Shown piece after piece: positions 1-64,000 of a stretch of DNA of 64,000 bases. The translations under genes were made by a program, and so were the position numbers. Origin of the DNA: a bacterium (GTDB taxonomy: Bacteria > Patescibacteriota > UBA1384 > 2-12-FULL-50-11); NCBI GenBank assembly GCA_021463485.1, contig JAJTYJ010000001.1, positions 65,378-129,377 on the forward strand, in the 5' to 3' direction. The notes beneath the pieces were generated by a model that saw nothing but the letters and a program-made list of their open reading frames with translations, searched no databases and was not told the DNA's origin. How positions within the stretch are numbered: the first letter of the stretch is position 1; every line of letters starts with the position of its first letter.

Positions 1-325
1 CAATTAATCGCAGACCCTTAAAATAATTAGCAATTTTTTTGAAATCTTCTTCAGAAAGTTTACCGAAACCATCATCAACCGAGATCGTCGGCGCGTACGT
101 ACTGGAGCGGTAGAGATTATCCATTATCGGAAAAAGTTTTTCTAACAGCTCAGTTGTCGCCGAACTACGAAGCGCAATTCGCTCTTCTTGAATGCGTTTT
201 TCCAAGTTAGCGTAGTCTGCCGCCATACGAAGTCTGGCTTCGTTAGCTTGCGCTAGCTGCTCCTTTAACTTGGAGACCTCTGTGCTTTCAGTTTTTTTCT
301 TTTTACCCGGAGTCATCGGTGGCAT
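1..325 (-). CDS. grpE: Nucleotide exchange factor GrpE, N-terminal part (gene runs off window start)
   Basis: Manual reverse translation from ATG at 325 gives MPPMTPGKKKK...LKEQLAQANEARLRMAADYANLEKRIQEE..., typical GrpE coiled-coil N-terminus; open to window edge. Confidence 0.55.
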   Translation of the reverse strand, partial: MPPMTPGKKKKTESTEVSKLKEQLAQANEARLRMAADYANLEKRIQEERIALRSSATTELLEKLFPIMDNLYRSSTYAPTISVDDGFGKLSEEDFKKIANYFKGLRLI

Positions 326-378
326 TGTACGAAACTCGATAGAAACAGTCTAGTTGCGCACTCGCAAAATAATCGAAT

Positions 379-1587
379 ATGTATATGAATAGAGCAATGG
401 AAGAGTTCTGGCGACGTATGAGGTTAAATTGGTGGGCACCATCAAGACAACTCGCTGCGTTTTGGATCGGGCTAATTTCTGGAGTTATTATCGCTCGATA
501 CATTTTGTTGCCAAACGAAACGCTCTATTGGATTTTCGGACTTTGGGTGTTAATTTTTTGGAGCGGTCAGGAACCAAGAGTTGAAGCGACGGCAGTACTA
601 TTAGTTGGCGCCAGCGGCGGGATGTTATTGTGGAATTTCACAAACGGCGAATCTTGGTTTCATCCGCAATTTATCGGCACCGTGAGTGAGAGGTTAATTC
701 TATTACGGGACAATTTAATCGACAAAATAATCTCAGCTGTTCCCGAGCCGCAGAGCTCGCTGCTCAGCGGTATTCTGCTCGGAAATCGTATTAAACTAGA
801 CAAAGAACTAGTCGACCAGTTTCGCCTAGTTGGATTAAGCCATATTATCGCCGTCTCTGGCTACAACTTAACGATACTTGTCGCAAACGTTCGTACAGTA
901 TTTCGCCCGATACTTGGTCGTAATGTTTTTTGGCTTGGGTTAGCAGTGATAGGCTTATTTATCGTGATCACCGGCGCACCGTCATCGATCTTACGAGCCG
1001 GATTAATGGTTGGTCTAATCCTTTTGGGTGAGCACCTCGGCCGACCGCGCAGCTCGCTGTTGATATTGCTAACTGCCGCCGGTGTACTAACAATGTTTGA
1101 GCCGAAGATTATCTTTGACGTCGGGTTCCAGTTATCGATCGCCGCAACGTACGGGCTACTCCGAGTCAGCCCACTCATTCGCGAAAGCTTGGAGAGGATT
1201 AAAACACCGAAAACACTAGCAACGGTACTTGGCGAGACGTTCGGCGCGATTCTCCTTACTAGTCCGATTATTTTACTGGTTTTTGAACGGTTATCGATCG
1301 TGGCGCCTCTCACAAATGTGCTGGTTGTCCCCTTAATACCGTTAGTTATGGCGATCGGTTTAATCGGATCGATCCTGGTATTTGTTGTACCAGCGCTGGG
1401 TAGTTGGTTACTAATGCTCGGCTGGCCGATACTGACCTGGGCGTTATTTGTTAGTCAGTATTTCTCTTCGTTCTATTTTGCGTCGTATTCTATAAGTATT
1501 TCTTGGGCATGGTGCATCGCGTTACTGCTATTGTTTGTTGCTACAGCTGAGTACCTCCAAATTAAATACAAACCCAATGAGAGATAA
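379..1587 (+). CDS. comEC: ComEC/Rec2-like competence membrane channel domain (N-terminal part of a split ComEC)
   Basis: 402 aa polytopic membrane protein with ComEC-like competence domain; followed in another frame by the MBL domain ORF. Confidence 0.6.
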   Translation: MYMNRAMEEFWRRMRLNWWAPSRQLAAFWIGLISGVIIARYILLPNETLYWIFGLWVLIFWSGQEPRVEATAVLLVGASGGMLLWNFTNGESWFHPQFIGTVSERLILLRDNLIDKIISAVPEPQSSLLSGILLGNRIKLDKELVDQFRLVGLSHIIAVSGYNLTILVANVRTVFRPILGRNVFWLGLAVIGLFIVITGAPSSILRAGLMVGLILLGEHLGRPRSSLLILLTAAGVLTMFEPKIIFDVGFQLSIAATYGLLRVSPLIRESLERIKTPKTLATVLGETFGAILLTSPIILLVFERLSIVAPLTNVLVVPLIPLVMAIGLIGSILVFVVPALGSWLLMLGWPILTWALFVSQYFSSFYFASYSISISWAWCIALLLLFVATAEYLQIKYKPNER

Positions 1588-2443
1588 CGGCGTCGCCCGG
1601 TTCGCCACAACACTAGCTCTACTGGCATTAATCGTTATCGGTGTCCAAAGTTTCTCAGCAGAGGAAGCAAAGCACCCGACGCTTCGATATTGGCTATTCG
1701 ACGTCGGACAGGGCGACGCAATGTTACTAGAAACGCCAGATCGGCAACAAATACTAATTGACGGCGGACCAAATTCAACAATCACTCGCGAGTTATCGCG
1801 TGTGCTGCCTCTTAACGATCGCGAGCTAGATCTGGTAATTTTAACGCACAACCACTCAGATCATATAAGCGGGGTAATTGAAGTCTTGCGTCGATATACC
1901 GTTAAAGAGCTTTGGATCACCGGCGTTATTCACACCACCGACGGTTATCGAAACTTTTTAGAGTTAATTCGAGAGAAAGGCATACCGACCAAAACAGTTA
2001 AAGCCGGGCAAACTGTAACATTCGGCGCGCTGAACGGAATCGTCCTTTGGCCGATTGAGCCGAAAATCGGGCAACTCCCAGAGAACCAAAACTGGGAGTC
2101 GATCGTTACTTACTGGCAGTACGGAGCGCAATCGCTACTACTAACTGGCGATATGGAGAAAGAGCAAGAAATGGTGTTACTCCAAAAAGGAGTGTTGCGA
2201 CCGGTGACGGTGTTAAAAGTCGGCCACCAAGGTAGCCGTACGAGCTCGACCGAAGCGTTTTTAGAAGCAGTAAAACCAAAACTGGCGCTCATCTCAGTCG
2301 GCAAGAACTCGTACGGCCATCCGCATCAAGACGTTTTGTCGCGACTTACTAAATACAACATCCTTATACTTAGAACTGACGAGCGCGGCACAATTCAAAT
2401 CGATTTAACAACCGATAATTTATCTTACCGGAGCACGAAATAA
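1535..2443 (+). CDS. ComEC C-terminal metallo-beta-lactamase domain protein (separate ORF, overlaps upstream ORF)
   Basis: LILTHNHSDHISG HxHxDH MBL motif; own N-terminal TM helix; overlaps 379..1587 in a different frame. Confidence 0.6.
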   Translation: MLLQLSTSKLNTNPMRDNGVARFATTLALLALIVIGVQSFSAEEAKHPTLRYWLFDVGQGDAMLLETPDRQQILIDGGPNSTITRELSRVLPLNDRELDLVILTHNHSDHISGVIEVLRRYTVKELWITGVIHTTDGYRNFLELIREKGIPTKTVKAGQTVTFGALNGIVLWPIEPKIGQLPENQNWESIVTYWQYGAQSLLLTGDMEKEQEMVLLQKGVLRPVTVLKVGHQGSRTSSTEAFLEAVKPKLALISVGKNSYGHPHQDVLSRLTKYNILILRTDERGTIQIDLTTDNLSYRSTK

Positions 2444-2580
2444 TCTCGCTCTTTCGGCTTTTGTACGGTAAAATTTAAATATGGCTGGCCACTCTAATTA
2501 CGAGCTTGCTCGTTGTGAAACAACTGTGCTTCCTCGTATTTCTTCTTGGCCAGAAAAAGGGAATAAGGTGGAGAATTAAT

Positions 2581-3309
2581 ATGGCTGGCCACTCTAAATG
2601 GGCACAAATTAAACGTCAAAAAGGCGTCGCCGATCAACGGCGCGGCGCTGTTTTCGCCAAACTCGCTAACGCCATTACTGTGGCTGCTCGAAACGGTACT
2701 GACCCAGAGATGAACTTCCAGCTGCGTATCGCCATCGATAAAGCCAAGACCGCCAACATGCCAAAAGATAATATCGAACGAGCGATCGAGCGGGTCAAAG
2801 GCTCGGGCGGTGCAGCGCTAGAAGAAGTCGTCTTCGAAGCCTACGGACCAAGTGGCACTGCGTTTCTAATTGAAACCGCAACCGATAATCGGAATCGTAC
2901 TGTCGGCGAGATCCGTGCAGCGTTAAACAAATACGACGGTAAGTTAGCTGAAAGCGGATCAGTTGGGTATCTATTTAAAAAGCGAGGGCAAATTGTCTTA
3001 GAGAACGTTAACGCCGAAGAAGCAGAACTGGCCTCGATCGACGCTGGCGCCGAAGATGTAGAGGCAGATAGCGACAGTGTTTTTATTTATACAGATCCAA
3101 AGGAACTCCAGCTGGTTCGAAAGAACCTTGAAACAGCTGGATTTGTAAGTAACGAGATCGGTTTTGAATTTCATCCGTTATCTACAGTAGCGATTAGTGA
3201 CAGACAAGTGGCTGAAAAAGTAATGAAATTAAGCGAAATTCTTGACGATATCGATGACGTGACCAATGTTCACAGTAATATAGATATCGCGCCGGAGCTG
3301 CTACAGTAA
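2581..3309 (+). CDS. yebC: YebC/PmpR family probable transcriptional regulator
   Basis: MAGHSKWAQIKRQKG...RRGAVFAKL N-terminus diagnostic of YebC family; start taken at ATG 2581 after RBS-like ggtggag. Confidence 0.85.
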   Translation: MAGHSKWAQIKRQKGVADQRRGAVFAKLANAITVAARNGTDPEMNFQLRIAIDKAKTANMPKDNIERAIERVKGSGGAALEEVVFEAYGPSGTAFLIETATDNRNRTVGEIRAALNKYDGKLAESGSVGYLFKKRGQIVLENVNAEEAELASIDAGAEDVEADSDSVFIYTDPKELQLVRKNLETAGFVSNEIGFEFHPLSTVAISDRQVAEKVMKLSEILDDIDDVTNVHSNIDIAPELLQ

Positions 3310-3315
3310 CAAATC

Positions 3316-3789
3316 ATGGAGGGTAAAAGAATTCTCGGAATTGATCCAGGCTCGGGCCGACTAGGTTTGGGCTTAATCGAAGTGATCAACAGCAAGCCAC
3401 ACCTTATTCACTTTGATTGCATCGTAACGACACCAAACTCAGCCGAAACTCAGAAACTCAAACATATTTACGAAGAGCTCGTCCACCGACTCAACGAGAT
3501 AAAACCAGACCTGCTTGCAATTGAGACGCTTTTCTTTGCACGTAACGTAACCAGCGCCTTCTCTGTTGGTCAGGCACGCGGAGTTGTGTTGCTAGCTGCT
3601 GCTCAAGCCAATATCGAGATTGTTGAGATTGCGCCGCTTCGATTAAAAAAAGTGCTGCTTGGCAACGGGAATGCCAAGAAAAAGGATGTTCAAAACTTTA
3701 TTCGGGAGTACTTCGGAATAGACGAGAAGAAGAAACTCGGCGACGACGCCGCCGACGCGGTGGCGATCGCACTAAGCCAAATACTCTAA
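3316..3789 (+). CDS. ruvC: Crossover junction endodeoxyribonuclease RuvC
   Basis: ILGIDPGSGRLGLGLIE RNase H-like N-terminus, 157 aa, adjacent to yebC as in many bacteria. Confidence 0.85.
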   Translation: MEGKRILGIDPGSGRLGLGLIEVINSKPHLIHFDCIVTTPNSAETQKLKHIYEELVHRLNEIKPDLLAIETLFFARNVTSAFSVGQARGVVLLAAAQANIEIVEIAPLRLKKVLLGNGNAKKKDVQNFIREYFGIDEKKKLGDDAADAVAIALSQIL

Positions 3790-3847
3790 AAACTGATTGA
3801 TTATCAGTACTAATTTTTATACAATTAGTTAACTTTACTGACTCAAA

Positions 3848-5083
3848 ATGACTATTCAACAAAAAAGTAGATTAGCTACCCAACTAGCCGCAAGCGAGCC
3901 GCACATTCGCGTGATTTACGTTTCAACGTACACGCCAAGAGAATGCGGTATCGCAACGTATAGCCGCGCGCTCACCAAAGCGATTAACCAGCTAAATCCA
4001 GATTACACGGCTGATTTTGTGGCGATCGACGATGAAAAATCAGGCGCTGAATCACGGATCTACCCCTGGGAAGTAAAATACAAAATTGACCAAGAAGATT
4101 TACGAAGCTGGATGAACGCAGCCGATTACATTAACCAATCGGGTGCCGAAGTTGTTAACCTCCAACACGAGTTCGGTATCTACGGCGGCGTCGAAGGTGA
4201 ATACGTTCTGCCGTTTATCGAAGCTATTACAAAGCCAATCGTCGTTTGCTTACATACAGTCTTACCGAAACCGTCAGCAAAGATGTTGGAGACAGTACGA
4301 CGAGTCGCAGAACGAGCAGAGGCGATTATCGTAATGGTGGAAGCGGCAGGAAAAATGCTCACTGAAATATACGGCGTTAATCCAGAGAAAATTGTGGCGA
4401 TTCCTCACGGTGTTCCTGATGTACCGTTTGGTCAAGATCGTGTAGCGAAGAAGAAACTCGGTTATAACGGTTGGAATGTTATTTCAAGTTTTGGTTTATT
4501 TAGTCGTTCAAAAGGTTACGAGCACGCAATTAAGGCACTGCCGGCGATCGTTAAGAAACACCCCAAAACCAAATTATTACTATTAGGTGAGACACATCCA
4601 GTAGTTGTTCGAAATGAGGGCGAAGAGTACCGAGAGTCGCTCGAAAAGTTAGTGAAAGAACTAAAGATGGGAGAACATGTTGATTTCGTTAACCACTACT
4701 TAACGCTCGATGAGATTATTCAATTCTTGAGAATCACTGATGTTTACATTACACCGTATCCAAACCTTGAGCAGGTTTCTTCCGGTACTCTTTCGTACGC
4801 GCTTAGCGCCGGATTACCGTGTGTATCGACGCCGTACGTTTACGCAAAAGATGTCCTAGCCGACGGACGAGGGGTAGTGCTTGATTCACTAACTGCAGAA
4901 GATATCGCCGAGAAAGTAGTTGATCTACTTGATAATCCAAAGAAGCGCCAAGAAATATCAAAGAAAGCCTACGCGTACGGACGAAATATGATCTGGACTC
5001 GTGTTGCGTTGCGACACCTCGATCTTTTTGAGATCGTGGCCAAAGAGCATGGAAGAACTATCGCTGCTAAATCGGTTTCGTGA
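3848..5083 (+). CDS. Glycosyltransferase family 4 (GT-B, group 1)
   Basis: 411 aa, GT4-like architecture, C-terminal glycosyl-transferase group 1 signature region. Confidence 0.55.
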   Translation: MTIQQKSRLATQLAASEPHIRVIYVSTYTPRECGIATYSRALTKAINQLNPDYTADFVAIDDEKSGAESRIYPWEVKYKIDQEDLRSWMNAADYINQSGAEVVNLQHEFGIYGGVEGEYVLPFIEAITKPIVVCLHTVLPKPSAKMLETVRRVAERAEAIIVMVEAAGKMLTEIYGVNPEKIVAIPHGVPDVPFGQDRVAKKKLGYNGWNVISSFGLFSRSKGYEHAIKALPAIVKKHPKTKLLLLGETHPVVVRNEGEEYRESLEKLVKELKMGEHVDFVNHYLTLDEIIQFLRITDVYITPYPNLEQVSSGTLSYALSAGLPCVSTPYVYAKDVLADGRGVVLDSLTAEDIAEKVVDLLDNPKKRQEISKKAYAYGRNMIWTRVALRHLDLFEIVAKEHGRTIAAKSVS

Positions 5084-6089
5084 GCGACCACAGCTCAGAC
5101 ATCTTAAACGATTAACTACCAAAGATGGTTTAATTCAGCACGCCGATTTTGACGTACCCGATCCAAGCTTTGGATACTCGATCGACGACAACGCAAGAGC
5201 GTTAATCGTTTGTTTATGGCATTACAAAATCTTTCAAGATCCTTCGATACTTCAATTAGCAGACATTTATTTTAACTATCTGAAGAGGGTGGAGCGAGAA
5301 GACGGCACTTTTCATAACTTTGTAAGTTTCTCCGAAAAAATCCTCGATCACGAAGGCTCTGAAGATTCTATCGGTCGAGCGGTTTGGGCGCTTGGCGAAG
5401 TGATCTCATCTCAACCAGGCACCGAATTAGCAGAACATGCACAAACAATTCTCAAGCGCTCCATCATCGACAAGCATCTTGATCACGAGCACGTCCGGAC
5501 AAAAGCCTACATACTACTTGGATTATTAAGTGCCGGTCTACTCGACGACGCTAAAAAATGGGCCGACAAACTCAAGAAGATTTTTCACGCCAACAGTAAG
5601 AGAGACTGGGTATGGTTTGAGGACGGGTTATATTACGCTAACGGCATTTTGCCGTATGCGTTAGCTCGAGCAGCGATATTTTTGAACGATAAAGAATTGG
5701 AGGAAATTGCTGTTAAAACATTCCGTTGGTTAGATGATGTTAGTACTCACAACGGCGTTCCGTCACCGATCGGGCAAGACGGATGGTACCAGAGTGGAAA
5801 AGAAAAAGCTTTGTACGATCAACAACCACTTGAAGCTGCTGATATGGTGCTAGCCGCAGGTGAATTATATCTACTCACAAAAGAAACAGAGTACCTAAAA
5901 CGAGCGTTAGCTTGGTACGAGTGGTACGAAGGTAACAACACGCAACAAAAAACACTAATTAACACGACCACAGGTGGGATATACGATGCATTAACGCCGG
6001 GAGGAGTTAACAGCAACCAAGGCGCCGAGTCGATCGTGACGTACCTACTTGCGTATTTAAAGCTTGCTCAAATAGCCAAGAATGAGTAA
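5049..6089 (+). CDS. Putative glycoside hydrolase (six-hairpin / GH63-GDE-like) protein
   Basis: About 345 aa soluble protein downstream of the GT4 gene, overlapping its end; alpha/alpha-toroid-like conservation is only tentative. Confidence 0.3.
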   Translation: MEELSLLNRFRERPQLRHLKRLTTKDGLIQHADFDVPDPSFGYSIDDNARALIVCLWHYKIFQDPSILQLADIYFNYLKRVEREDGTFHNFVSFSEKILDHEGSEDSIGRAVWALGEVISSQPGTELAEHAQTILKRSIIDKHLDHEHVRTKAYILLGLLSAGLLDDAKKWADKLKKIFHANSKRDWVWFEDGLYYANGILPYALARAAIFLNDKELEEIAVKTFRWLDDVSTHNGVPSPIGQDGWYQSGKEKALYDQQPLEAADMVLAAGELYLLTKETEYLKRALAWYEWYEGNNTQQKTLINTTTGGIYDALTPGGVNSNQGAESIVTYLLAYLKLAQIAKNE

Positions 6090-7080
6090 CGAAAACCCGC
6101 TTCGCCAACTCGTTGATAGCGTTGCAGCAAACGTTGGAGTTAAGGTAGACCAGGAGTCATACGACCGATTGGATCGAATGGCAGCTTGGGATTTGCGTCG
6201 AATTAAAAAAATTTGGTCAACAGGCACCTACGTTGACGGCCGTAAAGTTATATTAAAGATTCTTCCCGCTAACAGCTCCACGCCGCTCGAAGACTTTATT
6301 CGATCCGAGACTGTCGAGAAAGATATCACACAGTCGCTAACTGAGTTGGGGATGGAAGTCTCGCAAACAATTAAAACTAACTTTGTCGCCTCACCGCAGT
6401 GGGTAGTTCGCTACCTCGTTGAGGGCGAACCAGTCGGTAATAACTTTATTCGACCAGAGTTTGAGCGAGAGGATTTTATTAATTTTCTAATAACACTTCG
6501 GGACAAACTCAATACAACAACTGAGAATATTGACTTTAATTTGTTAACAAAGCGAGATTTTCCGACGAAGTGGTTAACCGAATACAACGATCGCTCAGTC
6601 CACGTTATTAAGCATCTCGGAGCTCACGCCGACGAACAGCTACGTAGTGCAATTACCAACGTTAAAGACACTACTTACGAAAAATGGTTATTACATAACG
6701 ACCTTGCTCCACAAAACATCTTAGAAACAAGATCTGGCTACAGCTTGATAGATTGGGGCGAAGCAACGTTAGGACCACGCGTTGTTGATTGGGCGATGCT
6801 TTGGTCGTTTGCGATAGATCTACCAAACCTTCGACAAACCATTATTGAACGATCTCTTTCAGAAGTTAAGGAATCAGATCAAGACAATGCAAAAGTTATC
6901 TTTCTTGGTTTAGCCGCTCGGATGGTTGCTAGCTTCGCCGAATGGTTTGAACATTATAAAACTCACCAAAAAGAAGCTGATCAATTTCCACGCGTTGCGA
7001 ATGAGGCCTTTGATGCCTTACCGAAGATTTGGAAGAATTTCCAGGAATTACATACTCAACTAACAACCGAAGACAAATGA
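6082..7080 (+). CDS. Phosphotransferase (APH/choline-kinase-like protein kinase fold) family protein
   Basis: LLHNDLAPQNIL catalytic-loop motif (HxDxxxxN) and downstream IDWGEA (DxG-like) motif. Confidence 0.45.
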   Translation: MSNENPLRQLVDSVAANVGVKVDQESYDRLDRMAAWDLRRIKKIWSTGTYVDGRKVILKILPANSSTPLEDFIRSETVEKDITQSLTELGMEVSQTIKTNFVASPQWVVRYLVEGEPVGNNFIRPEFEREDFINFLITLRDKLNTTTENIDFNLLTKRDFPTKWLTEYNDRSVHVIKHLGAHADEQLRSAITNVKDTTYEKWLLHNDLAPQNILETRSGYSLIDWGEATLGPRVVDWAMLWSFAIDLPNLRQTIIERSLSEVKESDQDNAKVIFLGLAARMVASFAEWFEHYKTHQKEADQFPRVANEAFDALPKIWKNFQELHTQLTTEDK

Positions 7081-7676
7081 TCTACAGTGTTCAAGTTTAT
7101 TCTCCTACTGTACAAAGCGGGTACTTTACCCGTTCCATTGACGCACAAGGACCGTACGAAGCAGTTGAGGGAGTGGTAGATAGTTGGTCGGGGTTTCCAG
7201 TAGTTCCAAATGAGTTTTTCGCTAACACCAGCTTGCTAGAGATAATCCCAATCCACAACGCTAGCGGAATTCGAGACAAGAGCCAGATTTCCTCGATGGA
7301 GAACGAAGTGATACTAGGTAAAGAGATTATTCACGAGAATGGCCTACCTAATTGTAAATTAGTACTATTGCCAAACGAAAAATTGTTATTATTTGATGGC
7401 CATCACACAATGCTCGCTTACATCGGATCGGGCAAAAAGTTGCTCAGGGATATCCCCCACCTTGTTATTTCTCGCGAAAAGATAGCGCCCGTTAGCTCAG
7501 TTGATATCGTCAGTTTCTTCCCAAAAAACTCACAAAAAGAAGTTCTAGCTGATTGGTCTAAATACGTAGTCAACTGGCAAAAGAGCCCAACTAAACAGCT
7601 TGAAGAGCGTCAAATTCATACTATCGGTGAGCTAGCTGCTGCGCTTAGCGATCGAGACGAAGCCGCGAGCAAGTAG
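7080..7676 (+). CDS. Hypothetical protein (contains LLLFDGHHTMLAYIGSG ParB/Srx-like motif)
   Basis: ORF 7029..7676; internal Met at 7080 is the likelier start; no confident family. Confidence 0.3.
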   Translation: MYSVQVYSPTVQSGYFTRSIDAQGPYEAVEGVVDSWSGFPVVPNEFFANTSLLEIIPIHNASGIRDKSQISSMENEVILGKEIIHENGLPNCKLVLLPNEKLLLFDGHHTMLAYIGSGKKLLRDIPHLVISREKIAPVSSVDIVSFFPKNSQKEVLADWSKYVVNWQKSPTKQLEERQIHTIGELAAALSDRDEAASK

Positions 7677-8474
7677 TACGGCTCGCCAATCACGTCGCAA
7701 CTCACGCTCAAGTTTTTCTCGGATGTCGTGTTTTTGTTCGGCTTGGAATTTACCAGGCAAATAAAAGAAATTGTAATAAGCTAAGTCTTGTTGCGCAAAA
7801 CCAAAACCTTTTAACTTTTCTGAGTAGGCAATTGGGCTTTCCATCTTCATTGTTCTCTCATCATCGAGCGCATTATTTGGGTCACTTAGACAGGAAGTAA
7901 TTTTTTCCGAAGCAAGGTTGCGCTCAGCCGCAGATAACGTCGACAAAAACGTATCAGTGATGGCTGACACCGTCCACTTGTCAAAAGATAATAAATTAAA
8001 AAATAGGTTATAGTGCGCACTAAGCAAAATTGTCTGGGCGTGTGAGACGGCTCTTAGCTGTTCAAAAACTTGTGGTTCTTCCTCGACAGCTACATACGGC
8101 AGAACGCCGTTCAGCATTATGTAATCAAATTTCCGATCCAGTTTAGCGAGCTCTTTTAGGTCGCAGTGAATAAAGTTTCCGCTTAGTCCAATCGCTTTAG
8201 TTTTTTGCTCGGCAACCGCGAGCATCTCTTTTGAGTAGTCAATCGAAGTAACGTCCCACCCTCTTTTTAGTAATTCTCTGGTCATCTGCCCAGTCCCGCA
8301 ACCAGCATCAAGTATTGTGCCTTTCTTAGCGGTCTCAAAGAAATCTAGTAAAATTTCGCTTCGGTATTTATTAGCCGGATACAATCCGTCTTTGCCGCCG
8401 TACGACGCTTCGTCGTATTCACCAGCAACGCTGTCCCAAAGTTCCGACGGTGTAGAAGAGAAAGTGTTAGACAT
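7632..8474 (-). CDS. Class I SAM-dependent methyltransferase
   Basis: ILDAGCGTGQMTREL motif I (GxGxG) plus downstream acidic motif II. Confidence 0.7.
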   Translation of the reverse strand: MSNTFSSTPSELWDSVAGEYDEASYGGKDGLYPANKYRSEILLDFFETAKKGTILDAGCGTGQMTRELLKRGWDVTSIDYSKEMLAVAEQKTKAIGLSGNFIHCDLKELAKLDRKFDYIMLNGVLPYVAVEEEPQVFEQLRAVSHAQTILLSAHYNLFFNLLSFDKWTVSAITDTFLSTLSAAERNLASEKITSCLSDPNNALDDERTMKMESPIAYSEKLKGFGFAQQDLAYYNFFYLPGKFQAEQKHDIREKLERELRRDWRAVLLARGFVSIAKRSS

Positions 8475-8549
8475 ACGTCGTATCTTAACAGATGTAACTC
8501 GAACAATCCAGGGAGATACTTTGACTTAAGGGTACTGTTAAACTAATAG

Positions 8550-9518
8550 TTGAGTATGGAATTAAAATTAACTCGTTTTCGTAACAACCCGATACTAATG
8601 CCAACCCACCACAAATGGGAGAACAAGGCTGTTTATAACTGCGGGGCGACCCTTTACAACGGTCGGGTCGCGCTATTGTACCGAGCCCAGGGCGAGGATA
8701 TGATCTCACGTTTCGGGCTAGCTTTTTCTGATGATGGTTACCACATCGCCGAACGTCTCTCTGAGCCAGTTTTTGTTCCGGACGAAAGTAGCGAGTACGA
8801 GACGCTGGGAGTAGAAGATCCTCGTATCAGCGTAATCGACGGAACGTATTATATTGTTTACACCTCGGCTTCGCTGTACCCGTCGATAACAGGGAAGGGA
8901 TCAGAGCACCGTGAGACAGGCGAGACGCCGTGGCGCGTTCGAGTTAGCATCGCTCACACCTCCGATTTTCGGACTTTTACCAGGCACGGTGTCGTTGTAT
9001 CGCACATCGACAGTAAAGACGGGGTTCTATTCCCTGGCAAGTTTCAGGGCAAGATGCTACTGCTTCACCGAGTTATCCCTGATATGCGTCTCGCAGTTAG
9101 CGAGCACCTACCAAATTTTATGGAACGCGGACCGGTGTTACGCCCGAGCGATGACGGCTGGGACAGTGAACGAATCGGTGCTGGCGCACCGCCGATCAAA
9201 ACCCAATACGGCTGGGTGTTGATATACCACGGCGTCGGAGAGAATAAGAAATACAATCTTGGTTTAGCACTTCTTGATCCGCACGATCCGATGAAGGTTC
9301 TAGCGCGAAGCGACGAGCCGATACTTACACCGTCACAAGATTACGAAAAAGAAGGACAGGTTAATAACGTGGTTTTTACGTGCGGCGCAGTGAAACTCGG
9401 CGACGAGTTACTCGTATACTACGGTGCGGCAGATTCGACAGTCGGCGTTGCCAGTATAAAATACAGCGAGATCGAAAAATGGGCAGAGGGCAGTTACCGC
9501 CACTCACATCGGAGTTAA
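8550..9518 (+). CDS. GH130-like glycosidase / beta-mannoside phosphorylase family protein
   Basis: 322 aa beta-propeller-like; N-terminal NPIL, GVEDPRI and YYIVYT blocks typical of GH130. Confidence 0.5.
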   Translation: MSMELKLTRFRNNPILMPTHHKWENKAVYNCGATLYNGRVALLYRAQGEDMISRFGLAFSDDGYHIAERLSEPVFVPDESSEYETLGVEDPRISVIDGTYYIVYTSASLYPSITGKGSEHRETGETPWRVRVSIAHTSDFRTFTRHGVVVSHIDSKDGVLFPGKFQGKMLLLHRVIPDMRLAVSEHLPNFMERGPVLRPSDDGWDSERIGAGAPPIKTQYGWVLIYHGVGENKKYNLGLALLDPHDPMKVLARSDEPILTPSQDYEKEGQVNNVVFTCGAVKLGDELLVYYGAADSTVGVASIKYSEIEKWAEGSYRHSHRS

Positions 9519-10513
9519 CCTCTCAAAAATTCTGCGGCATTTTCTGGACTCATTACGTCAACAACGACTCCGGAACCTAACTCGTAACCGCCGTACGTAC
9601 CGAGTCTTGGCGTAATCTCAATGTGCCAGCGGAAAAACTCGCTGGCCCCAACTGAATCTGGCAAGTCGTGAAGGAAAAAATTTAACGCCGGCTGCTTTAG
9701 TACTCGTGAGTAGCGACTCATAACATCCCTCATAATTTGTCCTAGAGAGTGAATAAACGTTTCTGATGCGTCTTCAAAATGGGCTGACGGCTCTTTCGGC
9801 AACACCCAAACCTCAAACGGAAATCGAGCGGCGTAAAATGTAAAGGCTATGAACTCATCGTTTTCGGCGATGATTCGATCCTTCTCTTTTTTCTCGTGAA
9901 AAATTAAATCTTCAAATACATTCTTGCCGTTGTTATTGAAATACTGTTCAGCGCCGTTCATCTCCCGAACAATTTGATTCGGGATAATATTAGCCGCAAA
10001 AATTTGAGCGTGCGGATGCGCGATTGAGGCTCCTGCTTTCGGGCCGTGATTATAAATAAGCATCGTGTGCTCGGCGTTACAATCTTTACGCCAATATTTG
10101 AAACGACGTTTTGAAACCGAGAAAAGTTCGTACCATTGTTCGATCGAGAACGTATAGATGCTGTCGTCTGCTTCTTTAACGATCACTACATCGTGACCGC
10201 CGGTTGACGGTCGGGCGGCGTAGAAGTTGCCCTCTAGTCGGTAAGTCCTAGGAGAACACGACGATGGGTCTTCAAGAAAAACCGGATATTTATTCGGAAT
10301 AACGTAGACATGTTTCGTGTCGTATTCTTTGTGGCGTTCTTTTCTATAAGCAACGCCATCGAGCGAGAACGGATCGTTAACTTCAGACTCGGGTTTTACA
10401 ACCTCTGCGCTAATAAAATCCGAAGGGCGTTTCGAGCGCTCCGGCGCGATCACTACCCATTCGCCGGTAATAATATTCTGGCGAAGCTGCGGCATACATC
10501 TATTGTGCCACAA
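9515..10513 (-). CDS. galT: Galactose-1-phosphate uridylyltransferase-like (HIT superfamily nucleotidyltransferase)
   Basis: HPHAQIF His-Pro-His active-site motif, about 330 aa, two half-barrel repeats. Confidence 0.6.
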   Translation of the reverse strand: MWHNRCMPQLRQNIITGEWVVIAPERSKRPSDFISAEVVKPESEVNDPFSLDGVAYRKERHKEYDTKHVYVIPNKYPVFLEDPSSCSPRTYRLEGNFYAARPSTGGHDVVIVKEADDSIYTFSIEQWYELFSVSKRRFKYWRKDCNAEHTMLIYNHGPKAGASIAHPHAQIFAANIIPNQIVREMNGAEQYFNNNGKNVFEDLIFHEKKEKDRIIAENDEFIAFTFYAARFPFEVWVLPKEPSAHFEDASETFIHSLGQIMRDVMSRYSRVLKQPALNFFLHDLPDSVGASEFFRWHIEITPRLGTYGGYELGSGVVVDVMSPENAAEFLRG

Positions 10514-10649
10514 CTTTTGCTTGTGACGTCAGATCGAAAATCAGTTACGATAATTTCGGAGGGAAAATATAGCAAATTACGGAGAATTTTCGCTTTCTGG
10601 CGATGAGTACAGCGTTAATAAACCCGACACACCTCGTCCGTGGCGGAAT

Positions 10650-12560
10650 TTGCTATACAACACAAGCTATTCGCTAGTGATCGCCCAAAACGGAATCGGA
10701 TTCTCTACACAAAAAAACCTTACAGAGCCCGTAACGGTTGCTAGCCGGCAGTCGGGTAGATATTTATATATTCGCGATAACGACACTGGAGAATTTTGGT
10801 CGGCTACTTGGTATCCCGTAGTTAGCGAGCTCGACCAGTTCCACGCCACTCATCGCTTAGGTATGACTGCAATATCGACCGAAAAAAATAAAATATTATC
10901 ACAAATCGCGTTCAGCGTTCATAATTCTTTACCTTACGAGCATTGGCAAGTACAGCTTACCAATATCGATAAACGCAAACGTCGACTAAGCGTGTTTGCA
11001 GTCGTGGAGTGGGGACAAGAAATTCGTGACAGCCAATTTCACGATAACGCGATCATTGCTACGACCACTCAGAACGAGGCTAATCTTCTTGCCCGAATTT
11101 TTACACTCGACCACGCTGCCGATAGCTTTGACTGCGACTGGGATCAGTTTGTCGGCCGATACGGTAGTTTAAGCAAACCGAAAGCGTTACTCGACGGTAA
11201 ATGCTCAAGGAGTTTTGGGGGTGATAATCGTGTTGCGGTCCTGCAAAAAAACTTTACGCTCGGCGCAGGATCTGAGGCTAATTTTGCAGTTATTTTAGGG
11301 GTTTCCATTGTCGAAACTGCTGCACAAGCGAAACGCATAGCAAAAAAGTGGGGTAAGAGTTTACACAATCCAACTCAACCACTCCCGGAACGAGTCGTAA
11401 TCAAATCGCCCGAACATAATTTGAATTTGCTCGTAAACTACTGGTCAAAATTCCAGGCGCTCTCGCCAATTTCTGATTACGCCGGAACTGGCGAACGGCT
11501 AGATCGTTTATCGCAGTTATCGACCCACGCACCAGAACAAACAAAAATAGAATTACTAGAAGTCCTATCACAACAATATCGAGACGGATCGCTCATTCGT
11601 TCGATTACTGAACCGATTCCGGACGGATCAGTCGCAACCGTATCCAAATTCCTGGAAGTGCTTTGTGGCTACTTGGCCGAAACTGGAGATCTTTCGCTTC
11701 TCTCAGAACATGTGTCGTTTTTCGATAGTGGCACGGGTTCAATCACCGAACACCTAACTCGCAGCTGCAACTCATTACTTGAGAACCTCAATAGCGATAG
11801 TTCCGCAATCGTCGAAAAGTCCGTAGCTGTGTCGGAACTTCGGAAAGTATTACCAATTTTCATGCAGATCGGTGAACACCAGTTTGTTCGTAAAATTGAA
11901 CGAGCTATCGACGATCAAGGCTCACGAATAAACCGGCAATGGGCAAGAAATCCAAAGCAACACCTAACAACGATGCTTCCTATTCTTGCTTCACACACCC
12001 TCACCAAGCAACATCGGCAGTCGGCCGTTAGTAATCTACGATCCGAATTAAAAACTATCACGCTCTCGGAAAATGAGATTCTACTGATTACAATTATCAG
12101 CTGTGTCGAACAGTTAGCAAAGTACGATCACGCCGACGATGCACTTGAGCTGCTTGAGCACTTCCTACCAACCACCCGATCAAAATCTGCTGAGCAGTAT
12201 CAAGCCGAGCCGTATCTCTTTCCGCGCTCTATTCTCGCAAGCGCCCAACGACGCGGACAGGCGGATAGCAACTTGGACAACGCTGCTGCAGCCAAATTCC
12301 TATCGATTATCACCGAAACCGTATTGGGCATCCAGCCGACGATTGGAGGATTAAAGATCGATCCGCACATCCCACGATCGTGGCGACAGTACGAAGTTAG
12401 TAGAGAGTTTCGAGGCGCCACCTACCACATTCGTGTTAGCAATCCGCTTAGGGCAACTAGCGGAGTCAGTCGTCTCAGTGTGAATGGACTCCACATCACA
12501 GGAAACGTCATTCGGCCGTTCCAAACCGGTAATCACTTTATTGAAGTCACGCTTGGTTAG
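10650..12560 (+). CDS. Hypothetical large protein, possibly glycoside hydrolase/phosphorylase-like
   Basis: 636 aa ORF with good coding periodicity in the carbohydrate-gene neighbourhood; no diagnostic motif recognised. Confidence 0.4.
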   Translation: MLYNTSYSLVIAQNGIGFSTQKNLTEPVTVASRQSGRYLYIRDNDTGEFWSATWYPVVSELDQFHATHRLGMTAISTEKNKILSQIAFSVHNSLPYEHWQVQLTNIDKRKRRLSVFAVVEWGQEIRDSQFHDNAIIATTTQNEANLLARIFTLDHAADSFDCDWDQFVGRYGSLSKPKALLDGKCSRSFGGDNRVAVLQKNFTLGAGSEANFAVILGVSIVETAAQAKRIAKKWGKSLHNPTQPLPERVVIKSPEHNLNLLVNYWSKFQALSPISDYAGTGERLDRLSQLSTHAPEQTKIELLEVLSQQYRDGSLIRSITEPIPDGSVATVSKFLEVLCGYLAETGDLSLLSEHVSFFDSGTGSITEHLTRSCNSLLENLNSDSSAIVEKSVAVSELRKVLPIFMQIGEHQFVRKIERAIDDQGSRINRQWARNPKQHLTTMLPILASHTLTKQHRQSAVSNLRSELKTITLSENEILLITIISCVEQLAKYDHADDALELLEHFLPTTRSKSAEQYQAEPYLFPRSILASAQRRGQADSNLDNAAAAKFLSIITETVLGIQPTIGGLKIDPHIPRSWRQYEVSREFRGATYHIRVSNPLRATSGVSRLSVNGLHITGNVIRPFQTGNHFIEVTLG

Positions 12561-12746
12561 TTCAGAATAAATTTTACGTCGTCGATTTTTGGATTCGGCT
12601 GATCAGAAAATAACGCTTGTATCCGCACTTGATCGTTAAGGGCAAGATACGCCACAACTGTTACAGCAGAAAAGATAAATAAGGCGTAAAGGATTAGGTT
12701 TCGGTGTCGCTTGTCGGTCATGGTTGTTCACACTACAGTGTAGCAG

Positions 12747-14726
12747 ATGGAAAGCGCCTCAATTGAGCGATTAGTTAAATCGCGAGCCTACTCAACGAAG
12801 GCAGCCTTGGCGAAGTTGAATATAAGAACGCTCCAAGACGCCTTAGAGTTTTTGCCGTTTCGCTACGAAGACAGAACCAACGTCGTCGCGATCGCCAAAC
12901 TCGATTTCGATATTGACTCGGTTATTATCGGCACAGTCACCAGCGTTTCCAGTCGAAAAAGTAAGCGCGGTGTATTGATGATTCAAGCTAAAATTAAAGA
13001 TAAAAGTGGTACAACTACCGCGCTTTGGTTTAACCAGCGCTACTTATTAAAAACGTTACGAGAGTACGACGAGATCACGCTCTACGGCGCTCGCAAAAGA
13101 ATTCCAAGTCTCCAGAACCCGTTTATCGTAAAAGGCATAATTGCAAAGCCCGAGATCTGCCCGATATACCGCCGAACAGCCGGGATTAGCCAGGCGACAA
13201 TTCGAAGTGTCATTAATCGGGCAGTAGAAGAGATCGATGATATCCCCGATCTACTACCGGCGGAGATTTCGAAGCAGTTAAAACTACCGAACCGAAAATC
13301 AGCCTTGCTGCGCGCGCACCGACCAGAAGCGATGGAGGACTTACAGATCGCGCAACAGTTACTCGGTGCTGAAGAATTACTGCTCTTAGCCTTGCGAGCC
13401 GAGCGATCGCGACTCGAGCGGCTCGCAAAACGCCGACCAACTTTAGCTATAGACACGACGTTTTTACAGAACTTCGTTCAAAAACTGCCGTTTGCGCTAA
13501 CGGATAGTCAGCGTAAAGCTGCCTGGGAAATCCTCAACGACCTCCAACAACCGTACCCGATGAATCGGCTGCTTTATGGCGAAGTCGGGTCGGGAAAAAC
13601 TGCAGTTGCGGCCATTGTTGCAGCAGCGCTTCTCCAGAACGGCAAACGAGTCGCAGTGCTTTGTCCGACGCTCTCGTTAGCGGAGCAACAATTTCGAGTA
13701 TTGTCAGCAGTTCTTGAACAGTTTAATTACCAAGTTGGGCTGAGCAGTTCGACCGAAAGTAAGAATAAACAGGCACCAGTTATTGTTGGAACGCACGCGC
13801 TACTGAAAGCTCATTACGGTTTCGACATGGTAATTATCGACGAGCAGCACCGTTTCGGTGTCGACCAACGGCAGTTTCTACTAAAAGCTAATCCGAATTG
13901 CGATGTTCTAATGATGAGCGCAACCCCGATCCCACGATCGTTTGCCCAAACACTACTCAGACATCTAGACATCACTTACCTATCGCAACGACCACTGCAT
14001 CAAAAGCCAGTGGTAACAAAAATTTTTTCCGAGAGTCAACGATCAATAATCGAAAAAGAGATCGCCAAACGGCTAGAAAACCGTGAGCCTGGCTACGTCG
14101 TCTGTCCACGAATTAACGAAACGACTGAGTTAATCGACCAAATGTTTGACGATAAAAAGTCAGTCCAGAGCGAGGTAAAAAGATTAGCTAAAGAATTCCC
14201 GAAAGCTCGGATCGGCGAGATCCACGGCCAGGCTGAGAGCGCAAAAAATACAAAAACCCTCGAGAAATTTCGGCAGGGCGAGATAAATATATTGGTGGCA
14301 ACAACCATTATCGAAATCGGGATCGATAATCCGGACGCAACCTGGATACTAATAGAGAACGCCGACCACTTCGGATTAAGTACGTTACACCAACTTCGTG
14401 GGCGAGTGGGGCGCGGCGCAAAGGGATCAGTTTGTTACGTCGCCAATACTGACACAACCGACTCTTCAGCTAAAAGACTGCAAGCGTTCTCACAAATTTC
14501 GAACGGCTTAGAACTTTCCGAGATCGACCTAGAGCTCCGTGGGCCAGGCGAGCTAACTGGCTTTAGTCAAAGCGGTGAGATCGCGCTGAGGTACGCTTCT
14601 TGGAACGATAAAGAACTTCTTGAGACGATATTTGCGCTGGCGCGTAAAATTATGCACGATGGTTTGGAAATGTACCCGCTGCTTCAAAAGCAACTAAAAA
14701 GCGATGGGGAACGGTCGACGCTCTAA
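12747..14726 (+). CDS. recG: ATP-dependent DNA helicase RecG
   Basis: N-terminal wedge domain, GEVGSGKT Walker A, DEQHRFG DEAH box, helicase C motifs. Confidence 0.9.
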   Translation: MESASIERLVKSRAYSTKAALAKLNIRTLQDALEFLPFRYEDRTNVVAIAKLDFDIDSVIIGTVTSVSSRKSKRGVLMIQAKIKDKSGTTTALWFNQRYLLKTLREYDEITLYGARKRIPSLQNPFIVKGIIAKPEICPIYRRTAGISQATIRSVINRAVEEIDDIPDLLPAEISKQLKLPNRKSALLRAHRPEAMEDLQIAQQLLGAEELLLLALRAERSRLERLAKRRPTLAIDTTFLQNFVQKLPFALTDSQRKAAWEILNDLQQPYPMNRLLYGEVGSGKTAVAAIVAAALLQNGKRVAVLCPTLSLAEQQFRVLSAVLEQFNYQVGLSSSTESKNKQAPVIVGTHALLKAHYGFDMVIIDEQHRFGVDQRQFLLKANPNCDVLMMSATPIPRSFAQTLLRHLDITYLSQRPLHQKPVVTKIFSESQRSIIEKEIAKRLENREPGYVVCPRINETTELIDQMFDDKKSVQSEVKRLAKEFPKARIGEIHGQAESAKNTKTLEKFRQGEINILVATTIIEIGIDNPDATWILIENADHFGLSTLHQLRGRVGRGAKGSVCYVANTDTTDSSAKRLQAFSQISNGLELSEIDLELRGPGELTGFSQSGEIALRYASWNDKELLETIFALARKIMHDGLEMYPLLQKQLKSDGERSTL

Positions 14727-15150
14727 GACAAGTTTTGAGCCGAACGTCTCGAATGTACTCTTTTTAGTGCTTGTCGCCGCCACCGGTTTTATCGTCGGCA
14801 GTCAGTATCGAACAAACAGCTCAGCGGTTCCGCCACCGAGTGACGCCGTTGATCCGGTGCCAAACGAAGTTATCGCTCAGCTACAGTCGGCGCTTACTGA
14901 TCCACAAGCTACTCCTAATAACACCGCTATTCAAACCACTGAAGAAACGTCGTCAGTAGGATTGGTTAATATCAACACAGCTTCATCTAGCGAACTAGAC
15001 ACACTGCCAGGAATCGGACCAAGTTACGCCAAGGCTATTATCGACTACCGCACTAAAAACGGGCCGTTTGTCCGGCTCGAAGATATTCAGCAAGTTAAAG
15101 GTATCGGTCCTAAGACATTCGAAAAGCTCAAGGGTAAAATTACGCTCTGA
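14704..15150 (+). CDS. comEA: Competence protein ComEA (helix-hairpin-helix DNA receptor)
   Basis: N-terminal TM, VNINTASSSELDTLPGIGPSYAKAIIDYR...VKGIGPKTFEKL tandem HhH. Confidence 0.8.
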   Translation: MGNGRRSKTSFEPNVSNVLFLVLVAATGFIVGSQYRTNSSAVPPPSDAVDPVPNEVIAQLQSALTDPQATPNNTAIQTTEETSSVGLVNINTASSSELDTLPGIGPSYAKAIIDYRTKNGPFVRLEDIQQVKGIGPKTFEKLKGKITL

Positions 15151-15244
15151 TCTGTATTTACCCGCAATATATTGATAAAATTACTGGGTAAATTTGCCGG
15201 GATGGCGAAATCTTCCGAAAGGTCGAATTCTTATCCTGGCATTT

Positions 15245-15327
15245 GCCGGGATGGCGAAATGGTAGACGCACTAGCTTTAGGAGCTAGCGGGGGCAACCCC
15301 ATGGAGGTTCAAGTCCTCTTCCCGGCA
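15245..15327 (+). tRNA. tRNA-Leu (anticodon TAG)
   Basis: GCCGGGA acceptor, anticodon loop TTTAGGA, long variable arm, TTCAAGT T-loop, TCCCGGC+A 3' end. Confidence 0.8.
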
Positions 15328-15334
15328 CAATGAA

Positions 15335-15364
15335 GCGTCGTCGCATTTGCGACGGCGTTTTGTT
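15335..15364 (+). terminator. Rho-independent terminator downstream of tRNA-Leu
   Basis: gcgtcgtcgc-attt-gcgacggcg hairpin followed by ttttgttg. Confidence 0.45.
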
Positions 15365-15544
15365 GTATTGAGAACGGCGACTTGAACCGAGGTTCACTGC
15401 GAGCGAGCTTTGCTCGCGAGAAGGAGTGTAGTAAAACGGAGCGATTTTCCTCTCTTCCCGGCACAAAAAGAACTCCCAAACCCTTGAAAAATCGCTCATA
15501 ATAGAGTAAATTCCTCAAACAACCTAGGAGGTGTACCTACAAAT

Positions 15545-15964
15545 ATGGGAGCAATTACCGAAGAAGGCATTGTCTGCACGCAGACCATTACCATGTCGGA
15601 TATCGAAGCGTACGCCGAAATGTCCGGCGATCGAAATCCGATTCATCAGGGACCAGATGCGATCGCACATGGCGCACTATTGATCGGAAAAATCTCAGCA
15701 GCTGTGTGGCGAGCTTACGGCGATGGCACAGTAGCTCGAGGGATTGATTCCCTCAAGCTGCACCGACCTATTAGGCCAGGTGAGGATTTCAATATCCTCA
15801 TCACCTACGGAACTGAAATTCCCGGTTCTCGTTTGAAAGAAAAGGCGATCACTGTTCGTGTTACTAAGTGGTGTGGAAGTAACGAAAAGCTGATCGCAGA
15901 AGGTGCGATCGTAATTATCCCACCCAAGACTGGCAACGGAATCCTTAACGGCGGTGGAGCCTAG
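15545..15964 (+). CDS. MaoC-like dehydratase (hotdog fold)
   Basis: 139 aa; NPIHQGPDAIAHGALL motif resembling the MaoC/R-hydratase active-site region. Confidence 0.45.
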   Translation: MGAITEEGIVCTQTITMSDIEAYAEMSGDRNPIHQGPDAIAHGALLIGKISAAVWRAYGDGTVARGIDSLKLHRPIRPGEDFNILITYGTEIPGSRLKEKAITVRVTKWCGSNEKLIAEGAIVIIPPKTGNGILNGGGA

Positions 15965-16021
15965 TGCTCCAGCCGCCTTTTTCTTACCCTAAAAATTAGG
16001 TAAAATACTCAAGTATAATTA

Positions 16022-16093
16022 GCCGAAGTAGCTCAGTGGTAGAGCACGCGCCTGAAGAGCGTGGTGTCGTCAGTTCGATTCTGACCTTCGGCA
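16022..16093 (+). tRNA. tRNA-Phe (anticodon GAA)
   Basis: GCCGAAGTAGCTCAGTGGTAGAGC..CCTGAAGAG anticodon loop..TTCGATT T-loop..CTTCGGC+A. Confidence 0.85.
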
Positions 16094-16196
16094 CGAGCGA
16101 CAATGTCGCGAGTTGCGAAGGTCAGAACTGAGCGTAGCGAAGATTCTTGACCTGAGGCACATTCGCAGGTTGGCTGCCTCGGCACAACAACTAACT

Positions 16197-16679
16197 ATGA
16201 AAGAATTCTTTACAAGCCGGTTTCAAACAATTGAAGATTTTTTCTCAACTCAGAAATTTCCGACCAGCGACTGGAAAAATATTATTAGTTGGGACTATTG
16301 GACTGAGAGCGGACTGCCAAGTAGCTCCGCTTACACCGCCGTTAGCCTCGCCGGTGTAATTCTATGTATCGCCCTTATCCTATTCTGGCGAGCTTATTTA
16401 AAGCGTGCGCACAAAACCGCCCCTGTTTACGAGTTCGAGATTCAACAGCTTTCGAGCATCGTTACGTTTGTAGTAATTATGTCGTTGTCGTACTGGTTTT
16501 TTCGCGCTCAACAGGTCGCTTTTGCTTCAAGCCGTCTCGTCTTATTGGCAACCGGCCTAACAGTAGTTGGCTGGTTAGTAGTTGTAATTGTGCATCTAAA
16601 GCGAAACACCCCAAAGATGCGGACTAGTTATCTTGAAAAAGAGCGGTTTTTCAGGTATCTTCCAAAGAAGAGAAAGTGA
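16197..16679 (+). CDS. Hypothetical membrane protein
   Basis: ORF 16113..16679; probable start MKEFF at 16197; 3-4 predicted TM helices. Confidence 0.4.
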   Translation: MKEFFTSRFQTIEDFFSTQKFPTSDWKNIISWDYWTESGLPSSSAYTAVSLAGVILCIALILFWRAYLKRAHKTAPVYEFEIQQLSSIVTFVVIMSLSYWFFRAQQVAFASSRLVLLATGLTVVGWLVVVIVHLKRNTPKMRTSYLEKERFFRYLPKKRK

Positions 16680-16693
16680 GGATTTTTTAGTTT

Positions 16694-17761
16694 ATGTCTA
16701 CTACTACCAACCCGCGCACCATGGCCGAGCTCGTTGAGCTCATGGGTGACAAGCTCGTTCCGTTTGTACAGGGCGATGTTCTTGATGTAACCGTACTATC
16801 TACTTCGAAGGAGAGCATCATGGTTGATGTCGCCGGTGTTGCAACTGGTATCATCCCCGAAAAAGAGTTCTCCGCCCAAGCAGCAAGATTGAAAGCTGGC
16901 GACACCGTTCGCGCTTACATTCTGAACGCCGAAAACGATAACGGCTACGCGATTATGTCGCTAAAGCGCGCCGAAAAAGAGCGTCTCTGGAGTATGCTCG
17001 AGCAGCGTAACACCGCTGGCGAGATTATAACTGTTAAAGTTATTCAAGCTAATAAGGGCGGTCTCGTTGCTGAGTACGGCAACATGCAAGGATTCATCCC
17101 GGTTTCACAGTTGTCGTTTAAACACTACCCGCGAGTTGATGGCGATCGATCAAAGATTCAGCAGAAACTTTCTGAACTAATCGGGCAATCGATTCCGGTT
17201 AAAATCATCAGTTACGATAAGCCAACGAACAAGATCGTCTTTTCCGAAAAAGCCGCTGGCGACGCTGATCTCGAGGAAAAAGCTAAAGATTACCAGGTCG
17301 GTCAAAAAGTGACCGGCAAAATTACCGGTATTGTTGATTTCGGCTTATTCGTAAATATTGGTGAACTTGAGGGATTAATTCACATCTCACAGGTTTCATG
17401 GCAACGAATTAATAATCTAAAAGACCATTTCCACGTCGGTCAGGAGATCGAAGCCGAGATCGTAAACGTTGACGGCGGTCGCGTCTCGCTCTCGATTAAG
17501 AAGCTACAACCAGATCCGTGGCAGATTGAGGTAAAAACGCTCGAAGTGGGCGGTAGGGTTGAAGGCGAAATAACTCGTGTTACACCGTACGGCGCTTTCG
17601 TTAAACTCTCCGAAAGTCTCGAAGGTCTCTTCCATGTTTCTCAAATGGGCGAAGGTCGCAAGCCGGAAGAGATCGTTCAAGAAGGTAAGTCGTACACCTT
17701 TGAAGTTATTTCGATCGAACCCGAACTTCGAAAAATCTCACTAAAGCTCGCTGACGCCTAG
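16694..17761 (+). CDS. rpsA: 30S ribosomal protein S1 (short four-S1-domain form)
   Basis: Repeated S1 OB-fold blocks (GxV/G..FGxFV..hGLhH.S). Confidence 0.85.
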   Translation: MSTTTNPRTMAELVELMGDKLVPFVQGDVLDVTVLSTSKESIMVDVAGVATGIIPEKEFSAQAARLKAGDTVRAYILNAENDNGYAIMSLKRAEKERLWSMLEQRNTAGEIITVKVIQANKGGLVAEYGNMQGFIPVSQLSFKHYPRVDGDRSKIQQKLSELIGQSIPVKIISYDKPTNKIVFSEKAAGDADLEEKAKDYQVGQKVTGKITGIVDFGLFVNIGELEGLIHISQVSWQRINNLKDHFHVGQEIEAEIVNVDGGRVSLSIKKLQPDPWQIEVKTLEVGGRVEGEITRVTPYGAFVKLSESLEGLFHVSQMGEGRKPEEIVQEGKSYTFEVISIEPELRKISLKLADA

Positions 17762-17766
17762 ATCTA

Positions 17767-18231
17767 ATGCTTCAGATTAAGCTTAACGCCAATAAGTACG
17801 AGATCACCGATAAGAAAACCACGGCGATACTCGAAGGCTCAAATATTGTAGTACAACAACAAACGATTGTATCACCGGGAGAATACGAGGCCGAAGGCGT
17901 AGAAGTTATTTACGGCGAACGGGCAGCGCTTTTAGTTTGGGAACGACTTCAGACTGTCTACGTTTTCTCGACCGAATCCCCGAAGGGTTTTGATAAGAGT
18001 CAGTTTGCCTCCGCGGACGTAGTTATTATCGGTACCGAAGTTACCCAGCTAAATAAAGATTCGATTTCGGAGCTACTTGAAGCGTACGATCCGACAGTAA
18101 TTATCGCTAGTAGTAATACTGCGATCGATGAGTCGTTGGCTGCAGCGATGAAAGTTCAACAGGTTCCGTTAGTTAAATTATCCGAGCAGGCGCTGCCGGT
18201 GGAGGGTCGAGACTTTTACCAAATCGGATGA
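17767..18231 (+). CDS. Hypothetical protein
   Basis: 154 aa ORF tightly packed between rpsA and nrnA. Confidence 0.35.
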   Translation: MLQIKLNANKYEITDKKTTAILEGSNIVVQQQTIVSPGEYEAEGVEVIYGERAALLVWERLQTVYVFSTESPKGFDKSQFASADVVIIGTEVTQLNKDSISELLEAYDPTVIIASSNTAIDESLAAAMKVQQVPLVKLSEQALPVEGRDFYQIG

Positions 18232-19169
18232 GCCCGGCCGAGAGCGCATCGACTATCCTGCGTACGGCTGCCTCAGTTTGCATAATTGTTCACCATCGTC
18301 CCGACGGCGATGCGATCGGTAGCGCTGTTGCCTTGCAGAGGGCTCTTAGTAAACACTCGCAAGTCGAAATAATATCAAGTAGTACCGTACCGTCTGTGTT
18401 TACCTCGATATTAGGACCGATCGAAACCCGACCGTTACTACCAACAACTGCTGACGTCTACGTTATCGTTGACTGCGCCGAGTTACACCGAACTGGTTTC
18501 TCGAAGCAGATCGAGCGATTGCGCAAGAACAACAAAACGCTGATCGTTATCGACCACCATAACAGCGGAGACTTAGAAAGATTAGCCACAACACATATAA
18601 GCAACCGGTCCGCAGCCGCCACCTCTGAGTTAGTGTTTAGCCTACTCACAGAAATGCGTATCCCAATTACTCCCGATATTGCGACGCCGTTACTGCTTGG
18701 TGTCTACACAGATACCGGCGGTTTTCATCATCAAACCACCTCAGCTGCAACATTAAAAACTGCGAGTCAACTCGTACGGCTAGGCGGCGAATTAAATAAA
18801 ATTAGCCAGGGGTTCTGCCGAGAACTCTCGCGTGCGAAACAACGACTTTGGGGCAGAATCTTGTCGGAGATTAGTATCAATAAGTTTGGTATCGTCGTAG
18901 CACAAGTTAAGAGCACTCATCTAAAAGAGGCTGAATCGACTGTCGACGATATCGCCGGCCTTGCTAACTTGTTGGCGCTAACACTTGAAGCGAAGGTAGC
19001 GTTAGTACTTGTAGAAACAGAAAACGGTTGGCGGGGGATACTTCGCAGCCGACACCCGGCGATAAATTTGGGCCGGTTAGCTCGGTTACTCGGCGGTAGC
19101 GGACACAAAAAAGCGGCCGGCTTTCTCGCGACAAACGACGTCTTTTCAGGTAAAATTAAACGTAGTTAA
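18228..19169 (+). CDS. nrnA: DHH/DHHA1 phosphoesterase (NrnA-like oligoribonuclease/pAp phosphatase)
   Basis: IVHHRPDGDAIGS (motif I-II), IDHHN DHH motif, C-terminal GGGH DHHA1 motif. Confidence 0.7.
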   Translation: MSPAESASTILRTAASVCIIVHHRPDGDAIGSAVALQRALSKHSQVEIISSSTVPSVFTSILGPIETRPLLPTTADVYVIVDCAELHRTGFSKQIERLRKNNKTLIVIDHHNSGDLERLATTHISNRSAAATSELVFSLLTEMRIPITPDIATPLLLGVYTDTGGFHHQTTSAATLKTASQLVRLGGELNKISQGFCRELSRAKQRLWGRILSEISINKFGIVVAQVKSTHLKEAESTVDDIAGLANLLALTLEAKVALVLVETENGWRGILRSRHPAINLGRLARLLGGSGHKKAAGFLATNDVFSGKIKRS

Positions 19170-19175
19170 TAGTAC

Positions 19176-19256
19176 GGGCGAGTGGCGGAACGGTATACGC
19201 GGCGGACTTAAAATCCGCTGCCGAAAGGCTTGTGGGTTCAAGTCCCACCTCGCCCA
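19176..19256 (+). tRNA. tRNA-Leu (anticodon TAA)
   Basis: GGGCGAG acceptor, anticodon loop CTTAAAA, long variable arm, GGGTTCAAGTCCCAC T-arm. Confidence 0.8.
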
Positions 19257-19259
19257 CAC

Positions 19260-19335
19260 GGGCAGTTAGCTCAGCTGGTAGAGCATCTCGTTTACACCGA
19301 GAGGGTCAGAGGTTCGAGTCCTCTACTGCCCACCA
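19260..19335 (+). tRNA. tRNA-Val (anticodon TAC), CCA encoded
   Basis: GGGCAGTTAGCTCAGCTGGTAGAGC..GTTTACACC loop..GGTTCGAGTCC..ACTGCCCACCA. Confidence 0.85.
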
Positions 19336-19338
19336 CAA

Positions 19339-20478
19339 TTAAACTTTTGCCGGAACAGTTAGTGCTTCCAACTGTTTTTGCAGCATTACTTCCTTTGAAA
19401 AGTTGCTAGTTACGTAGTCTTTGGCGCGTTTGGTTAGGTCTTTACGCAACGGTTCGTCGTTTAAGACTTCAACAACCATCGAGGCTAGTTCGTTCGTAGT
19501 ATCTGCAACTCGAGCTACATTTTCCGGATAAACCTCAGCTTGGATCGGCGATCGCAGCGCTACAACTGGGGTATTAGAAATCATAGCCTCACCGATCACC
19601 AAACCCTGTGTCTCCGACTGTGAAGCGAAGACAAACACGTCAGCACCAGCATAGCAGGCTTTCGCGTCTTCGAGTGGCAGTTGCCCTGGGCAGACTACGT
19701 GGCCACCGATTCCCAGACGATCTGATTCTGCAAGTGTCTCTGTAATGTCACCTGGCCCAATTAGGACCAAAACTGCGTCTGACTCTTTTTTAACGACCTT
19801 TTTAGTCATATTAATAAGAGCGCTGATATTCTTCTCTTTTACAACTCGACCGACGTAGAGCATAACCTTGGCGTTGGACGGTAAACGAAATTTCTTCGTT
19901 AACTCGCTGTGCGACAATTTGGTTTTTGGCTCGGTGATTCCTGTCGCTACAACACTAATCGGCGCTTTTACGCCCCAGCCAACGAGCTTCGATCTCATAT
20001 ACTCACTCGGAGTAATCACAGCGTCAACGCTGTTTGCTACTTCTTTCGAGCGTAGTATCATCGCCTGCTCACCGAGTTTACCCAAATACAATCTCCCGTA
20101 CATATCCAACATCGTGTGATACGTTAACACCTTCCGTGATTGGCTCTCGAGCATAATCTTTTCAAAGGCGTTCTGTGCCCAGCTGACGGTGTGCAGCCAA
20201 AAAACGTCTGGCTCAAACTCGTCGACGATCGCTTTAATTTCAGCGGCAGCGCCCAGTCCGAACATTCGTTCTTTTTTGCCGAAAAACCGAACGAGCGCCC
20301 TGCCAAACACCGAAGAGGAAACGGGAAAATGCTCTGGACGCGCCTTACCCTTACCGTAGTCTGGAGCTATAATCCTCACCTGATGACCGGACGCGATTAA
20401 TCCGTCAACACTTTCGTTAATTGAGCTAGTAACTCCGTTTGGGAGCGGGTAGGTTAGTGAGCAAACCACTACTTTCAT
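19339..20478 (-). CDS. Glycosyltransferase family 4
   Basis: 379 aa GT-B fold; C-terminal ExFGxxxxEA-like block (TQGLVIGEAM). Confidence 0.7.
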   Translation of the reverse strand: MKVVVCSLTYPLPNGVTSSINESVDGLIASGHQVRIIAPDYGKGKARPEHFPVSSSVFGRALVRFFGKKERMFGLGAAAEIKAIVDEFEPDVFWLHTVSWAQNAFEKIMLESQSRKVLTYHTMLDMYGRLYLGKLGEQAMILRSKEVANSVDAVITPSEYMRSKLVGWGVKAPISVVATGITEPKTKLSHSELTKKFRLPSNAKVMLYVGRVVKEKNISALINMTKKVVKKESDAVLVLIGPGDITETLAESDRLGIGGHVVCPGQLPLEDAKACYAGADVFVFASQSETQGLVIGEAMISNTPVVALRSPIQAEVYPENVARVADTTNELASMVVEVLNDEPLRKDLTKRAKDYVTSNFSKEVMLQKQLEALTVPAKV

Positions 20479-20483
20479 ACGTG

Positions 20484-21524
20484 TTACGCTCGACGTCTGG
20501 CAGCGTCTGGTAGAAACGTGTCTTTAATTACTTCCCAGTCCTCAGCAATTACGCTAATCGCTGCTGCGAGCGGTACCGAGAGTAGAACACCAAGTAAGCC
20601 GTAGAGTTTACCGCCAATTAAAATCGCGATAATAACGATTACCGGGTTCAAACCAACAGCCTTGGACATGATTTTTGGCACCAAAATATTACCCTCTAGC
20701 TGCTGAATAACTGTGTAAACTAACAACGCCAAGAATCCTTGAAGCGGTGATTCGGCCAGACCGACAGCAACGCCCGGCACGGCTCCAAGCCACGGACCGA
20801 CGATCGGAATTACTTCGGTTAAGCCGGCCCATACACCGAGTGTTAACGCATACGGCGAACCAATAATTAGCAAGCCGACTGTCACTGCAAATCCAATAAT
20901 CGCCATCATATAGAGCTGGCCACGTAGCCATGCACCCAATTTGCCCGCAATTTTTCTAGTGGTCTCAGCCAGTGCCCCGTGCCAGTTGCCCGGTATCATA
21001 CCTCGGTACATCTTTTTGACGCCTTCTTCTTCAATAAGCAGGTAGAAGGTTAGCACTAGTACGGTCACAAAAGCCACTAAACCGTTCACTAGCCCGAGTG
21101 TTCGAGTTAGAAGCGTCCCGCCAAAGTCGCTCAATTGACCTGAAAGACTCTCGATATTTTTAGCGATTAAATTAATAGCGTCGTTAATAAAGCCTGTTTG
21201 CTCGCTATTACTTAGCTGATCGGCGTAGGTCGGTAAATTAGCACTAAATTGTTTAAGCTGCTCAACGAACGGTGGGATTAACAGTAGCGAAATTAAACCC
21301 AATCCCAAGAAAATGAGCACAAACACCGAGATAACCGCGCCGGGTCTGGTGATGACGCGGCTCCAGCGTTCAACGGTTGGCGAGAGCCCAGCAACAATAA
21401 TAATCACGAGAAATAGAAGTACCAGAACGTCGCGAATTAAATAGATAAACCAAATTCCAAGCAGAAGCAGAATAAAACGCAGTAACGTCGAGGTACTAAT
21501 ATCTATCTTCTGAACCATAGACAC
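20484..21524 (-). CDS. AI-2E family transporter (PerM/YhhT-like)
   Basis: 346 aa, 8 TM, characteristic loop FVEQLKQF...GMIPGNW and C-terminal PLAAAISVI block. Confidence 0.75.
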   Translation of the reverse strand: MSMVQKIDISTSTLLRFILLLLGIWFIYLIRDVLVLLFLVIIIVAGLSPTVERWSRVITRPGAVISVFVLIFLGLGLISLLLIPPFVEQLKQFSANLPTYADQLSNSEQTGFINDAINLIAKNIESLSGQLSDFGGTLLTRTLGLVNGLVAFVTVLVLTFYLLIEEEGVKKMYRGMIPGNWHGALAETTRKIAGKLGAWLRGQLYMMAIIGFAVTVGLLIIGSPYALTLGVWAGLTEVIPIVGPWLGAVPGVAVGLAESPLQGFLALLVYTVIQQLEGNILVPKIMSKAVGLNPVIVIIAILIGGKLYGLLGVLLSVPLAAAISVIAEDWEVIKDTFLPDAARRRA

Positions 21525-21560
21525 AGTGTAAAAGATTATACCGTTTCGTCAAACAGTTTG

Positions 21561-21633
21561 TCGGGTTGGGCGGACTTGAACCGCCGGCCTCGTCGTCCCG
21601 AACGACGCGCGCTACCAACTGCGCCACAACCCG
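21561..21633 (-). tRNA. tRNA-Pro (anticodon CGG)
   Basis: Reverse complement CGGGTTGTGGCGCAGTTGGTAGCGC..CGTTCGGGACG..GGTTCAAGTCCGCC..CAACCCGA. Confidence 0.8.
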
Positions 21634-21639
21634 CAACGG

Positions 21640-21712
21640 TCGGAGTGACTGGGCTCGAACCAGCGACCTCATGACCCCCAGCCATGTGCTCTACCAACTG
21701 AGCTACACTCCG
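21640..21712 (-). tRNA. tRNA-Pro (anticodon GGG)
   Basis: Reverse complement CGGAGTGTAGCTCAGTTGGTAGAGC.CATGG-CTGGGGG-TCATG..GCTGGTTCGAGCCCAGT.CACTCCGA. Confidence 0.7.
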
Positions 21713-21787
21713 AAATTAACACTCGGATGCCTTGACGTATTCTAACGGATTCTGTACTCTGTTCCAACGCTCGACCACGAGCGTGCC

Positions 21788-22006
21788 ATGGAGGAAACTT
21801 TGGTTCGTTGTCCGAATTGTATGGAAGAAGAACCCGATCAGTATCAAAAGCTCGATCCCGAGGAAGTTGCCAGAATTCCAGGCGCGTTGACGCTCGGCCA
21901 AGTTGGACCGAACGACACCGTCTTCCGCTGCACGTGCGGCCAAATTCTCGCAATTAACCTTAGAGCGAAAACGTGCTGCCCAGTTGGCAGAGCCGAACTG
22001 GTCTGA
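21788..22006 (+). CDS. Small zinc-ribbon protein (CxxC...CxC / CCP)
   Basis: 72 aa, CPNC...CTCG..CCP; followed immediately by a strong terminator hairpin. Confidence 0.4.
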   Translation: MEETLVRCPNCMEEEPDQYQKLDPEEVARIPGALTLGQVGPNDTVFRCTCGQILAINLRAKTCCPVGRAELV

Positions 22007-22012
22007 TCCGCG

Positions 22013-22038
22013 GCGGGCGTAAGCCCGCCTTTTCTTTT
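22013..22038 (+). terminator. Rho-independent terminator
   Basis: ggcgggc-gtaa-gcccgcc then ttttctttt. Confidence 0.6.
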
Positions 22039-22051
22039 ACAATATGCATAA

Positions 22052-22124
22052 GCCCTCGTAGCTCAGTAGACAGAGCAGTTCCGTCCTAAGGAAATGGTCG
22101 CAGGTGCAACTCCTGCCGAGGGCA
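22052..22124 (+). tRNA. tRNA-Arg (anticodon CCT)
   Basis: GCCCTCGTAGCTCAGTAGACAGAGC..anticodon loop GTCCTAA..GCAGGTGCAACTCCTGC..CGAGGGCA. Confidence 0.7.
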
Positions 22125-22340
22125 CTAGTCAACGAGATCTTTTAGCTTAGCTGATGGGTTGAACTGAACAGTGTTATCGTCGCGGACGTAAAAGCTACCG
22201 AAATCAGCGATCACAACTTTCTCACCTTTCTTAAAGTATTCGGCTAGAACAGTACTAAAGGCGTCGACAAAAGTCGTCGCTTGTTCTGGAGTAAGCTGCG
22301 ACTTCTGAGCTAACTTTTTGGCGAAATCGTCTTTATTCAT
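22125..22340 (-). CDS. HU/IHF-family DNA-binding protein (short form)
   Basis: MNKDDFAKKLAQKSQLTPEQATTFVDAFSTVLAEYFKKGEKVVIADFGSF resembles HU N-terminal helices; only 71 aa. Confidence 0.55.
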   Translation of the reverse strand: MNKDDFAKKLAQKSQLTPEQATTFVDAFSTVLAEYFKKGEKVVIADFGSFYVRDDNTVQFNPSAKLKDLVD

Positions 22341-22367
22341 TACCCCTCCAGCGTCGCACTTCTTTGC

Positions 22368-23855
22368 CTAGCGAGCAACCTCAGCAAAGCGCGTTTCACG
22401 AATTACGTTTACTTTAACCGTTCCTGGATATTGAAGGTCAGCTTCAATTTTATTAGCAACTTCACGTGCAAGTTTCATAGCGGTTAGATCGTCGATCATC
22501 TCTGGCTTAACGAGAACACGGACTTCGCGCCCAGCTTGAATGGCAAACGACTTCTGAACACCAGGGAATGAGTTGGCAACGTTTTCCAGCTCGGTCATCC
22601 GCTTAATGTACTGCTCAGTCGATTCACGACGAGCGCCAGGACGTGCTGCTGAAATCGCATCAGCTGTCCGCGACAGAATTGCTTCGACCGATTTAGCTTC
22701 GGTGTCTTCGTGACTAGCTTCGATACAGTGAACAACGGCTTCGCCAAGACCGTATTTACGAGCGATCTCAACACCGGCATCGACGTGTGAGCCTGGATAC
22801 TCATGGCTAATTGCCTTACCGATATCGTGCAACAGCGCGCCTTTTTTGGTGATATTGATATCAGCGCCGACCTCACGGGCTAACACTGAAGCGATGTGTG
22901 TCACCTCAACTGCGTGCGCGAGTTGGTTCTGGCCGTACGACGTTCGGAATTTCATTGAACCAAGCAGCCGCACTAACTCTGGGTGGAAGCCACCGAGACC
23001 AACCTCTTGCAAGGCTGCTTCTCCCGCTTCTTTAATCTCTTCTTCGATTTGGTCCTGAGCCTTTTTGACCAGCTCTTCAATTTTTGCTGGCTGGATTCGC
23101 CCGTCTTTAATTAACGCTTGAAGAGCCTTGACCGCTACGGCTCGGCGGACTGGATCGAAGCTCGAAACTAGAACTGTCTCTGGAGTTTCGTCAATCACTA
23201 AGTCAACGCCCGTAGCCTTCTCAAAAGCCTGGATATTGCGTCCTTCTTTACCAATAATCTTTCCTTTAATCTCTTCGTTTGGTAGATGCACGGAGTTGAC
23301 GGTCATTTCAGCTGTCATGTCGGTCGCAAGCCGTTCGATCGCAGTCGTGATTAGCTCTTTCGCCTCAGTATCCCAATGCTTCTTCATTGTCTCTTTCATC
23401 GAGCGGATTTTGCGAATCATGTCAGCTGAGTAATCCTTTTCGATCTCAGCTAAGAGCATCTCTTTTGCGTCATCTTTCGACAACTTAGCAACTTTCTCGA
23501 GCTCTTTTTCCTGCTTCTGTCGCAGTGTTTCAATTTCTTTTTTAGTTTCTTCGAGTTCTGCGCTCGCTCGTTCGATCGTCTCACGATCGCCGTCCAGCTT
23601 CTCAGCTCGACGTTCTACGGAAAGCTCGCGCTCGCGAAGCTGTTCTTCAGTTCTCTTAAGCTCTTTAAGGCGCTCCTCTTCCTCTTTCTTTACTTGCTCT
23701 TTTAACTTAAGGGCTTCTTCTTTGGCGTTAAGGAGAAGCTCTTTACCCTTCGCGTCTAAGTCCTCCTGTGTTTTTGAGAGTAAAATGTGACGAACGACGA
23801 ATCCGACGGCTACCCCGCCCAAACCCGCCAGTATCCCAATGGTAATTGGCGTCAT
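22368..23855 (-). CDS. rny: Ribonuclease Y
   Basis: N-terminal TM, long coiled coil, KH domain (GKIIGKEGRNIQ), HD domain (LLHDIGKA). Confidence 0.9.
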   Translation of the reverse strand: MTPITIGILAGLGGVAVGFVVRHILLSKTQEDLDAKGKELLLNAKEEALKLKEQVKKEEEERLKELKRTEEQLRERELSVERRAEKLDGDRETIERASAELEETKKEIETLRQKQEKELEKVAKLSKDDAKEMLLAEIEKDYSADMIRKIRSMKETMKKHWDTEAKELITTAIERLATDMTAEMTVNSVHLPNEEIKGKIIGKEGRNIQAFEKATGVDLVIDETPETVLVSSFDPVRRAVAVKALQALIKDGRIQPAKIEELVKKAQDQIEEEIKEAGEAALQEVGLGGFHPELVRLLGSMKFRTSYGQNQLAHAVEVTHIASVLAREVGADINITKKGALLHDIGKAISHEYPGSHVDAGVEIARKYGLGEAVVHCIEASHEDTEAKSVEAILSRTADAISAARPGARRESTEQYIKRMTELENVANSFPGVQKSFAIQAGREVRVLVKPEMIDDLTAMKLAREVANKIEADLQYPGTVKVNVIRETRFAEVAR

Positions 23856-24006
23856 TAGTTATTCCTTTCTGTAAAATAGTTTGAAAATACATAATTATTG
23901 TCTGGAGCCAGTATACGGCGTCGTCTTACCTCAGTCAATTTACATTTTTACCGGTATTTACCTGGGGTAAAAAGTTGTTAGGATAAATATACATAGAGAG
24001 GGGAAC

Positions 24007-24678
24007 ATGCAACTAAACGAAATACACAATCCGAGCGAACATGCGTCAGTTAGTTTGAAAACGATCCTACTGGTTTTTGCGATCGTATTAATCGGGACAC
24101 TTGGGTATTTAGTCTACCAACAGAATACCGAGATAGATAACACCGAATACAGCGCTAACGTAATCCAAAACTCAGAAAAAACAGCACAGAAAAACACAGC
24201 CGAGACAGCTCCAGCCGACCCCTGCGACTTCTCGACCGTCACTGCCGCTGTAATCCCGGGTAAAACCTTCGATATTTTTGGTGGTGAAAACTTTAGCACG
24301 ATCGTTTGTGGTTATATTCATACCAAAGAACAGAACGTTGGCATGGACGAAGAGATAATAAAAAATGTCGCCTACGTTGCCGTTAAAAAGTTTAAAGACG
24401 ATGCTTTTAAGGCCAAAATTGAAGCCGGCATTACCGGTGAAGGTAACACCGTCAACGCCAAACTTGGCTCTGACTACCTGCTCGGTTGCGGTTGTTTGGA
24501 AGGTGGTAAAATTATTGCCAATCCAGAACCAACTGGCGGATTGATGAGTCTTGCCGATCAGACCAAGTTTATCGCCTCGACGGCCGACAAACCGGTAATA
24601 ATAAAGTTAACGTACGAAGTACACGGTGGCAGCGGCTGCTCCTGCTGCACCCTATTCGAGAAAGCGGAGGTTTTATAA
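24007..24678 (+). CDS. Hypothetical membrane-anchored protein, paralog A (Cys-rich C-terminus)
   Basis: MQLNEIHNPSEHASVSLKTILLVF N-terminus shared with next gene; C-terminal GGSGCSCC motif. Confidence 0.5.
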   Translation: MQLNEIHNPSEHASVSLKTILLVFAIVLIGTLGYLVYQQNTEIDNTEYSANVIQNSEKTAQKNTAETAPADPCDFSTVTAAVIPGKTFDIFGGENFSTIVCGYIHTKEQNVGMDEEIIKNVAYVAVKKFKDDAFKAKIEAGITGEGNTVNAKLGSDYLLGCGCLEGGKIIANPEPTGGLMSLADQTKFIASTADKPVIIKLTYEVHGGSGCSCCTLFEKAEVL

Positions 24679-25281
24679 ATGGAGCTCAACGAAATACATA
24701 ATCCGAGCGAGCACGCGTCAGTAAGTTTAAAGGTAGTACTACTAGTTTTTTCTCTAGTTTTAATCGGCACCCTTGGCTATCTAGTTTGGGACGCCAACAA
24801 TACCCCCTCAGCAAGTAACGCCGATCCGCTTCCTGTAGCCAAGCAAAAGCAGGTGGATACCAGCTCTCCCGCAGCACTTGAGTGTGGTGACACAGCAAAA
24901 TACGGATTTTCGATGACATTCGGCGATAAGTGGAACGATTACAAAGTTAAGCAGGTACTACAAAAAGACATGGACCCACAACCTGGCTATGCACTAGTAA
25001 CTTGCTACTTCCAGATGCCGACTTCATCAACAGAAGAAGTTTGGACGACAACCAGTGTTGATCATGACGCTAAGTACGCTAGTTTGTTTGCCGTTTCTGT
25101 GTATACCCCTGCTCAATGGCTGGCTTCTCAGGATGAGGCGAATAAACCAACCAAGCTTGGCGAGACTACAGACTACGTTTGGGGTTGGAGCCAAGCTCAA
25201 GCGTTGCCTCAAGACCTACAAGATTCAAAAATTTCGGACGACATTAAAAATGTTGTCGCCACTTTTGCGGTCGTAAAATAA
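24679..25281 (+). CDS. Hypothetical membrane-anchored protein, paralog B
   Basis: MELNEIHNPSEHASVSLKVVLLVF N-terminus about 80% nt identical to paralog A over the first ~110 nt, then diverges. Confidence 0.5.
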   Translation: MELNEIHNPSEHASVSLKVVLLVFSLVLIGTLGYLVWDANNTPSASNADPLPVAKQKQVDTSSPAALECGDTAKYGFSMTFGDKWNDYKVKQVLQKDMDPQPGYALVTCYFQMPTSSTEEVWTTTSVDHDAKYASLFAVSVYTPAQWLASQDEANKPTKLGETTDYVWGWSQAQALPQDLQDSKISDDIKNVVATFAVVK

Positions 25282-25328
25282 CACCCGTTAAGCCTGGTTT
25301 TTAACCTTACCTCGTAGTAAAATACTAC

Positions 25329-26933
25329 CTACGGGGTGTAGCTCAGTTGGTAGAGTGCGCGGTTTGGGACCGTGAGGCCGGAGGTTCGAGCCCTCTCACC
25401 CCGACCAAATGTGACAGCTGATTTATCAGCGTCACGCATAACCTGATAAAACTTACTAATTTGGGTGTTCAAATAGCCAGGGTAGCTCCACGTGAGTCCA
25501 GAGGGGAAAATTGAACACAACAGCATTCTCTTCTGTTGGAGGTTGCTTGTCTCGTAAGTTTTGGCCAGGTCTTTGAACTTTTCGCGAATGAAAGTTGTGA
25601 CGTCTTCGATATTGTACTTGGTGATCAAGTCGTCGTTTTTCGTGACCTGAATAACTGTAATTTTCTCTTCCAGCAAGCGATTCTGCTCACGAAAGATATC
25701 GTCCGAGTATATCCCCGCTAAGTTCTTTTCAATGAGACTCTGACGCGTTTCATAGAGTTTGCGCAGCTCTTCATCGGCCTGTTCTCGTCGCTTTTGAAGC
25801 GTCGAAACACGGTGATAATAAGTTTTTCTCAAGAACGTACTGACCAAATCCAGCGCCTTAATAGACAAGCTGACATGTCGCAGCAGTTGTCGGGTTTCCG
25901 CTTCTACGTCCTCGACCGGAACCGATTTAGCCTTACTACACCATTTTTGACATAGGTAGTAAGCGAAGCGTTGTTTCTTGCCTTTCGACCACCCGGCAGT
26001 TAATGAGAAACCACAGCCACAACATTTGACGATCCGTCGCAACGGAAACTCCGGATTGTCCCGATTCTTTTTCGCCAACGGTTTGGCAATATTAACGTTT
26101 CGGCCATCCAGGATCGCTTGAACGCGATAAAATTGCTCTTCCGTCACCATCGGCGAGTGTTGGCCGGGTACTTCCTGGCCGTACTTTTTGGAAACAATCT
26201 TGCCGATATAGAATTTGTTGCGAAACATCCGCTGAATTGTTTGACCTTTGATTTTGAATTGCTTACCGGAGCGATAGCGAACTTTCAGATTTTTCTCGTC
26301 CAGAATCTTAGCCAGTTCGCGTAGTGATTTTGTCCCCGTTGCCATCAGATCCCAGGCATTCTTGAGCTCGTCGAACATAGCCGGATCTTTGACGACATAA
26401 CCGTTTTCATTCAAATAACCGATCGGGGTATAACTCATCGGCAACCCGGAGAGAAAACGTGCTCGCAGACCGTTTCTGGCTCGCTCGCCCCGCACATCAT
26501 TGTCCATTTGAGCAAATCCGGCGAGCATCGTTTCGACAAACTTTTCGGTCGGACTGTTACCGGTCGGCTCACTTGCGGAAATAAGGCCGATATCACACTC
26601 AGCCAATTTCTTCCGAATCACTAAGTAGTCGGCCGTTTGACGCGAAATCCGGTCAAGACGATAGACGATCACCGCATCGATTTCCTTTTTGTGCTTGCGG
26701 CAATACTCCAGCATTTTAATCAGCTCGGGCCGACCCTTGATCGTTTTGGCCGATCTTCCCTCTTCCCGAAATGTCTCGACAACCGTCATTTTTCGACGGG
26801 CCGCTTCTTTGAGGCAAATATCTTCCTGTGTCGCCAGCGAATAGTTTTCAACCTGCTCTTCGCTCGACACCCGAATGTACACAACTGCCCCGCCTGTTTT
26901 CTTTGGCGCTTTATCGAACACGGATTGATCCAT
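25329..26933 (-). CDS. Large serine recombinase (phage-integrase type)
   Basis: N-terminal resolvase catalytic domain (VVYIRVSSEEQ), recombinase domain, Cys-rich zinc ribbon (CCGCGF...YYLC), coiled-coil; the 3' end of the ORF reads antisense through tRNA-Pro. Confidence 0.85.
   Translation of the reverse strand: MDQSVFDKAPKKTGGAVVYIRVSSEEQVENYSLATQEDICLKEAARRKMTVVETFREEGRSAKTIKGRPELIKMLEYCRKHKKEIDAVIVYRLDRISRQTADYLVIRKKLAECDIGLISASEPTGNSPTEKFVETMLAGFAQMDNDVRGERARNGLRARFLSGLPMSYTPIGYLNENGYVVKDPAMFDELKNAWDLMATGTKSLRELAKILDEKNLKVRYRSGKQFKIKGQTIQRMFRNKFYIGKIVSKKYGQEVPGQHSPMVTEEQFYRVQAILDGRNVNIAKPLAKKNRDNPEFPLRRIVKCCGCGFSLTAGWSKGKKQRFAYYLCQKWCSKAKSVPVEDVEAETRQLLRHVSLSIKALDLVSTFLRKTYYHRVSTLQKRREQADEELRKLYETRQSLIEKNLAGIYSDDIFREQNRLLEEKITVIQVTKNDDLITKYNIEDVTTFIREKFKDLAKTYETSNLQQKRMLLCSIFPSGLTWSYPGYLNTQISKFYQVMRDADKSAVTFGRGERARTSGLTVPNRALYQLSYTP
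25332..25407 (+). tRNA. tRNA-Pro (anticodon TGG), CCA encoded
   Basis: CGGGGTGTAGCTCAGTTGGTAGAGT..anticodon loop TTTGGGA..GGTTCGAGCC..CACCCCGACCA. Confidence 0.8.
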
Positions 26934-26940
26934 ACTCCTC

Positions 26941-27270
26941 CTATCTATCCTGCAACAATCGTCGCAGGGTTAAGCCGTTAAATAACTCTTGTTCATACTC
27001 GTCCAACCATTCATCGAGCAGGTACTGAAACTGGGTTAAATAAACTGCCAGCTCATCGTCAGGAATCGTCTGAGCCAATTCTCCCAACATTCCTCTCGCT
27101 TTCTGGAGCTTGTTGTCTTCTTCCGACGTCGGAAACAACGAATTAAGCGACGATTCAAACGCTTTTCGCTGACTGAGAAGCGAATAGTCCAACACTCGTT
27201 CGTCGGCCATTTGTACCTCACCGGCAGTAGCCGTTTCTTGGTTTGTCTGTGCTTGTTCTGATGTGTCCAT
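26941..27270 (-). CDS. Hypothetical small acidic protein upstream of recombinase (possible accessory/directionality factor)
   Basis: 109 aa ORF co-oriented with, and 8 nt upstream of, the recombinase gene. Confidence 0.35.
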   Translation of the reverse strand: MDTSEQAQTNQETATAGEVQMADERVLDYSLLSQRKAFESSLNSLFPTSEEDNKLQKARGMLGELAQTIPDDELAVYLTQFQYLLDEWLDEYEQELFNGLTLRRLLQDR

Positions 27271-27452
27271 TTACCCTCCAAACTAGTACTATATACCTAG
27301 TTATACTAGGCTTATAAGCCTAGTGTCAAGAGGGAGTTCTATAGATATTGAACACTCGATTCCCTGCCAGTTAAGCGACGATTATCTGGGTACAAAAAGA
27401 CCCCGTCCCCACACAATTGCCGCTTAACTGTCGTGCAATCTCGCTTAGTGGA

Positions 27453-28088
27453 TCAGGGGACAGTGGGATCGCCAGTCAGAAAAATCCGAGGGTTAACAGG
27501 CAGCCGAAAGACTCTAATTTCAAAGTGAAGGTGGGGACCGGAAGATTGACCGGTATCGCCCATCATCCCTAAAAACGTGCCCATCTCGACCTCGTCATCA
27601 CGTTCAACGTTGAGAGAGTCCAAGTGCGCATACGTTGAAGAAAGTAGGTTGCCGTGATCAATAATCACGTGCGTTCCGAGTTCGCCGCGCGTATCGGCAT
27701 ACCTCACTTTACCTTTCATAAAGGCGTGAACCGGAGTCACCCCGATCCGTCCCTGCGGGTCAGCGATATCAATTCCGGTGTGAAATAAATAGAATGGCAA
27801 ATTTGGTTCTCCGAATTCCAGTGTGACAACACCATGCGCGGGCCAGATGCGGGGATCTTCAACCGTCTCAATCACGTCACCATTACCCGGGTTATGGATC
27901 TCAACGGCACCGGACTGGGCGTCATTGGTTGCTAAAGCATCGGAAACAACATTAAACCCGGCTTGGGTCAGGATAATAACTATAAATATAGGAATCAAAC
28001 AAATGATCCCGACCGTATAGAATACGAGCTTAACCTCACGTTTCATTGAGAACGCAGCGGCAAGTAGATTCAGGGTGTTGGGGCTCAT
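27453..28088 (-). CDS. M23 family metallopeptidase (T4SS-associated cell-wall hydrolase)
   Basis: N-terminal TM; HTGIDIA (HxxxD) and HLHFE (HxH) M23 motifs; 4-nt overlap with VirB4 gene. Confidence 0.8.
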   Translation of the reverse strand: MSPNTLNLLAAAFSMKREVKLVFYTVGIICLIPIFIVIILTQAGFNVVSDALATNDAQSGAVEIHNPGNGDVIETVEDPRIWPAHGVVTLEFGEPNLPFYLFHTGIDIADPQGRIGVTPVHAFMKGKVRYADTRGELGTHVIIDHGNLLSSTYAHLDSLNVERDDEVEMGTFLGMMGDTGQSSGPHLHFEIRVFRLPVNPRIFLTGDPTVP

Positions 28089-29872
28089 TGCTTAGGGCGA
28101 CGTTCGGATGGATCGGTTGTGATCAGCGGATGCTCGGATTCAGATGCAGTCACTTTGACGGCGACGTGGTGGTTGTTGGCGATAATTAGCGCTTCGCCAC
28201 GCTCGCAGGTTAACAGAAACCGTTGTTCATACTCGCTTAAGCGAAATTCAGAGGCTACATTCTTAATCGTGGTTGTGTCTTGGCGCATTAAGATACGCAG
28301 GGCGCTTTGCGAGGCAATGGCACGACCGTAAGCATTTTGTAAGAAGTCGCTGGCTTGCTGGGAAATAATACTGACCCCGAGATAATATTTCCGCGCTCGT
28401 CGTACCAATCCGGCGATAAATCTCGCCGATTCTTCGTGCTCGAGCATCAGCCAAGCTTCGTCAATGACCAGAATTCGCTTGGAGGGATCGGATTTAACCT
28501 GATTTTGGGTAAACTGAGCGACCACTAAGTGCATAATCTGCCGCAGCGACTCCGGCAGGTCTTTAGTGTCGAAAACGACTAAGCGGTTGGATAGCTCGAT
28601 GTTGGTTTGCGAATTGAATACTTCCGACAGCGAACCCTTGGTGTATTTTTCTAACCGCTGGCATAACTTCGTTTGTTTCAGCGTCTTTAGCTCTTTATGA
28701 AGATCCGAGAGTAAGGGATAAACATGACCTGGTTTCTTGGCCGTTTTCTTTTTTGTCCAACCAAATTTCCTATAGGTCGTCATAATCGCTTTGTCGACAA
28801 CTGACTTCTCTTCGGCGCTTAAACCGTCTGCCATCAAAGAAATGATTTCAGTCAGTGATTGAACGTGATCGGCGAAGCTATCAGCCTCGTTATAAGCATT
28901 AACCGATAAGTCAAACGGGTTAATCTTCTCTTTAGAGTGAACCGACAGCTTTATATACGTTCCCTTAACCGATTCGGCTAATTGCCGATATTCTCGCTCC
29001 GGATCGATAACAATAACCTTTGTGCCTTGCATTAAGTGGCGCAAAATCTCGACTTTGGCCGTGTAAGATTTACCGGCTCCGGATTGAGCAAAAAGAATAC
29101 TGTTCGCGTTTGGCAGACTGAACCGATCGAGAATAACCAGCGAGCTATTAGACTTATTAATTCCGTAAAGTACGCCCGATTCCTGAACTAATTCGGAAGA
29201 AATAAACGGGAAGGTCAGCGCTGCCGAGGAACTATCCAGATTACGCTTTTGGGCCAATTGATTGTCGCCGCGCGGTAAAACCGACTGTAAGCCGTCAAGC
29301 TGCTGGGACATCGCCGATTTGGTGTAAAAGAGCCGGGTTGCCAGTAACGTTTCGAGAACTTTGACGGTTTTATCCAGCTCAACCAACGAATCGGCTGAAA
29401 CGGTGATGTAAAGCGAAATCTGGAAGAGATTTTCCTGGCCACGCTGGATCTTATCGCGCAATTCAATGGCCGATTCCAGCGGATCAAGCAGCTCAGCGCC
29501 GATAATCCGGCCGGATCGCTCCATCGCCCGCTTAGTTGAAGTCATCTCCGTAATTTTCCGGTTCAGCTTCGGCAAAGCGAACGTTGCCTCGACCGGCTCG
29601 ATGTGGAAGGAAATATCGACGTTGTGGTTGAAGTTAATCAGGTGGTTCAGCCAGCCGCTCGAAGCGGTGTAGGGATAACCCGAAATATAGAGGGTGCGAA
29701 TATATCGGCCGTCGATAACAAGATGATTCGGCTGCTCTTCTAGGCCAGAATACGTAACAAAATCGAGCTGATCCTGCTCGCCGACGTGGGAGGATAGCTT
29801 CTGGCGACGCTCGTCGCGCTCTTTCTTCCAGACTTTATACCCGGCTTTAACTCTAGAGATAATTGGTGGCAT
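28085..29872 (-). CDS. VirB4/TrbE/CagE-family type IV secretion ATPase (ATPase portion)
   Basis: FAQSGAGKSYTA Walker A, ILVIDEAW Walker B, AAA_10-like length. Confidence 0.85.
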   Translation of the reverse strand: MPPIISRVKAGYKVWKKERDERRQKLSSHVGEQDQLDFVTYSGLEEQPNHLVIDGRYIRTLYISGYPYTASSGWLNHLINFNHNVDISFHIEPVEATFALPKLNRKITEMTSTKRAMERSGRIIGAELLDPLESAIELRDKIQRGQENLFQISLYITVSADSLVELDKTVKVLETLLATRLFYTKSAMSQQLDGLQSVLPRGDNQLAQKRNLDSSSAALTFPFISSELVQESGVLYGINKSNSSLVILDRFSLPNANSILFAQSGAGKSYTAKVEILRHLMQGTKVIVIDPEREYRQLAESVKGTYIKLSVHSKEKINPFDLSVNAYNEADSFADHVQSLTEIISLMADGLSAEEKSVVDKAIMTTYRKFGWTKKKTAKKPGHVYPLLSDLHKELKTLKQTKLCQRLEKYTKGSLSEVFNSQTNIELSNRLVVFDTKDLPESLRQIMHLVVAQFTQNQVKSDPSKRILVIDEAWLMLEHEESARFIAGLVRRARKYYLGVSIISQQASDFLQNAYGRAIASQSALRILMRQDTTTIKNVASEFRLSEYEQRFLLTCERGEALIIANNHHVAVKVTASESEHPLITTDPSERRPKQ

Positions 29873-30497
29873 TGGTGTGTTTGATTAGCTCCTGTGTTAA
29901 AGGCTGAATCTTCGCCTGTTCCGGCCGGTAAAAACCGTAGAACAAATCTAAAATCTCCAAACTCGACAGCGGCCGAGCGGTCATCCCGAGCTTTTCCAGA
30001 CCTTTCGCAACAATTTCCTGTTCCAAATGGAGCTGTTCCTTGACGAGTTTGAAGTCGGTGACGGTACGGCTCTCAAACGGAATAACGACATAAAACCGCC
30101 GCGACAGAATCTTGTTACCGGCGACCAGCTCGCGAATAAACTTGCCGTACTCTTCCATCTGCTTTTTGTAGATCGGCTGCTTCTCGTCAGCCCGTGCTGT
30201 TTGGAAATCCTCAATGTAGCGATCAACGTCGAGTTCGCGGATTCTGACTAATATCTGAACCGGTGTCGTTAAGGAGTTGAGAAACGACTGGAAGTTATCG
30301 ACGATGGCATCTTGTTCATCGGCACTCTGGAGTTCGAAATTGACCGAAGAAGTCGCTAAGACCGCCCGATAGCGGTTATCCGGCAGGATCAGAATATTAT
30401 CGCGAACGCCTTTAATCGCGATTTGATTGCGAGCGGAACCGTTAGTCTTTGATCGGCGTGATCGAAACATCGAGACCTCCTTTCTTGGCAACCTCAA
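29853..30497 (-). CDS. VirB4 N-terminal domain-like protein (likely the split-off N-terminus of VirB4)
   Basis: 214 aa; overlaps the VirB4 ATPase ORF by 20 nt in a different frame; combined length about 809 aa matches intact VirB4 homologs. Confidence 0.45.
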   Translation of the reverse strand: MRLPRKEVSMFRSRRSKTNGSARNQIAIKGVRDNILILPDNRYRAVLATSSVNFELQSADEQDAIVDNFQSFLNSLTTPVQILVRIRELDVDRYIEDFQTARADEKQPIYKKQMEEYGKFIRELVAGNKILSRRFYVVIPFESRTVTDFKLVKEQLHLEQEIVAKGLEKLGMTARPLSSLEILDLFYGFYRPEQAKIQPLTQELIKHTNATNYL

Positions 30498-30948
30498 ACG
30501 AAAGCGTTAATGAGGGGTTGGTTAATAATTGATTAACCCGCGTTTCATCGGTGAGCGGGATACTTGGCAACAGCGCCCTGGTTTTCTTCTTCGGCTCCTC
30601 GATGGTCACGGCTTGTTTCTTCGCTACTGCGATCTGTTCCCGGCCAGCTTCGTCGTTCTTCGTAAAGACATAGCGGCGCGGTCGTTTGGAATAACGAGAG
30701 TAGACCGATAGCCACTCGGCAACGATTTTGCCGTTAATCCGGATGCTTAAGCCGATAAAGACGAAGAACTCGAGCAAGATTAAAGAAAGCTTAAATGAGC
30801 CGAGGTGCATCTTCGGCGGAATAAGGACGTAGAAAACGGTGCCGATAATCAACGCTACGATCATCAGGAAGATTTGGGCGAACGTGAAGTTGCCAGCAAT
30901 GCGGTCTTCAACGGTCGTTATCTGGGCCGGAACGACGGTGGTCTTCAT
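30442..30948 (-). CDS. VirB3/PrgI-like small T4SS membrane protein
   Basis: 168 aa; two adjacent TM helices after a short N-terminal region; lies between the VirB6-like and VirB4 genes. Confidence 0.4.
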   Translation of the reverse strand: MKTTVVPAQITTVEDRIAGNFTFAQIFLMIVALIIGTVFYVLIPPKMHLGSFKLSLILLEFFVFIGLSIRINGKIVAEWLSVYSRYSKRPRRYVFTKNDEAGREQIAVAKKQAVTIEEPKKKTRALLPSIPLTDETRVNQLLTNPSLTLSFEVAKKGGLDVSITPIKD

Positions 30949-32228
30949 GCTGCCGCTCCTTTCTTAACGGCGGCCGATTTGGCGCGGGAAGAAGCAACTT
31001 CGGCCGGAGCCGGACTGACGACATTAAGGAACTGGCCGCCGAATTTCTTAAAGATGCCGGTCGCTTGAGTAGCTAAGGTCAGCTGGACCGTCATCGCCGT
31101 GCTCTTTAAGAGAATCGAGAATAAGGCAATGCCGATCAAAATCGAGATGAACGGGTTGGTATTAACCTGGTTCGGGATCGTCAGGAAGGCCGAAGCGAGC
31201 TGAATGATAACGACGTGGATAAAGAGGCTGAAGATCATGACGATATAGGTCTTAGCGGCGGCTTCGGCAAAATCGCTCATCTTCGGCATCAGCCACAAAA
31301 GACAAAGAAGCGGAGCCATCACTGCGCCGAAAGCCAGGATCATCAACCGGCTGACATAGAACAAGAGGAGAATAACCGCCAGCAAGATAAAGACGACCAT
31401 AAAGATCAACGTAATCAGCAGCGTCCCGCCGGTTGCCAAGGCGGCCGGATCGAAAGCATTTAGTATCCAGGCCGAGCCGATACCGCCGGTGGCGTTCAAG
31501 ACCGCATTGATCAGTGTTTGGCAAAGCGTAATGATCCAGTCGATCAAGAAGATCGAGGTGTTGGCCAGTAAGAAGGCTAAGCCGATTCTCGGTAGTAATT
31601 GTTTCAACGGCACATCTTCAAATCCGAAGGTTGAAGCGCTCATAACTTGGAAACCTAAAAGCGCGATACCTAAGGCAAATAGTGAATCGGTAATCCCGAT
31701 CATCACCAGCCAAAAGTTGAAGACAACGGAGTTGGTCGAAAGCATCGGCGTGCTTGTCAGGAAATGAATAATCCCGTCGATGATCGGTTTGGTCGCCGAC
31801 TGAACGATGTTTTGGAGGAAGCCGGCGATCGCCTTCATAATCACTTGGGCCAACGAACCGTCGTCGGCTTGCGGCTCGATCGGCGCTAAGTTAATGGCCG
31901 TACCGAGCGCCGGCGTATTCGGTTCGGTAAAGGCCGACGAGAGCATCGAAGAGAACACGGCCGCCGCAATGACAATGACCAGACCGATTAGAGCTTGGCG
32001 GATGGTTCGCTTAGCCTCAGACAGCGCTTCCGGCTTGCCGGTTGAAGTGATATAGACGTAACCGCCACGGATTAAAAAGAAGGCCGCAGCTAACCCGGCT
32101 ACGGATATTAATACCGTTAAGGTGTCTTGAGTGAATCGGGCGACTTCGCCGTTAGAGGCGGCTAAAGCCGAAGCGGGCGCGAGCAAGACCGTCCCCGCCA
32201 GCAAGAGTGCGGTGAACAGTCGTTTCAT
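30945..32228 (-). CDS. VirB6/TrbL-like polytopic T4SS membrane protein with N-terminal pilin-like module
   Basis: Signal peptide; the first ~100 aa are similar to the adjacent VirB2-like pilin, followed by ~7 TM helices. Confidence 0.5.
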   Translation of the reverse strand: MKRLFTALLLAGTVLLAPASALAASNGEVARFTQDTLTVLISVAGLAAAFFLIRGGYVYITSTGKPEALSEAKRTIRQALIGLVIVIAAAVFSSMLSSAFTEPNTPALGTAINLAPIEPQADDGSLAQVIMKAIAGFLQNIVQSATKPIIDGIIHFLTSTPMLSTNSVVFNFWLVMIGITDSLFALGIALLGFQVMSASTFGFEDVPLKQLLPRIGLAFLLANTSIFLIDWIITLCQTLINAVLNATGGIGSAWILNAFDPAALATGGTLLITLIFMVVFILLAVILLLFYVSRLMILAFGAVMAPLLCLLWLMPKMSDFAEAAAKTYIVMIFSLFIHVVIIQLASAFLTIPNQVNTNPFISILIGIALFSILLKSTAMTVQLTLATQATGIFKKFGGQFLNVVSPAPAEVASSRAKSAAVKKGAAA

Positions 32229-32233
32229 TTCTT

Positions 32234-32563
32234 TTATTTACCGAATGCGGTGGTTGCCAACTCCGAGATAGCGTTACTAAGGACAAAAGCCCCGATCGAG
32301 ACCGCTAAGCCGATTCCCGAATAAATAATCGTTCGCTTTGACCGATCCAAGTGCTCCGGATTACCGGAACTGGTGATGTAACCGATCCCTCCCATTACAA
32401 AAAACCCGGCCGCAAGGAGGCCGGCAAACGTCACCAGGATCGTGATAGCGTTCTGAATAAAGTTCTGTACTTTAGCGACATCAGCAGGGGCGGCCATGAC
32501 CGGGGCAACCCATACGAGAGCGAGCAATAACGAAAGACCGAACGTCCGAAGGCGAGTGGACAT
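32234..32563 (-). CDS. VirB2/TrbC-like pilin
   Basis: 109 aa; signal peptide ending AAPA, two hydrophobic helices separated by the short polar loop SSGNPEHLDRSKR. Confidence 0.5.
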   Translation of the reverse strand: MSTRLRTFGLSLLLALVWVAPVMAAPADVAKVQNFIQNAITILVTFAGLLAAGFFVMGGIGYITSSGNPEHLDRSKRTIIYSGIGLAVSIGAFVLSNAISELATTAFGK

Positions 32564-32769
32564 ACATATCCTTTCTCCCCTCCGCAGTTGTAAATTAATA
32601 ATTAATTAACAGTCGAGTATGTTAATTTGCCTACGTAATATCACCTCTGGCATATGCTTGTCAAATATTTAGCTCTGAAAGCACTCTTTACTAGCATATG
32701 TTGTTTGTGGTAAACCTACCGTAAACAAGCACCATTCCGCTATCGGAGGGGTAATACGGAAGCAAGTTT

Positions 32770-35358
32770 ATGAACGTATTTCCCTCAATCACCATCAGCT
32801 TAGAAGCGATCCGTCTGCTTGGGTTGTACGCCCTGGGCGTTATTGGAGTTTGGGTCGTTCTCGCCTGTGTCACCCGGTTAGTCGCGTTCTATCAGCGCTT
32901 AAAGCAAGAGTCGGTTTTGCTGGAAGTTATTCCGCCGACTGATACGGAAGTACCGGCAGTCTCGACCGCCCAATTATTCACTCTTGTTTACGGTTTGTTA
33001 CGCCAGCGATCCTTAGCGGATCGTTTTTTGTTGCGACAGCCGAACTGTTCGCTGGAGATCGTGTCGCACAAAGAAACCGGTATCCGCTACTTATTCCGAG
33101 TACCGAAAGGTTTGGCCGAGCCGATGGAACGGAGCCTCAGAGCCTACCTGCCGGCCCTCAAAGTCAAAGAAGCAGACGAATATCTGCCGGATGAATTGCC
33201 GAAAGGATTAAAAGCAAAGGTCTTGGAGTTTAAGCTCGCTGGACACCCGGCTCTGCCACTGAGCGACCAGACCGACTTAAAGCGTCACGACCCGCTGGTC
33301 TATCTGACCGGCAACATGACACAGCTAAAAGACAATGAGCTATTGGCACTTCAACTTGTTGTTGAGCCGGTCGGAAACTATCGGCAGAACCGCCTCAAGC
33401 GCAAAGCCCTTAAGATCCAACCTTCGGCATTGGCTTCGCAGCGAACAGTTGATCGGGTGGCAAATGTTGTCGAAGCGGTTGTCGGGCTGCTGATGATTCC
33501 GTTCTTAGTTTTGTCAGAATTTGTTACGAGCCAGAAGACAACACTGCCGAGCCGCAAGATTACACCGAACAAGGGCACTCCTGCTCATCAACCACTGGAG
33601 GAACTAACTAATTCCAAGCTCGATCAGCCGCTTTTTGAAACGTCGGTCCGTGCTTTATTGATAGTTGAGAAGAGCCAGCTAAAGACTCGTGAGCGTGGTT
33701 TACTCTCGGCTTTTATGAGTTTCGCGCACCCTATTGGACAGTCGCTAACTAATAAGAAAAACTGGCTCGGCAGAGTCGGTCAAAAGCTGCGCCGCTGGCA
33801 GTTCAAAAGCCGCTTAAATACGCACGGCTTGATACTCTCGGCCTCGGAAGTCGGCGCGCTGTATCACTTCCCGTATACCAAAACGATTCGGACAGAAGAC
33901 TTGATTAAATCCAAAAGTCGCGAGTTGCCAGCGCCGCTTTCGCTCAAAAACAATCGTGAGTTAGATACCGTCTTTGCACTCAATCGCTACGGCAACAGCG
34001 AAACAAACATCGGCTTAACGGATGACGAGCGCTCGCGGCACATGTATCTAATCGGCCAGACCGGTTCCGGTAAATCGACCGCGATCTATCATATAGCGGC
34101 CAGCGACATCGCCAAAGGGCGAGGCTTAGCCGTTATCGATCCGCACGGCGACTTGGCCGAAGACTTACTGGCTACCATTCCGGAATCAAGAATTGACGAT
34201 GTGATTTACTTTAATCCGTTTGATATTGCTCATCCGATCGGCATTAATTTATTAGAACTGCCGCCTAGCCTGACTGACGACGAGCTGGAGCTGGAAAAGG
34301 AATTCGTCTGCGAAAGTATTGTTTCCATTTTTCGTCGCATCTTTAACAAGGACGAGAATACCGATGCCCACCGAATCGAATACATTTTGCGCAACACTAT
34401 TCACACTGCCTTTACGGTTGAAGACGCGACAATCTTCACGGTCTACGAATTGCTGAATAATCCACAGTTTCAAAAGCAGGTTATCGCCCGGTTAAAAGAT
34501 GAGAACCTGCGAAGCTTTTGGAAGAACGAGTTCGGTAAAGCCGGCGACTACCAGATCGTTAAAATGGTCGGCGGTGTAACCGCCAAGATCGGTCGCTTTT
34601 TGTTCTCGCCGATTGCCAAGCGGATTCTGGAGCAACCGAAGTCGACGATCAATTTTGAAGAAATTCTGAATTCTGAGAAGATCCTGATCTGTAACTTGGC
34701 TGAGGGAAGAATCGGCGAAGATACTTCTCAGCTCCTCGGTACGATAGTAATCGCCAAGATTCATCAGGCCGCTCAACGCCGGGCCCGCAAAGCATTATCA
34801 AGTCGGACGCCGTTTTATTTATTCGTCGACGAGTTCCAGAACTTTGCTACCAGCTCGTTTACCAAGCTACTGTCGGGCGGACGAAAGTTCGGCTTAAGAA
34901 TCACGATTGCCGAGCAATCGACGGCTCAGCAATCGGACCGCTCCATCGTCGACGTGATTCTGGCCAATACCGGCGTTGTGGTTTGTTTCCGCACCGCCAG
35001 CCCGGTCGATGAAGAATTGATGCTGGCGCAGTTTGCGCCGCTCGTTAAAACCGGCGATATCGCTAATCTGCCGCGCCATAAGTTCTATATGCGCCTAGCC
35101 GCAATTGAAGCCGAAGATCCGTTCTCCGGCGAAACCATCCCGATTAATAGTCAACGCGACTTGGCAATGATGGAACGGTTGATTAACGCTTCGCGGACGA
35201 ACTACGCCATTCTGTACCAAAAACCGGAACCGCAGGCCGTGACTCCGATTACGAGAAGAGAGCCCACAACAGCTCCCGCCAAGCCCGGGAAGACATTAGG
35301 ATCGCTGAGTAAGAAAAGAGCAGCAGCTGATCCGAATTTGAATCCCGCAACTGGTTAG
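32770..35358 (+). CDS. Type IV secretion coupling protein (VirD4/TraG/TraD family)
   Basis: N-terminal TM helices, YLIGQTGSGKST Walker A, LFVDEFQNF Walker B region, 862 aa. Confidence 0.8.
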   Translation: MNVFPSITISLEAIRLLGLYALGVIGVWVVLACVTRLVAFYQRLKQESVLLEVIPPTDTEVPAVSTAQLFTLVYGLLRQRSLADRFLLRQPNCSLEIVSHKETGIRYLFRVPKGLAEPMERSLRAYLPALKVKEADEYLPDELPKGLKAKVLEFKLAGHPALPLSDQTDLKRHDPLVYLTGNMTQLKDNELLALQLVVEPVGNYRQNRLKRKALKIQPSALASQRTVDRVANVVEAVVGLLMIPFLVLSEFVTSQKTTLPSRKITPNKGTPAHQPLEELTNSKLDQPLFETSVRALLIVEKSQLKTRERGLLSAFMSFAHPIGQSLTNKKNWLGRVGQKLRRWQFKSRLNTHGLILSASEVGALYHFPYTKTIRTEDLIKSKSRELPAPLSLKNNRELDTVFALNRYGNSETNIGLTDDERSRHMYLIGQTGSGKSTAIYHIAASDIAKGRGLAVIDPHGDLAEDLLATIPESRIDDVIYFNPFDIAHPIGINLLELPPSLTDDELELEKEFVCESIVSIFRRIFNKDENTDAHRIEYILRNTIHTAFTVEDATIFTVYELLNNPQFQKQVIARLKDENLRSFWKNEFGKAGDYQIVKMVGGVTAKIGRFLFSPIAKRILEQPKSTINFEEILNSEKILICNLAEGRIGEDTSQLLGTIVIAKIHQAAQRRARKALSSRTPFYLFVDEFQNFATSSFTKLLSGGRKFGLRITIAEQSTAQQSDRSIVDVILANTGVVVCFRTASPVDEELMLAQFAPLVKTGDIANLPRHKFYMRLAAIEAEDPFSGETIPINSQRDLAMMERLINASRTNYAILYQKPEPQAVTPITRREPTTAPAKPGKTLGSLSKKRAAADPNLNPATG

Positions 35359-35410
35359 AGCTGTAAAAAAGTAGAGTCTTTATTAATATATATACTCTCT
35401 TCTTACTTCT

Positions 35411-36151
35411 TTGCTTTCCGCCATGGAACAAACAACATCCCTTCACCTAACCCAACGCCACACCGACATCCTGCTTTTACTGTACCGCTTCCGCTACCTG
35501 ACCCGCCCGCAAATCCAAACACTTCTTAATTACAAAAACCATCGTCAAACCATCGAACTGCTCAACATACTCACGGCACACGATCACGTCAGAAAGTACT
35601 ACGATCGAAAGTCAGCAGTCATACCGGCAGTCTATTCGTTAGGAAAGGCTAGTAGAGCTGTGTTAAAGAAACTGGATATGCCGTCATCGGAGTTAAAACG
35701 TATTAGCTGGGAGAGAAACTATACGCCGGCCTTTCGCGACAGATGCGTTTTCGTTGCTCAGATTTATCTGGATCTGATGAAACAAACGGGAGGGGCGCTT
35801 GGCTTTTGGACCAAAGCCGACCTGAACGGCGTCGAGAACATACTTGCTCCGGCACCGGATGCCTATTTTACTATTGGAGCGAAGCGATATTTCCTGGATG
35901 CCCCACTAACCGTGCCTGGCAAGGCGCTCCGCAATCGAGCTAGAAAGTATGCCGATTACTTTACTGACGGGGAATGGCGGGAAGAGGAAGACAGCGTCTT
36001 CCCAGAGGTGATTATTCTCTGCTCAAATCCGCGCTTAGCCAAAGGTTTGTCGTACTACATTAAAAAAGAATTCTCGGACGAGCCCGATCTCCACTTTCTT
36101 GTGAGTTCTGATCGGTCTCTGGAGAAGCTACTGCCAAAGAAAAAGGCCTGA
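35411..36151 (+). CDS. Replication-relaxation (Replic_Relax)-like winged-helix protein
   Basis: LTQRHTDILLLLYRFRYLTRPQIQTLL N-terminal wHTH pattern typical of the Replic_Relax family on Gram-positive ICEs/plasmids. Confidence 0.4.
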   Translation: MLSAMEQTTSLHLTQRHTDILLLLYRFRYLTRPQIQTLLNYKNHRQTIELLNILTAHDHVRKYYDRKSAVIPAVYSLGKASRAVLKKLDMPSSELKRISWERNYTPAFRDRCVFVAQIYLDLMKQTGGALGFWTKADLNGVENILAPAPDAYFTIGAKRYFLDAPLTVPGKALRNRARKYADYFTDGEWREEEDSVFPEVIILCSNPRLAKGLSYYIKKEFSDEPDLHFLVSSDRSLEKLLPKKKA

Positions 36152-36175
36152 GGCAGTTAACCCCAGACCCTTCTC

Positions 36176-36502
36176 TTACTTTTCGTCGCTGATGTATAGA
36201 ACCTTCTTGCGGTGAAACCAAAAGACGTGCTGGTAGTGAATCCAGTGCGCCTGATTACGCGATAGACGCGATCGATCCCGCATGACGATATATCGGATCT
36301 TCGAGTTGCGAAGGCATTTCAACAGCCTTCGAAAACCCGGCCGGTCTTTCCGCATCCCGCTGATACCGCTATCCGACTCAAAGCCGGTCAGTTCCAAGCC
36401 GTGCTTCTTACAGTACGCTTCGATCTGCGCGTGTTGCTCGGCCAGCGAGTCAGGATTGACCGTCGCTGAGCGCACGTACCCGATCGCTTGTTTGCCAGCC
36501 AT
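36176..36502 (-). pseudogene. Serine recombinase (resolvase/invertase) catalytic-domain fragment
   Basis: IGYVRSATVNPDS...RLSRN resolvase catalytic-domain motifs, but only 108 aa with no HTH domain. Confidence 0.45.
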
Positions 36503-36816
36503 TAGTACTCCTCAGCTAACATCACCGTTAGCGTTCGCTTGCAATTTTCCGAGAGCGGATCGCACCAGCCGGAATACGTCGGATTGTAGTAGTCGATCTT
36601 CCAGAAGATCTTCTTGCCGTACCAATACAGCTGACCGAAATCATGTTCGCCGTACGGATCGCTCTTTTCATCGAACTTATCATAGTTGCGAACCGCGTGA
36701 AGCAATCCGTCGATCTTCGGCAAGGCGTGAACACCCTGCGTCAGGGTAATGCCGAATCCCAGCTCCCGGAACCGATCGTTGAATCGTGCCTGTTTCGATA
36801 ATACCTTTGTAGTCAT
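36502..36816 (-). CDS. Hypothetical protein
   Basis: 104 aa ORF; 1-nt overlap with the downstream resolvase fragment. Confidence 0.35.
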   Translation of the reverse strand: MTTKVLSKQARFNDRFRELGFGITLTQGVHALPKIDGLLHAVRNYDKFDEKSDPYGEHDFGQLYWYGKKIFWKIDYYNPTYSGWCDPLSENCKRTLTVMLAEEY

Positions 36817-37076
36817 TGAAGCCTCCTCTTTAAGTTATGTTTGTGTCGGGCTTGGTCGACCTTCCTGCCCTTCGACAAGAGAGCAAGGACGGAACGCCGG
36901 CGGTGTCAAGGTGGAGCCGGCCTTCCTTAAAAGGAGGGGTAAAATAGTAGCCGGACAACCTTGATGCCGTCGGACCCGTCCTTACGATGGAGAGAGTGGG
37001 CAGGAGAAAAGTTAACTCCTTTTACTCTGTTAATCCCGAATCGACAGAGTAGTGCCGGAGGTGTAACATATAGCCA

Positions 37077-37694
37077 ATGACAAAAGGCCTCAAAGTCGGA
37101 GTGGGGTGCTTAGCTATCCTTGTAATAGGCATCATTATTAGCGTGATCGGTGGCTCAAATAACCAAAATAGTCAGCAGAGCAGTAATGTCTCTGAAGTGA
37201 GTGAGCCCTCATTCACCCTTACCGAACTCAAAATAAAGATTGGTCAACTTACCAGCGATGAAAATCAGGCAAACTTGGCAGGTAGCTATGAGTCGCCCGA
37301 TCAGGAACAGATGAAAGACCCGGAAAGAATTGTGACTGACTATAAAGATGGTGACACTGTTACCGTTGAGGGTGATTTTGTTGAAGTGGTTGCGTCATAT
37401 ACGGGACCACCACTAAAAAAAGAGGGCTTTCTTTCGACCCCCAGCAGGTTTAGTGCAACTGGACCTCGTCATGTTAGTGAATCATCAGTTACACACGCGG
37501 GAGGCGGCAGCAGTTGGGTTATTCGTGACGGTAAGGCGAAAGTAACTTTCTTACCGCTCAGCTACGTTAATTATCTTGATGATGGAGAAGTGGTGTTAAC
37601 GCTTCGGCTCGAGTCCGAAAAAGGACAAATTTTCGAGAAGAAAATAAAGTTCTTCGTTGACGACCACGTACGACGCGAGAAGTACCGTCAGTAA
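37077..37694 (+). CDS. Hypothetical membrane-anchored secreted protein
   Basis: N-terminal TM followed by an S/N/Q-rich linker; 205 aa. Confidence 0.4.
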   Translation: MTKGLKVGVGCLAILVIGIIISVIGGSNNQNSQQSSNVSEVSEPSFTLTELKIKIGQLTSDENQANLAGSYESPDQEQMKDPERIVTDYKDGDTVTVEGDFVEVVASYTGPPLKKEGFLSTPSRFSATGPRHVSESSVTHAGGGSSWVIRDGKAKVTFLPLSYVNYLDDGEVVLTLRLESEKGQIFEKKIKFFVDDHVRREKYRQ

Positions 37695-37695
37695 A

Positions 37696-38346
37696 TCAAT
37701 CTTTCTTGAACTCTTCCTCGGCTTTTAAGAATTGAGTCGCGACTGAGCCGACTACTGTTCCGATCGTACCGATTCCGATAATCATCAGCATCATGGCAAC
37801 GATCCGTCCGGCTGTAGTGACCGGGTATATATCGCCATATCCGATAGTAGTGACCGTTACCATCGCCCACCAAAAGCTATCGAAAAGATTGTGAATATTT
37901 TGATTAACACCGAATTCGTAACTGTGAAAAGCAACTGCTCCCATGAAAACGAGCGTAAAGACGGTCAGAATAATCGAAAGTAACTGGAACTTCGGACCGT
38001 CTAAATAAAAATCAGCCACCCTGCGCATTCTAGCCATCAAGCGAATAATTCGTAAGACCCTTAACAATCTAAGGCTTCGTAGAACCTGCGTCGTTGTGTT
38101 TGTAATTGGTATGGAGGCCAGGAGTTCGTACCAGCGTTTACGGAAAAATAAAGCCTTGTTTTTAGCCTTCACAAAGCCATAAATAAAGTCGGCCAGAAAA
38201 ATTAGCGCAATTCCTAAATCCAGCCTGCTGATTAACGTGCTCGTCGATGCAGTTACGTCATGATTTATTTCGAAAACCAACAGTCCCGTTGAAAGGATTG
38301 CCAGGATTACTAACCCAAAATCCAAGAAGATCTCGCTCTTTTTCAT
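37696..38346 (-). CDS. Voltage-gated potassium-channel-like ion transport protein
   Basis: TIGYGDIYP selectivity filter (TxGYGD), S4-like RSLRLLRVLRIIRLMARMRR arginine repeat, pore helix and S6. Confidence 0.8.
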   Translation of the reverse strand: MKKSEIFLDFGLVILAILSTGLLVFEINHDVTASTSTLISRLDLGIALIFLADFIYGFVKAKNKALFFRKRWYELLASIPITNTTTQVLRSLRLLRVLRIIRLMARMRRVADFYLDGPKFQLLSIILTVFTLVFMGAVAFHSYEFGVNQNIHNLFDSFWWAMVTVTTIGYGDIYPVTTAGRIVAMMLMIIGIGTIGTVVGSVATQFLKAEEEFKKD

Positions 38347-39236
38347 TAAATTAGTTTATCAATGAGTGCTATTGCCCCATGTGCAGCGATGTTACCTGCG
38401 GCATTAATCAGTATCTCTCTTGTGGCTTTGAGTAGCTTCCCTATCTTTGAACTTTTTGGATCTGTCTTCACAGTCTTTTCTAGCTCCTGAAGATTCGAGT
38501 CTAGTTCACGCTTTTTATTTTCCGGGAGCTCTATATCGGGCGCAAACTTTCTTATTTGTTCTACTAGGCCCAAGACCTTTTCCGCTGAAATATTGGCGAC
38601 GAATGTTGAGTTAGTGTTTGTAGCATTACCGATCGTGCCAGAAAAATTCTCAATATTATTAATTGTGTATTGTACTTGCGGGGAGCTAGCCTTCTCCTTA
38701 TCTTCTTCAGTAAAATCTAAGTCGTGGCCGACAATCCCCATGTCCTCAAGTTTTAAACTCCAGCTAAGCACAGCGTTCCTGACACCATCAATAATCCCTT
38801 TAAGCTCACTATGTTGTGTAAAGAAATTTATTTCCGTTTCAAAATCAATTGCTTTCGCGATTGTGTTTCGTGCTTCCGGTCCCAAAGGAAGGTAATACGA
38901 GCCATCAACCTTTCCCTCTTTTACTAAATTCTCAACTTCTCCAATCGGCTGAATTACACCCTTTTTTGATACGAGTTCATGGACCTTCTTGTCTTCAATT
39001 ATTATAGTCTGCCACCCTCGAACAGGATTAAGCGCCCTTAACTGCCCGGAAACTATTCGATAAGCCGGTAAATCTTTCTCGGTGGAATCGTAGCCATTTA
39101 ACTCACTCTCGATCCAGGCAAGCATATCATCAAGCTTCAGCTTACTGGCGATGACTTTTGCTTTGAGAAGTAAATTAGTTACCGAAACAGTTGGGGTTAG
39201 TACGTCTCGTTGTAATTCTTTTACTATTGCGCCCAT
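38346..39236 (-). CDS. Hypothetical protein, possibly AbiTii-like abortive-infection N-terminal domain
   Basis: 296 aa; N-terminal LLLKAKVIASKLKLDDMLAWIESELNGY resembles the AbiTii family signature as recalled from memory (not checked against a database); stop overlaps the K-channel start (ATGA). Confidence 0.35.
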   Translation of the reverse strand: MGAIVKELQRDVLTPTVSVTNLLLKAKVIASKLKLDDMLAWIESELNGYDSTEKDLPAYRIVSGQLRALNPVRGWQTIIIEDKKVHELVSKKGVIQPIGEVENLVKEGKVDGSYYLPLGPEARNTIAKAIDFETEINFFTQHSELKGIIDGVRNAVLSWSLKLEDMGIVGHDLDFTEEDKEKASSPQVQYTINNIENFSGTIGNATNTNSTFVANISAEKVLGLVEQIRKFAPDIELPENKKRELDSNLQELEKTVKTDPKSSKIGKLLKATREILINAAGNIAAHGAIALIDKLI

Positions 39237-39247
39237 TCGATCTCTTT

Positions 39248-40378
39248 TTAGCTCGAGAAAATATCGACGTACTTTTTGTAGATATACGTTCGATCATAGG
39301 TTTCGTTTTCATCTTTCGGCTGGAGAATACCAAGCGCAATGAAGCGATCAATAACTTTCTGCGCTCCTGCCCGAGTGTAGCCAGTCCAGTCCATAATGAT
39401 TTTGGTCGAAACGATTGGCTGCGCATAGAGTTTACGTAGTACCAAGACACCGCTTTCCGACTCGCGCTTAGCGAGTGCCTGAATTTTAAGCATATCGTCT
39501 TCGCGAAGTTTAGTAATTTCTTTAGAAATCCGAATGGATTCGTTGGCTGTTTCCATGACACCCTCAAGGAAAAAGTCGAGCCAGCTCCACACCTCTCCGT
39601 CATGGTAGCCGTTAAGCCTATTGTAATAGAGTTTTTGGTGTTTTTTGAAAAACGTCGACAAGAAAAGCACCGGCCGCTCAAGTAGGCCGTGATGGCAGAG
39701 TAGCATCGTAATCAGCAGGCGTCCTGTCCGACCATTACCGTCGAGGAATGGGTGGATAGTTTCAAACTGAGCGTGCATTAAGGCTGCATGAATGAGAGGT
39801 AGGGTTTGATTCTCAACATGAAGAAAAGTTTCGAATTCGCTGAGCGATCGCTCCATTTCCAAAATCGGTGGTGGGACAAAGAAAGCGTTGGCCGGAGAAG
39901 TCCCACCAATCCAGTTTTGAGTCTTACGAAACTCACCTGGATCAGCAAAGTGGGTAGCTCGCGCCCCGGTCATCAGCTCTTTGTGAATTTCTTTAATCAG
40001 CCGTAACGACATCGGAAAATTCTTTAGTCGTTCGGTTCCATACTCCAACGCTTTGATGTAGTACAAAATATCACCAGCGTCAGTCTCTTGAGTCGCCACA
40101 CCGCCTTCCTTCTCAATTGCATCAACAATGGTTGCCTTTGTTCCCTCAATCTGTGAAGAAGAAGTGGCATCCTTTAAGACAAACATTTTCAAGAAAAAGT
40201 CGACATCTGGCAAAGTGTGGGTGATGCCATCGAGTTTTCCTACCAAACGGCCAGCCTCCGCGGTTTTTATCTGAATTTCTGAGGGCAAATCAAAGATACC
40301 TTCCGGCGGAAAAGCATTCGGAACGAAAGCTTCGTAGCCTTGCGACTGAAGGATGTTCTTTCCAATTTCGATATTCAT
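39248..40378 (-). CDS. Fic family protein (AMPylase/phosphocholine transferase fold) with C-terminal wHTH
   Basis: IHPFLDGNGRTGRLL matches the canonical Fic motif HPFx[DE]GNGR. Confidence 0.85.
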   Translation of the reverse strand: MNIEIGKNILQSQGYEAFVPNAFPPEGIFDLPSEIQIKTAEAGRLVGKLDGITHTLPDVDFFLKMFVLKDATSSSQIEGTKATIVDAIEKEGGVATQETDAGDILYYIKALEYGTERLKNFPMSLRLIKEIHKELMTGARATHFADPGEFRKTQNWIGGTSPANAFFVPPPILEMERSLSEFETFLHVENQTLPLIHAALMHAQFETIHPFLDGNGRTGRLLITMLLCHHGLLERPVLFLSTFFKKHQKLYYNRLNGYHDGEVWSWLDFFLEGVMETANESIRISKEITKLREDDMLKIQALAKRESESGVLVLRKLYAQPIVSTKIIMDWTGYTRAGAQKVIDRFIALGILQPKDENETYDRTYIYKKYVDIFSS

Positions 40379-40497
40379 TTAGTTAGTTTGCATACCCTTA
40401 AGCTATATATACTATCTTAAGACTTAGTATACTTCTTGTCAAGCCATGCATACTAACTTTTTTGTCAATATAGTGCCGGCAATATGCAGAAATACTC

Positions 40498-41145
40498 CTA
40501 CGGAACGTAGTATAGAGAGCTTGAGCCTTTGGCAGTATTCAAATCTTCGAGCGAGAAAGCTATCTTTCCGATTTTTCCGTTGGCTTCGGTAATAACCTGA
40601 ATCATTTTAAACGGTTTGATCTCGTCGATATTCTGCCAATACGTCACCGTTCGGCCTTGGATTCCGGGGTTTCCTTCGGGTGTTGCCTTGGGCTTACTGA
40701 ATCCGGTAATTGCCCAGGCGGTAGTCTCGTCAAGCGGGTTAGCCGAAAAAGAATACCCGGCGTAGATCGGCTTGTTATTGGCAACGCTGAAATCAACTTG
40801 AACATTCGCCTGATTCAAATCAAAGCCGGTAATTTTTACTTTCTTGGACGGCGTTAAACTTCCTTGGCTAAAGTCTTTAGCAATAGCCGCGTAATCCGCT
40901 CTGATCTGCGTTTCGGTTTTGCCGAACAGCTCAACAGCCGAAACCGTTTGAACGCTCTGTGGAGTCGGAGCGGTTTGATTAACTGCGGCAGTAGAAAAAT
41001 CCTCAGTCGGAGCTTGAGTATCGCCACCGGCAAACAAGCCGATCAATATAAAGAACCCGACAATAGCGAGAGCAGTAAATAATATTTTCTTGCCTTTCGA
41101 CATCAGCGCTTTATTTGTGTTTATCAATATAGGTCCTCTAGCCAT
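40498..41145 (-). CDS. Hypothetical membrane-anchored protein
   Basis: N-terminal TM; 215 aa. Confidence 0.4.
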   Translation of the reverse strand: MARGPILINTNKALMSKGKKILFTALAIVGFFILIGLFAGGDTQAPTEDFSTAAVNQTAPTPQSVQTVSAVELFGKTETQIRADYAAIAKDFSQGSLTPSKKVKITGFDLNQANVQVDFSVANNKPIYAGYSFSANPLDETTAWAITGFSKPKATPEGNPGIQGRTVTYWQNIDEIKPFKMIQVITEANGKIGKIAFSLEDLNTAKGSSSLYYVP

Positions 41146-41280
41146 ACCTTAATTATACAGATTAATGTCTCGTCGCGATTTTTTGAACTCCTTCCAAGTT
41201 TATCTATTGGAGCACTAGGCGTCGTGACCTAACTGATTTACTTACTAGGCGTTTTCCCTGTTTTTAGATAACCTGAATAT

Positions 41281-43548
41281 ATGGAGCGGCTTGAATCCTC
41301 ACATTTTGGCGACCCTATTACTGCCGAGCTCTCGGAAGCACAACCGCTGGAACTGCCTGAAGAAGCGTTCGCTGAAACCGCGGTAGCCCAGCCGGAACAG
41401 CAACCCGAGCTGCCGACGGAACACCAATCCCCCGAACAAGCCTACCAAATGCTCCGCCGGGGCGGCGGTGACAAGGAAATTCTGGCTCGTTTCGAGCCGG
41501 ACCAGCAGAAGGATATCGAAGATAAGCAGAAAATTCTTTCATCGCTTGCCTATTTTATCGGCAAAGACTTCAAAATCCCGGTCAAACTGAACGAACCCGG
41601 CGCCGGATGGCACTGGGATTTCAAAGACAACATTATCAGGGTCGATCCGAAAGACCTGCTGGAAAAACCCATGGATTACCTGCGTTTCGTCATCTCGCAC
41701 GAAGGCGGCCATCGACGGATTTCCCGAACCGAGTTCATTCCGATGGACGTTTGGGCTCAACCAGGCTTCTCGATCATGATGAACTCGATCGAAGATCCGC
41801 GAATCAACAACTTCGTCGCCGAAAACTATCCGAAGTTCCGCGAGCAAATGCAGATGGCTTACCAGATGGAACTTGATCTCGAGAAAACAATGAAGGAGAA
41901 AGCGACCGAAGAACTCGGCCACCAACCGCGCTTCATTCAGGCAAGTTTTGAATACATCAAGCAGTGGCTGAAAGAGCAGAACGGGGGCTTCGGTGAAGTC
42001 AGCGAAGATCTGCCGGACGAGGTGAAAGAAGTCATCGCCAAAACGTTGCCTTCGGCTCAAGATTCCTGGTGGCGTTACCCCTCACGAAAAGAAGCCGACA
42101 GCAGCGAGAAAACTATCAGCAAGTACGCCCAAACGTCGTACGAGATAAATCGCGACGAAGTTTGGCCGGAATTCAAAAAACTCGTCGATCAGGACATTGA
42201 AGACGAGAAAATGGAACAGAAGATGCGGGACATGCAAAAGCAATCCGGCGAAGGCGGCGAGGGTGGAGAGCCCGGAGAAGGACAGCCGGACTTGCCGCAG
42301 GAACTCAAAGATCGGATGACGCCGGAGCAGCAACAGGAACTCCGAGACGCGCTTCAGCAAGCGATGGACAAAGCCCGCGAGCAGCAAGAGCAGCAACGGA
42401 GCCAGCAAACTGAAGGTGGAGCCCAAGAGAACGAACAGCAGGAACAAACGACTGCACCCGTCGATTTGGATTCGCTCAGCGAAGAAACCAAGCAAGCCGT
42501 TCGCGATTACATCGAAAGTCTGCCCGAAGAAGTCAAAGAAGAATTGGCCGAACGGGCTCGTCAGGCGCTTAAAGAATTCGAAGAAGCGGTCAACGAGGAA
42601 CTTCGCGGCAAACTAGTGCAAGAACCCGGCGAAGAAACCAAAGATAAAGCCAGAGGCGAGACACGGCGTTCCGACCGAACCGGTCGGGATGTTCCACCGG
42701 AGTACAAAGAGGAAATCGAAAGATATAAGGAATTGGTCGAGGGAACGCTCGAAAAAGACGCCAATGTTTACGAAGAAAAGCGCCGGGAAGTGTTGGAGAC
42801 GATCAACAAACTCGAAGATGACCTGCGGGCGATTTTCGTCGAGCGTCGGGCTCACATGTGGGAGGGCGGTCATCGCTCCGGCAAGCACATCGACATCAAA
42901 CGAAGAATCCAGGAAAAAGCCAAAGACATACCGGCCATGGAAAGCCGAGCTTGGGAACGTAGAGAAATGCCGCAAGAAAAAGATTACGCTTTTAGCCTGC
43001 TGGTCGACCTGTCCGGCTCAATGACGAGCGGCAACAAAATCGGCGAAACCTTCAAGGGCGCGATCGTTTTGTCGGAAGTGCTCAATCGCCTTTCGATCGA
43101 CAACGAGATTCTCGGCTTCAACGACCGTCTTCATGTTTTGAAGAGCTACGAAGAAGCGATGTCCGACGAAATCCGCGAGCGGATGGGCGGCATGCTCTCC
43201 GAAGTCAACTCGCCTCGAGCCCGCTACAACGACGACGGTTGGGCGCTCGAACAAGCTTCCGAGCGACTGGCCAAACAAAAAGCGGCGGAAAAGTTCTTGA
43301 TCCCGATGTCCGACGGTCAGCCGGAAGAGTCGCCGCAACACTCGAAAAAAGAGTGGGATCTGGAAAACGTCGTCGCCAAGATTCAAGAAGAGACCGATCA
43401 GAAGCTAATCGCTCTCGGTATTGGTCGCGGAACCGAACACGTCGCCCATTACTACCCCAACAGCCTGGCGAACGTCGACGTTAACGAAATGGCTGACAAA
43501 TTAGCCGACTTACTCAGGGAAGCGATTGAAAGATATGACCAGTTCTGA
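41281..43548 (+). CDS. vWA-domain protein with N-terminal HExxH zincin-like domain and E/Q-rich linker
   Basis: VISHEGGHRRISR (HExxH); C-terminal DLSGSMTSG MIDAS motif (DxSxS). Confidence 0.7.
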   Translation: MERLESSHFGDPITAELSEAQPLELPEEAFAETAVAQPEQQPELPTEHQSPEQAYQMLRRGGGDKEILARFEPDQQKDIEDKQKILSSLAYFIGKDFKIPVKLNEPGAGWHWDFKDNIIRVDPKDLLEKPMDYLRFVISHEGGHRRISRTEFIPMDVWAQPGFSIMMNSIEDPRINNFVAENYPKFREQMQMAYQMELDLEKTMKEKATEELGHQPRFIQASFEYIKQWLKEQNGGFGEVSEDLPDEVKEVIAKTLPSAQDSWWRYPSRKEADSSEKTISKYAQTSYEINRDEVWPEFKKLVDQDIEDEKMEQKMRDMQKQSGEGGEGGEPGEGQPDLPQELKDRMTPEQQQELRDALQQAMDKAREQQEQQRSQQTEGGAQENEQQEQTTAPVDLDSLSEETKQAVRDYIESLPEEVKEELAERARQALKEFEEAVNEELRGKLVQEPGEETKDKARGETRRSDRTGRDVPPEYKEEIERYKELVEGTLEKDANVYEEKRREVLETINKLEDDLRAIFVERRAHMWEGGHRSGKHIDIKRRIQEKAKDIPAMESRAWERREMPQEKDYAFSLLVDLSGSMTSGNKIGETFKGAIVLSEVLNRLSIDNEILGFNDRLHVLKSYEEAMSDEIRERMGGMLSEVNSPRARYNDDGWALEQASERLAKQKAAEKFLIPMSDGQPEESPQHSKKEWDLENVVAKIQEETDQKLIALGIGRGTEHVAHYYPNSLANVDVNEMADKLADLLREAIERYDQF

Positions 43549-43990
43549 CTTAATTAAAGATATGGCAATTGATGAGCAATCCTTTAACGAATTCATTGAG
43601 ATCTCCGGTTTTTCCAAGGAAGTGCCGCTGATCATTGCCGAAGACGAAGACGAGCTTCATCAATATCGCGCCCAGCTGCAAAAGGCCGGTTATGAAGAAC
43701 AAGAATCGGTTTATCACCTCGTTCAGGCTTCCCACAAAGGTTCGAAGAATTACCTGGTACTCGACGGTCACCATCCGTTCACTTTAAAGCAGGCCTACGA
43801 CTTCGTTGTTCAGTACCCGACCGGCCAAATTGAAGTTTCCGACCAGGTGACGATGCAGAAAGCGATTTTCTCGCCCAATTATAAAGAAAACCGAACCGTT
43901 CTGTTGGTAACCAAGCGAGAGCTGGCCGAAATCCAGAAAACCGGTTTAACGTTCTTGTCCCGAGTCGGGGCAACCTATCAACATGCCTGA
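43526..43990 (+). CDS. Hypothetical protein (possible vWA-MoxR-associated protein; DGHH motif)
   Basis: 154 aa ORF overlapping both neighbours (operon-coupled); contains YLVLDGHHPFTL. Confidence 0.4.
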   Translation: MKDMTSSDLIKDMAIDEQSFNEFIEISGFSKEVPLIIAEDEDELHQYRAQLQKAGYEEQESVYHLVQASHKGSKNYLVLDGHHPFTLKQAYDFVVQYPTGQIEVSDQVTMQKAIFSPNYKENRTVLLVTKRELAEIQKTGLTFLSRVGATYQHA

Positions 43991-46082
43991 ACCAGGATCA
44001 CCGGAACACCAGCCAGACATGGAGGCGGAGGCGCAAGCCGAAGTCGTCGCTCCCGACGTTGAAACCGAACAACCGGCCGGCCCGATCGCCGAAACGGAGA
44101 ACAGCGTTTCCTATCTCGGCGTGGAGCTGAAAAAAGCCGAAGCGGAAAAGAGCCAATTCGTGCCGGATCGAGAACACTATAAAGATTACATTAACGACCA
44201 ATTCTCGCTCGAGCTTCAGCAGAAGCTGGCCGTCAGTTTTCTCCAAGGCGAGCCGATGCTCTTGGAAGGCGGCACCAGTATCGGTAAGACGACGACCGTT
44301 CGAAAGATGGCTTCCGAACTCAATTGGGAAGTCCACTACGTCAACTTAAACGGCGCCAGCGACGTTGAAGACTTGATGGGCCGTTACATCCCCAACCCTC
44401 ACCGCCAGATGATCGGGGATCCCGAATACATCTTCGCCGACGGCAAAGTCACGTCCGGCTTGCGCCTGGAAGAGGGCAAGCAGAAAGTCGTCATTCTTGA
44501 TGAGCTGAACGCCGCCCCGCCGAACATTTTAATTCGTCTCCACGAAGTACTCGACGCCTTGGAGCGGGGCACTGAAGTGGTCTTGTCGGAAGACGCGTCC
44601 GAGGCCGTCAGGGTTAATCGCGAGCAGACCAAAGTCGTCGGACTGATGAACCCGCCGGGCAAAGGTTATTTTGCTCGTGAACCGCTCGACCCGGCTCAGC
44701 TTCGTCGCTGGAACTATCAGAAAGAGGCCTCGACACTGCCTGACGAGACGTTCGCGCACGCTACCGACGTTCTCTTCGGCTTGGCTACGGAAATGGATCC
44801 TAACGCCGTACCGCAAGAATCCTATTTAACGACTCGCGATCAGCGGCTAATGCCCGAGCAGTTGGCCGAGATCCCCGGCATTCAAGAAGTGCTCGGCAAA
44901 TACAAAGAATTTCATAAAGCGGCCAAAGAAATGGTCAATAATCGCACGGTTGCCGCCGATCAGCCGCAGCGCTTTACCTACGACGATCGCATGGAGCCGA
45001 GAAGGGTCAAAGAATTCGTTCAACAGTTCTACAACGGCGACATTAATGAAACTTTCCAAAAAGCTCTTCAGTATTACTACTCGAATAAAGTTGAGAGCAA
45101 ACAAGATAAACAAAAACTCGACGAGCTGATCAAACACGTCGCCTACGTACCGCAAGAGGCGACGCAACGTCGCGGTGCCGAACGTGAAGCGCCCGACGGT
45201 GCGGCAGCAACCGCCGCGCCGGACACCCGTATTCCGGAAACAATTACGCCGCTCTCTGGAGAGCTGCTTGAACAAGTCACGGAGGCGCAGAGAATTCTCG
45301 GTGCCGAAAACGTTGTCTCGCCGGACAAAGTTCGGGAAATCCTGGGCCTTAAGATTGATCTTGAGAAAGTTCCGGCCATTCCGTTCTCCAAAGAAGAACT
45401 CGAGCGAGCCAAGGAACTCGGCCAGTTTCTCGTTTATCGCCACGACAGAGATGATCGTGCACGCCACTTGACGATGGAACGACTTCAGGAACTCCTGCAA
45501 CCGAAGTTCGATAAAGAAGACGACGGCAAAGTTCTCTACGATACCAGTTGGTACAAGAACGAAGACTTCTTCACGAAAGAAGCGATGCGTTCAGGCTGGG
45601 CGTTGACCAGCCGAGAAGTCATTCCGGATTCGACCAGCAAGAACTATCTCCAGCAGACTGGTGAAATAGCGACCTATCTCGGCACGAAAGTCATGAAAGA
45701 AATCGCCGATCCGAAATTACGCGCTGAATACGGCGAAGCGATCAAAGAATACGAAGTTAAACGAGTAGCAATTGAGAAAATTATTGACTCAGACTGGAAA
45801 GAAGCCGCCAAACAATTGGAAGAACTGAAGCTTAATAAGCTCTTCCGCCAAACGCTGGTCGAAGCGATGTACGATACCGCCATGTACCTCGAGAACCGAC
45901 CGAAAAGCGAACGAGACGACGCTCGTTTGTTGGAAGACATGTACGGCTGGACCAATCGGCGTTCGTCCGATGGCCACCTGGTGTATGCCGGTGCATTCCA
46001 CGCCTACGGCCTGCACGTGGACGACGATCGCCCGGGCCGCGCGCCTTCCGATGTCGGTGTCGTCCTCTCCCGCAATCGCTAG
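43983..46082 (+). CDS. MoxR/AAA_5-type AAA+ ATPase with C-terminal lectin-like DGR target domain
   Basis: GGTSIGKTT Walker A, VVILDELN Walker B, MNPP sensor; C-terminal 40 aa encoded by the DGR variable repeat. Confidence 0.75.
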   Translation: MPEPGSPEHQPDMEAEAQAEVVAPDVETEQPAGPIAETENSVSYLGVELKKAEAEKSQFVPDREHYKDYINDQFSLELQQKLAVSFLQGEPMLLEGGTSIGKTTTVRKMASELNWEVHYVNLNGASDVEDLMGRYIPNPHRQMIGDPEYIFADGKVTSGLRLEEGKQKVVILDELNAAPPNILIRLHEVLDALERGTEVVLSEDASEAVRVNREQTKVVGLMNPPGKGYFAREPLDPAQLRRWNYQKEASTLPDETFAHATDVLFGLATEMDPNAVPQESYLTTRDQRLMPEQLAEIPGIQEVLGKYKEFHKAAKEMVNNRTVAADQPQRFTYDDRMEPRRVKEFVQQFYNGDINETFQKALQYYYSNKVESKQDKQKLDELIKHVAYVPQEATQRRGAEREAPDGAAATAAPDTRIPETITPLSGELLEQVTEAQRILGAENVVSPDKVREILGLKIDLEKVPAIPFSKEELERAKELGQFLVYRHDRDDRARHLTMERLQELLQPKFDKEDDGKVLYDTSWYKNEDFFTKEAMRSGWALTSREVIPDSTSKNYLQQTGEIATYLGTKVMKEIADPKLRAEYGEAIKEYEVKRVAIEKIIDSDWKEAAKQLEELKLNKLFRQTLVEAMYDTAMYLENRPKSERDDARLLEDMYGWTNRRSSDGHLVYAGAFHAYGLHVDDDRPGRAPSDVGVVLSRNR
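45959..46079 (+). repeat. DGR variable repeat (VR) at the 3' end of the target gene
   Basis: About 120 nt that align with the template repeat at 46376-46497; nearly all mismatches lie where the template repeat has A. Confidence 0.8.
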
Positions 46083-46375
46083 TCTCGGACCTTGGCTCTT
46101 GGGCCCTTGGATTTATCGGCCGCCGGCGAAGCCGGCTCGCGCGAATTTTTGTAAATCAGCCCTCCCCCTCTTTAATTCCTTTGTAACATATGCTAAAATT
46201 CACCTGCCAATGAGGCTGCGTTCACGGACTCAGCCCGGCCGAATAGTAAGAAGATTGCTTGCGTTTTACTGGCGCGGGTGGCAAAACTTTTGCCTGCCGC
46301 CGCATTGTTATACGGGCACGGTCTCTATTTCTTAGTGCATCGGTGCCGCTGACTGAATTGGGAAAACGCAAAGGA

Positions 46376-46497
46376 GCGTTCGTCCAATGGCAACCTGGTG
46401 TATGCCGGTGAATTCAACGCCAACGGCCTGAACGTGGACAACGATAACCCGGACAACACGAATTCCGATATCGGTGTCGTCTTCTCCCGAAATCTCA
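46376..46497 (+). repeat. DGR template repeat (TR)
   Basis: Intergenic A-rich copy of the VR; encodes NPDNTNSDIGVV, a lectin-type consensus; lies between the target gene and avd/RT. Confidence 0.8.
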
Positions 46498-46553
46498 CGC
46501 TATTCACAAAGCTTAGTCTCAGCTCACCGGCTGAGATTTCGCTTAACGTTCGG

Positions 46554-46934
46554 TTAATTATTAGCGTTTAAGCTCTGAACGGATTTAATCCAACCGCCGA
46601 GCATTCGACCGATTTCCTGCAAAATTTCTTGTAAGTGGATATAAGCTTTCCGGTCGACAGCGCGAAGATCGTAAGCCAACCGAATGAAGACCTTAACCGT
46701 TTCGAGCTGAAGACTGGCGTTCTTGAGGTGATTCTCTTTGTCGCTGCCGGAAGTTTCACAAGCGGCGAGCAGGCATTTGAGTAGGTCCAGAGTTTCGTCC
46801 TGAAGGGTTTGGCCGGTCGCATAGCGTTCAATCTTGGGAAAACGCTGAACTTGTAGGTGCAGAAGTCTGTAAAAATCATAAGTTTTCTGGGTAATCGGCA
46901 CGCCGCCCAGCAATTGTTGAGAAAGAATTTCCAT
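46554..46934 (-). CDS. avd: DGR accessory variability determinant (Avd; four-helix-bundle family)
   Basis: About 127 aa from Met 46934; FPKIERYATGQTL...LQEILQEIGRMLGGWIKS matches the Avd/23S-IVS four-helix-bundle pattern. Confidence 0.65.
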   Translation of the reverse strand: MEILSQQLLGGVPITQKTYDFYRLLHLQVQRFPKIERYATGQTLQDETLDLLKCLLAACETSGSDKENHLKNASLQLETVKVFIRLAYDLRAVDRKAYIHLQEILQEIGRMLGGWIKSVQSLNANN

Positions 46935-46995
46935 TAAGAAACTATTACTACACGAAGGAAGCTTTGACCAGGTTGTCTCAGTCGACAACCTCTTT

Positions 46996-47964
46996 TTGGC
47001 GTGGAAAAATTACCGCCGAGGCAAGCGGAAGAAAGAGGACATTCAGCTTTTCGAGTATCGCTTAGAAGACAACGTCTTCGCTTTGCACCGGGATTTAATT
47101 GACGGAACCTATAGCCCCGGCAGTTACCAGCAGTTCCGTATCACTGATCCGAAGTTGCGTCTGATCAGTAAGGCCAGCGTCAGGGACCGACTCGTTCACC
47201 AGGCGATCTACCAGATTCTTTACCCCCTGTACGACATGACCTTTATTTCCGATTCGTACGCCTGTCGGAAAGACATGGGAACGCATCGAGCGTTTCGCGA
47301 ACTGGTCGACCACGCTCGCCGAGTCAGCAAAAACTACACGGCTCCTTGTTGGGCTATTAAGATGGATATTAAAAAGTTCTTTGACAGTGTTAACCACGAA
47401 ATTCTCAAGAAAATATTAAGAGAACGAATCGGCGACCATCGACTGTTACAGTTGCTCGATCAAATCATCGACAGTTTCGATGTCACGCCCGGGAACGGCA
47501 TGCCGCTCGGCAATCTGACTAGCCAATTGTTCGCCAACGTCTACATGGATCCGTTAGATAAGTTCGTCAAACATAAGCTCAACGCGTCGCACTATCTGCG
47601 ATACGCCGACGATTTTCTATTGCTAGGGCAAAATCCGGAAGAGCTGATCGGCTACTTCGTGGAAATTACCCGATTCTTACGTGAACGGCTGGACTTAAAC
47701 GTTCACCCGACTAAATCGACGCTTCGGAAACTCAATTGGGGAATCGATTTCGTCGGCTACGTCGCCCGGCCGCATCACAGCGTTCCGCGAGCGCGAACCG
47801 TTCGTCGGATTGATCGAATTTTAACAAGGCACATGAGGGACGATCCGGATAAGATTAAATACAGCGTCCCGTCGTATATCGGTTACCTTTGCCACGTGCG
47901 CAGCCAAAAGCTGATTAAACATTTGGTCGGTATCGCTGCGGCTGCTGACAAGGGTGGTACTTAA
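46996..47964 (+). CDS. DGR reverse transcriptase
   Basis: RYADDFLLLG (YxDD box), PLGNLTSQLFANVYM ([IL]GxxxSQ DGR hallmark), 322 aa. Confidence 0.9.
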   Translation: MAWKNYRRGKRKKEDIQLFEYRLEDNVFALHRDLIDGTYSPGSYQQFRITDPKLRLISKASVRDRLVHQAIYQILYPLYDMTFISDSYACRKDMGTHRAFRELVDHARRVSKNYTAPCWAIKMDIKKFFDSVNHEILKKILRERIGDHRLLQLLDQIIDSFDVTPGNGMPLGNLTSQLFANVYMDPLDKFVKHKLNASHYLRYADDFLLLGQNPEELIGYFVEITRFLRERLDLNVHPTKSTLRKLNWGIDFVGYVARPHHSVPRARTVRRIDRILTRHMRDDPDKIKYSVPSYIGYLCHVRSQKLIKHLVGIAAAADKGGT

Positions 47965-48098
47965 ACGGGCTTTTTGTAGGTTTCCAGTTTTTCGATCTCT
48001 TCTTTGGTTTTGGCTTCGTAATTGCATTGAGAGCAACGAAAGTAGGTATCGGTTTTAATCATCGTACCTTTGCATTTCGGACATTTTCGGTAGAGCAT
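47961..48098 (-). CDS. Small zinc-ribbon protein (45 aa)
   Basis: Manual translation MLYRKCPKCKGTMIKTDTYFRCSQCNYEAKTKEEIEKLETYKKPV with two CxxC pairs; below the ORF-track length cutoff. Confidence 0.3.
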   Translation of the reverse strand: MLYRKCPKCKGTMIKTDTYFRCSQCNYEAKTKEEIEKLETYKKPV

Positions 48099-48181
48099 TA
48101 TTCTTTACTATCATATAAAGCCGCTTCTGATAACAAACGCCTCTATTGTAGGGTCATGACATTACAGGTTAGAATCAATCT

Positions 48182-48394
48182 ATGAATGAGCAAGAGCTAA
48201 AAAAAGTCTTTCTAAATCCTTTTTACGCTATCCAATTTGCTCCGTATCTGACGAGTGAGCACGAACCAATGGTCTCAAAAGAGGAGTGGATTGCCGCTAA
48301 CATCAAGCTTATGGACGAACTGGGCAAAGAAGAGTGGCTTCGACAGTTGTTAGAAGTGCTTGAATCGAGCAACCCACCGTCAGCCGAAAAGTAG
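48182..48394 (+). CDS. Hypothetical small protein
   Basis: 70 aa ORF. Confidence 0.3.
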   Translation: MNEQELKKVFLNPFYAIQFAPYLTSEHEPMVSKEEWIAANIKLMDELGKEEWLRQLLEVLESSNPPSAEK

Positions 48395-48461
48395 TAGCTA
48401 GTATCTATTTACTGGGCTTATAATACTATACGTGTGATACAAAAATGGCTATGATACGACC

Positions 48462-48680
48462 ATGAAAAATCAGAACTCCGCGAAAATCCGTAAAGAGCTT
48501 GGCGAAAAGATCCGCAAAGCCCGCGAGAAAGCCAAGCTCACCCAAGCCGATGTCGCTAAAGCGGCCGATATTGATGTAACTTACTTTTCTCGGATCGAGC
48601 GCGGCGAAGCCAATCCCTCCTACGAAATTCTCCACAACATCCTATCAATCCTTAAGGTAGACTCCTTCAAGATTAAGTAG
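48462..48680 (+). CDS. XRE-family HTH transcriptional regulator
   Basis: LGEKIRKAREKAKLTQADVAKAADIDVTYFSRIERGEANPS matches the HTH_3 pattern. Confidence 0.7.
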   Translation: MKNQNSAKIRKELGEKIRKAREKAKLTQADVAKAADIDVTYFSRIERGEANPSYEILHNILSILKVDSFKIK

Positions 48681-48863
48681 TCTCCTCCTGGTACACTTTC
48701 ATTATCTGGTCAACCCATGACAAAAGGTGTTCTAAACAAGTTGCATTAGGGCGACAGTATTGGCGAGAACCAGGTTCGATTTCGACGGAACGAAGTGGAG
48801 GAGAAACCCTGAGCGAAGCGAAGGTATGCCTCTCACCCCGACGGTATTACCGAGAACCAGGTT

Positions 48864-49319
48864 GTGCGGAGAGAAAAATTAGAATACAACAAAAATATGA
48901 TTACATTCTTGCGACAAAACGCACTCCGGATCGCCTGGGTTATCGCGCTAGCCGCTACGATCGGCTCACTCTATTTTAGCGAGGTGGCAGGATACGCGCC
49001 GTGCATCCTTTGTTGGTATCAACGCATCACGATGTATCCGCTCGTTGTTTTCTTATTGGTTGCGATCGTCCGCAAAGACCAAAACATCGCCGCCTATGTG
49101 CTACCATTCACTATCATCGGTGGGTTAATTAGCGTCTATCACAATCTGTTGTACTACAACGTGTTAGAGGAGTCCGAGGCGTCGTGTCGTTTCGGCGTTT
49201 CTTGCACAACAAAATTTATTGAGTGGTTTGGGTTTGTGACGATTCCGCTTCTGTCGTTACTAGCGTTTGCCGCTATCACCGGCTTTGTCTTACTAGCACG
49301 TAAGTTCCCGCAAAAGTAA
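48864..49319 (+). CDS. Disulfide bond formation protein DsbB/BdbC family
   Basis: CILCWYQRITMYP and second Cys pair CRFGVSC; 4 TM; 151 aa. Confidence 0.7.
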   Translation: MRREKLEYNKNMITFLRQNALRIAWVIALAATIGSLYFSEVAGYAPCILCWYQRITMYPLVVFLLVAIVRKDQNIAAYVLPFTIIGGLISVYHNLLYYNVLEESEASCRFGVSCTTKFIEWFGFVTIPLLSLLAFAAITGFVLLARKFPQK

Positions 49320-50057
49320 CTACTCAAAAAACGTCAGCAGCCACATCGAGGCGATTCCGATACTAATAGCACCAAGCTGCGAAATGGTTTTAGACACTGT
49401 TAGATCTTCGCTAATTTTTCGAAGGAGAATCACGATCATGTAGAAGAAGCCGCCCGCCGTAAATGCAAGCGTCTTAATTGCAAACTCATCGTTATTAAAC
49501 CCGTACGTCACCGCTAGTATCATGCCGACGATCGCAAAAAGTCCCGAAAGGAAGTTCCAAAGCAGCGCGCCCCATTTACTAAAATTGGCCTCGCGCAGAA
49601 TTCCGTAGTCGCCTAGTTCTTGCGGTATCTCGTGCAACACTACCGCCATCGTCGTAGCGTAACCGGTAGACGGTGAGATTAAATACGAAGCGGCGATCAA
49701 TAAGCCATCGATCAAATTATGCAAACCGTCCGCCAGGAGATTGAGCCAACCGATCGGCTCTATGCGCTCTGATTGATTCGGGGTATGGCGATGTCGCCAG
49801 TGCAAAAGCTTCTCGAAAATAAAAAATAACGCGAAACCAGCTACGGTGTATAACCCGGCAATTCGTCCCAACTCTTCGAAAGATTCGGGTAATAAGTGAA
49901 AAATAGCGTCCCCGAACAGCGCGCCGACTGCTAGCCCGATCAACCATTGGATCGGATTCTTGAGTCGCTCTTCGCTTATTGCCAGCGTTACAACACCGAT
50001 CAATGAAATAGCGCTGACGATAACGACACTAAGTAACGACTGCTGCCAAACTTCCAT
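49320..50057 (-). CDS. ZIP family metal transporter (ZupT-like)
   Basis: HEIPQELGDYGIL and HNLIDGL motifs; 8 TM. Confidence 0.75.
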   Translation of the reverse strand: MEVWQQSLLSVVIVSAISLIGVVTLAISEERLKNPIQWLIGLAVGALFGDAIFHLLPESFEELGRIAGLYTVAGFALFFIFEKLLHWRHRHTPNQSERIEPIGWLNLLADGLHNLIDGLLIAASYLISPSTGYATTMAVVLHEIPQELGDYGILREANFSKWGALLWNFLSGLFAIVGMILAVTYGFNNDEFAIKTLAFTAGGFFYMIVILLRKISEDLTVSKTISQLGAISIGIASMWLLTFFE

Positions 50058-50117
50058 GGAATTACATTGTAGCCAACCAGCGTAGAATAATACACCGAGC
50101 TGTATTACTATTGCCTG

Positions 50118-50618
50118 GTGAAAAGAAATATCCCAATACTTACTGCGTTTATTCTATTAGTCGTCGTTGGCTTTGCTGTTCATAGGAACCAAACGAACGA
50201 ATCGCCGCTCTCGTTTGAAGCCACAACTAATAGCTCGTTAACTGCGGTGACGGTTAACGACAAAACGTTTACCGTCGAGATCGCACAAACGGAGGAGCAA
50301 AAAGCCCAGGGGTTGTCCGGCCGCGAAACATTAGACAAAAACAGCGGCATGATCTTTGTTTTTGTACCGACGACGATCCCGACGTTTTGGATGCGTGATA
50401 TGAAGTTCGCGCTCGATTTTGTTTGGATTAGTGAGAATTTAGAAGTAGTTGATATCACACGAAACGTCCCACCGCCCGAACCAAACACGCCGCTTGCAGC
50501 GTTGCCGCAATATTCACCAAAAAGCGAGGTCAAGTACGTTTTAGAGATTAATGCCGGTCAAGCTGATGGCATCTCAATCGGTGATCGCGTTACGATACTT
50601 AATACCAGCGCCTTATGA
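50118..50618 (+). CDS. DUF192-domain secreted protein
   Basis: Signal/TM plus MRDMKFALDFVWI block, as recalled for DUF192/COG1430. Confidence 0.55.
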   Translation: MKRNIPILTAFILLVVVGFAVHRNQTNESPLSFEATTNSSLTAVTVNDKTFTVEIAQTEEQKAQGLSGRETLDKNSGMIFVFVPTTIPTFWMRDMKFALDFVWISENLEVVDITRNVPPPEPNTPLAALPQYSPKSEVKYVLEINAGQADGISIGDRVTILNTSAL

Positions 50619-50935
50619 ATAGTTCGTTTGAGCAGAAGGTTCTAGGCGTTATTAAGCTAATACCTAGCGGTAGGGTTGCAAGCTACGGCCAGATCGCTGC
50701 TATGTGTCGCTCGCCTCGAGCTGCTAGAACTGTGGGATGGATCTTGCGCCACTCTCAACAAGAGCTGCCGTGGCACCGCGTCGTTGCTTCCGACGGCCGG
50801 ATCTCAATTTCGAACATTAACATTCCAGCTAGTCAGCAAGCAGCGATGCTCGAGCAAGAGGGGATTGAAATCTTAGAGAAAAAGGGTCACCTTTGGGTTG
50901 ATAAGAAAAACTTTTGGGATGGAACCAACTCGTAA
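50615..50935 (+). CDS. Alkyltransferase-like (ATL) protein / MGMT DNA-binding domain without catalytic Cys
   Basis: SYGQIAAM...PWHRVV: the PCHRV active-site motif has W in place of C. Confidence 0.6.
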   Translation: MNSSFEQKVLGVIKLIPSGRVASYGQIAAMCRSPRAARTVGWILRHSQQELPWHRVVASDGRISISNINIPASQQAAMLEQEGIEILEKKGHLWVDKKNFWDGTNS

Positions 50936-51269
50936 TAATTTGAAAATCGGTGAGTGGGCGTTTTTGGCTGGGATCGTCTTAGCGGTAGCACTAGCAGTCT
51001 TCCCCGGACCCCACGACTTTACAACCCCTGGCCTAGTGTTGGGTGTTCTCGGGTTAATTGTCGGGCTTGTTAATATAAGTAGCAACGAAACACAGCCGTT
51101 TCTGGTTGCCTCAATCACTCTTCTACTAGCCGGAAGTGCTGGTCTGGAAGTATTCCCAAGTCTCGGTTGGGCAATTAGTAATATCTTGTTAAACATCAGC
51201 CAATTCGTGGCTCCTGCTGCGATGATTGTAGCGTTGAAAACCGTGCTGGATATCGCCCGTAAAGCCTAA
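50898..51269 (+). CDS. Hypothetical membrane protein
   Basis: 123 aa; 3-4 TM helices. Confidence 0.35.
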   Translation: MIRKTFGMEPTRNNLKIGEWAFLAGIVLAVALAVFPGPHDFTTPGLVLGVLGLIVGLVNISSNETQPFLVASITLLLAGSAGLEVFPSLGWAISNILLNISQFVAPAAMIVALKTVLDIARKA

Positions 51270-51305
51270 CAATTATCGGTTATTTTGGTAAAATTACAGG
51301 GAACC

Positions 51306-51376
51306 GCGGGAGTGGTTCAATGGTAGAACTCCTGCCTTCCAAGCAGGTGACGCGGGTTCGATTCCCGTCTCCCGCT
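51306..51376 (+). tRNA. tRNA-Trp (anticodon CCA)
   Basis: GCGGGAGTGGTTCAATGGTAGAAC..CTGCC-TTCCAAG-GCAGG..GCGGGTTCGATTCCCGT.CTCCCGCT. Confidence 0.8.
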
Positions 51377-51437
51377 CAATGATTATTGCTACAAAAGAGG
51401 GAACCGAGCGCTAGCTCGTATTCCCGTCTCCCGCTCA

Positions 51438-51710
51438 ATGAAAAAGTATTGGTTTGTGCGCAAAACCTACGGCTGGGGTTGGACGCCTGGCTCCTGGCAA
51501 GGCTGGGCAATTATGGGTGTGTACTTTGGTGGGGTTGCAAATATTGTCTTGAAAGCCGATCAATCAAACGAATCGACAGAATACATAACGAACAACTTAC
51601 TCATTCCAATTACTGTTTTAACGATCGCTCTATTAATTATTACGTATCTAACTGGCGAGAAGCCGAAATGGCAGTGGGGAAAAGAGAAAAATGAAAAACA
51701 AAAACATTGA
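51438..51710 (+). CDS. Hypothetical small membrane protein
   Basis: 90 aa, 2 TM; its start lies within a repeat of the tRNA-Trp 3' end. Confidence 0.35.
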   Translation: MKKYWFVRKTYGWGWTPGSWQGWAIMGVYFGGVANIVLKADQSNESTEYITNNLLIPITVLTIALLIITYLTGEKPKWQWGKEKNEKQKH

Positions 51711-51930
51711 GTTAATCGGTTGGATCGGAGTGGTTATGATCGTCGGCGCGTTTGCGCTTAACACGCTCGCAATCTCCGGACCAGATTCTCTCACATACCT
51801 ATTACTAAACTTTGTTGGTTCAGTTGCAATTATTATCAGCTCTCTTTCAAAAAAGGATTACCAACCAGCTACGTTAAATATAATTTGGGCGGCAATAGCA
51901 ATTGTGGGAATAGTTCGGGCATTACTTTAA
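51691..51930 (+). CDS. Hypothetical small membrane protein
   Basis: 79 aa, 2 TM. Confidence 0.35.
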   Translation: MKNKNIELIGWIGVVMIVGAFALNTLAISGPDSLTYLLLNFVGSVAIIISSLSKKDYQPATLNIIWAAIAIVGIVRALL

Positions 51931-51982
51931 CTAGCAGCTCCAGACTAGATTTTCTCTATAAAACAAGTATACTGCCGATAGA

Positions 51983-52351
51983 ATGTCACGTTTACTAAAA
52001 ATAATTTTGATCGGGATTTTCATTGTATTTATGGTTGGTACTGTCTGGGCTTTTCTTGCGTTGCGCCAGCCAAAACAGGAACAGAAGGCTAATAACGATC
52101 CAAATATTCCACAGACGTCCGAGCAGAAGAAAGAGTCGCCGACACAACCAGCGCCTACTATTACTACCAGCACTACAGACAAGGGCTTTGCTGAAACTCC
52201 AAAAAGGAAGAGCACCCCAGCGACCAATCGAACGTATACAACGTATACCACTACTTACTACTACGAGTATTCCAGTGATGCTTCTGCATCAGCGTCCGCT
52301 AGCGCTAGCGCCGGCGGTAGCTCGGCTCACGCCGAAGCACACGCGGAATAA
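51983..52351 (+). CDS. Hypothetical secreted protein with T/Y-rich and SA-repeat low-complexity tail
   Basis: Signal/TM; TYTTYTTTYYYEY and SASASASASA segments. Confidence 0.35.
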   Translation: MSRLLKIILIGIFIVFMVGTVWAFLALRQPKQEQKANNDPNIPQTSEQKKESPTQPAPTITTSTTDKGFAETPKRKSTPATNRTYTTYTTTYYYEYSSDASASASASASAGGSSAHAEAHAE

Positions 52352-52378
52352 CGCAACTTACAATCAGGAGAAGCAACA

Positions 52379-52999
52379 TTGGCAAATGCAAGTCGATATT
52401 TTAGTTTCGTCCTCTCGCTCTTCCCGATAACACTCTGGGTCGAGCGCGGCGAAGATCACCCTTCGTACAACTCCCAAAGAGACCAGAAACGTCTCAACTG
52501 GAAGACTCGTCGTTTTCTCAAAAAGCGCGACAGGTTCCTGAAAGCCGAGGAAGAATTGCGCGATGCTCGGAACCGTTTGATGGACGAGGTAGGAGAAAGC
52601 GTTCGCTATGTTGAGATCGTCATCGACGGTCACACGTACCGAATCTTACTCGGATACTCTGAGCTTGAAGGTGACCCGGCCGCGGTGGCAGCCGCACTTG
52701 GTAATGAAAACCGAGCAATCTTTGACAAGGCGCTCGAGCGAAACTTCGTCGCTACTGTGACTATTCCATACAAGTTAACGTTTAGCGTCCAACGTATCGT
52801 CGAAGCGATTCAGGCAGTAGTCGCCAAAAAAGGTGGTCGCGTCGAGTATGACCAGCGTGAACCGATTAAGCAGCGGATCAATCGCGGCATTCTAGAATTC
52901 TGGTGCGACACTAAGTCGATTCCGTTTCCAGACGACGCATTCCCAGATCGTCGCTACGCCCGCACCTACGTTGATCCGGTCAAGAAACTGGATTGGTAG
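52379..52999 (+). CDS. Hypothetical protein
   Basis: 206 aa ORF followed by a strong terminator. Confidence 0.4.
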   Translation: MANASRYFSFVLSLFPITLWVERGEDHPSYNSQRDQKRLNWKTRRFLKKRDRFLKAEEELRDARNRLMDEVGESVRYVEIVIDGHTYRILLGYSELEGDPAAVAAALGNENRAIFDKALERNFVATVTIPYKLTFSVQRIVEAIQAVVAKKGGRVEYDQREPIKQRINRGILEFWCDTKSIPFPDDAFPDRRYARTYVDPVKKLDW

Positions 53000-53003
53000 C
53001 GCC

Positions 53004-53031
53004 AAACCCCTCTTCGGAGGGTTCTTTTTTT
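53004..53031 (+). terminator. Rho-independent terminator
   Basis: ccctc-ttcg-gaggg followed by ttcttttttt. Confidence 0.6.
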
Positions 53032-53095
53032 ACCTGTTTTCCGGTAAAATATTGCAACGTCTGATCTTTAACATCACGACATCACGGAGGAAACC

Positions 53096-54118
53096 ATGCA
53101 ATTCATCGGTCGGTATTACCGACCCCTCATGAACGTAACGCGCGCCGGCGCGATCGCATCTGCTCACATGATGGGCTACAACGACCGGAAAGGCGCAGAC
53201 AAAATGGCTGTCGAAGCTATGGAGCGGGAATTCAACAGCCTGCCTTGCTGCTTCAATATCGTCTGTGGGGAAGGCGAGCGCGACAAGGCGCCGCTACTGT
53301 ACCACGGCCAACGACTAGGCGAAGGCGCGCAAGATGCACGCTTGCCGGTTGTTGATATCAGCATTGACCCGCTGGAAGGCACGAACCTCTGCGCGAACGC
53401 TCTACCAAACGCGGTCTCGATTCTCGCCGCAACCCCCGAAGGAGGCCAACGTCCGATACCCGATTGGTACTTGAAGAAGCTGGTCACTGGTCGCGACTCG
53501 AAGCAACACGTTGATATCACCTTCGGCGCGTTAAGAAACGCACGGGTCGTCGCGGAAACGCTCAACCGAGAGCCGAAAGAGATCACTATCGGTATTCTCG
53601 ACCGACCGCGCCATGAGAAGGACATGCAGTCGCTCAAAGACGCTGGATTTCGGCTGAAGCGAGTCCAGGACGGCGACATTCTGCTAGCACTAGCGGTAAT
53701 GATGGGCGAGAGCAACCTTCACATGCTCTGGGGAATCGGTGGCGCACCGGAAGGTGGAATTACCGCCATCGGCGCCGAAGCGTTGAACGGCGGTTTCCAA
53801 GCAATGGTTCCGCACGACGCTGAGCTCGATGAAAAGGATCTCTCGAAAAAGCCAGAACGACTGGAAGAGCGACTGCTGGAATGCGACTTTAAACGCTCAG
53901 AAGTATACGGTATCCGCGATTTCGTTCGATCGAACGAAATGCTGTTAACAGCAACAGCTGTCACCAACAGCGACATCATTCCCGACCTGCGAGGCGTTCG
54001 CTTCTTCTCGCACGGTGCACGCACATCAACAATCGTGATCGGTAAGAGTTTCGGCGTCCCTTTCAAGGACATGGTCGAAAACGTCACCGGCGACGAGAAC
54101 ACACTTTTCCGTCTGTAA
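53096..54118 (+). CDS. glpX: Fructose-1,6-bisphosphatase class II (GlpX-like)
   Basis: 340 aa; N-terminal MAVEAMEREF, DPLEGT and GGAPEG blocks typical of GlpX. Confidence 0.55.
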   Translation: MQFIGRYYRPLMNVTRAGAIASAHMMGYNDRKGADKMAVEAMEREFNSLPCCFNIVCGEGERDKAPLLYHGQRLGEGAQDARLPVVDISIDPLEGTNLCANALPNAVSILAATPEGGQRPIPDWYLKKLVTGRDSKQHVDITFGALRNARVVAETLNREPKEITIGILDRPRHEKDMQSLKDAGFRLKRVQDGDILLALAVMMGESNLHMLWGIGGAPEGGITAIGAEALNGGFQAMVPHDAELDEKDLSKKPERLEERLLECDFKRSEVYGIRDFVRSNEMLLTATAVTNSDIIPDLRGVRFFSHGARTSTIVIGKSFGVPFKDMVENVTGDENTLFRL

Positions 54119-54128
54119 CCAGACAACA

Positions 54129-54151
54129 CCGGGCTTCGGCCCGGTTTTTTT
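54129..54151. terminator. Bidirectional rho-independent terminator between glpX and lepA
   Basis: ccgggc-ttcg-gcccgg followed by ttttttt; a-rich on the 5' side. Confidence 0.65.
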
Positions 54152-55856
54152 ATTGCTTCAGCAAATCTATAAAGACTTTATTAGGTATTTCGACGCGACC
54201 TAAGTTGCGCATTTTTTTCTTACCTTTTTTCTGTTTTTCTAGCAGTTTGTTTTTGCGGGTAACATCACCGCCGTACAACTTAGTGGTCACGTCTTTGCGA
54301 AAGGCAGAGATAGTTTCACGAGCAATAATTTTACCTCCAATCGCCGCTTGTAGCGATACTTCAAAGTTCTGACGTGGTATTAACTCTTTTAGTTTTTTCA
54401 CCATTGCTCGTCCGTACCGCTCGGCCTTTGAACGAACCATATACTGGGTAAATGCATCAACGCGCTCGTCGGCGATAACCAAACCAACCGCAACTAAGTC
54501 TGCTTCGCGATAACCGATTAACTTGTAATCCATCGAGGCGTAGCCAGCGGTTACCGATTTAAGTCGATCGTAAAACTCAACAATGACTTCAGCGAGCGGT
54601 GCCTGGTAACGGCAAATAACGCGATCACCGATGTACTCAACATTTTGAAATTCTGTTCGATATTGAGAGGTTAGTTCGCTGACCGTACCGTAATACCGTT
54701 GCGGGCAGACGATCTCTAAATCGACCCATGGCTCTTGCTGGGCGTTTGGTTCAAGGATGTAAGCAACCGTTGGTGTCGTAACTAAAACAGATACATCGAA
54801 CTCCCGGGCTAAGCGTTCCTTGATAATTTCCATATGCAACAAACCCAGAAAGCCGATATTGTAGCCCGGGCCGAGCGCCTTCGAGTTGACTGGCTCGTAG
54901 TCGAGCGAGGCGTCGTTTAGCTTGAGTTTTTCTAATGCATTACCAAGTAGCCGTTCCTCGCCCGGTTCTGGATAGAAGGAAGCGTAAATCATCGGCTTTG
55001 GCGTTTGATAGCCTGGTAACGCCGCCGTACTATGATGTGCCACAATTGTGTCGCCAACACGGCAGTCTTGAACTGTTTTTAAACCAGTTGCTACGTAACC
55101 GATCTCGCCCTCGCTTAGCTGATCGAGCGTGTATCGCTTGAGTTGTAAATAACCGACTTGGAGCGTTTCGAACTGCGCTTCAGTTGCTTTCATTTGTAAT
55201 TTTTCTTGCTTGGAAATTGAGCCGCTAACGATTTTAACGTACGCGACAACGCCCAAAAATGAGTCAAAGAACGAGTCGAATACTAGAGCTTGCAATTCGT
55301 CTCCCCCCGTAACTTTTGGTGCCGGGATGTCTGTTACAATTTTTTCAAGTAACTCATCGACACCCTCGCCCGTTTTACCAGAAACAAAACAGATATCTTC
55401 GTACGGACAGTTTAGTAAGTTCATTACCTCCTCAGCTGCTTCTTCTGGTTGTGCCGTTGGCAAGTCTATTTTATTAATCACAGGGATTACCCGCAGATTT
55501 AGTTTTTGCGCTTGATAGAGGTTAGTCAGCGTTTGCGCTTGGATACCTTGGCTCGCATCAACTAACAATAGTACCCCCTCGACAGCAGCGAGCGAGCGCG
55601 AGACTTCGTACCCAAAATCGACATGACCGGGCGTGTCAATAAGATTCAGTTGGTACTCCTGTCCGTTACACCGATACAACATTCTGGCTGGGTTGAGCTT
55701 AATAGTAATCCCTTTTTCCTTCTCGAGATCCATCGTATCTAGTAGCTGATTACCACTCCCCGTTTTAACCGAACCGGTTTTTTCCAACAAGCGATCGGCA
55801 AGCGTCGACTTACCGTGATCAATATGAGCTATAATCGCAAAATTACGGATATTCAT
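54150..55856 (-). CDS. lepA: Translation elongation factor 4 (LepA)
   Basis: IRNFAIIAHIDHGKSTL G1, DTPGH G3, LepA C-terminal domain, 568 aa. Confidence 0.9.
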   Translation of the reverse strand: MNIRNFAIIAHIDHGKSTLADRLLEKTGSVKTGSGNQLLDTMDLEKEKGITIKLNPARMLYRCNGQEYQLNLIDTPGHVDFGYEVSRSLAAVEGVLLLVDASQGIQAQTLTNLYQAQKLNLRVIPVINKIDLPTAQPEEAAEEVMNLLNCPYEDICFVSGKTGEGVDELLEKIVTDIPAPKVTGGDELQALVFDSFFDSFLGVVAYVKIVSGSISKQEKLQMKATEAQFETLQVGYLQLKRYTLDQLSEGEIGYVATGLKTVQDCRVGDTIVAHHSTAALPGYQTPKPMIYASFYPEPGEERLLGNALEKLKLNDASLDYEPVNSKALGPGYNIGFLGLLHMEIIKERLAREFDVSVLVTTPTVAYILEPNAQQEPWVDLEIVCPQRYYGTVSELTSQYRTEFQNVEYIGDRVICRYQAPLAEVIVEFYDRLKSVTAGYASMDYKLIGYREADLVAVGLVIADERVDAFTQYMVRSKAERYGRAMVKKLKELIPRQNFEVSLQAAIGGKIIARETISAFRKDVTTKLYGGDVTRKNKLLEKQKKGKKKMRNLGRVEIPNKVFIDLLKQ

Positions 55857-55994
55857 ACCTGTTAATTTTACCTGATCTGAGGTTGATACTCTAGACGAAG
55901 CGCTTTAAGAAATAGACCGCACCAGCGACTAACGCCGCCAGTATGACAATCGAAATAAGTACCGATACGCAGCCGCTAGCGTGGCGCGACTTAT

Positions 55995-57605
55995 CTACGT
56001 CTGAGTAGAACGTCTGTTGCGGATCATCTGCCATTGCTCTAGATTAAACACTTTACTCCAAGCAAAGTAAAACAGTAGTCCTACCGCTAATCCAAACAAT
56101 AGTTCAATTAGATTCTGCGCGGACGGACTATTAGTAAAAAGTGCGCTAACAGTCGGTGAGACGACGTAAGCAACAGTAAAGACTGCTGTCGTCATTAGCC
56201 CACCGACTAACACCAGCAGCACGTTCTTTTTGCCGTCTGTATCGTAAAAGAAACTTCGCAGTGGGACACCTATTGTCGACCATAGTAGTAAGGCGTTAAT
56301 TATTGAACCAATCGAAAAGGCGAGCGCGAGCCCAGCCACACCGAGCGTGGTTGCGCGAGCGCTCCACCAGGCAAAAAGAAGTGCGACCGCAATCGAGCAG
56401 ACGCTATAGATAGTGGGGCGCATCGTGTCTGAGCGCGCAAAATACGCTCGCGCCAAAAGTAGTACGGCACCTTGAAAGAATATTGAAATTACGAAATACG
56501 AAAAGGTCTTGATCGCCATTATTGTTTCAGCTGGGTCGATACTATGACCGATCGAGATATATAAACCGATAATTTGTGTTCTAAACAGTAAAAGATATAT
56601 CGTCGCGGGTAGAAAAATAAATAGGAGTAGACGAAGCGCCTTGCCGACAAGTTGTTGGTACTCTTCCTTTTGATCCTTAGCAAATTTGCGCGTAAAGTCC
56701 GGTAAAATCGCCATCGCTAACGTATTAGCGAGTAGCAACACGGGTGCGGTTTGTAGATCGTCGGTCAGGCGATAAATAGCGATCGAACCAGCCGAAAAAT
56801 CTGAGGCGATGCGATAGAAAGCGATCAACAACAACTGCGTACTAGTGAGAGCAATTGTTCTTGGGATCATTAGTTTAAACACCTGACGAACTAAACCGCT
56901 GCCAAAACTAATCTCAAAACTAAAACGCCAACCTAGTCGCAGTAAACTTGGAAGCTGAACGAGAAAATGCGCCGCTGCCCCTAAGATTACTCCAAAAACG
57001 AGAACCGGTAAGCCGAATCTGGGGATAAGCAGGGCGCCCGTAATAATTGAGACGTTGTAAACGATCGGCGCTAATGCCGGCGCAAAAAACATTTTCTTTG
57101 CCTGCAGTGCCGAGGTTGAGAGCTGGGAAACAGTAAAGAACAACGGGCTTAACAGCATCGCCTGCGCTAACTCAGTCGTCTGCCGGATATCAATATCTGT
57201 AAAACCTGGGAACAATCGCGGCATTAACCAGGGCAGCATAAAATATAGCGCAGCTAGACCGAAAATAATTGCCGTAAATCCGGTCGAGAGTAGCGTATTA
57301 AACGTCTGCCAAAATTTCTGATCGTTCTCCTCGGTATCGATTTTTACCAGTAGCGGGAGGATTGCCGAGCTGAGCGCACCGACGATTAAAATACTGTAAA
57401 GAAAATCAGGTAGAACAAAGGCGGCGTAGTAATTATCGAGCGGACCTATCGAGCCGTAGGTTACGCCAACCCGATTGGCGATAATAATATTACGAATAAG
57501 CCCCAGCACGTTGCTAATTAGTACCGTCACAAACAAGATACCGACCGCCTGCTTCAAGTTGTGCGACTGATAGAACAAGTTGGTGATGCGGCGGATTGGC
57601 GACAT
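55995..57605 (-). CDS. murJ: Lipid II flippase MurJ (MOP/MVF family)
   Basis: 536 aa, about 14 TM, MviN-like N-terminal block (IIANRVGVTYG..LD). Confidence 0.6.
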   Translation of the reverse strand: MSPIRRITNLFYQSHNLKQAVGILFVTVLISNVLGLIRNIIIANRVGVTYGSIGPLDNYYAAFVLPDFLYSILIVGALSSAILPLLVKIDTEENDQKFWQTFNTLLSTGFTAIIFGLAALYFMLPWLMPRLFPGFTDIDIRQTTELAQAMLLSPLFFTVSQLSTSALQAKKMFFAPALAPIVYNVSIITGALLIPRFGLPVLVFGVILGAAAHFLVQLPSLLRLGWRFSFEISFGSGLVRQVFKLMIPRTIALTSTQLLLIAFYRIASDFSAGSIAIYRLTDDLQTAPVLLLANTLAMAILPDFTRKFAKDQKEEYQQLVGKALRLLLFIFLPATIYLLLFRTQIIGLYISIGHSIDPAETIMAIKTFSYFVISIFFQGAVLLLARAYFARSDTMRPTIYSVCSIAVALLFAWWSARATTLGVAGLALAFSIGSIINALLLWSTIGVPLRSFFYDTDGKKNVLLVLVGGLMTTAVFTVAYVVSPTVSALFTNSPSAQNLIELLFGLAVGLLFYFAWSKVFNLEQWQMIRNRRSTQT

Positions 57606-58921
57606 TATTTACTTCTTGCCAGACGGATAAACAGCATGCCGAATAAAATCATCCCCGCTGCCACCAAAAACAGTAGAGCCGCGTTATTCGGCGTGATCTG
57701 AATCGGACCCGGGAACTTATACATCGGCTCGGTGTGATCTGCGATCGAAGGATCGAACGTAAGTTTCGCCTGCGCAACCTCCCGCTCGCCAGCACGAACA
57801 GATAAGGCAACGCTTTGATTGGTTGTGATAGTAGAAGAAACGGTCGCGACCGTTATTCCGTTCAGTGCTCGCTGCTCAATAACTTGTGCGCTTCCCGACA
57901 CTGGCACAACAGTTAGCTGCTCACTACTTACTTTCCCCTGATCGTCACGAGCGGCGATCACAACTTTAGCGGTCTTAGTAGCGACTTCCGGCAACACTGC
58001 CACGCTCGTCAGTTTCTGGTCAGCAACACCGCCGCCAGCGCTTGATGTGACAAAGCTTTTCGTTTGTGTTTTTAGAGAAGTTTTTTTGTCTTCGGAGTAA
58101 ACTACAAGCTGATAATAATACCGTGTCTCTGGTTCGAGAGCTGAGAAGTCGATTAGATGGTGCTGCGATAGCTCGCTTGCTTCAATCGTCAGCGGTAAGT
58201 CGTTAGTATTGCCAAAACGAACGCTTACCCCACCAACGTACTTCAGCGAAACAAGCAACTTCGCAGCGACATCGGAAACAACTGGCTCGTTACGCAGCAC
58301 CTTTTGCGCCGAGAAAGTCGGGAGAACTTCGGCAGACTTCGTTAACGTTTCGGTTGGCTTCGCCGCCTCCCCGTTTCGCTCAGAGATAATTCCGCTACTA
58401 TCCTGGATTGAAACAATTGCGTTATAAAGCGCCGGCGAACGACTCGAATCAATCGCTGTGATACTGCTGTCGCTCTGACGGAAACGAACTGTCGCTTGGC
58501 CCTCGGCTATTGTTTTGAACGTTACCGAACCAAACGTTACCTCTCCGCTCAACTGTACCGTCGTGCCGAATTCCGTAGACGGAAGAAGCGTCCAAGCCAC
58601 CACCCCTTCGTCAGCCACGCTTTGCAAACTAGTAAATGGGGGAGTTACTGTTGTTTCAGAAAACTCCAATAATGACTGATCGTATTCCAAGTAAAACTGT
58701 GCCCCAGCAATCACTGCCGCACCCTGAATATTGGCTTTGACTTGTAGGGTGACGTTGGAGTTAGGTTTGCGCGAGAACGTCGTCGGCGAGATAAAGAGTG
58801 ACGAATCAACTTGGTCGGCTTTAAAATAAACGTTTTGTAACACCATCGATCCAAAGAGCAGTACTGCAGTAATAAAACTTAGAATAATAAACACCGCTCG
58901 ACTCGACAGCGCTCGTTTCAT
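57605..58921 (-). CDS. Hypothetical surface protein (N-terminal signal anchor, C-terminal TM plus basic tail)
   Basis: 438 aa, T/S-rich, ends with a TM segment followed by RLARSK. Confidence 0.4.
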   Translation of the reverse strand: MKRALSSRAVFIILSFITAVLLFGSMVLQNVYFKADQVDSSLFISPTTFSRKPNSNVTLQVKANIQGAAVIAGAQFYLEYDQSLLEFSETTVTPPFTSLQSVADEGVVAWTLLPSTEFGTTVQLSGEVTFGSVTFKTIAEGQATVRFRQSDSSITAIDSSRSPALYNAIVSIQDSSGIISERNGEAAKPTETLTKSAEVLPTFSAQKVLRNEPVVSDVAAKLLVSLKYVGGVSVRFGNTNDLPLTIEASELSQHHLIDFSALEPETRYYYQLVVYSEDKKTSLKTQTKSFVTSSAGGGVADQKLTSVAVLPEVATKTAKVVIAARDDQGKVSSEQLTVVPVSGSAQVIEQRALNGITVATVSSTITTNQSVALSVRAGEREVAQAKLTFDPSIADHTEPMYKFPGPIQITPNNAALLFLVAAGMILFGMLFIRLARSK

Positions 58922-59472
58922 TACTCAATCTTCCCCCAGGGCTTACTGTCCGGTCGATCGGCGCCAACCCCTTTATTTATGCGCACAGTCACAACATCAT
59001 CAACCGAAACTTTACCGTCCCCTGTGATGTCGGCTAGGCCGCCGATGGAGTACAGCGCATCAGTAACCAACTTCTCGTCAGCTGCGTCGATTGCGTTATC
59101 TTTAGTTACATCACCGAGGCGGATAGGTACGGTGATAGACCGAGTGAGGGGAGTGCTTACGACTACTGAGCTAGCGAGCGACGTCGGTAGCTTCATGAAA
59201 ACTGCGTACTCACCAGACGACGCTGGAAGATAATTTTTGAGAAGTACTGTTCGGCATTCTCTAACTGGGACCGACCGATCAACTAAGGGTTTCGGGTCGT
59301 TAACAGCCGCAACTAGCAGCCATATTTTCTCCGGGCAGATGTCGTTAGGTATCTCTGAGAGCGTTAAAACCGGAGTCGCCGTTGGGGACGACGCGGCGAG
59401 CGGCTGGTAATAAAACGAGTAGTAACCAAACGCGATTAGAGCGATCACGATTGTCCCGAAGAAATACTTCAT
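58921..59472 (-). CDS. Hypothetical secreted protein with dockerin-like Ca-binding repeats
   Basis: DVTKDNAIDAADEKLV and DITGDGKVSVDDVVTV resemble dockerin type I repeat pairs. Confidence 0.35.
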   Translation of the reverse strand: MKYFFGTIVIALIAFGYYSFYYQPLAASSPTATPVLTLSEIPNDICPEKIWLLVAAVNDPKPLVDRSVPVRECRTVLLKNYLPASSGEYAVFMKLPTSLASSVVVSTPLTRSITVPIRLGDVTKDNAIDAADEKLVTDALYSIGGLADITGDGKVSVDDVVTVRINKGVGADRPDSKPWGKIE

Positions 59473-59520
59473 TCTTGTTTTAGACTATCACGAACCAGTT
59501 ACGACGGTCTATGCTCGTAA

Positions 59521-59769
59521 CTACTTATTCGTCTTCATTAGTAATCTGGCGACAAAGTAACCGAATATAAAAAGTATGAGAACGATGGTGTTTATTCCAA
59601 GAAGCGGCAGAAGAATACTCGGCTCGTTTACTGACCCACTGCAATTCTCAGTACAAAGTATCGCTGCGTCGTAAAAGAATTGCCGACCGTACAAAAGAAT
59701 AAATACAAGATTAGCCAGCAGCGTCACCACAACTATTGCAAATAGATAGGCAGCCGCAAATCGTTTCAT
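59521..59769 (-). CDS. Hypothetical small membrane protein
   Basis: 82 aa, 2 TM. Confidence 0.3.
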   Translation of the reverse strand: MKRFAAAYLFAIVVVTLLANLVFILLYGRQFFYDAAILCTENCSGSVNEPSILLPLLGINTIVLILFIFGYFVARLLMKTNK

Positions 59770-59814
59770 GTGTTTAGCGTACTCTAATCGAGGAAACTAG
59801 GCTACGATAAGGTC

Positions 59815-61392
59815 ATGATCCGAATTTTCCAAATATCGCTCTTTGCGATACTGCTGTTGTGCCTAGCTGGGCAAGCACGCAGCGCCGCGCCGATGCAACA
59901 GCTCAGTATTGAGACAGTTCTAAATCAGAACGGATCGGTTCAGGTCGCACAGAGATTAACGTACAACACTCCTGTTCAGCTCGAATGGGAGGTTTTTTCG
60001 AATATCAGAAAACTTGCTGTTAGCGCCGACGGTAGTGACATCGACGACTCTCGCTACTCGGTTGGTAAGATTGGTAACCACCACGTAGTCCGCGCAAAGC
60101 AGCTCGCTCGAGAATGGAAAATTACGTATACAACGACCACAACGCTAGTTAGAAACAATAATCGCGATCAAATTTTTATAAAAATTTTTCAGGAGATTCC
60201 TGATCCAATCTATAACGTCTCTGTCAGTTTCTCGTTGCCGACTAAAGATATGACCGAAGGACTAACTGGAAACGCATTTGCAATTTCCGGGGTTTCAAAC
60301 CCTAAAACGACTGTCCGAAATAATACAGTTGTGTATAGCGCCGAATACGCTGCTCCGGGATCGTTGTTTACAATCAGTGCTAGTTGGCCGAAACGAGTTC
60401 TTTCATTAACTAAAGTTCAGGAAATACGACTATATCTAACAAATTTAGAGGTTTTACCGTGGCTGACGCTTGGAATACTGCTACCAATTATCGGCCTGTC
60501 GATGTTGCTACTACTATACAGACGTCAACGCCTCGACCGTGTGCCTGTTACTTCGGTCCTCGACCGCCCCCCGAGCCAGCTTTCAGCGCTGTTGGTCGGT
60601 GTGCTTGTACAAAAGAAGATACACCCCCGGGTAATTGTGGCGTTGCTTGTAGAACTTTGTCGACGCGGCTATATCGTTATTGTTGAGCGAACGGGGCAGT
60701 ATTATCTAAGCCAACGCAAGCCGTTCGATGAGCATCTAACAAGTTGGGAGCGCAATATCCTTGAAGAGCTTTTCCCAGATCACGGCAAGCTCGCAACTGA
60801 GGGGCTGCAAGAGATCACAGATAGCTCGCTGTTTAGCCCAAAAGTCCGAGACGCGTTCGGACAAGTGTATCAAATCATTACCGAACAAAACTTTTTCTTA
60901 GAGAACCCACACTTGACCCGAGTTAAGTATAAACTTTTCGGTTTAGCGCTATACTTTACCAGCGCCATCGGGCTGCTTTGGGTAGCGATTGTCGGTGCGT
61001 CGCCGTATTTAAGCATACCGCTCGGTGGCACGATGCTAGTCTCGTTTCTGATTATTCGATTGACGCCCAAGTTAGTTCGATACAGCGAAGCGGGTATTAC
61101 AACCCGCAGAGACTGGATATCGTTCGGTAACTTTTTAGGGCTAAAGGAACCGTTACCGCTAGAGAGTACTCGTAACCACACCTTCGAGTTATATCTCCCT
61201 TACGCTATTGCTCTGAATAAAACTAAGGAATGGGCCGAGCGATTCGACCGATCGAGCACTACTATTATAAAACCCGATTGGTTTATTACGTACAAAGAGT
61301 CCTCAACTACTCAATTCGTTGAAGACATCACCGAGTTAACCGACTCGATCTCAAAAACGATCACGACCCTCAGGGGACCGTTGGTTTCTTAA
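59815..61392 (+). CDS. DUF2207-like membrane protein
   Basis: Signal peptide, extracellular domain, central TM followed by a basic stretch, C-terminal TMs; 525 aa. Confidence 0.35.
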   Translation: MIRIFQISLFAILLLCLAGQARSAAPMQQLSIETVLNQNGSVQVAQRLTYNTPVQLEWEVFSNIRKLAVSADGSDIDDSRYSVGKIGNHHVVRAKQLAREWKITYTTTTTLVRNNNRDQIFIKIFQEIPDPIYNVSVSFSLPTKDMTEGLTGNAFAISGVSNPKTTVRNNTVVYSAEYAAPGSLFTISASWPKRVLSLTKVQEIRLYLTNLEVLPWLTLGILLPIIGLSMLLLLYRRQRLDRVPVTSVLDRPPSQLSALLVGVLVQKKIHPRVIVALLVELCRRGYIVIVERTGQYYLSQRKPFDEHLTSWERNILEELFPDHGKLATEGLQEITDSSLFSPKVRDAFGQVYQIITEQNFFLENPHLTRVKYKLFGLALYFTSAIGLLWVAIVGASPYLSIPLGGTMLVSFLIIRLTPKLVRYSEAGITTRRDWISFGNFLGLKEPLPLESTRNHTFELYLPYAIALNKTKEWAERFDRSSTTIIKPDWFITYKESSTTQFVEDITELTDSISKTITTLRGPLVS

Positions 61393-61922
61393 GGACGACT
61401 CGGTAACTTTGCGATATTTACCAACGCTTTACCGATTATAAACGACTCTGGGACCGCCCCCCAGGCACGCGAGTCTGAGCTTGCAACTCTATTATCTCCA
61501 AGAACAAAGTATTCTCCCTCGACTAATTTTCGCTCGAGATTCGGGATCGTGAGTAGCTCTGGACTGAGATAACCTTCAACTAAGAGCGTGCCGTTTACGT
61601 AAACCAGCCCATCAGCAATTCGAATCGTCTCGCCGGGCAGCCCGACAACCCGTTTGATAAAACGTTTCTGTGTCTCGCCGGGAAAAAACATCGCGATAAC
61701 ATCGCCGCGCTTCGGTGTTGAAACGATGTAAGCAATTTTGTTAACACCAACTACATCGCCGTCGACGTAGTTCGGTTCCATACTCTTGCCTCGGACAATC
61801 AGTACCGAAAAGAAAAAATAATGGCTCAATAACCCGATCATCAGAAAAATCGTCGCGATCTTGGTGAAATCGTATGTCCAACCAGAAACCCAGAATAATT
61901 TCTCTAAAACCGTATTTTTCAT
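61389..61922 (-). CDS. lepB: Signal peptidase I (S26 family)
   Basis: VRGKSMEPN (Ser box), GDNRVASSDSRAWG (box E), N-terminal TM. Confidence 0.8.
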   Translation of the reverse strand: MKNTVLEKLFWVSGWTYDFTKIATIFLMIGLLSHYFFFSVLIVRGKSMEPNYVDGDVVGVNKIAYIVSTPKRGDVIAMFFPGETQKRFIKRVVGLPGETIRIADGLVYVNGTLLVEGYLSPELLTIPNLERKLVEGEYFVLGDNRVASSDSRAWGAVPESFIIGKALVNIAKLPSRP

Positions 61923-61936
61923 CCCCTCCTTCGGGT

Positions 61937-63748
61937 TTAGCCTCGTACTGGTTTTAGTGTAGCAAAGATGGCGGCAAGCTCAGCGTCCTCGAGCGTTTCT
62001 TCTTTAAGTAACGCCTCAGCCATAACTTTTAAAGTCTTAAGCTCTTTACTTAGAAGTTTTAAGGCAGTCTCCCAGGCATTGGTGATAATTTTCGTAATCT
62101 CTTCGTCGATGAGTGCCGCTAACTTTTCCGAATGGACTCTATGCATTCCCATCTCCCGACCAAGAAATACCATCTCTTCGCGCTCGCCAACCTTAATCGG
62201 TCCGAGTCGGCTCATACCAAACACGGTTACCATATTCCGTGCAATAGCCGTCGCGCGCTCAAGATCATTGCTGGCACCAGTTGTTACGGTGTTAAAGATA
62301 ATCTGTTCGGCTGCCCGTCCACCAAGAAGCTGTACAATTTCCTGCTCAAATTTTTTCTGTGGGATTAGTTTGCGATCTTCGTTAGGCAGACTCAGCGTAT
62401 AGCCAAGGGCCATTCCCCTAGAAACGATCGAAACTTTGTGAACGTCATCGAGCTCGGGAAGAATATGACCGAGGATTGCATGTCCGGCCTCGTGGTACGC
62501 GACAGTTTTGCGTTCGCTCTCCGTCATTAGGTAACTCGTTCGCTCAGGACCGAGTAACGTTTTATCGATTGCGTGTCGCAAATCTTTCTGATCGATTTTC
62601 TTTTTACCGTCACGTGCTGCCAGTATCGCCGCCTCGTTCATAACATTGCGCAGATCTGCTCCGGACAAACCAGGTGTACCTTTAGCGACTTCTTCTAGAT
62701 CTACTTTTGAGTCGAGCGGTTTGTTAGCGGCGTGGATTTTTAAAATTGCTGCGCGTTCGGCTCGATCCGGCAAATCGAGCGAAACTTTTCGATCGAATCT
62801 TCCTGGTCGCAAGAGGGCTGGGTCAAGAACGTCAGGACGGTTAGTTGCCGCCAATACAATTACGTTAGCGTCGGTATCAAATCCGTCCATCTCAACTAGA
62901 ATTTGGTTTAACGTTTGCTCACGCTCGTCGTGTGAGCCGCCCAAACCAGTACCGCGCTGTCGCCCAACCGCGTCTAGTTCGTCGATAAAAATAACCGTGG
63001 GCGCAAGACGCTTCGCTTTGGTAAATAGATCGCGCACGCGCGACGCACCGACCCCGACAAACATCTCGACGAATTCAGAAGCAGATAACGACAGAAACGG
63101 GACGTTCGCTTCGCCGGCTACTGCTTTCGCCAAAAGCGTCTTTCCAACGCCAGCTGGGCCGATAAGTAGTACGCCTCTTGGGATCTCCGCTCCGAGCGCT
63201 TTAAACTTGGCCGGACTTTTTAGAAACTCAACTATTTCAACTAGTTCCTGTTTAGCGTGTTTCATCCCCGCCACATCAGCGAACGTGACACGCTTCTCTC
63301 CCATGTACGATCGGGCAGTGGTTTTACCAAACGACATCGCTTGCATATTGCCGCTTTGAGCGCGGCGAGTTAAAAAGTACAGTAACGCCGCAATTAGAAG
63401 AAATGGCAGAAAGATCGAGGCTAGCGTCGACCAAACCGCGCCGGAATCCGGGTTTTTAATGTCAACAATCACTTTCTCAGAGGTAATTCCGTAGTCTTTT
63501 AACCCCTGGCTAGACTCTTTATAGCTCACAAGTTCTGTTTTATCTTTTTTGACAGCGGTAACTTTATTACCCTCGACAATCACTTTTTCAACAGTTCCGG
63601 CTGCGATTTCGCTACTTATTTGAGAGATCGGGACATCTTGAGGTTTCTCTACCGATTGAAAACTAAATAAACTCCAAACAACGGCGATTAAAAATACAAT
63701 TGTTAAAGCCGAGAAGATTTGGCGCCATAAACGATTACGTGTATTCAT
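61937..63748 (-). CDS. ftsH: ATP-dependent zinc metalloprotease FtsH
   Basis: GPAGVGKT Walker A, IIFIDELD Walker B, HEAGHA zinc motif, 2 N-terminal TM. Confidence 0.9.
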   Translation of the reverse strand: MNTRNRLWRQIFSALTIVFLIAVVWSLFSFQSVEKPQDVPISQISSEIAAGTVEKVIVEGNKVTAVKKDKTELVSYKESSQGLKDYGITSEKVIVDIKNPDSGAVWSTLASIFLPFLLIAALLYFLTRRAQSGNMQAMSFGKTTARSYMGEKRVTFADVAGMKHAKQELVEIVEFLKSPAKFKALGAEIPRGVLLIGPAGVGKTLLAKAVAGEANVPFLSLSASEFVEMFVGVGASRVRDLFTKAKRLAPTVIFIDELDAVGRQRGTGLGGSHDEREQTLNQILVEMDGFDTDANVIVLAATNRPDVLDPALLRPGRFDRKVSLDLPDRAERAAILKIHAANKPLDSKVDLEEVAKGTPGLSGADLRNVMNEAAILAARDGKKKIDQKDLRHAIDKTLLGPERTSYLMTESERKTVAYHEAGHAILGHILPELDDVHKVSIVSRGMALGYTLSLPNEDRKLIPQKKFEQEIVQLLGGRAAEQIIFNTVTTGASNDLERATAIARNMVTVFGMSRLGPIKVGEREEMVFLGREMGMHRVHSEKLAALIDEEITKIITNAWETALKLLSKELKTLKVMAEALLKEETLEDAELAAIFATLKPVRG

Positions 63749-63911
63749 TTATTTGTAAACTTTCTTATGCGCGTATTCTGAATGCCTGCTCGATGATTAC
63801 GATTTGTCATAACCAGATTGTACCGAGATAGAGAGCGACAATCAACGTAAGAACCTCGATCGGCGAACCGAGGGTGGTTTTTTGCCCTAGATTGCCTTAT
63901 AATGCCTAATT

Positions 63912-63982
63912 AGCGGGGTGGAGGAATGGTACCTCGAGTGGCTCATAACCACTAGGCGCACGTTCGAATCGTGCCCCCGCTA
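63912..63982 (+). tRNA. tRNA-Met (anticodon CAT; elongator Met or tRNA-Ile2)
   Basis: AGCGGGG acceptor, AGTGG-CTCATAA-CCACT anticodon arm, GCACGTTCGAATCGTGC T-arm, CCCCGCT+A. Confidence 0.7.
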
Positions 63983-64000
63983 CTATGTAAAATACCTCCA

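Follow-up and report, generated by a model that had tools for sequence, protein, structure and literature searches.

The closest described systems to the element presented here are the DGRs of CPR genomes. Architecture B3, in which the order is TR-(avd)-RT and avd lies on the opposite strand, accounts for 90% of CPR DGRs (Wu et al. 2018, PMC5758913, Figure 5 legend). Wu et al. 2018 (PMC5758913) matched the UVR4 target class to midasin; they left the fold of its variable domain undecided, and modelling of the present target gives CLec/FGE. As relayed in PMC10907252 from Paul et al. 2017, AAA-CLec proteins are the commonest CPR DGR target. RT clade 2 is restricted to Patescibacteria (Roux et al. 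2021, PMC8144416), and any clade placement of the present RT rests on that literature. Other points of comparison are the element of phage BPP-1 (mtd-VR / avd-TR-brt), the MoxR-vWA ternary conflict systems of cyanobacteria and gammaproteobacteria (Kaur et al. 2020, PMC7159879; Doré et al. 2024, PMC10907252), and the Treponema denticola protein TvpA (PDB 2y3c).

The locus is like the CPR DGRs (B3, UVR4/midasin) in gene order, inverted avd, Patescibacteria host, and single adjacent target, as well as in the placement of a C-terminal VR on a ~700-aa midasin/MoxR-like AAA ATPase, and we see no essential difference between the two. Its order is that of B3, with TR at 46376-46497 (+), avd at 46554-46934 (-), and the RT from ~46933 (+). 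According to published work, both this architecture and this class of target are the norm among CPR DGRs (PMC5758913; PMC10907252). The best explanation overall, and one in which we have high confidence, is a complete DGR of the Patescibacteria lineage, arranged as target-VR / TR-(avd)-RT and working by the mechanism proposed below. The original prediction had likewise named a complete DGR (target-VR / TR / Avd / RT), and each component it named stood up to an independent test. The features are listed here by their positions in the window, i.e., the whole 64-kb stretch of DNA that was analysed.

41281-43548, plus strand: VWA-domain gene, 755 aa, first of the conserved three-gene target module
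43526-43990, plus strand: small conserved ORF (ORF154), 154 aa, between the VWA and AAA genes
43983-46082, plus strand: target gene, 699 aa; AAA ATPase, disordered linker, and C-terminal domain of modelled CLec/FGE fold
45959-46080, plus strand: VR, final 41 codons of the target; ungapped 122-nt match to TR
46091-46110, plus strand: three CTTGG (YTTGR) pentamers, between the target stop codon and the hairpin
46122-46136, plus strand: GC hairpin GCCGGC-GAA-GCCGGC, 6-bp stem and GAA loop, with a T run at ~46146-46150
46191-46199, plus strand: extended -10-like element TGCTAAAAT, predicted promoter of the TR RNA
46214-46371, plus strand: structured, covarying RNA domain 5' of TR, with helices P1 and P2
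46376-46497, plus strand: TR, non-coding and A-rich (31 A in 122 nt)
46518-46541, plus strand: stem-loop just 3' of TR (RNAfold), 10 bp, loop CACC, between the convergent TR RNA and avd
46554-46934, minus strand: avd, 126 aa, inverted relative to TR and RT
46933-47964, plus strand: DGR RT, about 345 aa, Pfam RVT_1 1.9e-25, probable AUU start

In the best register, TR and VR lie at a 417-nt offset and align without gaps over 122 nt (VR 45959-46080, TR 46376-46497). The pair of ~120-nt copies that had been proposed is real, with VR ending at 46080 rather than 46079 and a length of 122 nt. Instead of the 22 to 25 mismatches first estimated, we counted 20, of which 2 fall at TR thymines (46482, T>C; 46495, T>G) and 18 at TR adenines, so that the predicted concentration at adenine sites holds upon tabulation (hypergeometric p = 2e-11). 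At non-A sites, VR differs from TR at only 2/91 positions. All A-mismatches 5' of 46054 (16/16) occupy codon position 1 or 2, and the last four mismatches (46065, 46073, 46078, and 46080) make up the 3'-end cluster that had also been noticed. Translation of TR in the VR frame gives ERSSNGNLVYAGEFNANGLNVDNDNPDNTNSDIGVVFSRNLT, the N-rich peptide anticipated for it. No further VR-like copies were found within the 64-kb window.

The same cassette (VWA – small ORF – AAA-VR – TR – (avd) – RT) was found in dozens of Patescibacteria genomes, and every named homologue comes from a Patescibacteria MAG, as befits the CPR setting suggested at the outset. Across 20 independent loci, this window, and a duplicate assembly of this window, 353 of 365 TR/VR mismatches are at TR adenines, with A making up 24% of the TRs. 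Between orthologous TRs, adenines are conserved in 26/26 cases and the matching VR positions are randomised. In the comparison of orthologues, the VRs track their own TR at non-A positions (74/88 and 69/85 identical, equal to the agreement of TR with TR); orthologous VRs at shared TR-A positions are identical at only 13/26 and 10/26. Since VRs track TR at non-A positions and diverge at A positions, homing evidently continued after the lineages split. The element is apparently working, and this pattern suggests present-day activity.

The Avd-like gene predicted at 46554-46934 (-) was recovered by HMM search above both cut-offs, with 68.1 bits for Pfam bAvd (cut-off 40) and 85.1 bits for the NCBIfam equivalog DivGenRetAVD (cut-off 80). 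For the RT, the motifs LGNLTSQ (47506-47526) and YADD (47602-47613) conform to the motif-4 [LIV]GxxxSQ and YxDD box, and these motifs argue for membership of the DGR lineage. The best PDB match is 8ub7_A, the RT of a Bordetella phage DGR (160 bits, E = 9e-46), whereas group II intron RTs score 94 bits and retron-type RTs are also well behind, which agrees with the proposal of a DGR-type RT rather than one of a group II intron or retron. The original prediction was right about the motifs and DGR identity of this gene, though not about its start at 46996. That position is the first canonical start (TTG), but a start there would cut off conserved N-terminal residues. The frame is open from 46921, with the 8ub7 alignment beginning at its residue 11, and the residues encoded 5' of the TTG align to the N terminus of the Bordetella phage RT. 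Because of the open frame and the alignment of these upstream residues, the start most likely lies at ~46933. No ATG, GTG, or TTG is present 5' of the RT's conserved N terminus. The Ile codon at 46933 is conserved in the window and in loci L002 and L003, with ATG in most other relatives. The RT start codon is probably AUU at 46933, a feature that had been overlooked.

A further overlooked feature is the YTTGR array that follows VR. The CTTGG triple is unique in the 64 kb, with both strands searched. Within 70 nt 3' of VR, YTTGR occurs 1 to 6 times per locus, and at least twice in 19/20 other loci; 3' of TR, the count is 0 in 19 loci and 1 in L065. Loci with two targets carry the pentamer array after both VRs, and the array is absent from AAA homologues that lack a VR-like C terminus. 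The GC hairpin said to follow VR is indeed located at 46122-46136. Taken alone, it is statistically unexceptional (z = -0.64); in relatives, the stem sequence changes (e.g., CGACTCCC/GGGAGTCG and GACCCGC/GCGGGTC) but a hairpin is still present at this position. This post-VR hairpin and the post-TR stem-loop are separate elements. Three loci have in common a fixed, synonymous difference, with CCCG(C)AATC in VR and CCCG(A)AATC in TR. The 3' differences of the IMH/IMH* type and the GC-rich inverted repeat, which stands after VR only, are putative markers of the recipient site.

Just 5' of TR lies a covarying RNA domain that was not part of the original prediction. It comprises a hairpin, P1 (46214-46235), and a long-range helix, P2, in which 46259-46270 pairs with 46360-46371. 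RNAalifold gave 27 pairs, with compensatory changes in 17, and a covariance model of the domain was found in 29 sources, each time adjoining TR. Paired cells amount to 95.2%, versus 72% after shuffling and 39-53% for the slid controls. The domain has no match in Rfam. A TATAAT-like box is aligned at its 5' edge in 10/10 seed loci, and TGCTAAAAT at 46191-46199 is the putative promoter of the TR RNA. On the other side of TR, a strong hairpin lies 12-25 nt 3' of TR in ~14/20 related loci (folds judged by eye), often with A and T runs on either side. The position of the stem-loop at 46518-46541 agrees with that of an Avd-binding stem-loop described just downstream of TR (bioRxiv 10.1101/2023.10.23.563531).

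With BPP-1, the element shares adenine-specific transfer from TR to VR, an Avd and RT pair, a variable domain of CLec fold, a GC hairpin after VR, a small number of 3'-end differences between TR and VR that are fixed (like IMH/IMH*), and a stem-loop 3' of TR. It differs from BPP-1 in that avd is inverted and convergent with TR, the YTTGR array stands between VR and the hairpin, and the structured RNA is 5' of TR, whereas BPP-1 has a 140-nt 3' spacer. In addition, the target is a cytoplasmic ATPase rather than a phage tail fibre, and the element is cellular and apparently island-borne rather than phage-borne.

Within the target protein, the AAA domain (about 44256-44708) is of the MoxR/midasin class, and the C-terminal domain that bears VR (45249-46079) has, according to modelling, the CLec/FGE fold. 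VR is placed at the 3' end of the target ORF, inside a variation-tolerant fold. Family-wide, the hypervariable columns correspond to TR codons with A at position 1 or 2 (column entropy 2.70 bits versus 0.94 bits, p = 6e-7). The modelled domain has 14% sequence identity to TvpA, which is a surface lipoprotein, whereas the domain here is joined to an intracellular AAA ATPase; in the model, residues 133-224 of 277 form a long helical insert. The VWA gene, which almost every related locus has immediately 5' of the target, matches Pfam CobT_C (3.6e-15) and, weakly, VWA; its product has a MIDAS-like DLSGSM from 43006. An ORF154 homologue is found at the same place in most related loci at 25-83% identity, and ORF154 itself has no match in Pfam or NCBIfam. 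The VWA, ORF154, and target proteins are all predicted to be soluble, with 0 TM segments.

This module combines a MoxR-clade AAA and a MIDAS-bearing vWA protein in one operon. The MoxR-vWA ternary systems are likewise three-gene and share with it a MoxR-class AAA and a vWA, a DGR-diversified FGE/CLec domain, and predicted cytoplasmic components. They differ in that their variable domain is on the vWA protein, whereas here it is on the ATPase, and in RT lineage, by published phylogeny. The third component here has no VMAP, iSTAND, or peptidase domain, and no effector domain was recognised; a VMAP/iSTAND/FtsH/beta-propeller third component, or an effector or FGS on the vWA protein, was not found. 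Since ORF154 is without a family match and CLec is fused to the ATPase, we treat the target module as an analogue of the MoxR-vWA ternary conflict systems rather than a member.

The mobile-island setting claimed for the element is supported by the recurrence of the cassette, in related loci, beside genes for type IV secretion (T4SS) and serine recombinases. In the window, the block upstream encodes a serine recombinase, a VirB4/TraG P-loop protein, PrgI, a pilin/TrbL, a coupling protein, and a relaxase (Replic_Relax), and a 14-nt repeat of the 3' end of tRNA-Pro flanks the block at 25392 and 48829 (~0.04 chance matches expected). AbiTii and Fic are neighbours on the island. The recurrence beside T4SS and serine-recombinase genes had gone unremarked.

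In the mechanism that we propose, a ~340-nt non-coding RNA would be transcribed from a promoter just 3' of the target's terminator hairpin and would consist of the structured 5' domain, the 122-nt TR, and the 3' stem-loop. The RT, with Avd, would make cDNA of TR, misincorporating opposite template adenines, and the target gene's 3'-terminal VR would be replaced by this cDNA. By this process, ~19 codons in the ligand-binding face of CLec/FGE would be randomised and scaffold codons retained. The boundaries and ends of the TR RNA, the priming site, and the steps of priming and homing are modelled on phage BPP-1. The protein so diversified would be soluble, an AAA ATPase of the MoxR/midasin class whose gene stands with those of the VWA partner and of a third, small protein. 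Judging from domain content only, its variable CLec domain most likely picks the ligand or client of an intracellular, ATP-driven MoxR-VWA machine, and the entire module would be cargo on an integrative conjugative-type island.

One rival account holds that TR is an ordinary duplicated fragment of the target's 3' end, a pseudogene remnant, which happens to lie beside an unrelated RT of group II intron, retron, or defence type. The top NCBIfam model for the RT is in fact a group II intron RT/maturase, but its 147 bits are far under the 300-bit cut-off, and the matches of several DRT models are weak. This account is refuted by the 90% of mismatches at A of the non-coding copy (p = 2e-11), seen likewise in 20 other loci, by the equivalog-level Avd match, by a bRT score above that of group II RTs (160 versus 94 bits), and by the Rfam search, in which nothing matched the region at E <= 1, whether group II intron, retron, or any other RNA. 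An RT of ~345 aa also leaves no space for a maturase/endonuclease extension, and we give a duplicated fragment practically no credence. It is improbable, too, that the locus is a fossil, its parts recognisable, its diversification ceased, and its VR frozen. The target protein is present on four contigs with VR identical in 4/4, its 90% cluster has one member, and the protein collection holds no near-identical VR variants; the lack of ATG, GTG, or TTG 5' of the conserved RT N terminus could mean low expression or decay. However, the RT's catalytic motifs are intact, its frame is open across that N terminus, and the Ile codon of the putative start is kept in three loci of 70-80% identity, suggesting selection for an AUU start and not decay. 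Non-A differences would have built up in a long-dead element, and a fossil is therefore disfavoured by the VR, which departs from TR at only 2/91 such sites; the TR adenines, moreover, are kept between orthologues at 26/26.

A third alternative concerns function only, namely, that the target module serves in defence or conflict and is armed by the DGR, with CLec as an intracellular sensor of invading proteins. The conserved triad of MoxR-class AAA, VWA partner, and small third gene, its soluble products without a TM segment, the AbiTii and Fic neighbours, and the precedent of DGR-diversified FGE/CLec domains in MoxR-vWA ternary systems (PMC7159879; PMC10907252) speak for it. Yet CLec is fused to the ATPase here instead of the vWA protein, no effector domain (VMAP, peptidase, TIR, or any other) was detected in the target module, and PADLOC gave no meaningful match for the target or the VWA protein. 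CPR RTs also form a clade apart from conflict-system RTs (PMC10907252). We regard a defence role as conceivable but rather unlikely.

Whichever role the target has, a complete DGR means that this genome carries an intact hypermutation system directed at one intracellular ATPase. Beyond what surveys of CPR DGRs have published, the element itself adds little; its side observations may carry more weight. We put forward, tentatively and with some doubt, that the ~160-nt covarying 5' RNA domain and the YTTGR array, which flanks VR and not TR, are undescribed in this DGR lineage. If so, inverted-avd (B3) DGRs would build the RT-Avd-RNA particle on a 5' scaffold rather than on a 3' spacer of the BPP-1 type, and the repeat array would mark their recipient sites. 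To our knowledge, the mechanism of DGR priming and recipient choice has been worked out for the phage BPP-1 element alone. Most CPR DGRs are of the inverted-avd type, and for these, the AUU start, the array beside VR, and the structured RNA ahead of TR provide testable handles on priming and recipient-site choice. On the same tentative reading, Patescibacteria conjugative elements would regularly carry the cassette, which would give a MoxR-VWA machine a hypervariable intracellular sensor. The apparent carriage of the present element on a conjugative-type island bears on the adaptation of ultra-small episymbiotic bacteria.

The variable repeat (VR) at the 3' end of the target gene and the template repeat (TR) downstream of it were located by reading positions 43800-48300 and sliding the two regions past each other until the best register was found. 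That register has an offset of 417 nt and requires no gaps. Over 122 nt, the VR (45959-46080) and the TR (46376-46497) differ at 20 positions, somewhat fewer than the 22 to 25 of the original prediction, whose coordinates and description of the pair were otherwise right. Tabulated by TR base, 18 of the 20 mismatches fall at A (of which the TR has 31) and two at T (46482 T>C and 46495 T>G), a bias toward adenine with a hypergeometric p of 2e-11. All 16 A-mismatches upstream of 46054 lie in the first or second codon position when read in the target frame, in which the TR translates to the Asn-rich ERSSNGNLVYAGEFNANGLNVDNDNPDNTNSDIGVVFSRNLT. A synonymous fixed difference, CCCG(C)AATC in the VR and CCCG(A)AATC in the TR, is common to three loci and, judging from the sequences, would behave like an IMH/IMH* discriminator. 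A-tolerant matching on both strands of the whole window found no second VR; the window holds a single target. The elements surrounding the repeats are as follows.

46091-46110: YTTGR array (CTTGG-CT-CTTGG-GCC-CTTGG), between the target stop codon and the GC hairpin
46214-46371: RNA domain with predicted structure, upstream of the TR, from comparative analysis
46214-46235: hairpin P1 of the RNAalifold structure
46259-46270 with 46360-46371: long-range helix P2, 12 bp, closing 5 nt before the TR
46518-46541: stem-loop of 10 bp after the TR (loop CACC), from folding
46554-46934, minus strand: avd, 126 aa; Pfam bAvd, 68 bits (cut-off 40)
47506-47526: LGNLTSQ motif of the reverse transcriptase (RT)
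47602-47613: YADD motif of the RT

The four contigs that carry the target protein are identical in it, and its 90% cluster has one member. As a proxy for activity, the window was set against the two orthologues nearest to it, L002 at 80% identity and L003 at 70%. Where neither TR has A, the VRs are as similar to each other (74/88 for L002 and 69/85 for L003) as the TRs are (75/88 and 70/85); each VR has therefore kept pace with the base changes in its own TR. At TR adenines common to both, the TRs are identical (26/26), whereas the VRs agree at just 13/26 (L002) and 10/26 (L003). Such a pattern would be expected of repeated mutagenic homing since the lineages diverged.

The same signature extends across the target family, which comprises >400 proteins of ∼700 aa; members that carry a name in their source are called "AAA family" or "MoxR-like" ATPases and belong to Patescibacteria. 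Hypervariable positions are interspersed in the C-terminal consensus of the family (Y.WT..R.S.G.LV.vG.F...G..v....P......lGVsfSR), and mean column entropy in the family alignment is 2.70 bits where A occupies the first or second position of the TR codon versus 0.94 elsewhere (Mann-Whitney p = 6e-7). In some AAA homologues the C-terminus is unrelated. A survey of one genome per species yielded 78 loci, among which the order VWA, small open reading frame (ORF), AAA-VR is nearly universal, followed by avd on the opposite strand and then the RT in most loci with enough downstream DNA. Clean TR/VR pairs of 114-132 nt were tallied in 20 independent loci, the window, and a duplicate assembly of the window: 353 of the 365 mismatches are at TR adenines, with A making up only 24% of the TRs. 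A second VR-bearing gene of ∼1 kb, with a paralogous C-terminal domain, lies between the AAA target and avd in some loci (L004, L006, L018, L024, L026, L027, L030, L040, L050, and L070), and its presence suggests that a single TR may serve two targets there. Three other loci (L013, L020, and L042) have an AAA target with a VR-like C-terminus and a YTTGR array and lack avd and RT within 5-6 kb; these targets may be served in trans by a diversity-generating retroelement (DGR) located elsewhere or may be relics.

Residues 92-242 of the 699-aa target form an AAA_5 domain, and the protein's best sequence match in the Protein Data Bank is midasin. Wu et al. (2018, PMC5758913) likewise reported UVR4 targets that match the midasin AAA domain and left the fold of the VR domain open. 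Here, modeling places the VR in a predicted CLec/FGE fold, which sequence profiles alone did not reveal. Upstream of the target, positions 41281-43990 hold a VWA/CobT_C gene and a 154-aa ORF without a family match, and the three genes form a conserved module reminiscent of MoxR-vWA ternary systems. No hydrophobic segment was found in the VWA protein, the 154-aa ORF, or the target, and the module is therefore predicted to be cytoplasmic. A PADLOC search gave no meaningful hit to the target, Avd, or the VWA protein. In the MoxR-vWA ternary conflict systems described by Kaur et al. (2020, PMC7159879), DGRs diversify FGS/CLec domains that are joined to the vWA protein. Although the module resembles those systems, it departs from their definition in the third component and in the fusion partner; we treat it as an analogue.

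Both protein components of the retroelement were assigned as the original prediction had proposed. The avd product scores 85.1 bits against the NCBIfam equivalog "diversity-generating retroelement protein Avd" (cut-off 80), and since this and the Pfam bAvd score both exceed their cut-offs, the minus-strand ORF is Avd. The RT matches Pfam RVT_1. The form [LIV]GxxxSQ of RT motif 4 is typical of DGRs, and the RT has it as LGNLTSQ, together with YADD. Among solved structures, the closest is 8ub7_A, the Bordetella phage DGR RT (E = 9e-46, 160 bits), followed by group II intron RTs (94 bits) and then retron-type RTs; the motifs and this ranking identify a DGR-type RT.

The start of the RT required revision. 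It had been placed at 46996, a TTG codon, but conserved N-terminal residues are encoded upstream of that codon: the frame is open from 46921, and the residues before 46996 align to the N-terminus of the Bordetella phage RT. No ATG, GTG, or TTG occurs in frame between 46921 and 46996. Because this conserved N-terminus lacks a standard start and an Ile codon (ATT 46933 in the window) is kept in the window, L002, and L003 where most relatives have ATG, translation probably begins at AUU 46933. An alternative genetic code, with TGA read as sense, was considered as the reason for the missing start and set aside: under table 11 both the 755-aa and the 699-aa ORF are read through, and an RT frame extended upstream would run antisense through avd. 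With the AUU start, the start codons of the RT (ATT 46933) and of avd (ATG 46932-46934, minus strand) overlap head to head, leaving no intergenic promoter space between the two genes. Convergent with the RT is a small minus-strand ORF (47963-48099), read by eye as an apparently zinc-ribbon-like peptide, MLYRKCPKCKGTMIKTDTYFRCSQCNY....

Ten loci can be aligned from a TATAAT-like box (TGCTAAAAT, 46191-46199 in the window) to the TR. For these, RNAalifold predicted 27 pairs, 17 of them with compensatory changes. A covariance model of the RNA domain built from the ten seed loci matched 29 sources (the window and loci within L002-L074), 18 of which are non-seed loci, and a TR adjoins each match. 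In an alignment that was itself fitted to the model, 95.2% of cells pair versus 72% in shuffles and 39-53% with slid partners, and double-change cells number 180 versus 57 in shuffles. An Rfam scan of 45800-48200 (E ≤ 1) gave zero matches; therefore, the TR leader belongs to no curated family, and the same holds for any group II or retron RNA there. A consensus promoter and terminator scan (45900-48200) gave sites no commoner than in shuffled sequence and did not recover the putative promoter suggested by the comparison of loci. The survey of TR flanks by Handa et al. (bioRxiv 10.1101/2023.10.23.563531) was confined to the 40 nt before and the 100 nt after the TR. On the 3' side, folds judged by reading show a strong hairpin in ∼14 of 20 related loci, often flanked by A and T runs, and placed between the convergent TR RNA and avd. 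The stem-loop agrees with the description by Handa et al. of an "Avd-binding stem-loop just downstream of TR", and it could also serve as a bidirectional terminator.

The array that follows the VR sets it apart from the TR. The CTTGG triple is unique within the 64-kb window, and YTTGR copies number 1-6 (at least 2 in 19 loci) within 70 nt downstream of the VR in 20 other loci, where the locus mean is 0.3-0.7; over the same distance downstream of the TR there are none in 19 loci and one copy in L065. Two-target loci have an array after each VR. The array is also retained by VR-like genes that have no RT nearby, and it is missing from AAA homologues whose end is not VR-like. The hairpin that follows (46122-46136) varies in sequence by locus while its form stays, with a loop that is often GAAG or GNRA-like; its single-sequence stability is not significant (z = -0.64), and the support for it is comparative. 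By eye, no complementarity between the array and the DGR RNA flanks was consistent across loci. The simplest idea is that the array marks the recipient site.

The module lies among genes of a conjugative type.

Upstream, first part: tRNA-Pro(tgg) (25332-25407), serine recombinase, M23 peptidase, VirB4/TraG-type ATPase, PrgI
Upstream, remainder: pilin/TrbL protein, coupling protein, Replic_Relax protein, ion channel, AbiTii, Fic
Downstream: HTH protein, then DsbB, ZIP transporter, housekeeping genes

A 14-nt stretch of the tRNA-Pro(tgg) 3' end (CCTCTCACCCCGAC) occurs at 25392 and again at 48829-48842, just before DsbB, with ∼0.04 chance matches expected. These repeats would bound an island of ∼23.4 kb containing the serine recombinase, type IV secretion system (T4SS) genes, coupling protein, relaxase, AbiTii, Fic, and the DGR module. 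The entire tRNA-Pro gene lies antisense within the serine recombinase ORF (25329-26933, minus strand). AbiTii (3.7e-41) and Fic/DOC, at 38346-40378, precede the DGR module by a few kb on the same island and suggest defense or toxin cargo. Because recombinase, VirB4, M23, or TrbL homologues flank the cassette in ten loci (L003, L005, L006, L019, L023, L040, L051, L065, L076, and L077), its tie to conjugative-type elements is recurrent.

The 5' RNA scaffold, the pentamer array flanking the VR, and the AUU start might be new, as might the finding that the cassette regularly goes with a VWA partner and with conjugative islands, some of these perhaps having been described already. Wu et al. (2018, PMC5758913) found the B3 architecture, TR-(avd)-RT, in 90% of their CPR set. 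Doré et al. (2024, PMC10907252), citing Paul et al., give AAA-CLec as the most frequent CPR target, and RT clade 2 of Roux et al. (2021, PMC8144416) is restricted to Patescibacteria. The original call of a DGR was correct in both observation and interpretation, and the element is a classic representative of the DGR type that predominates in Patescibacteria.
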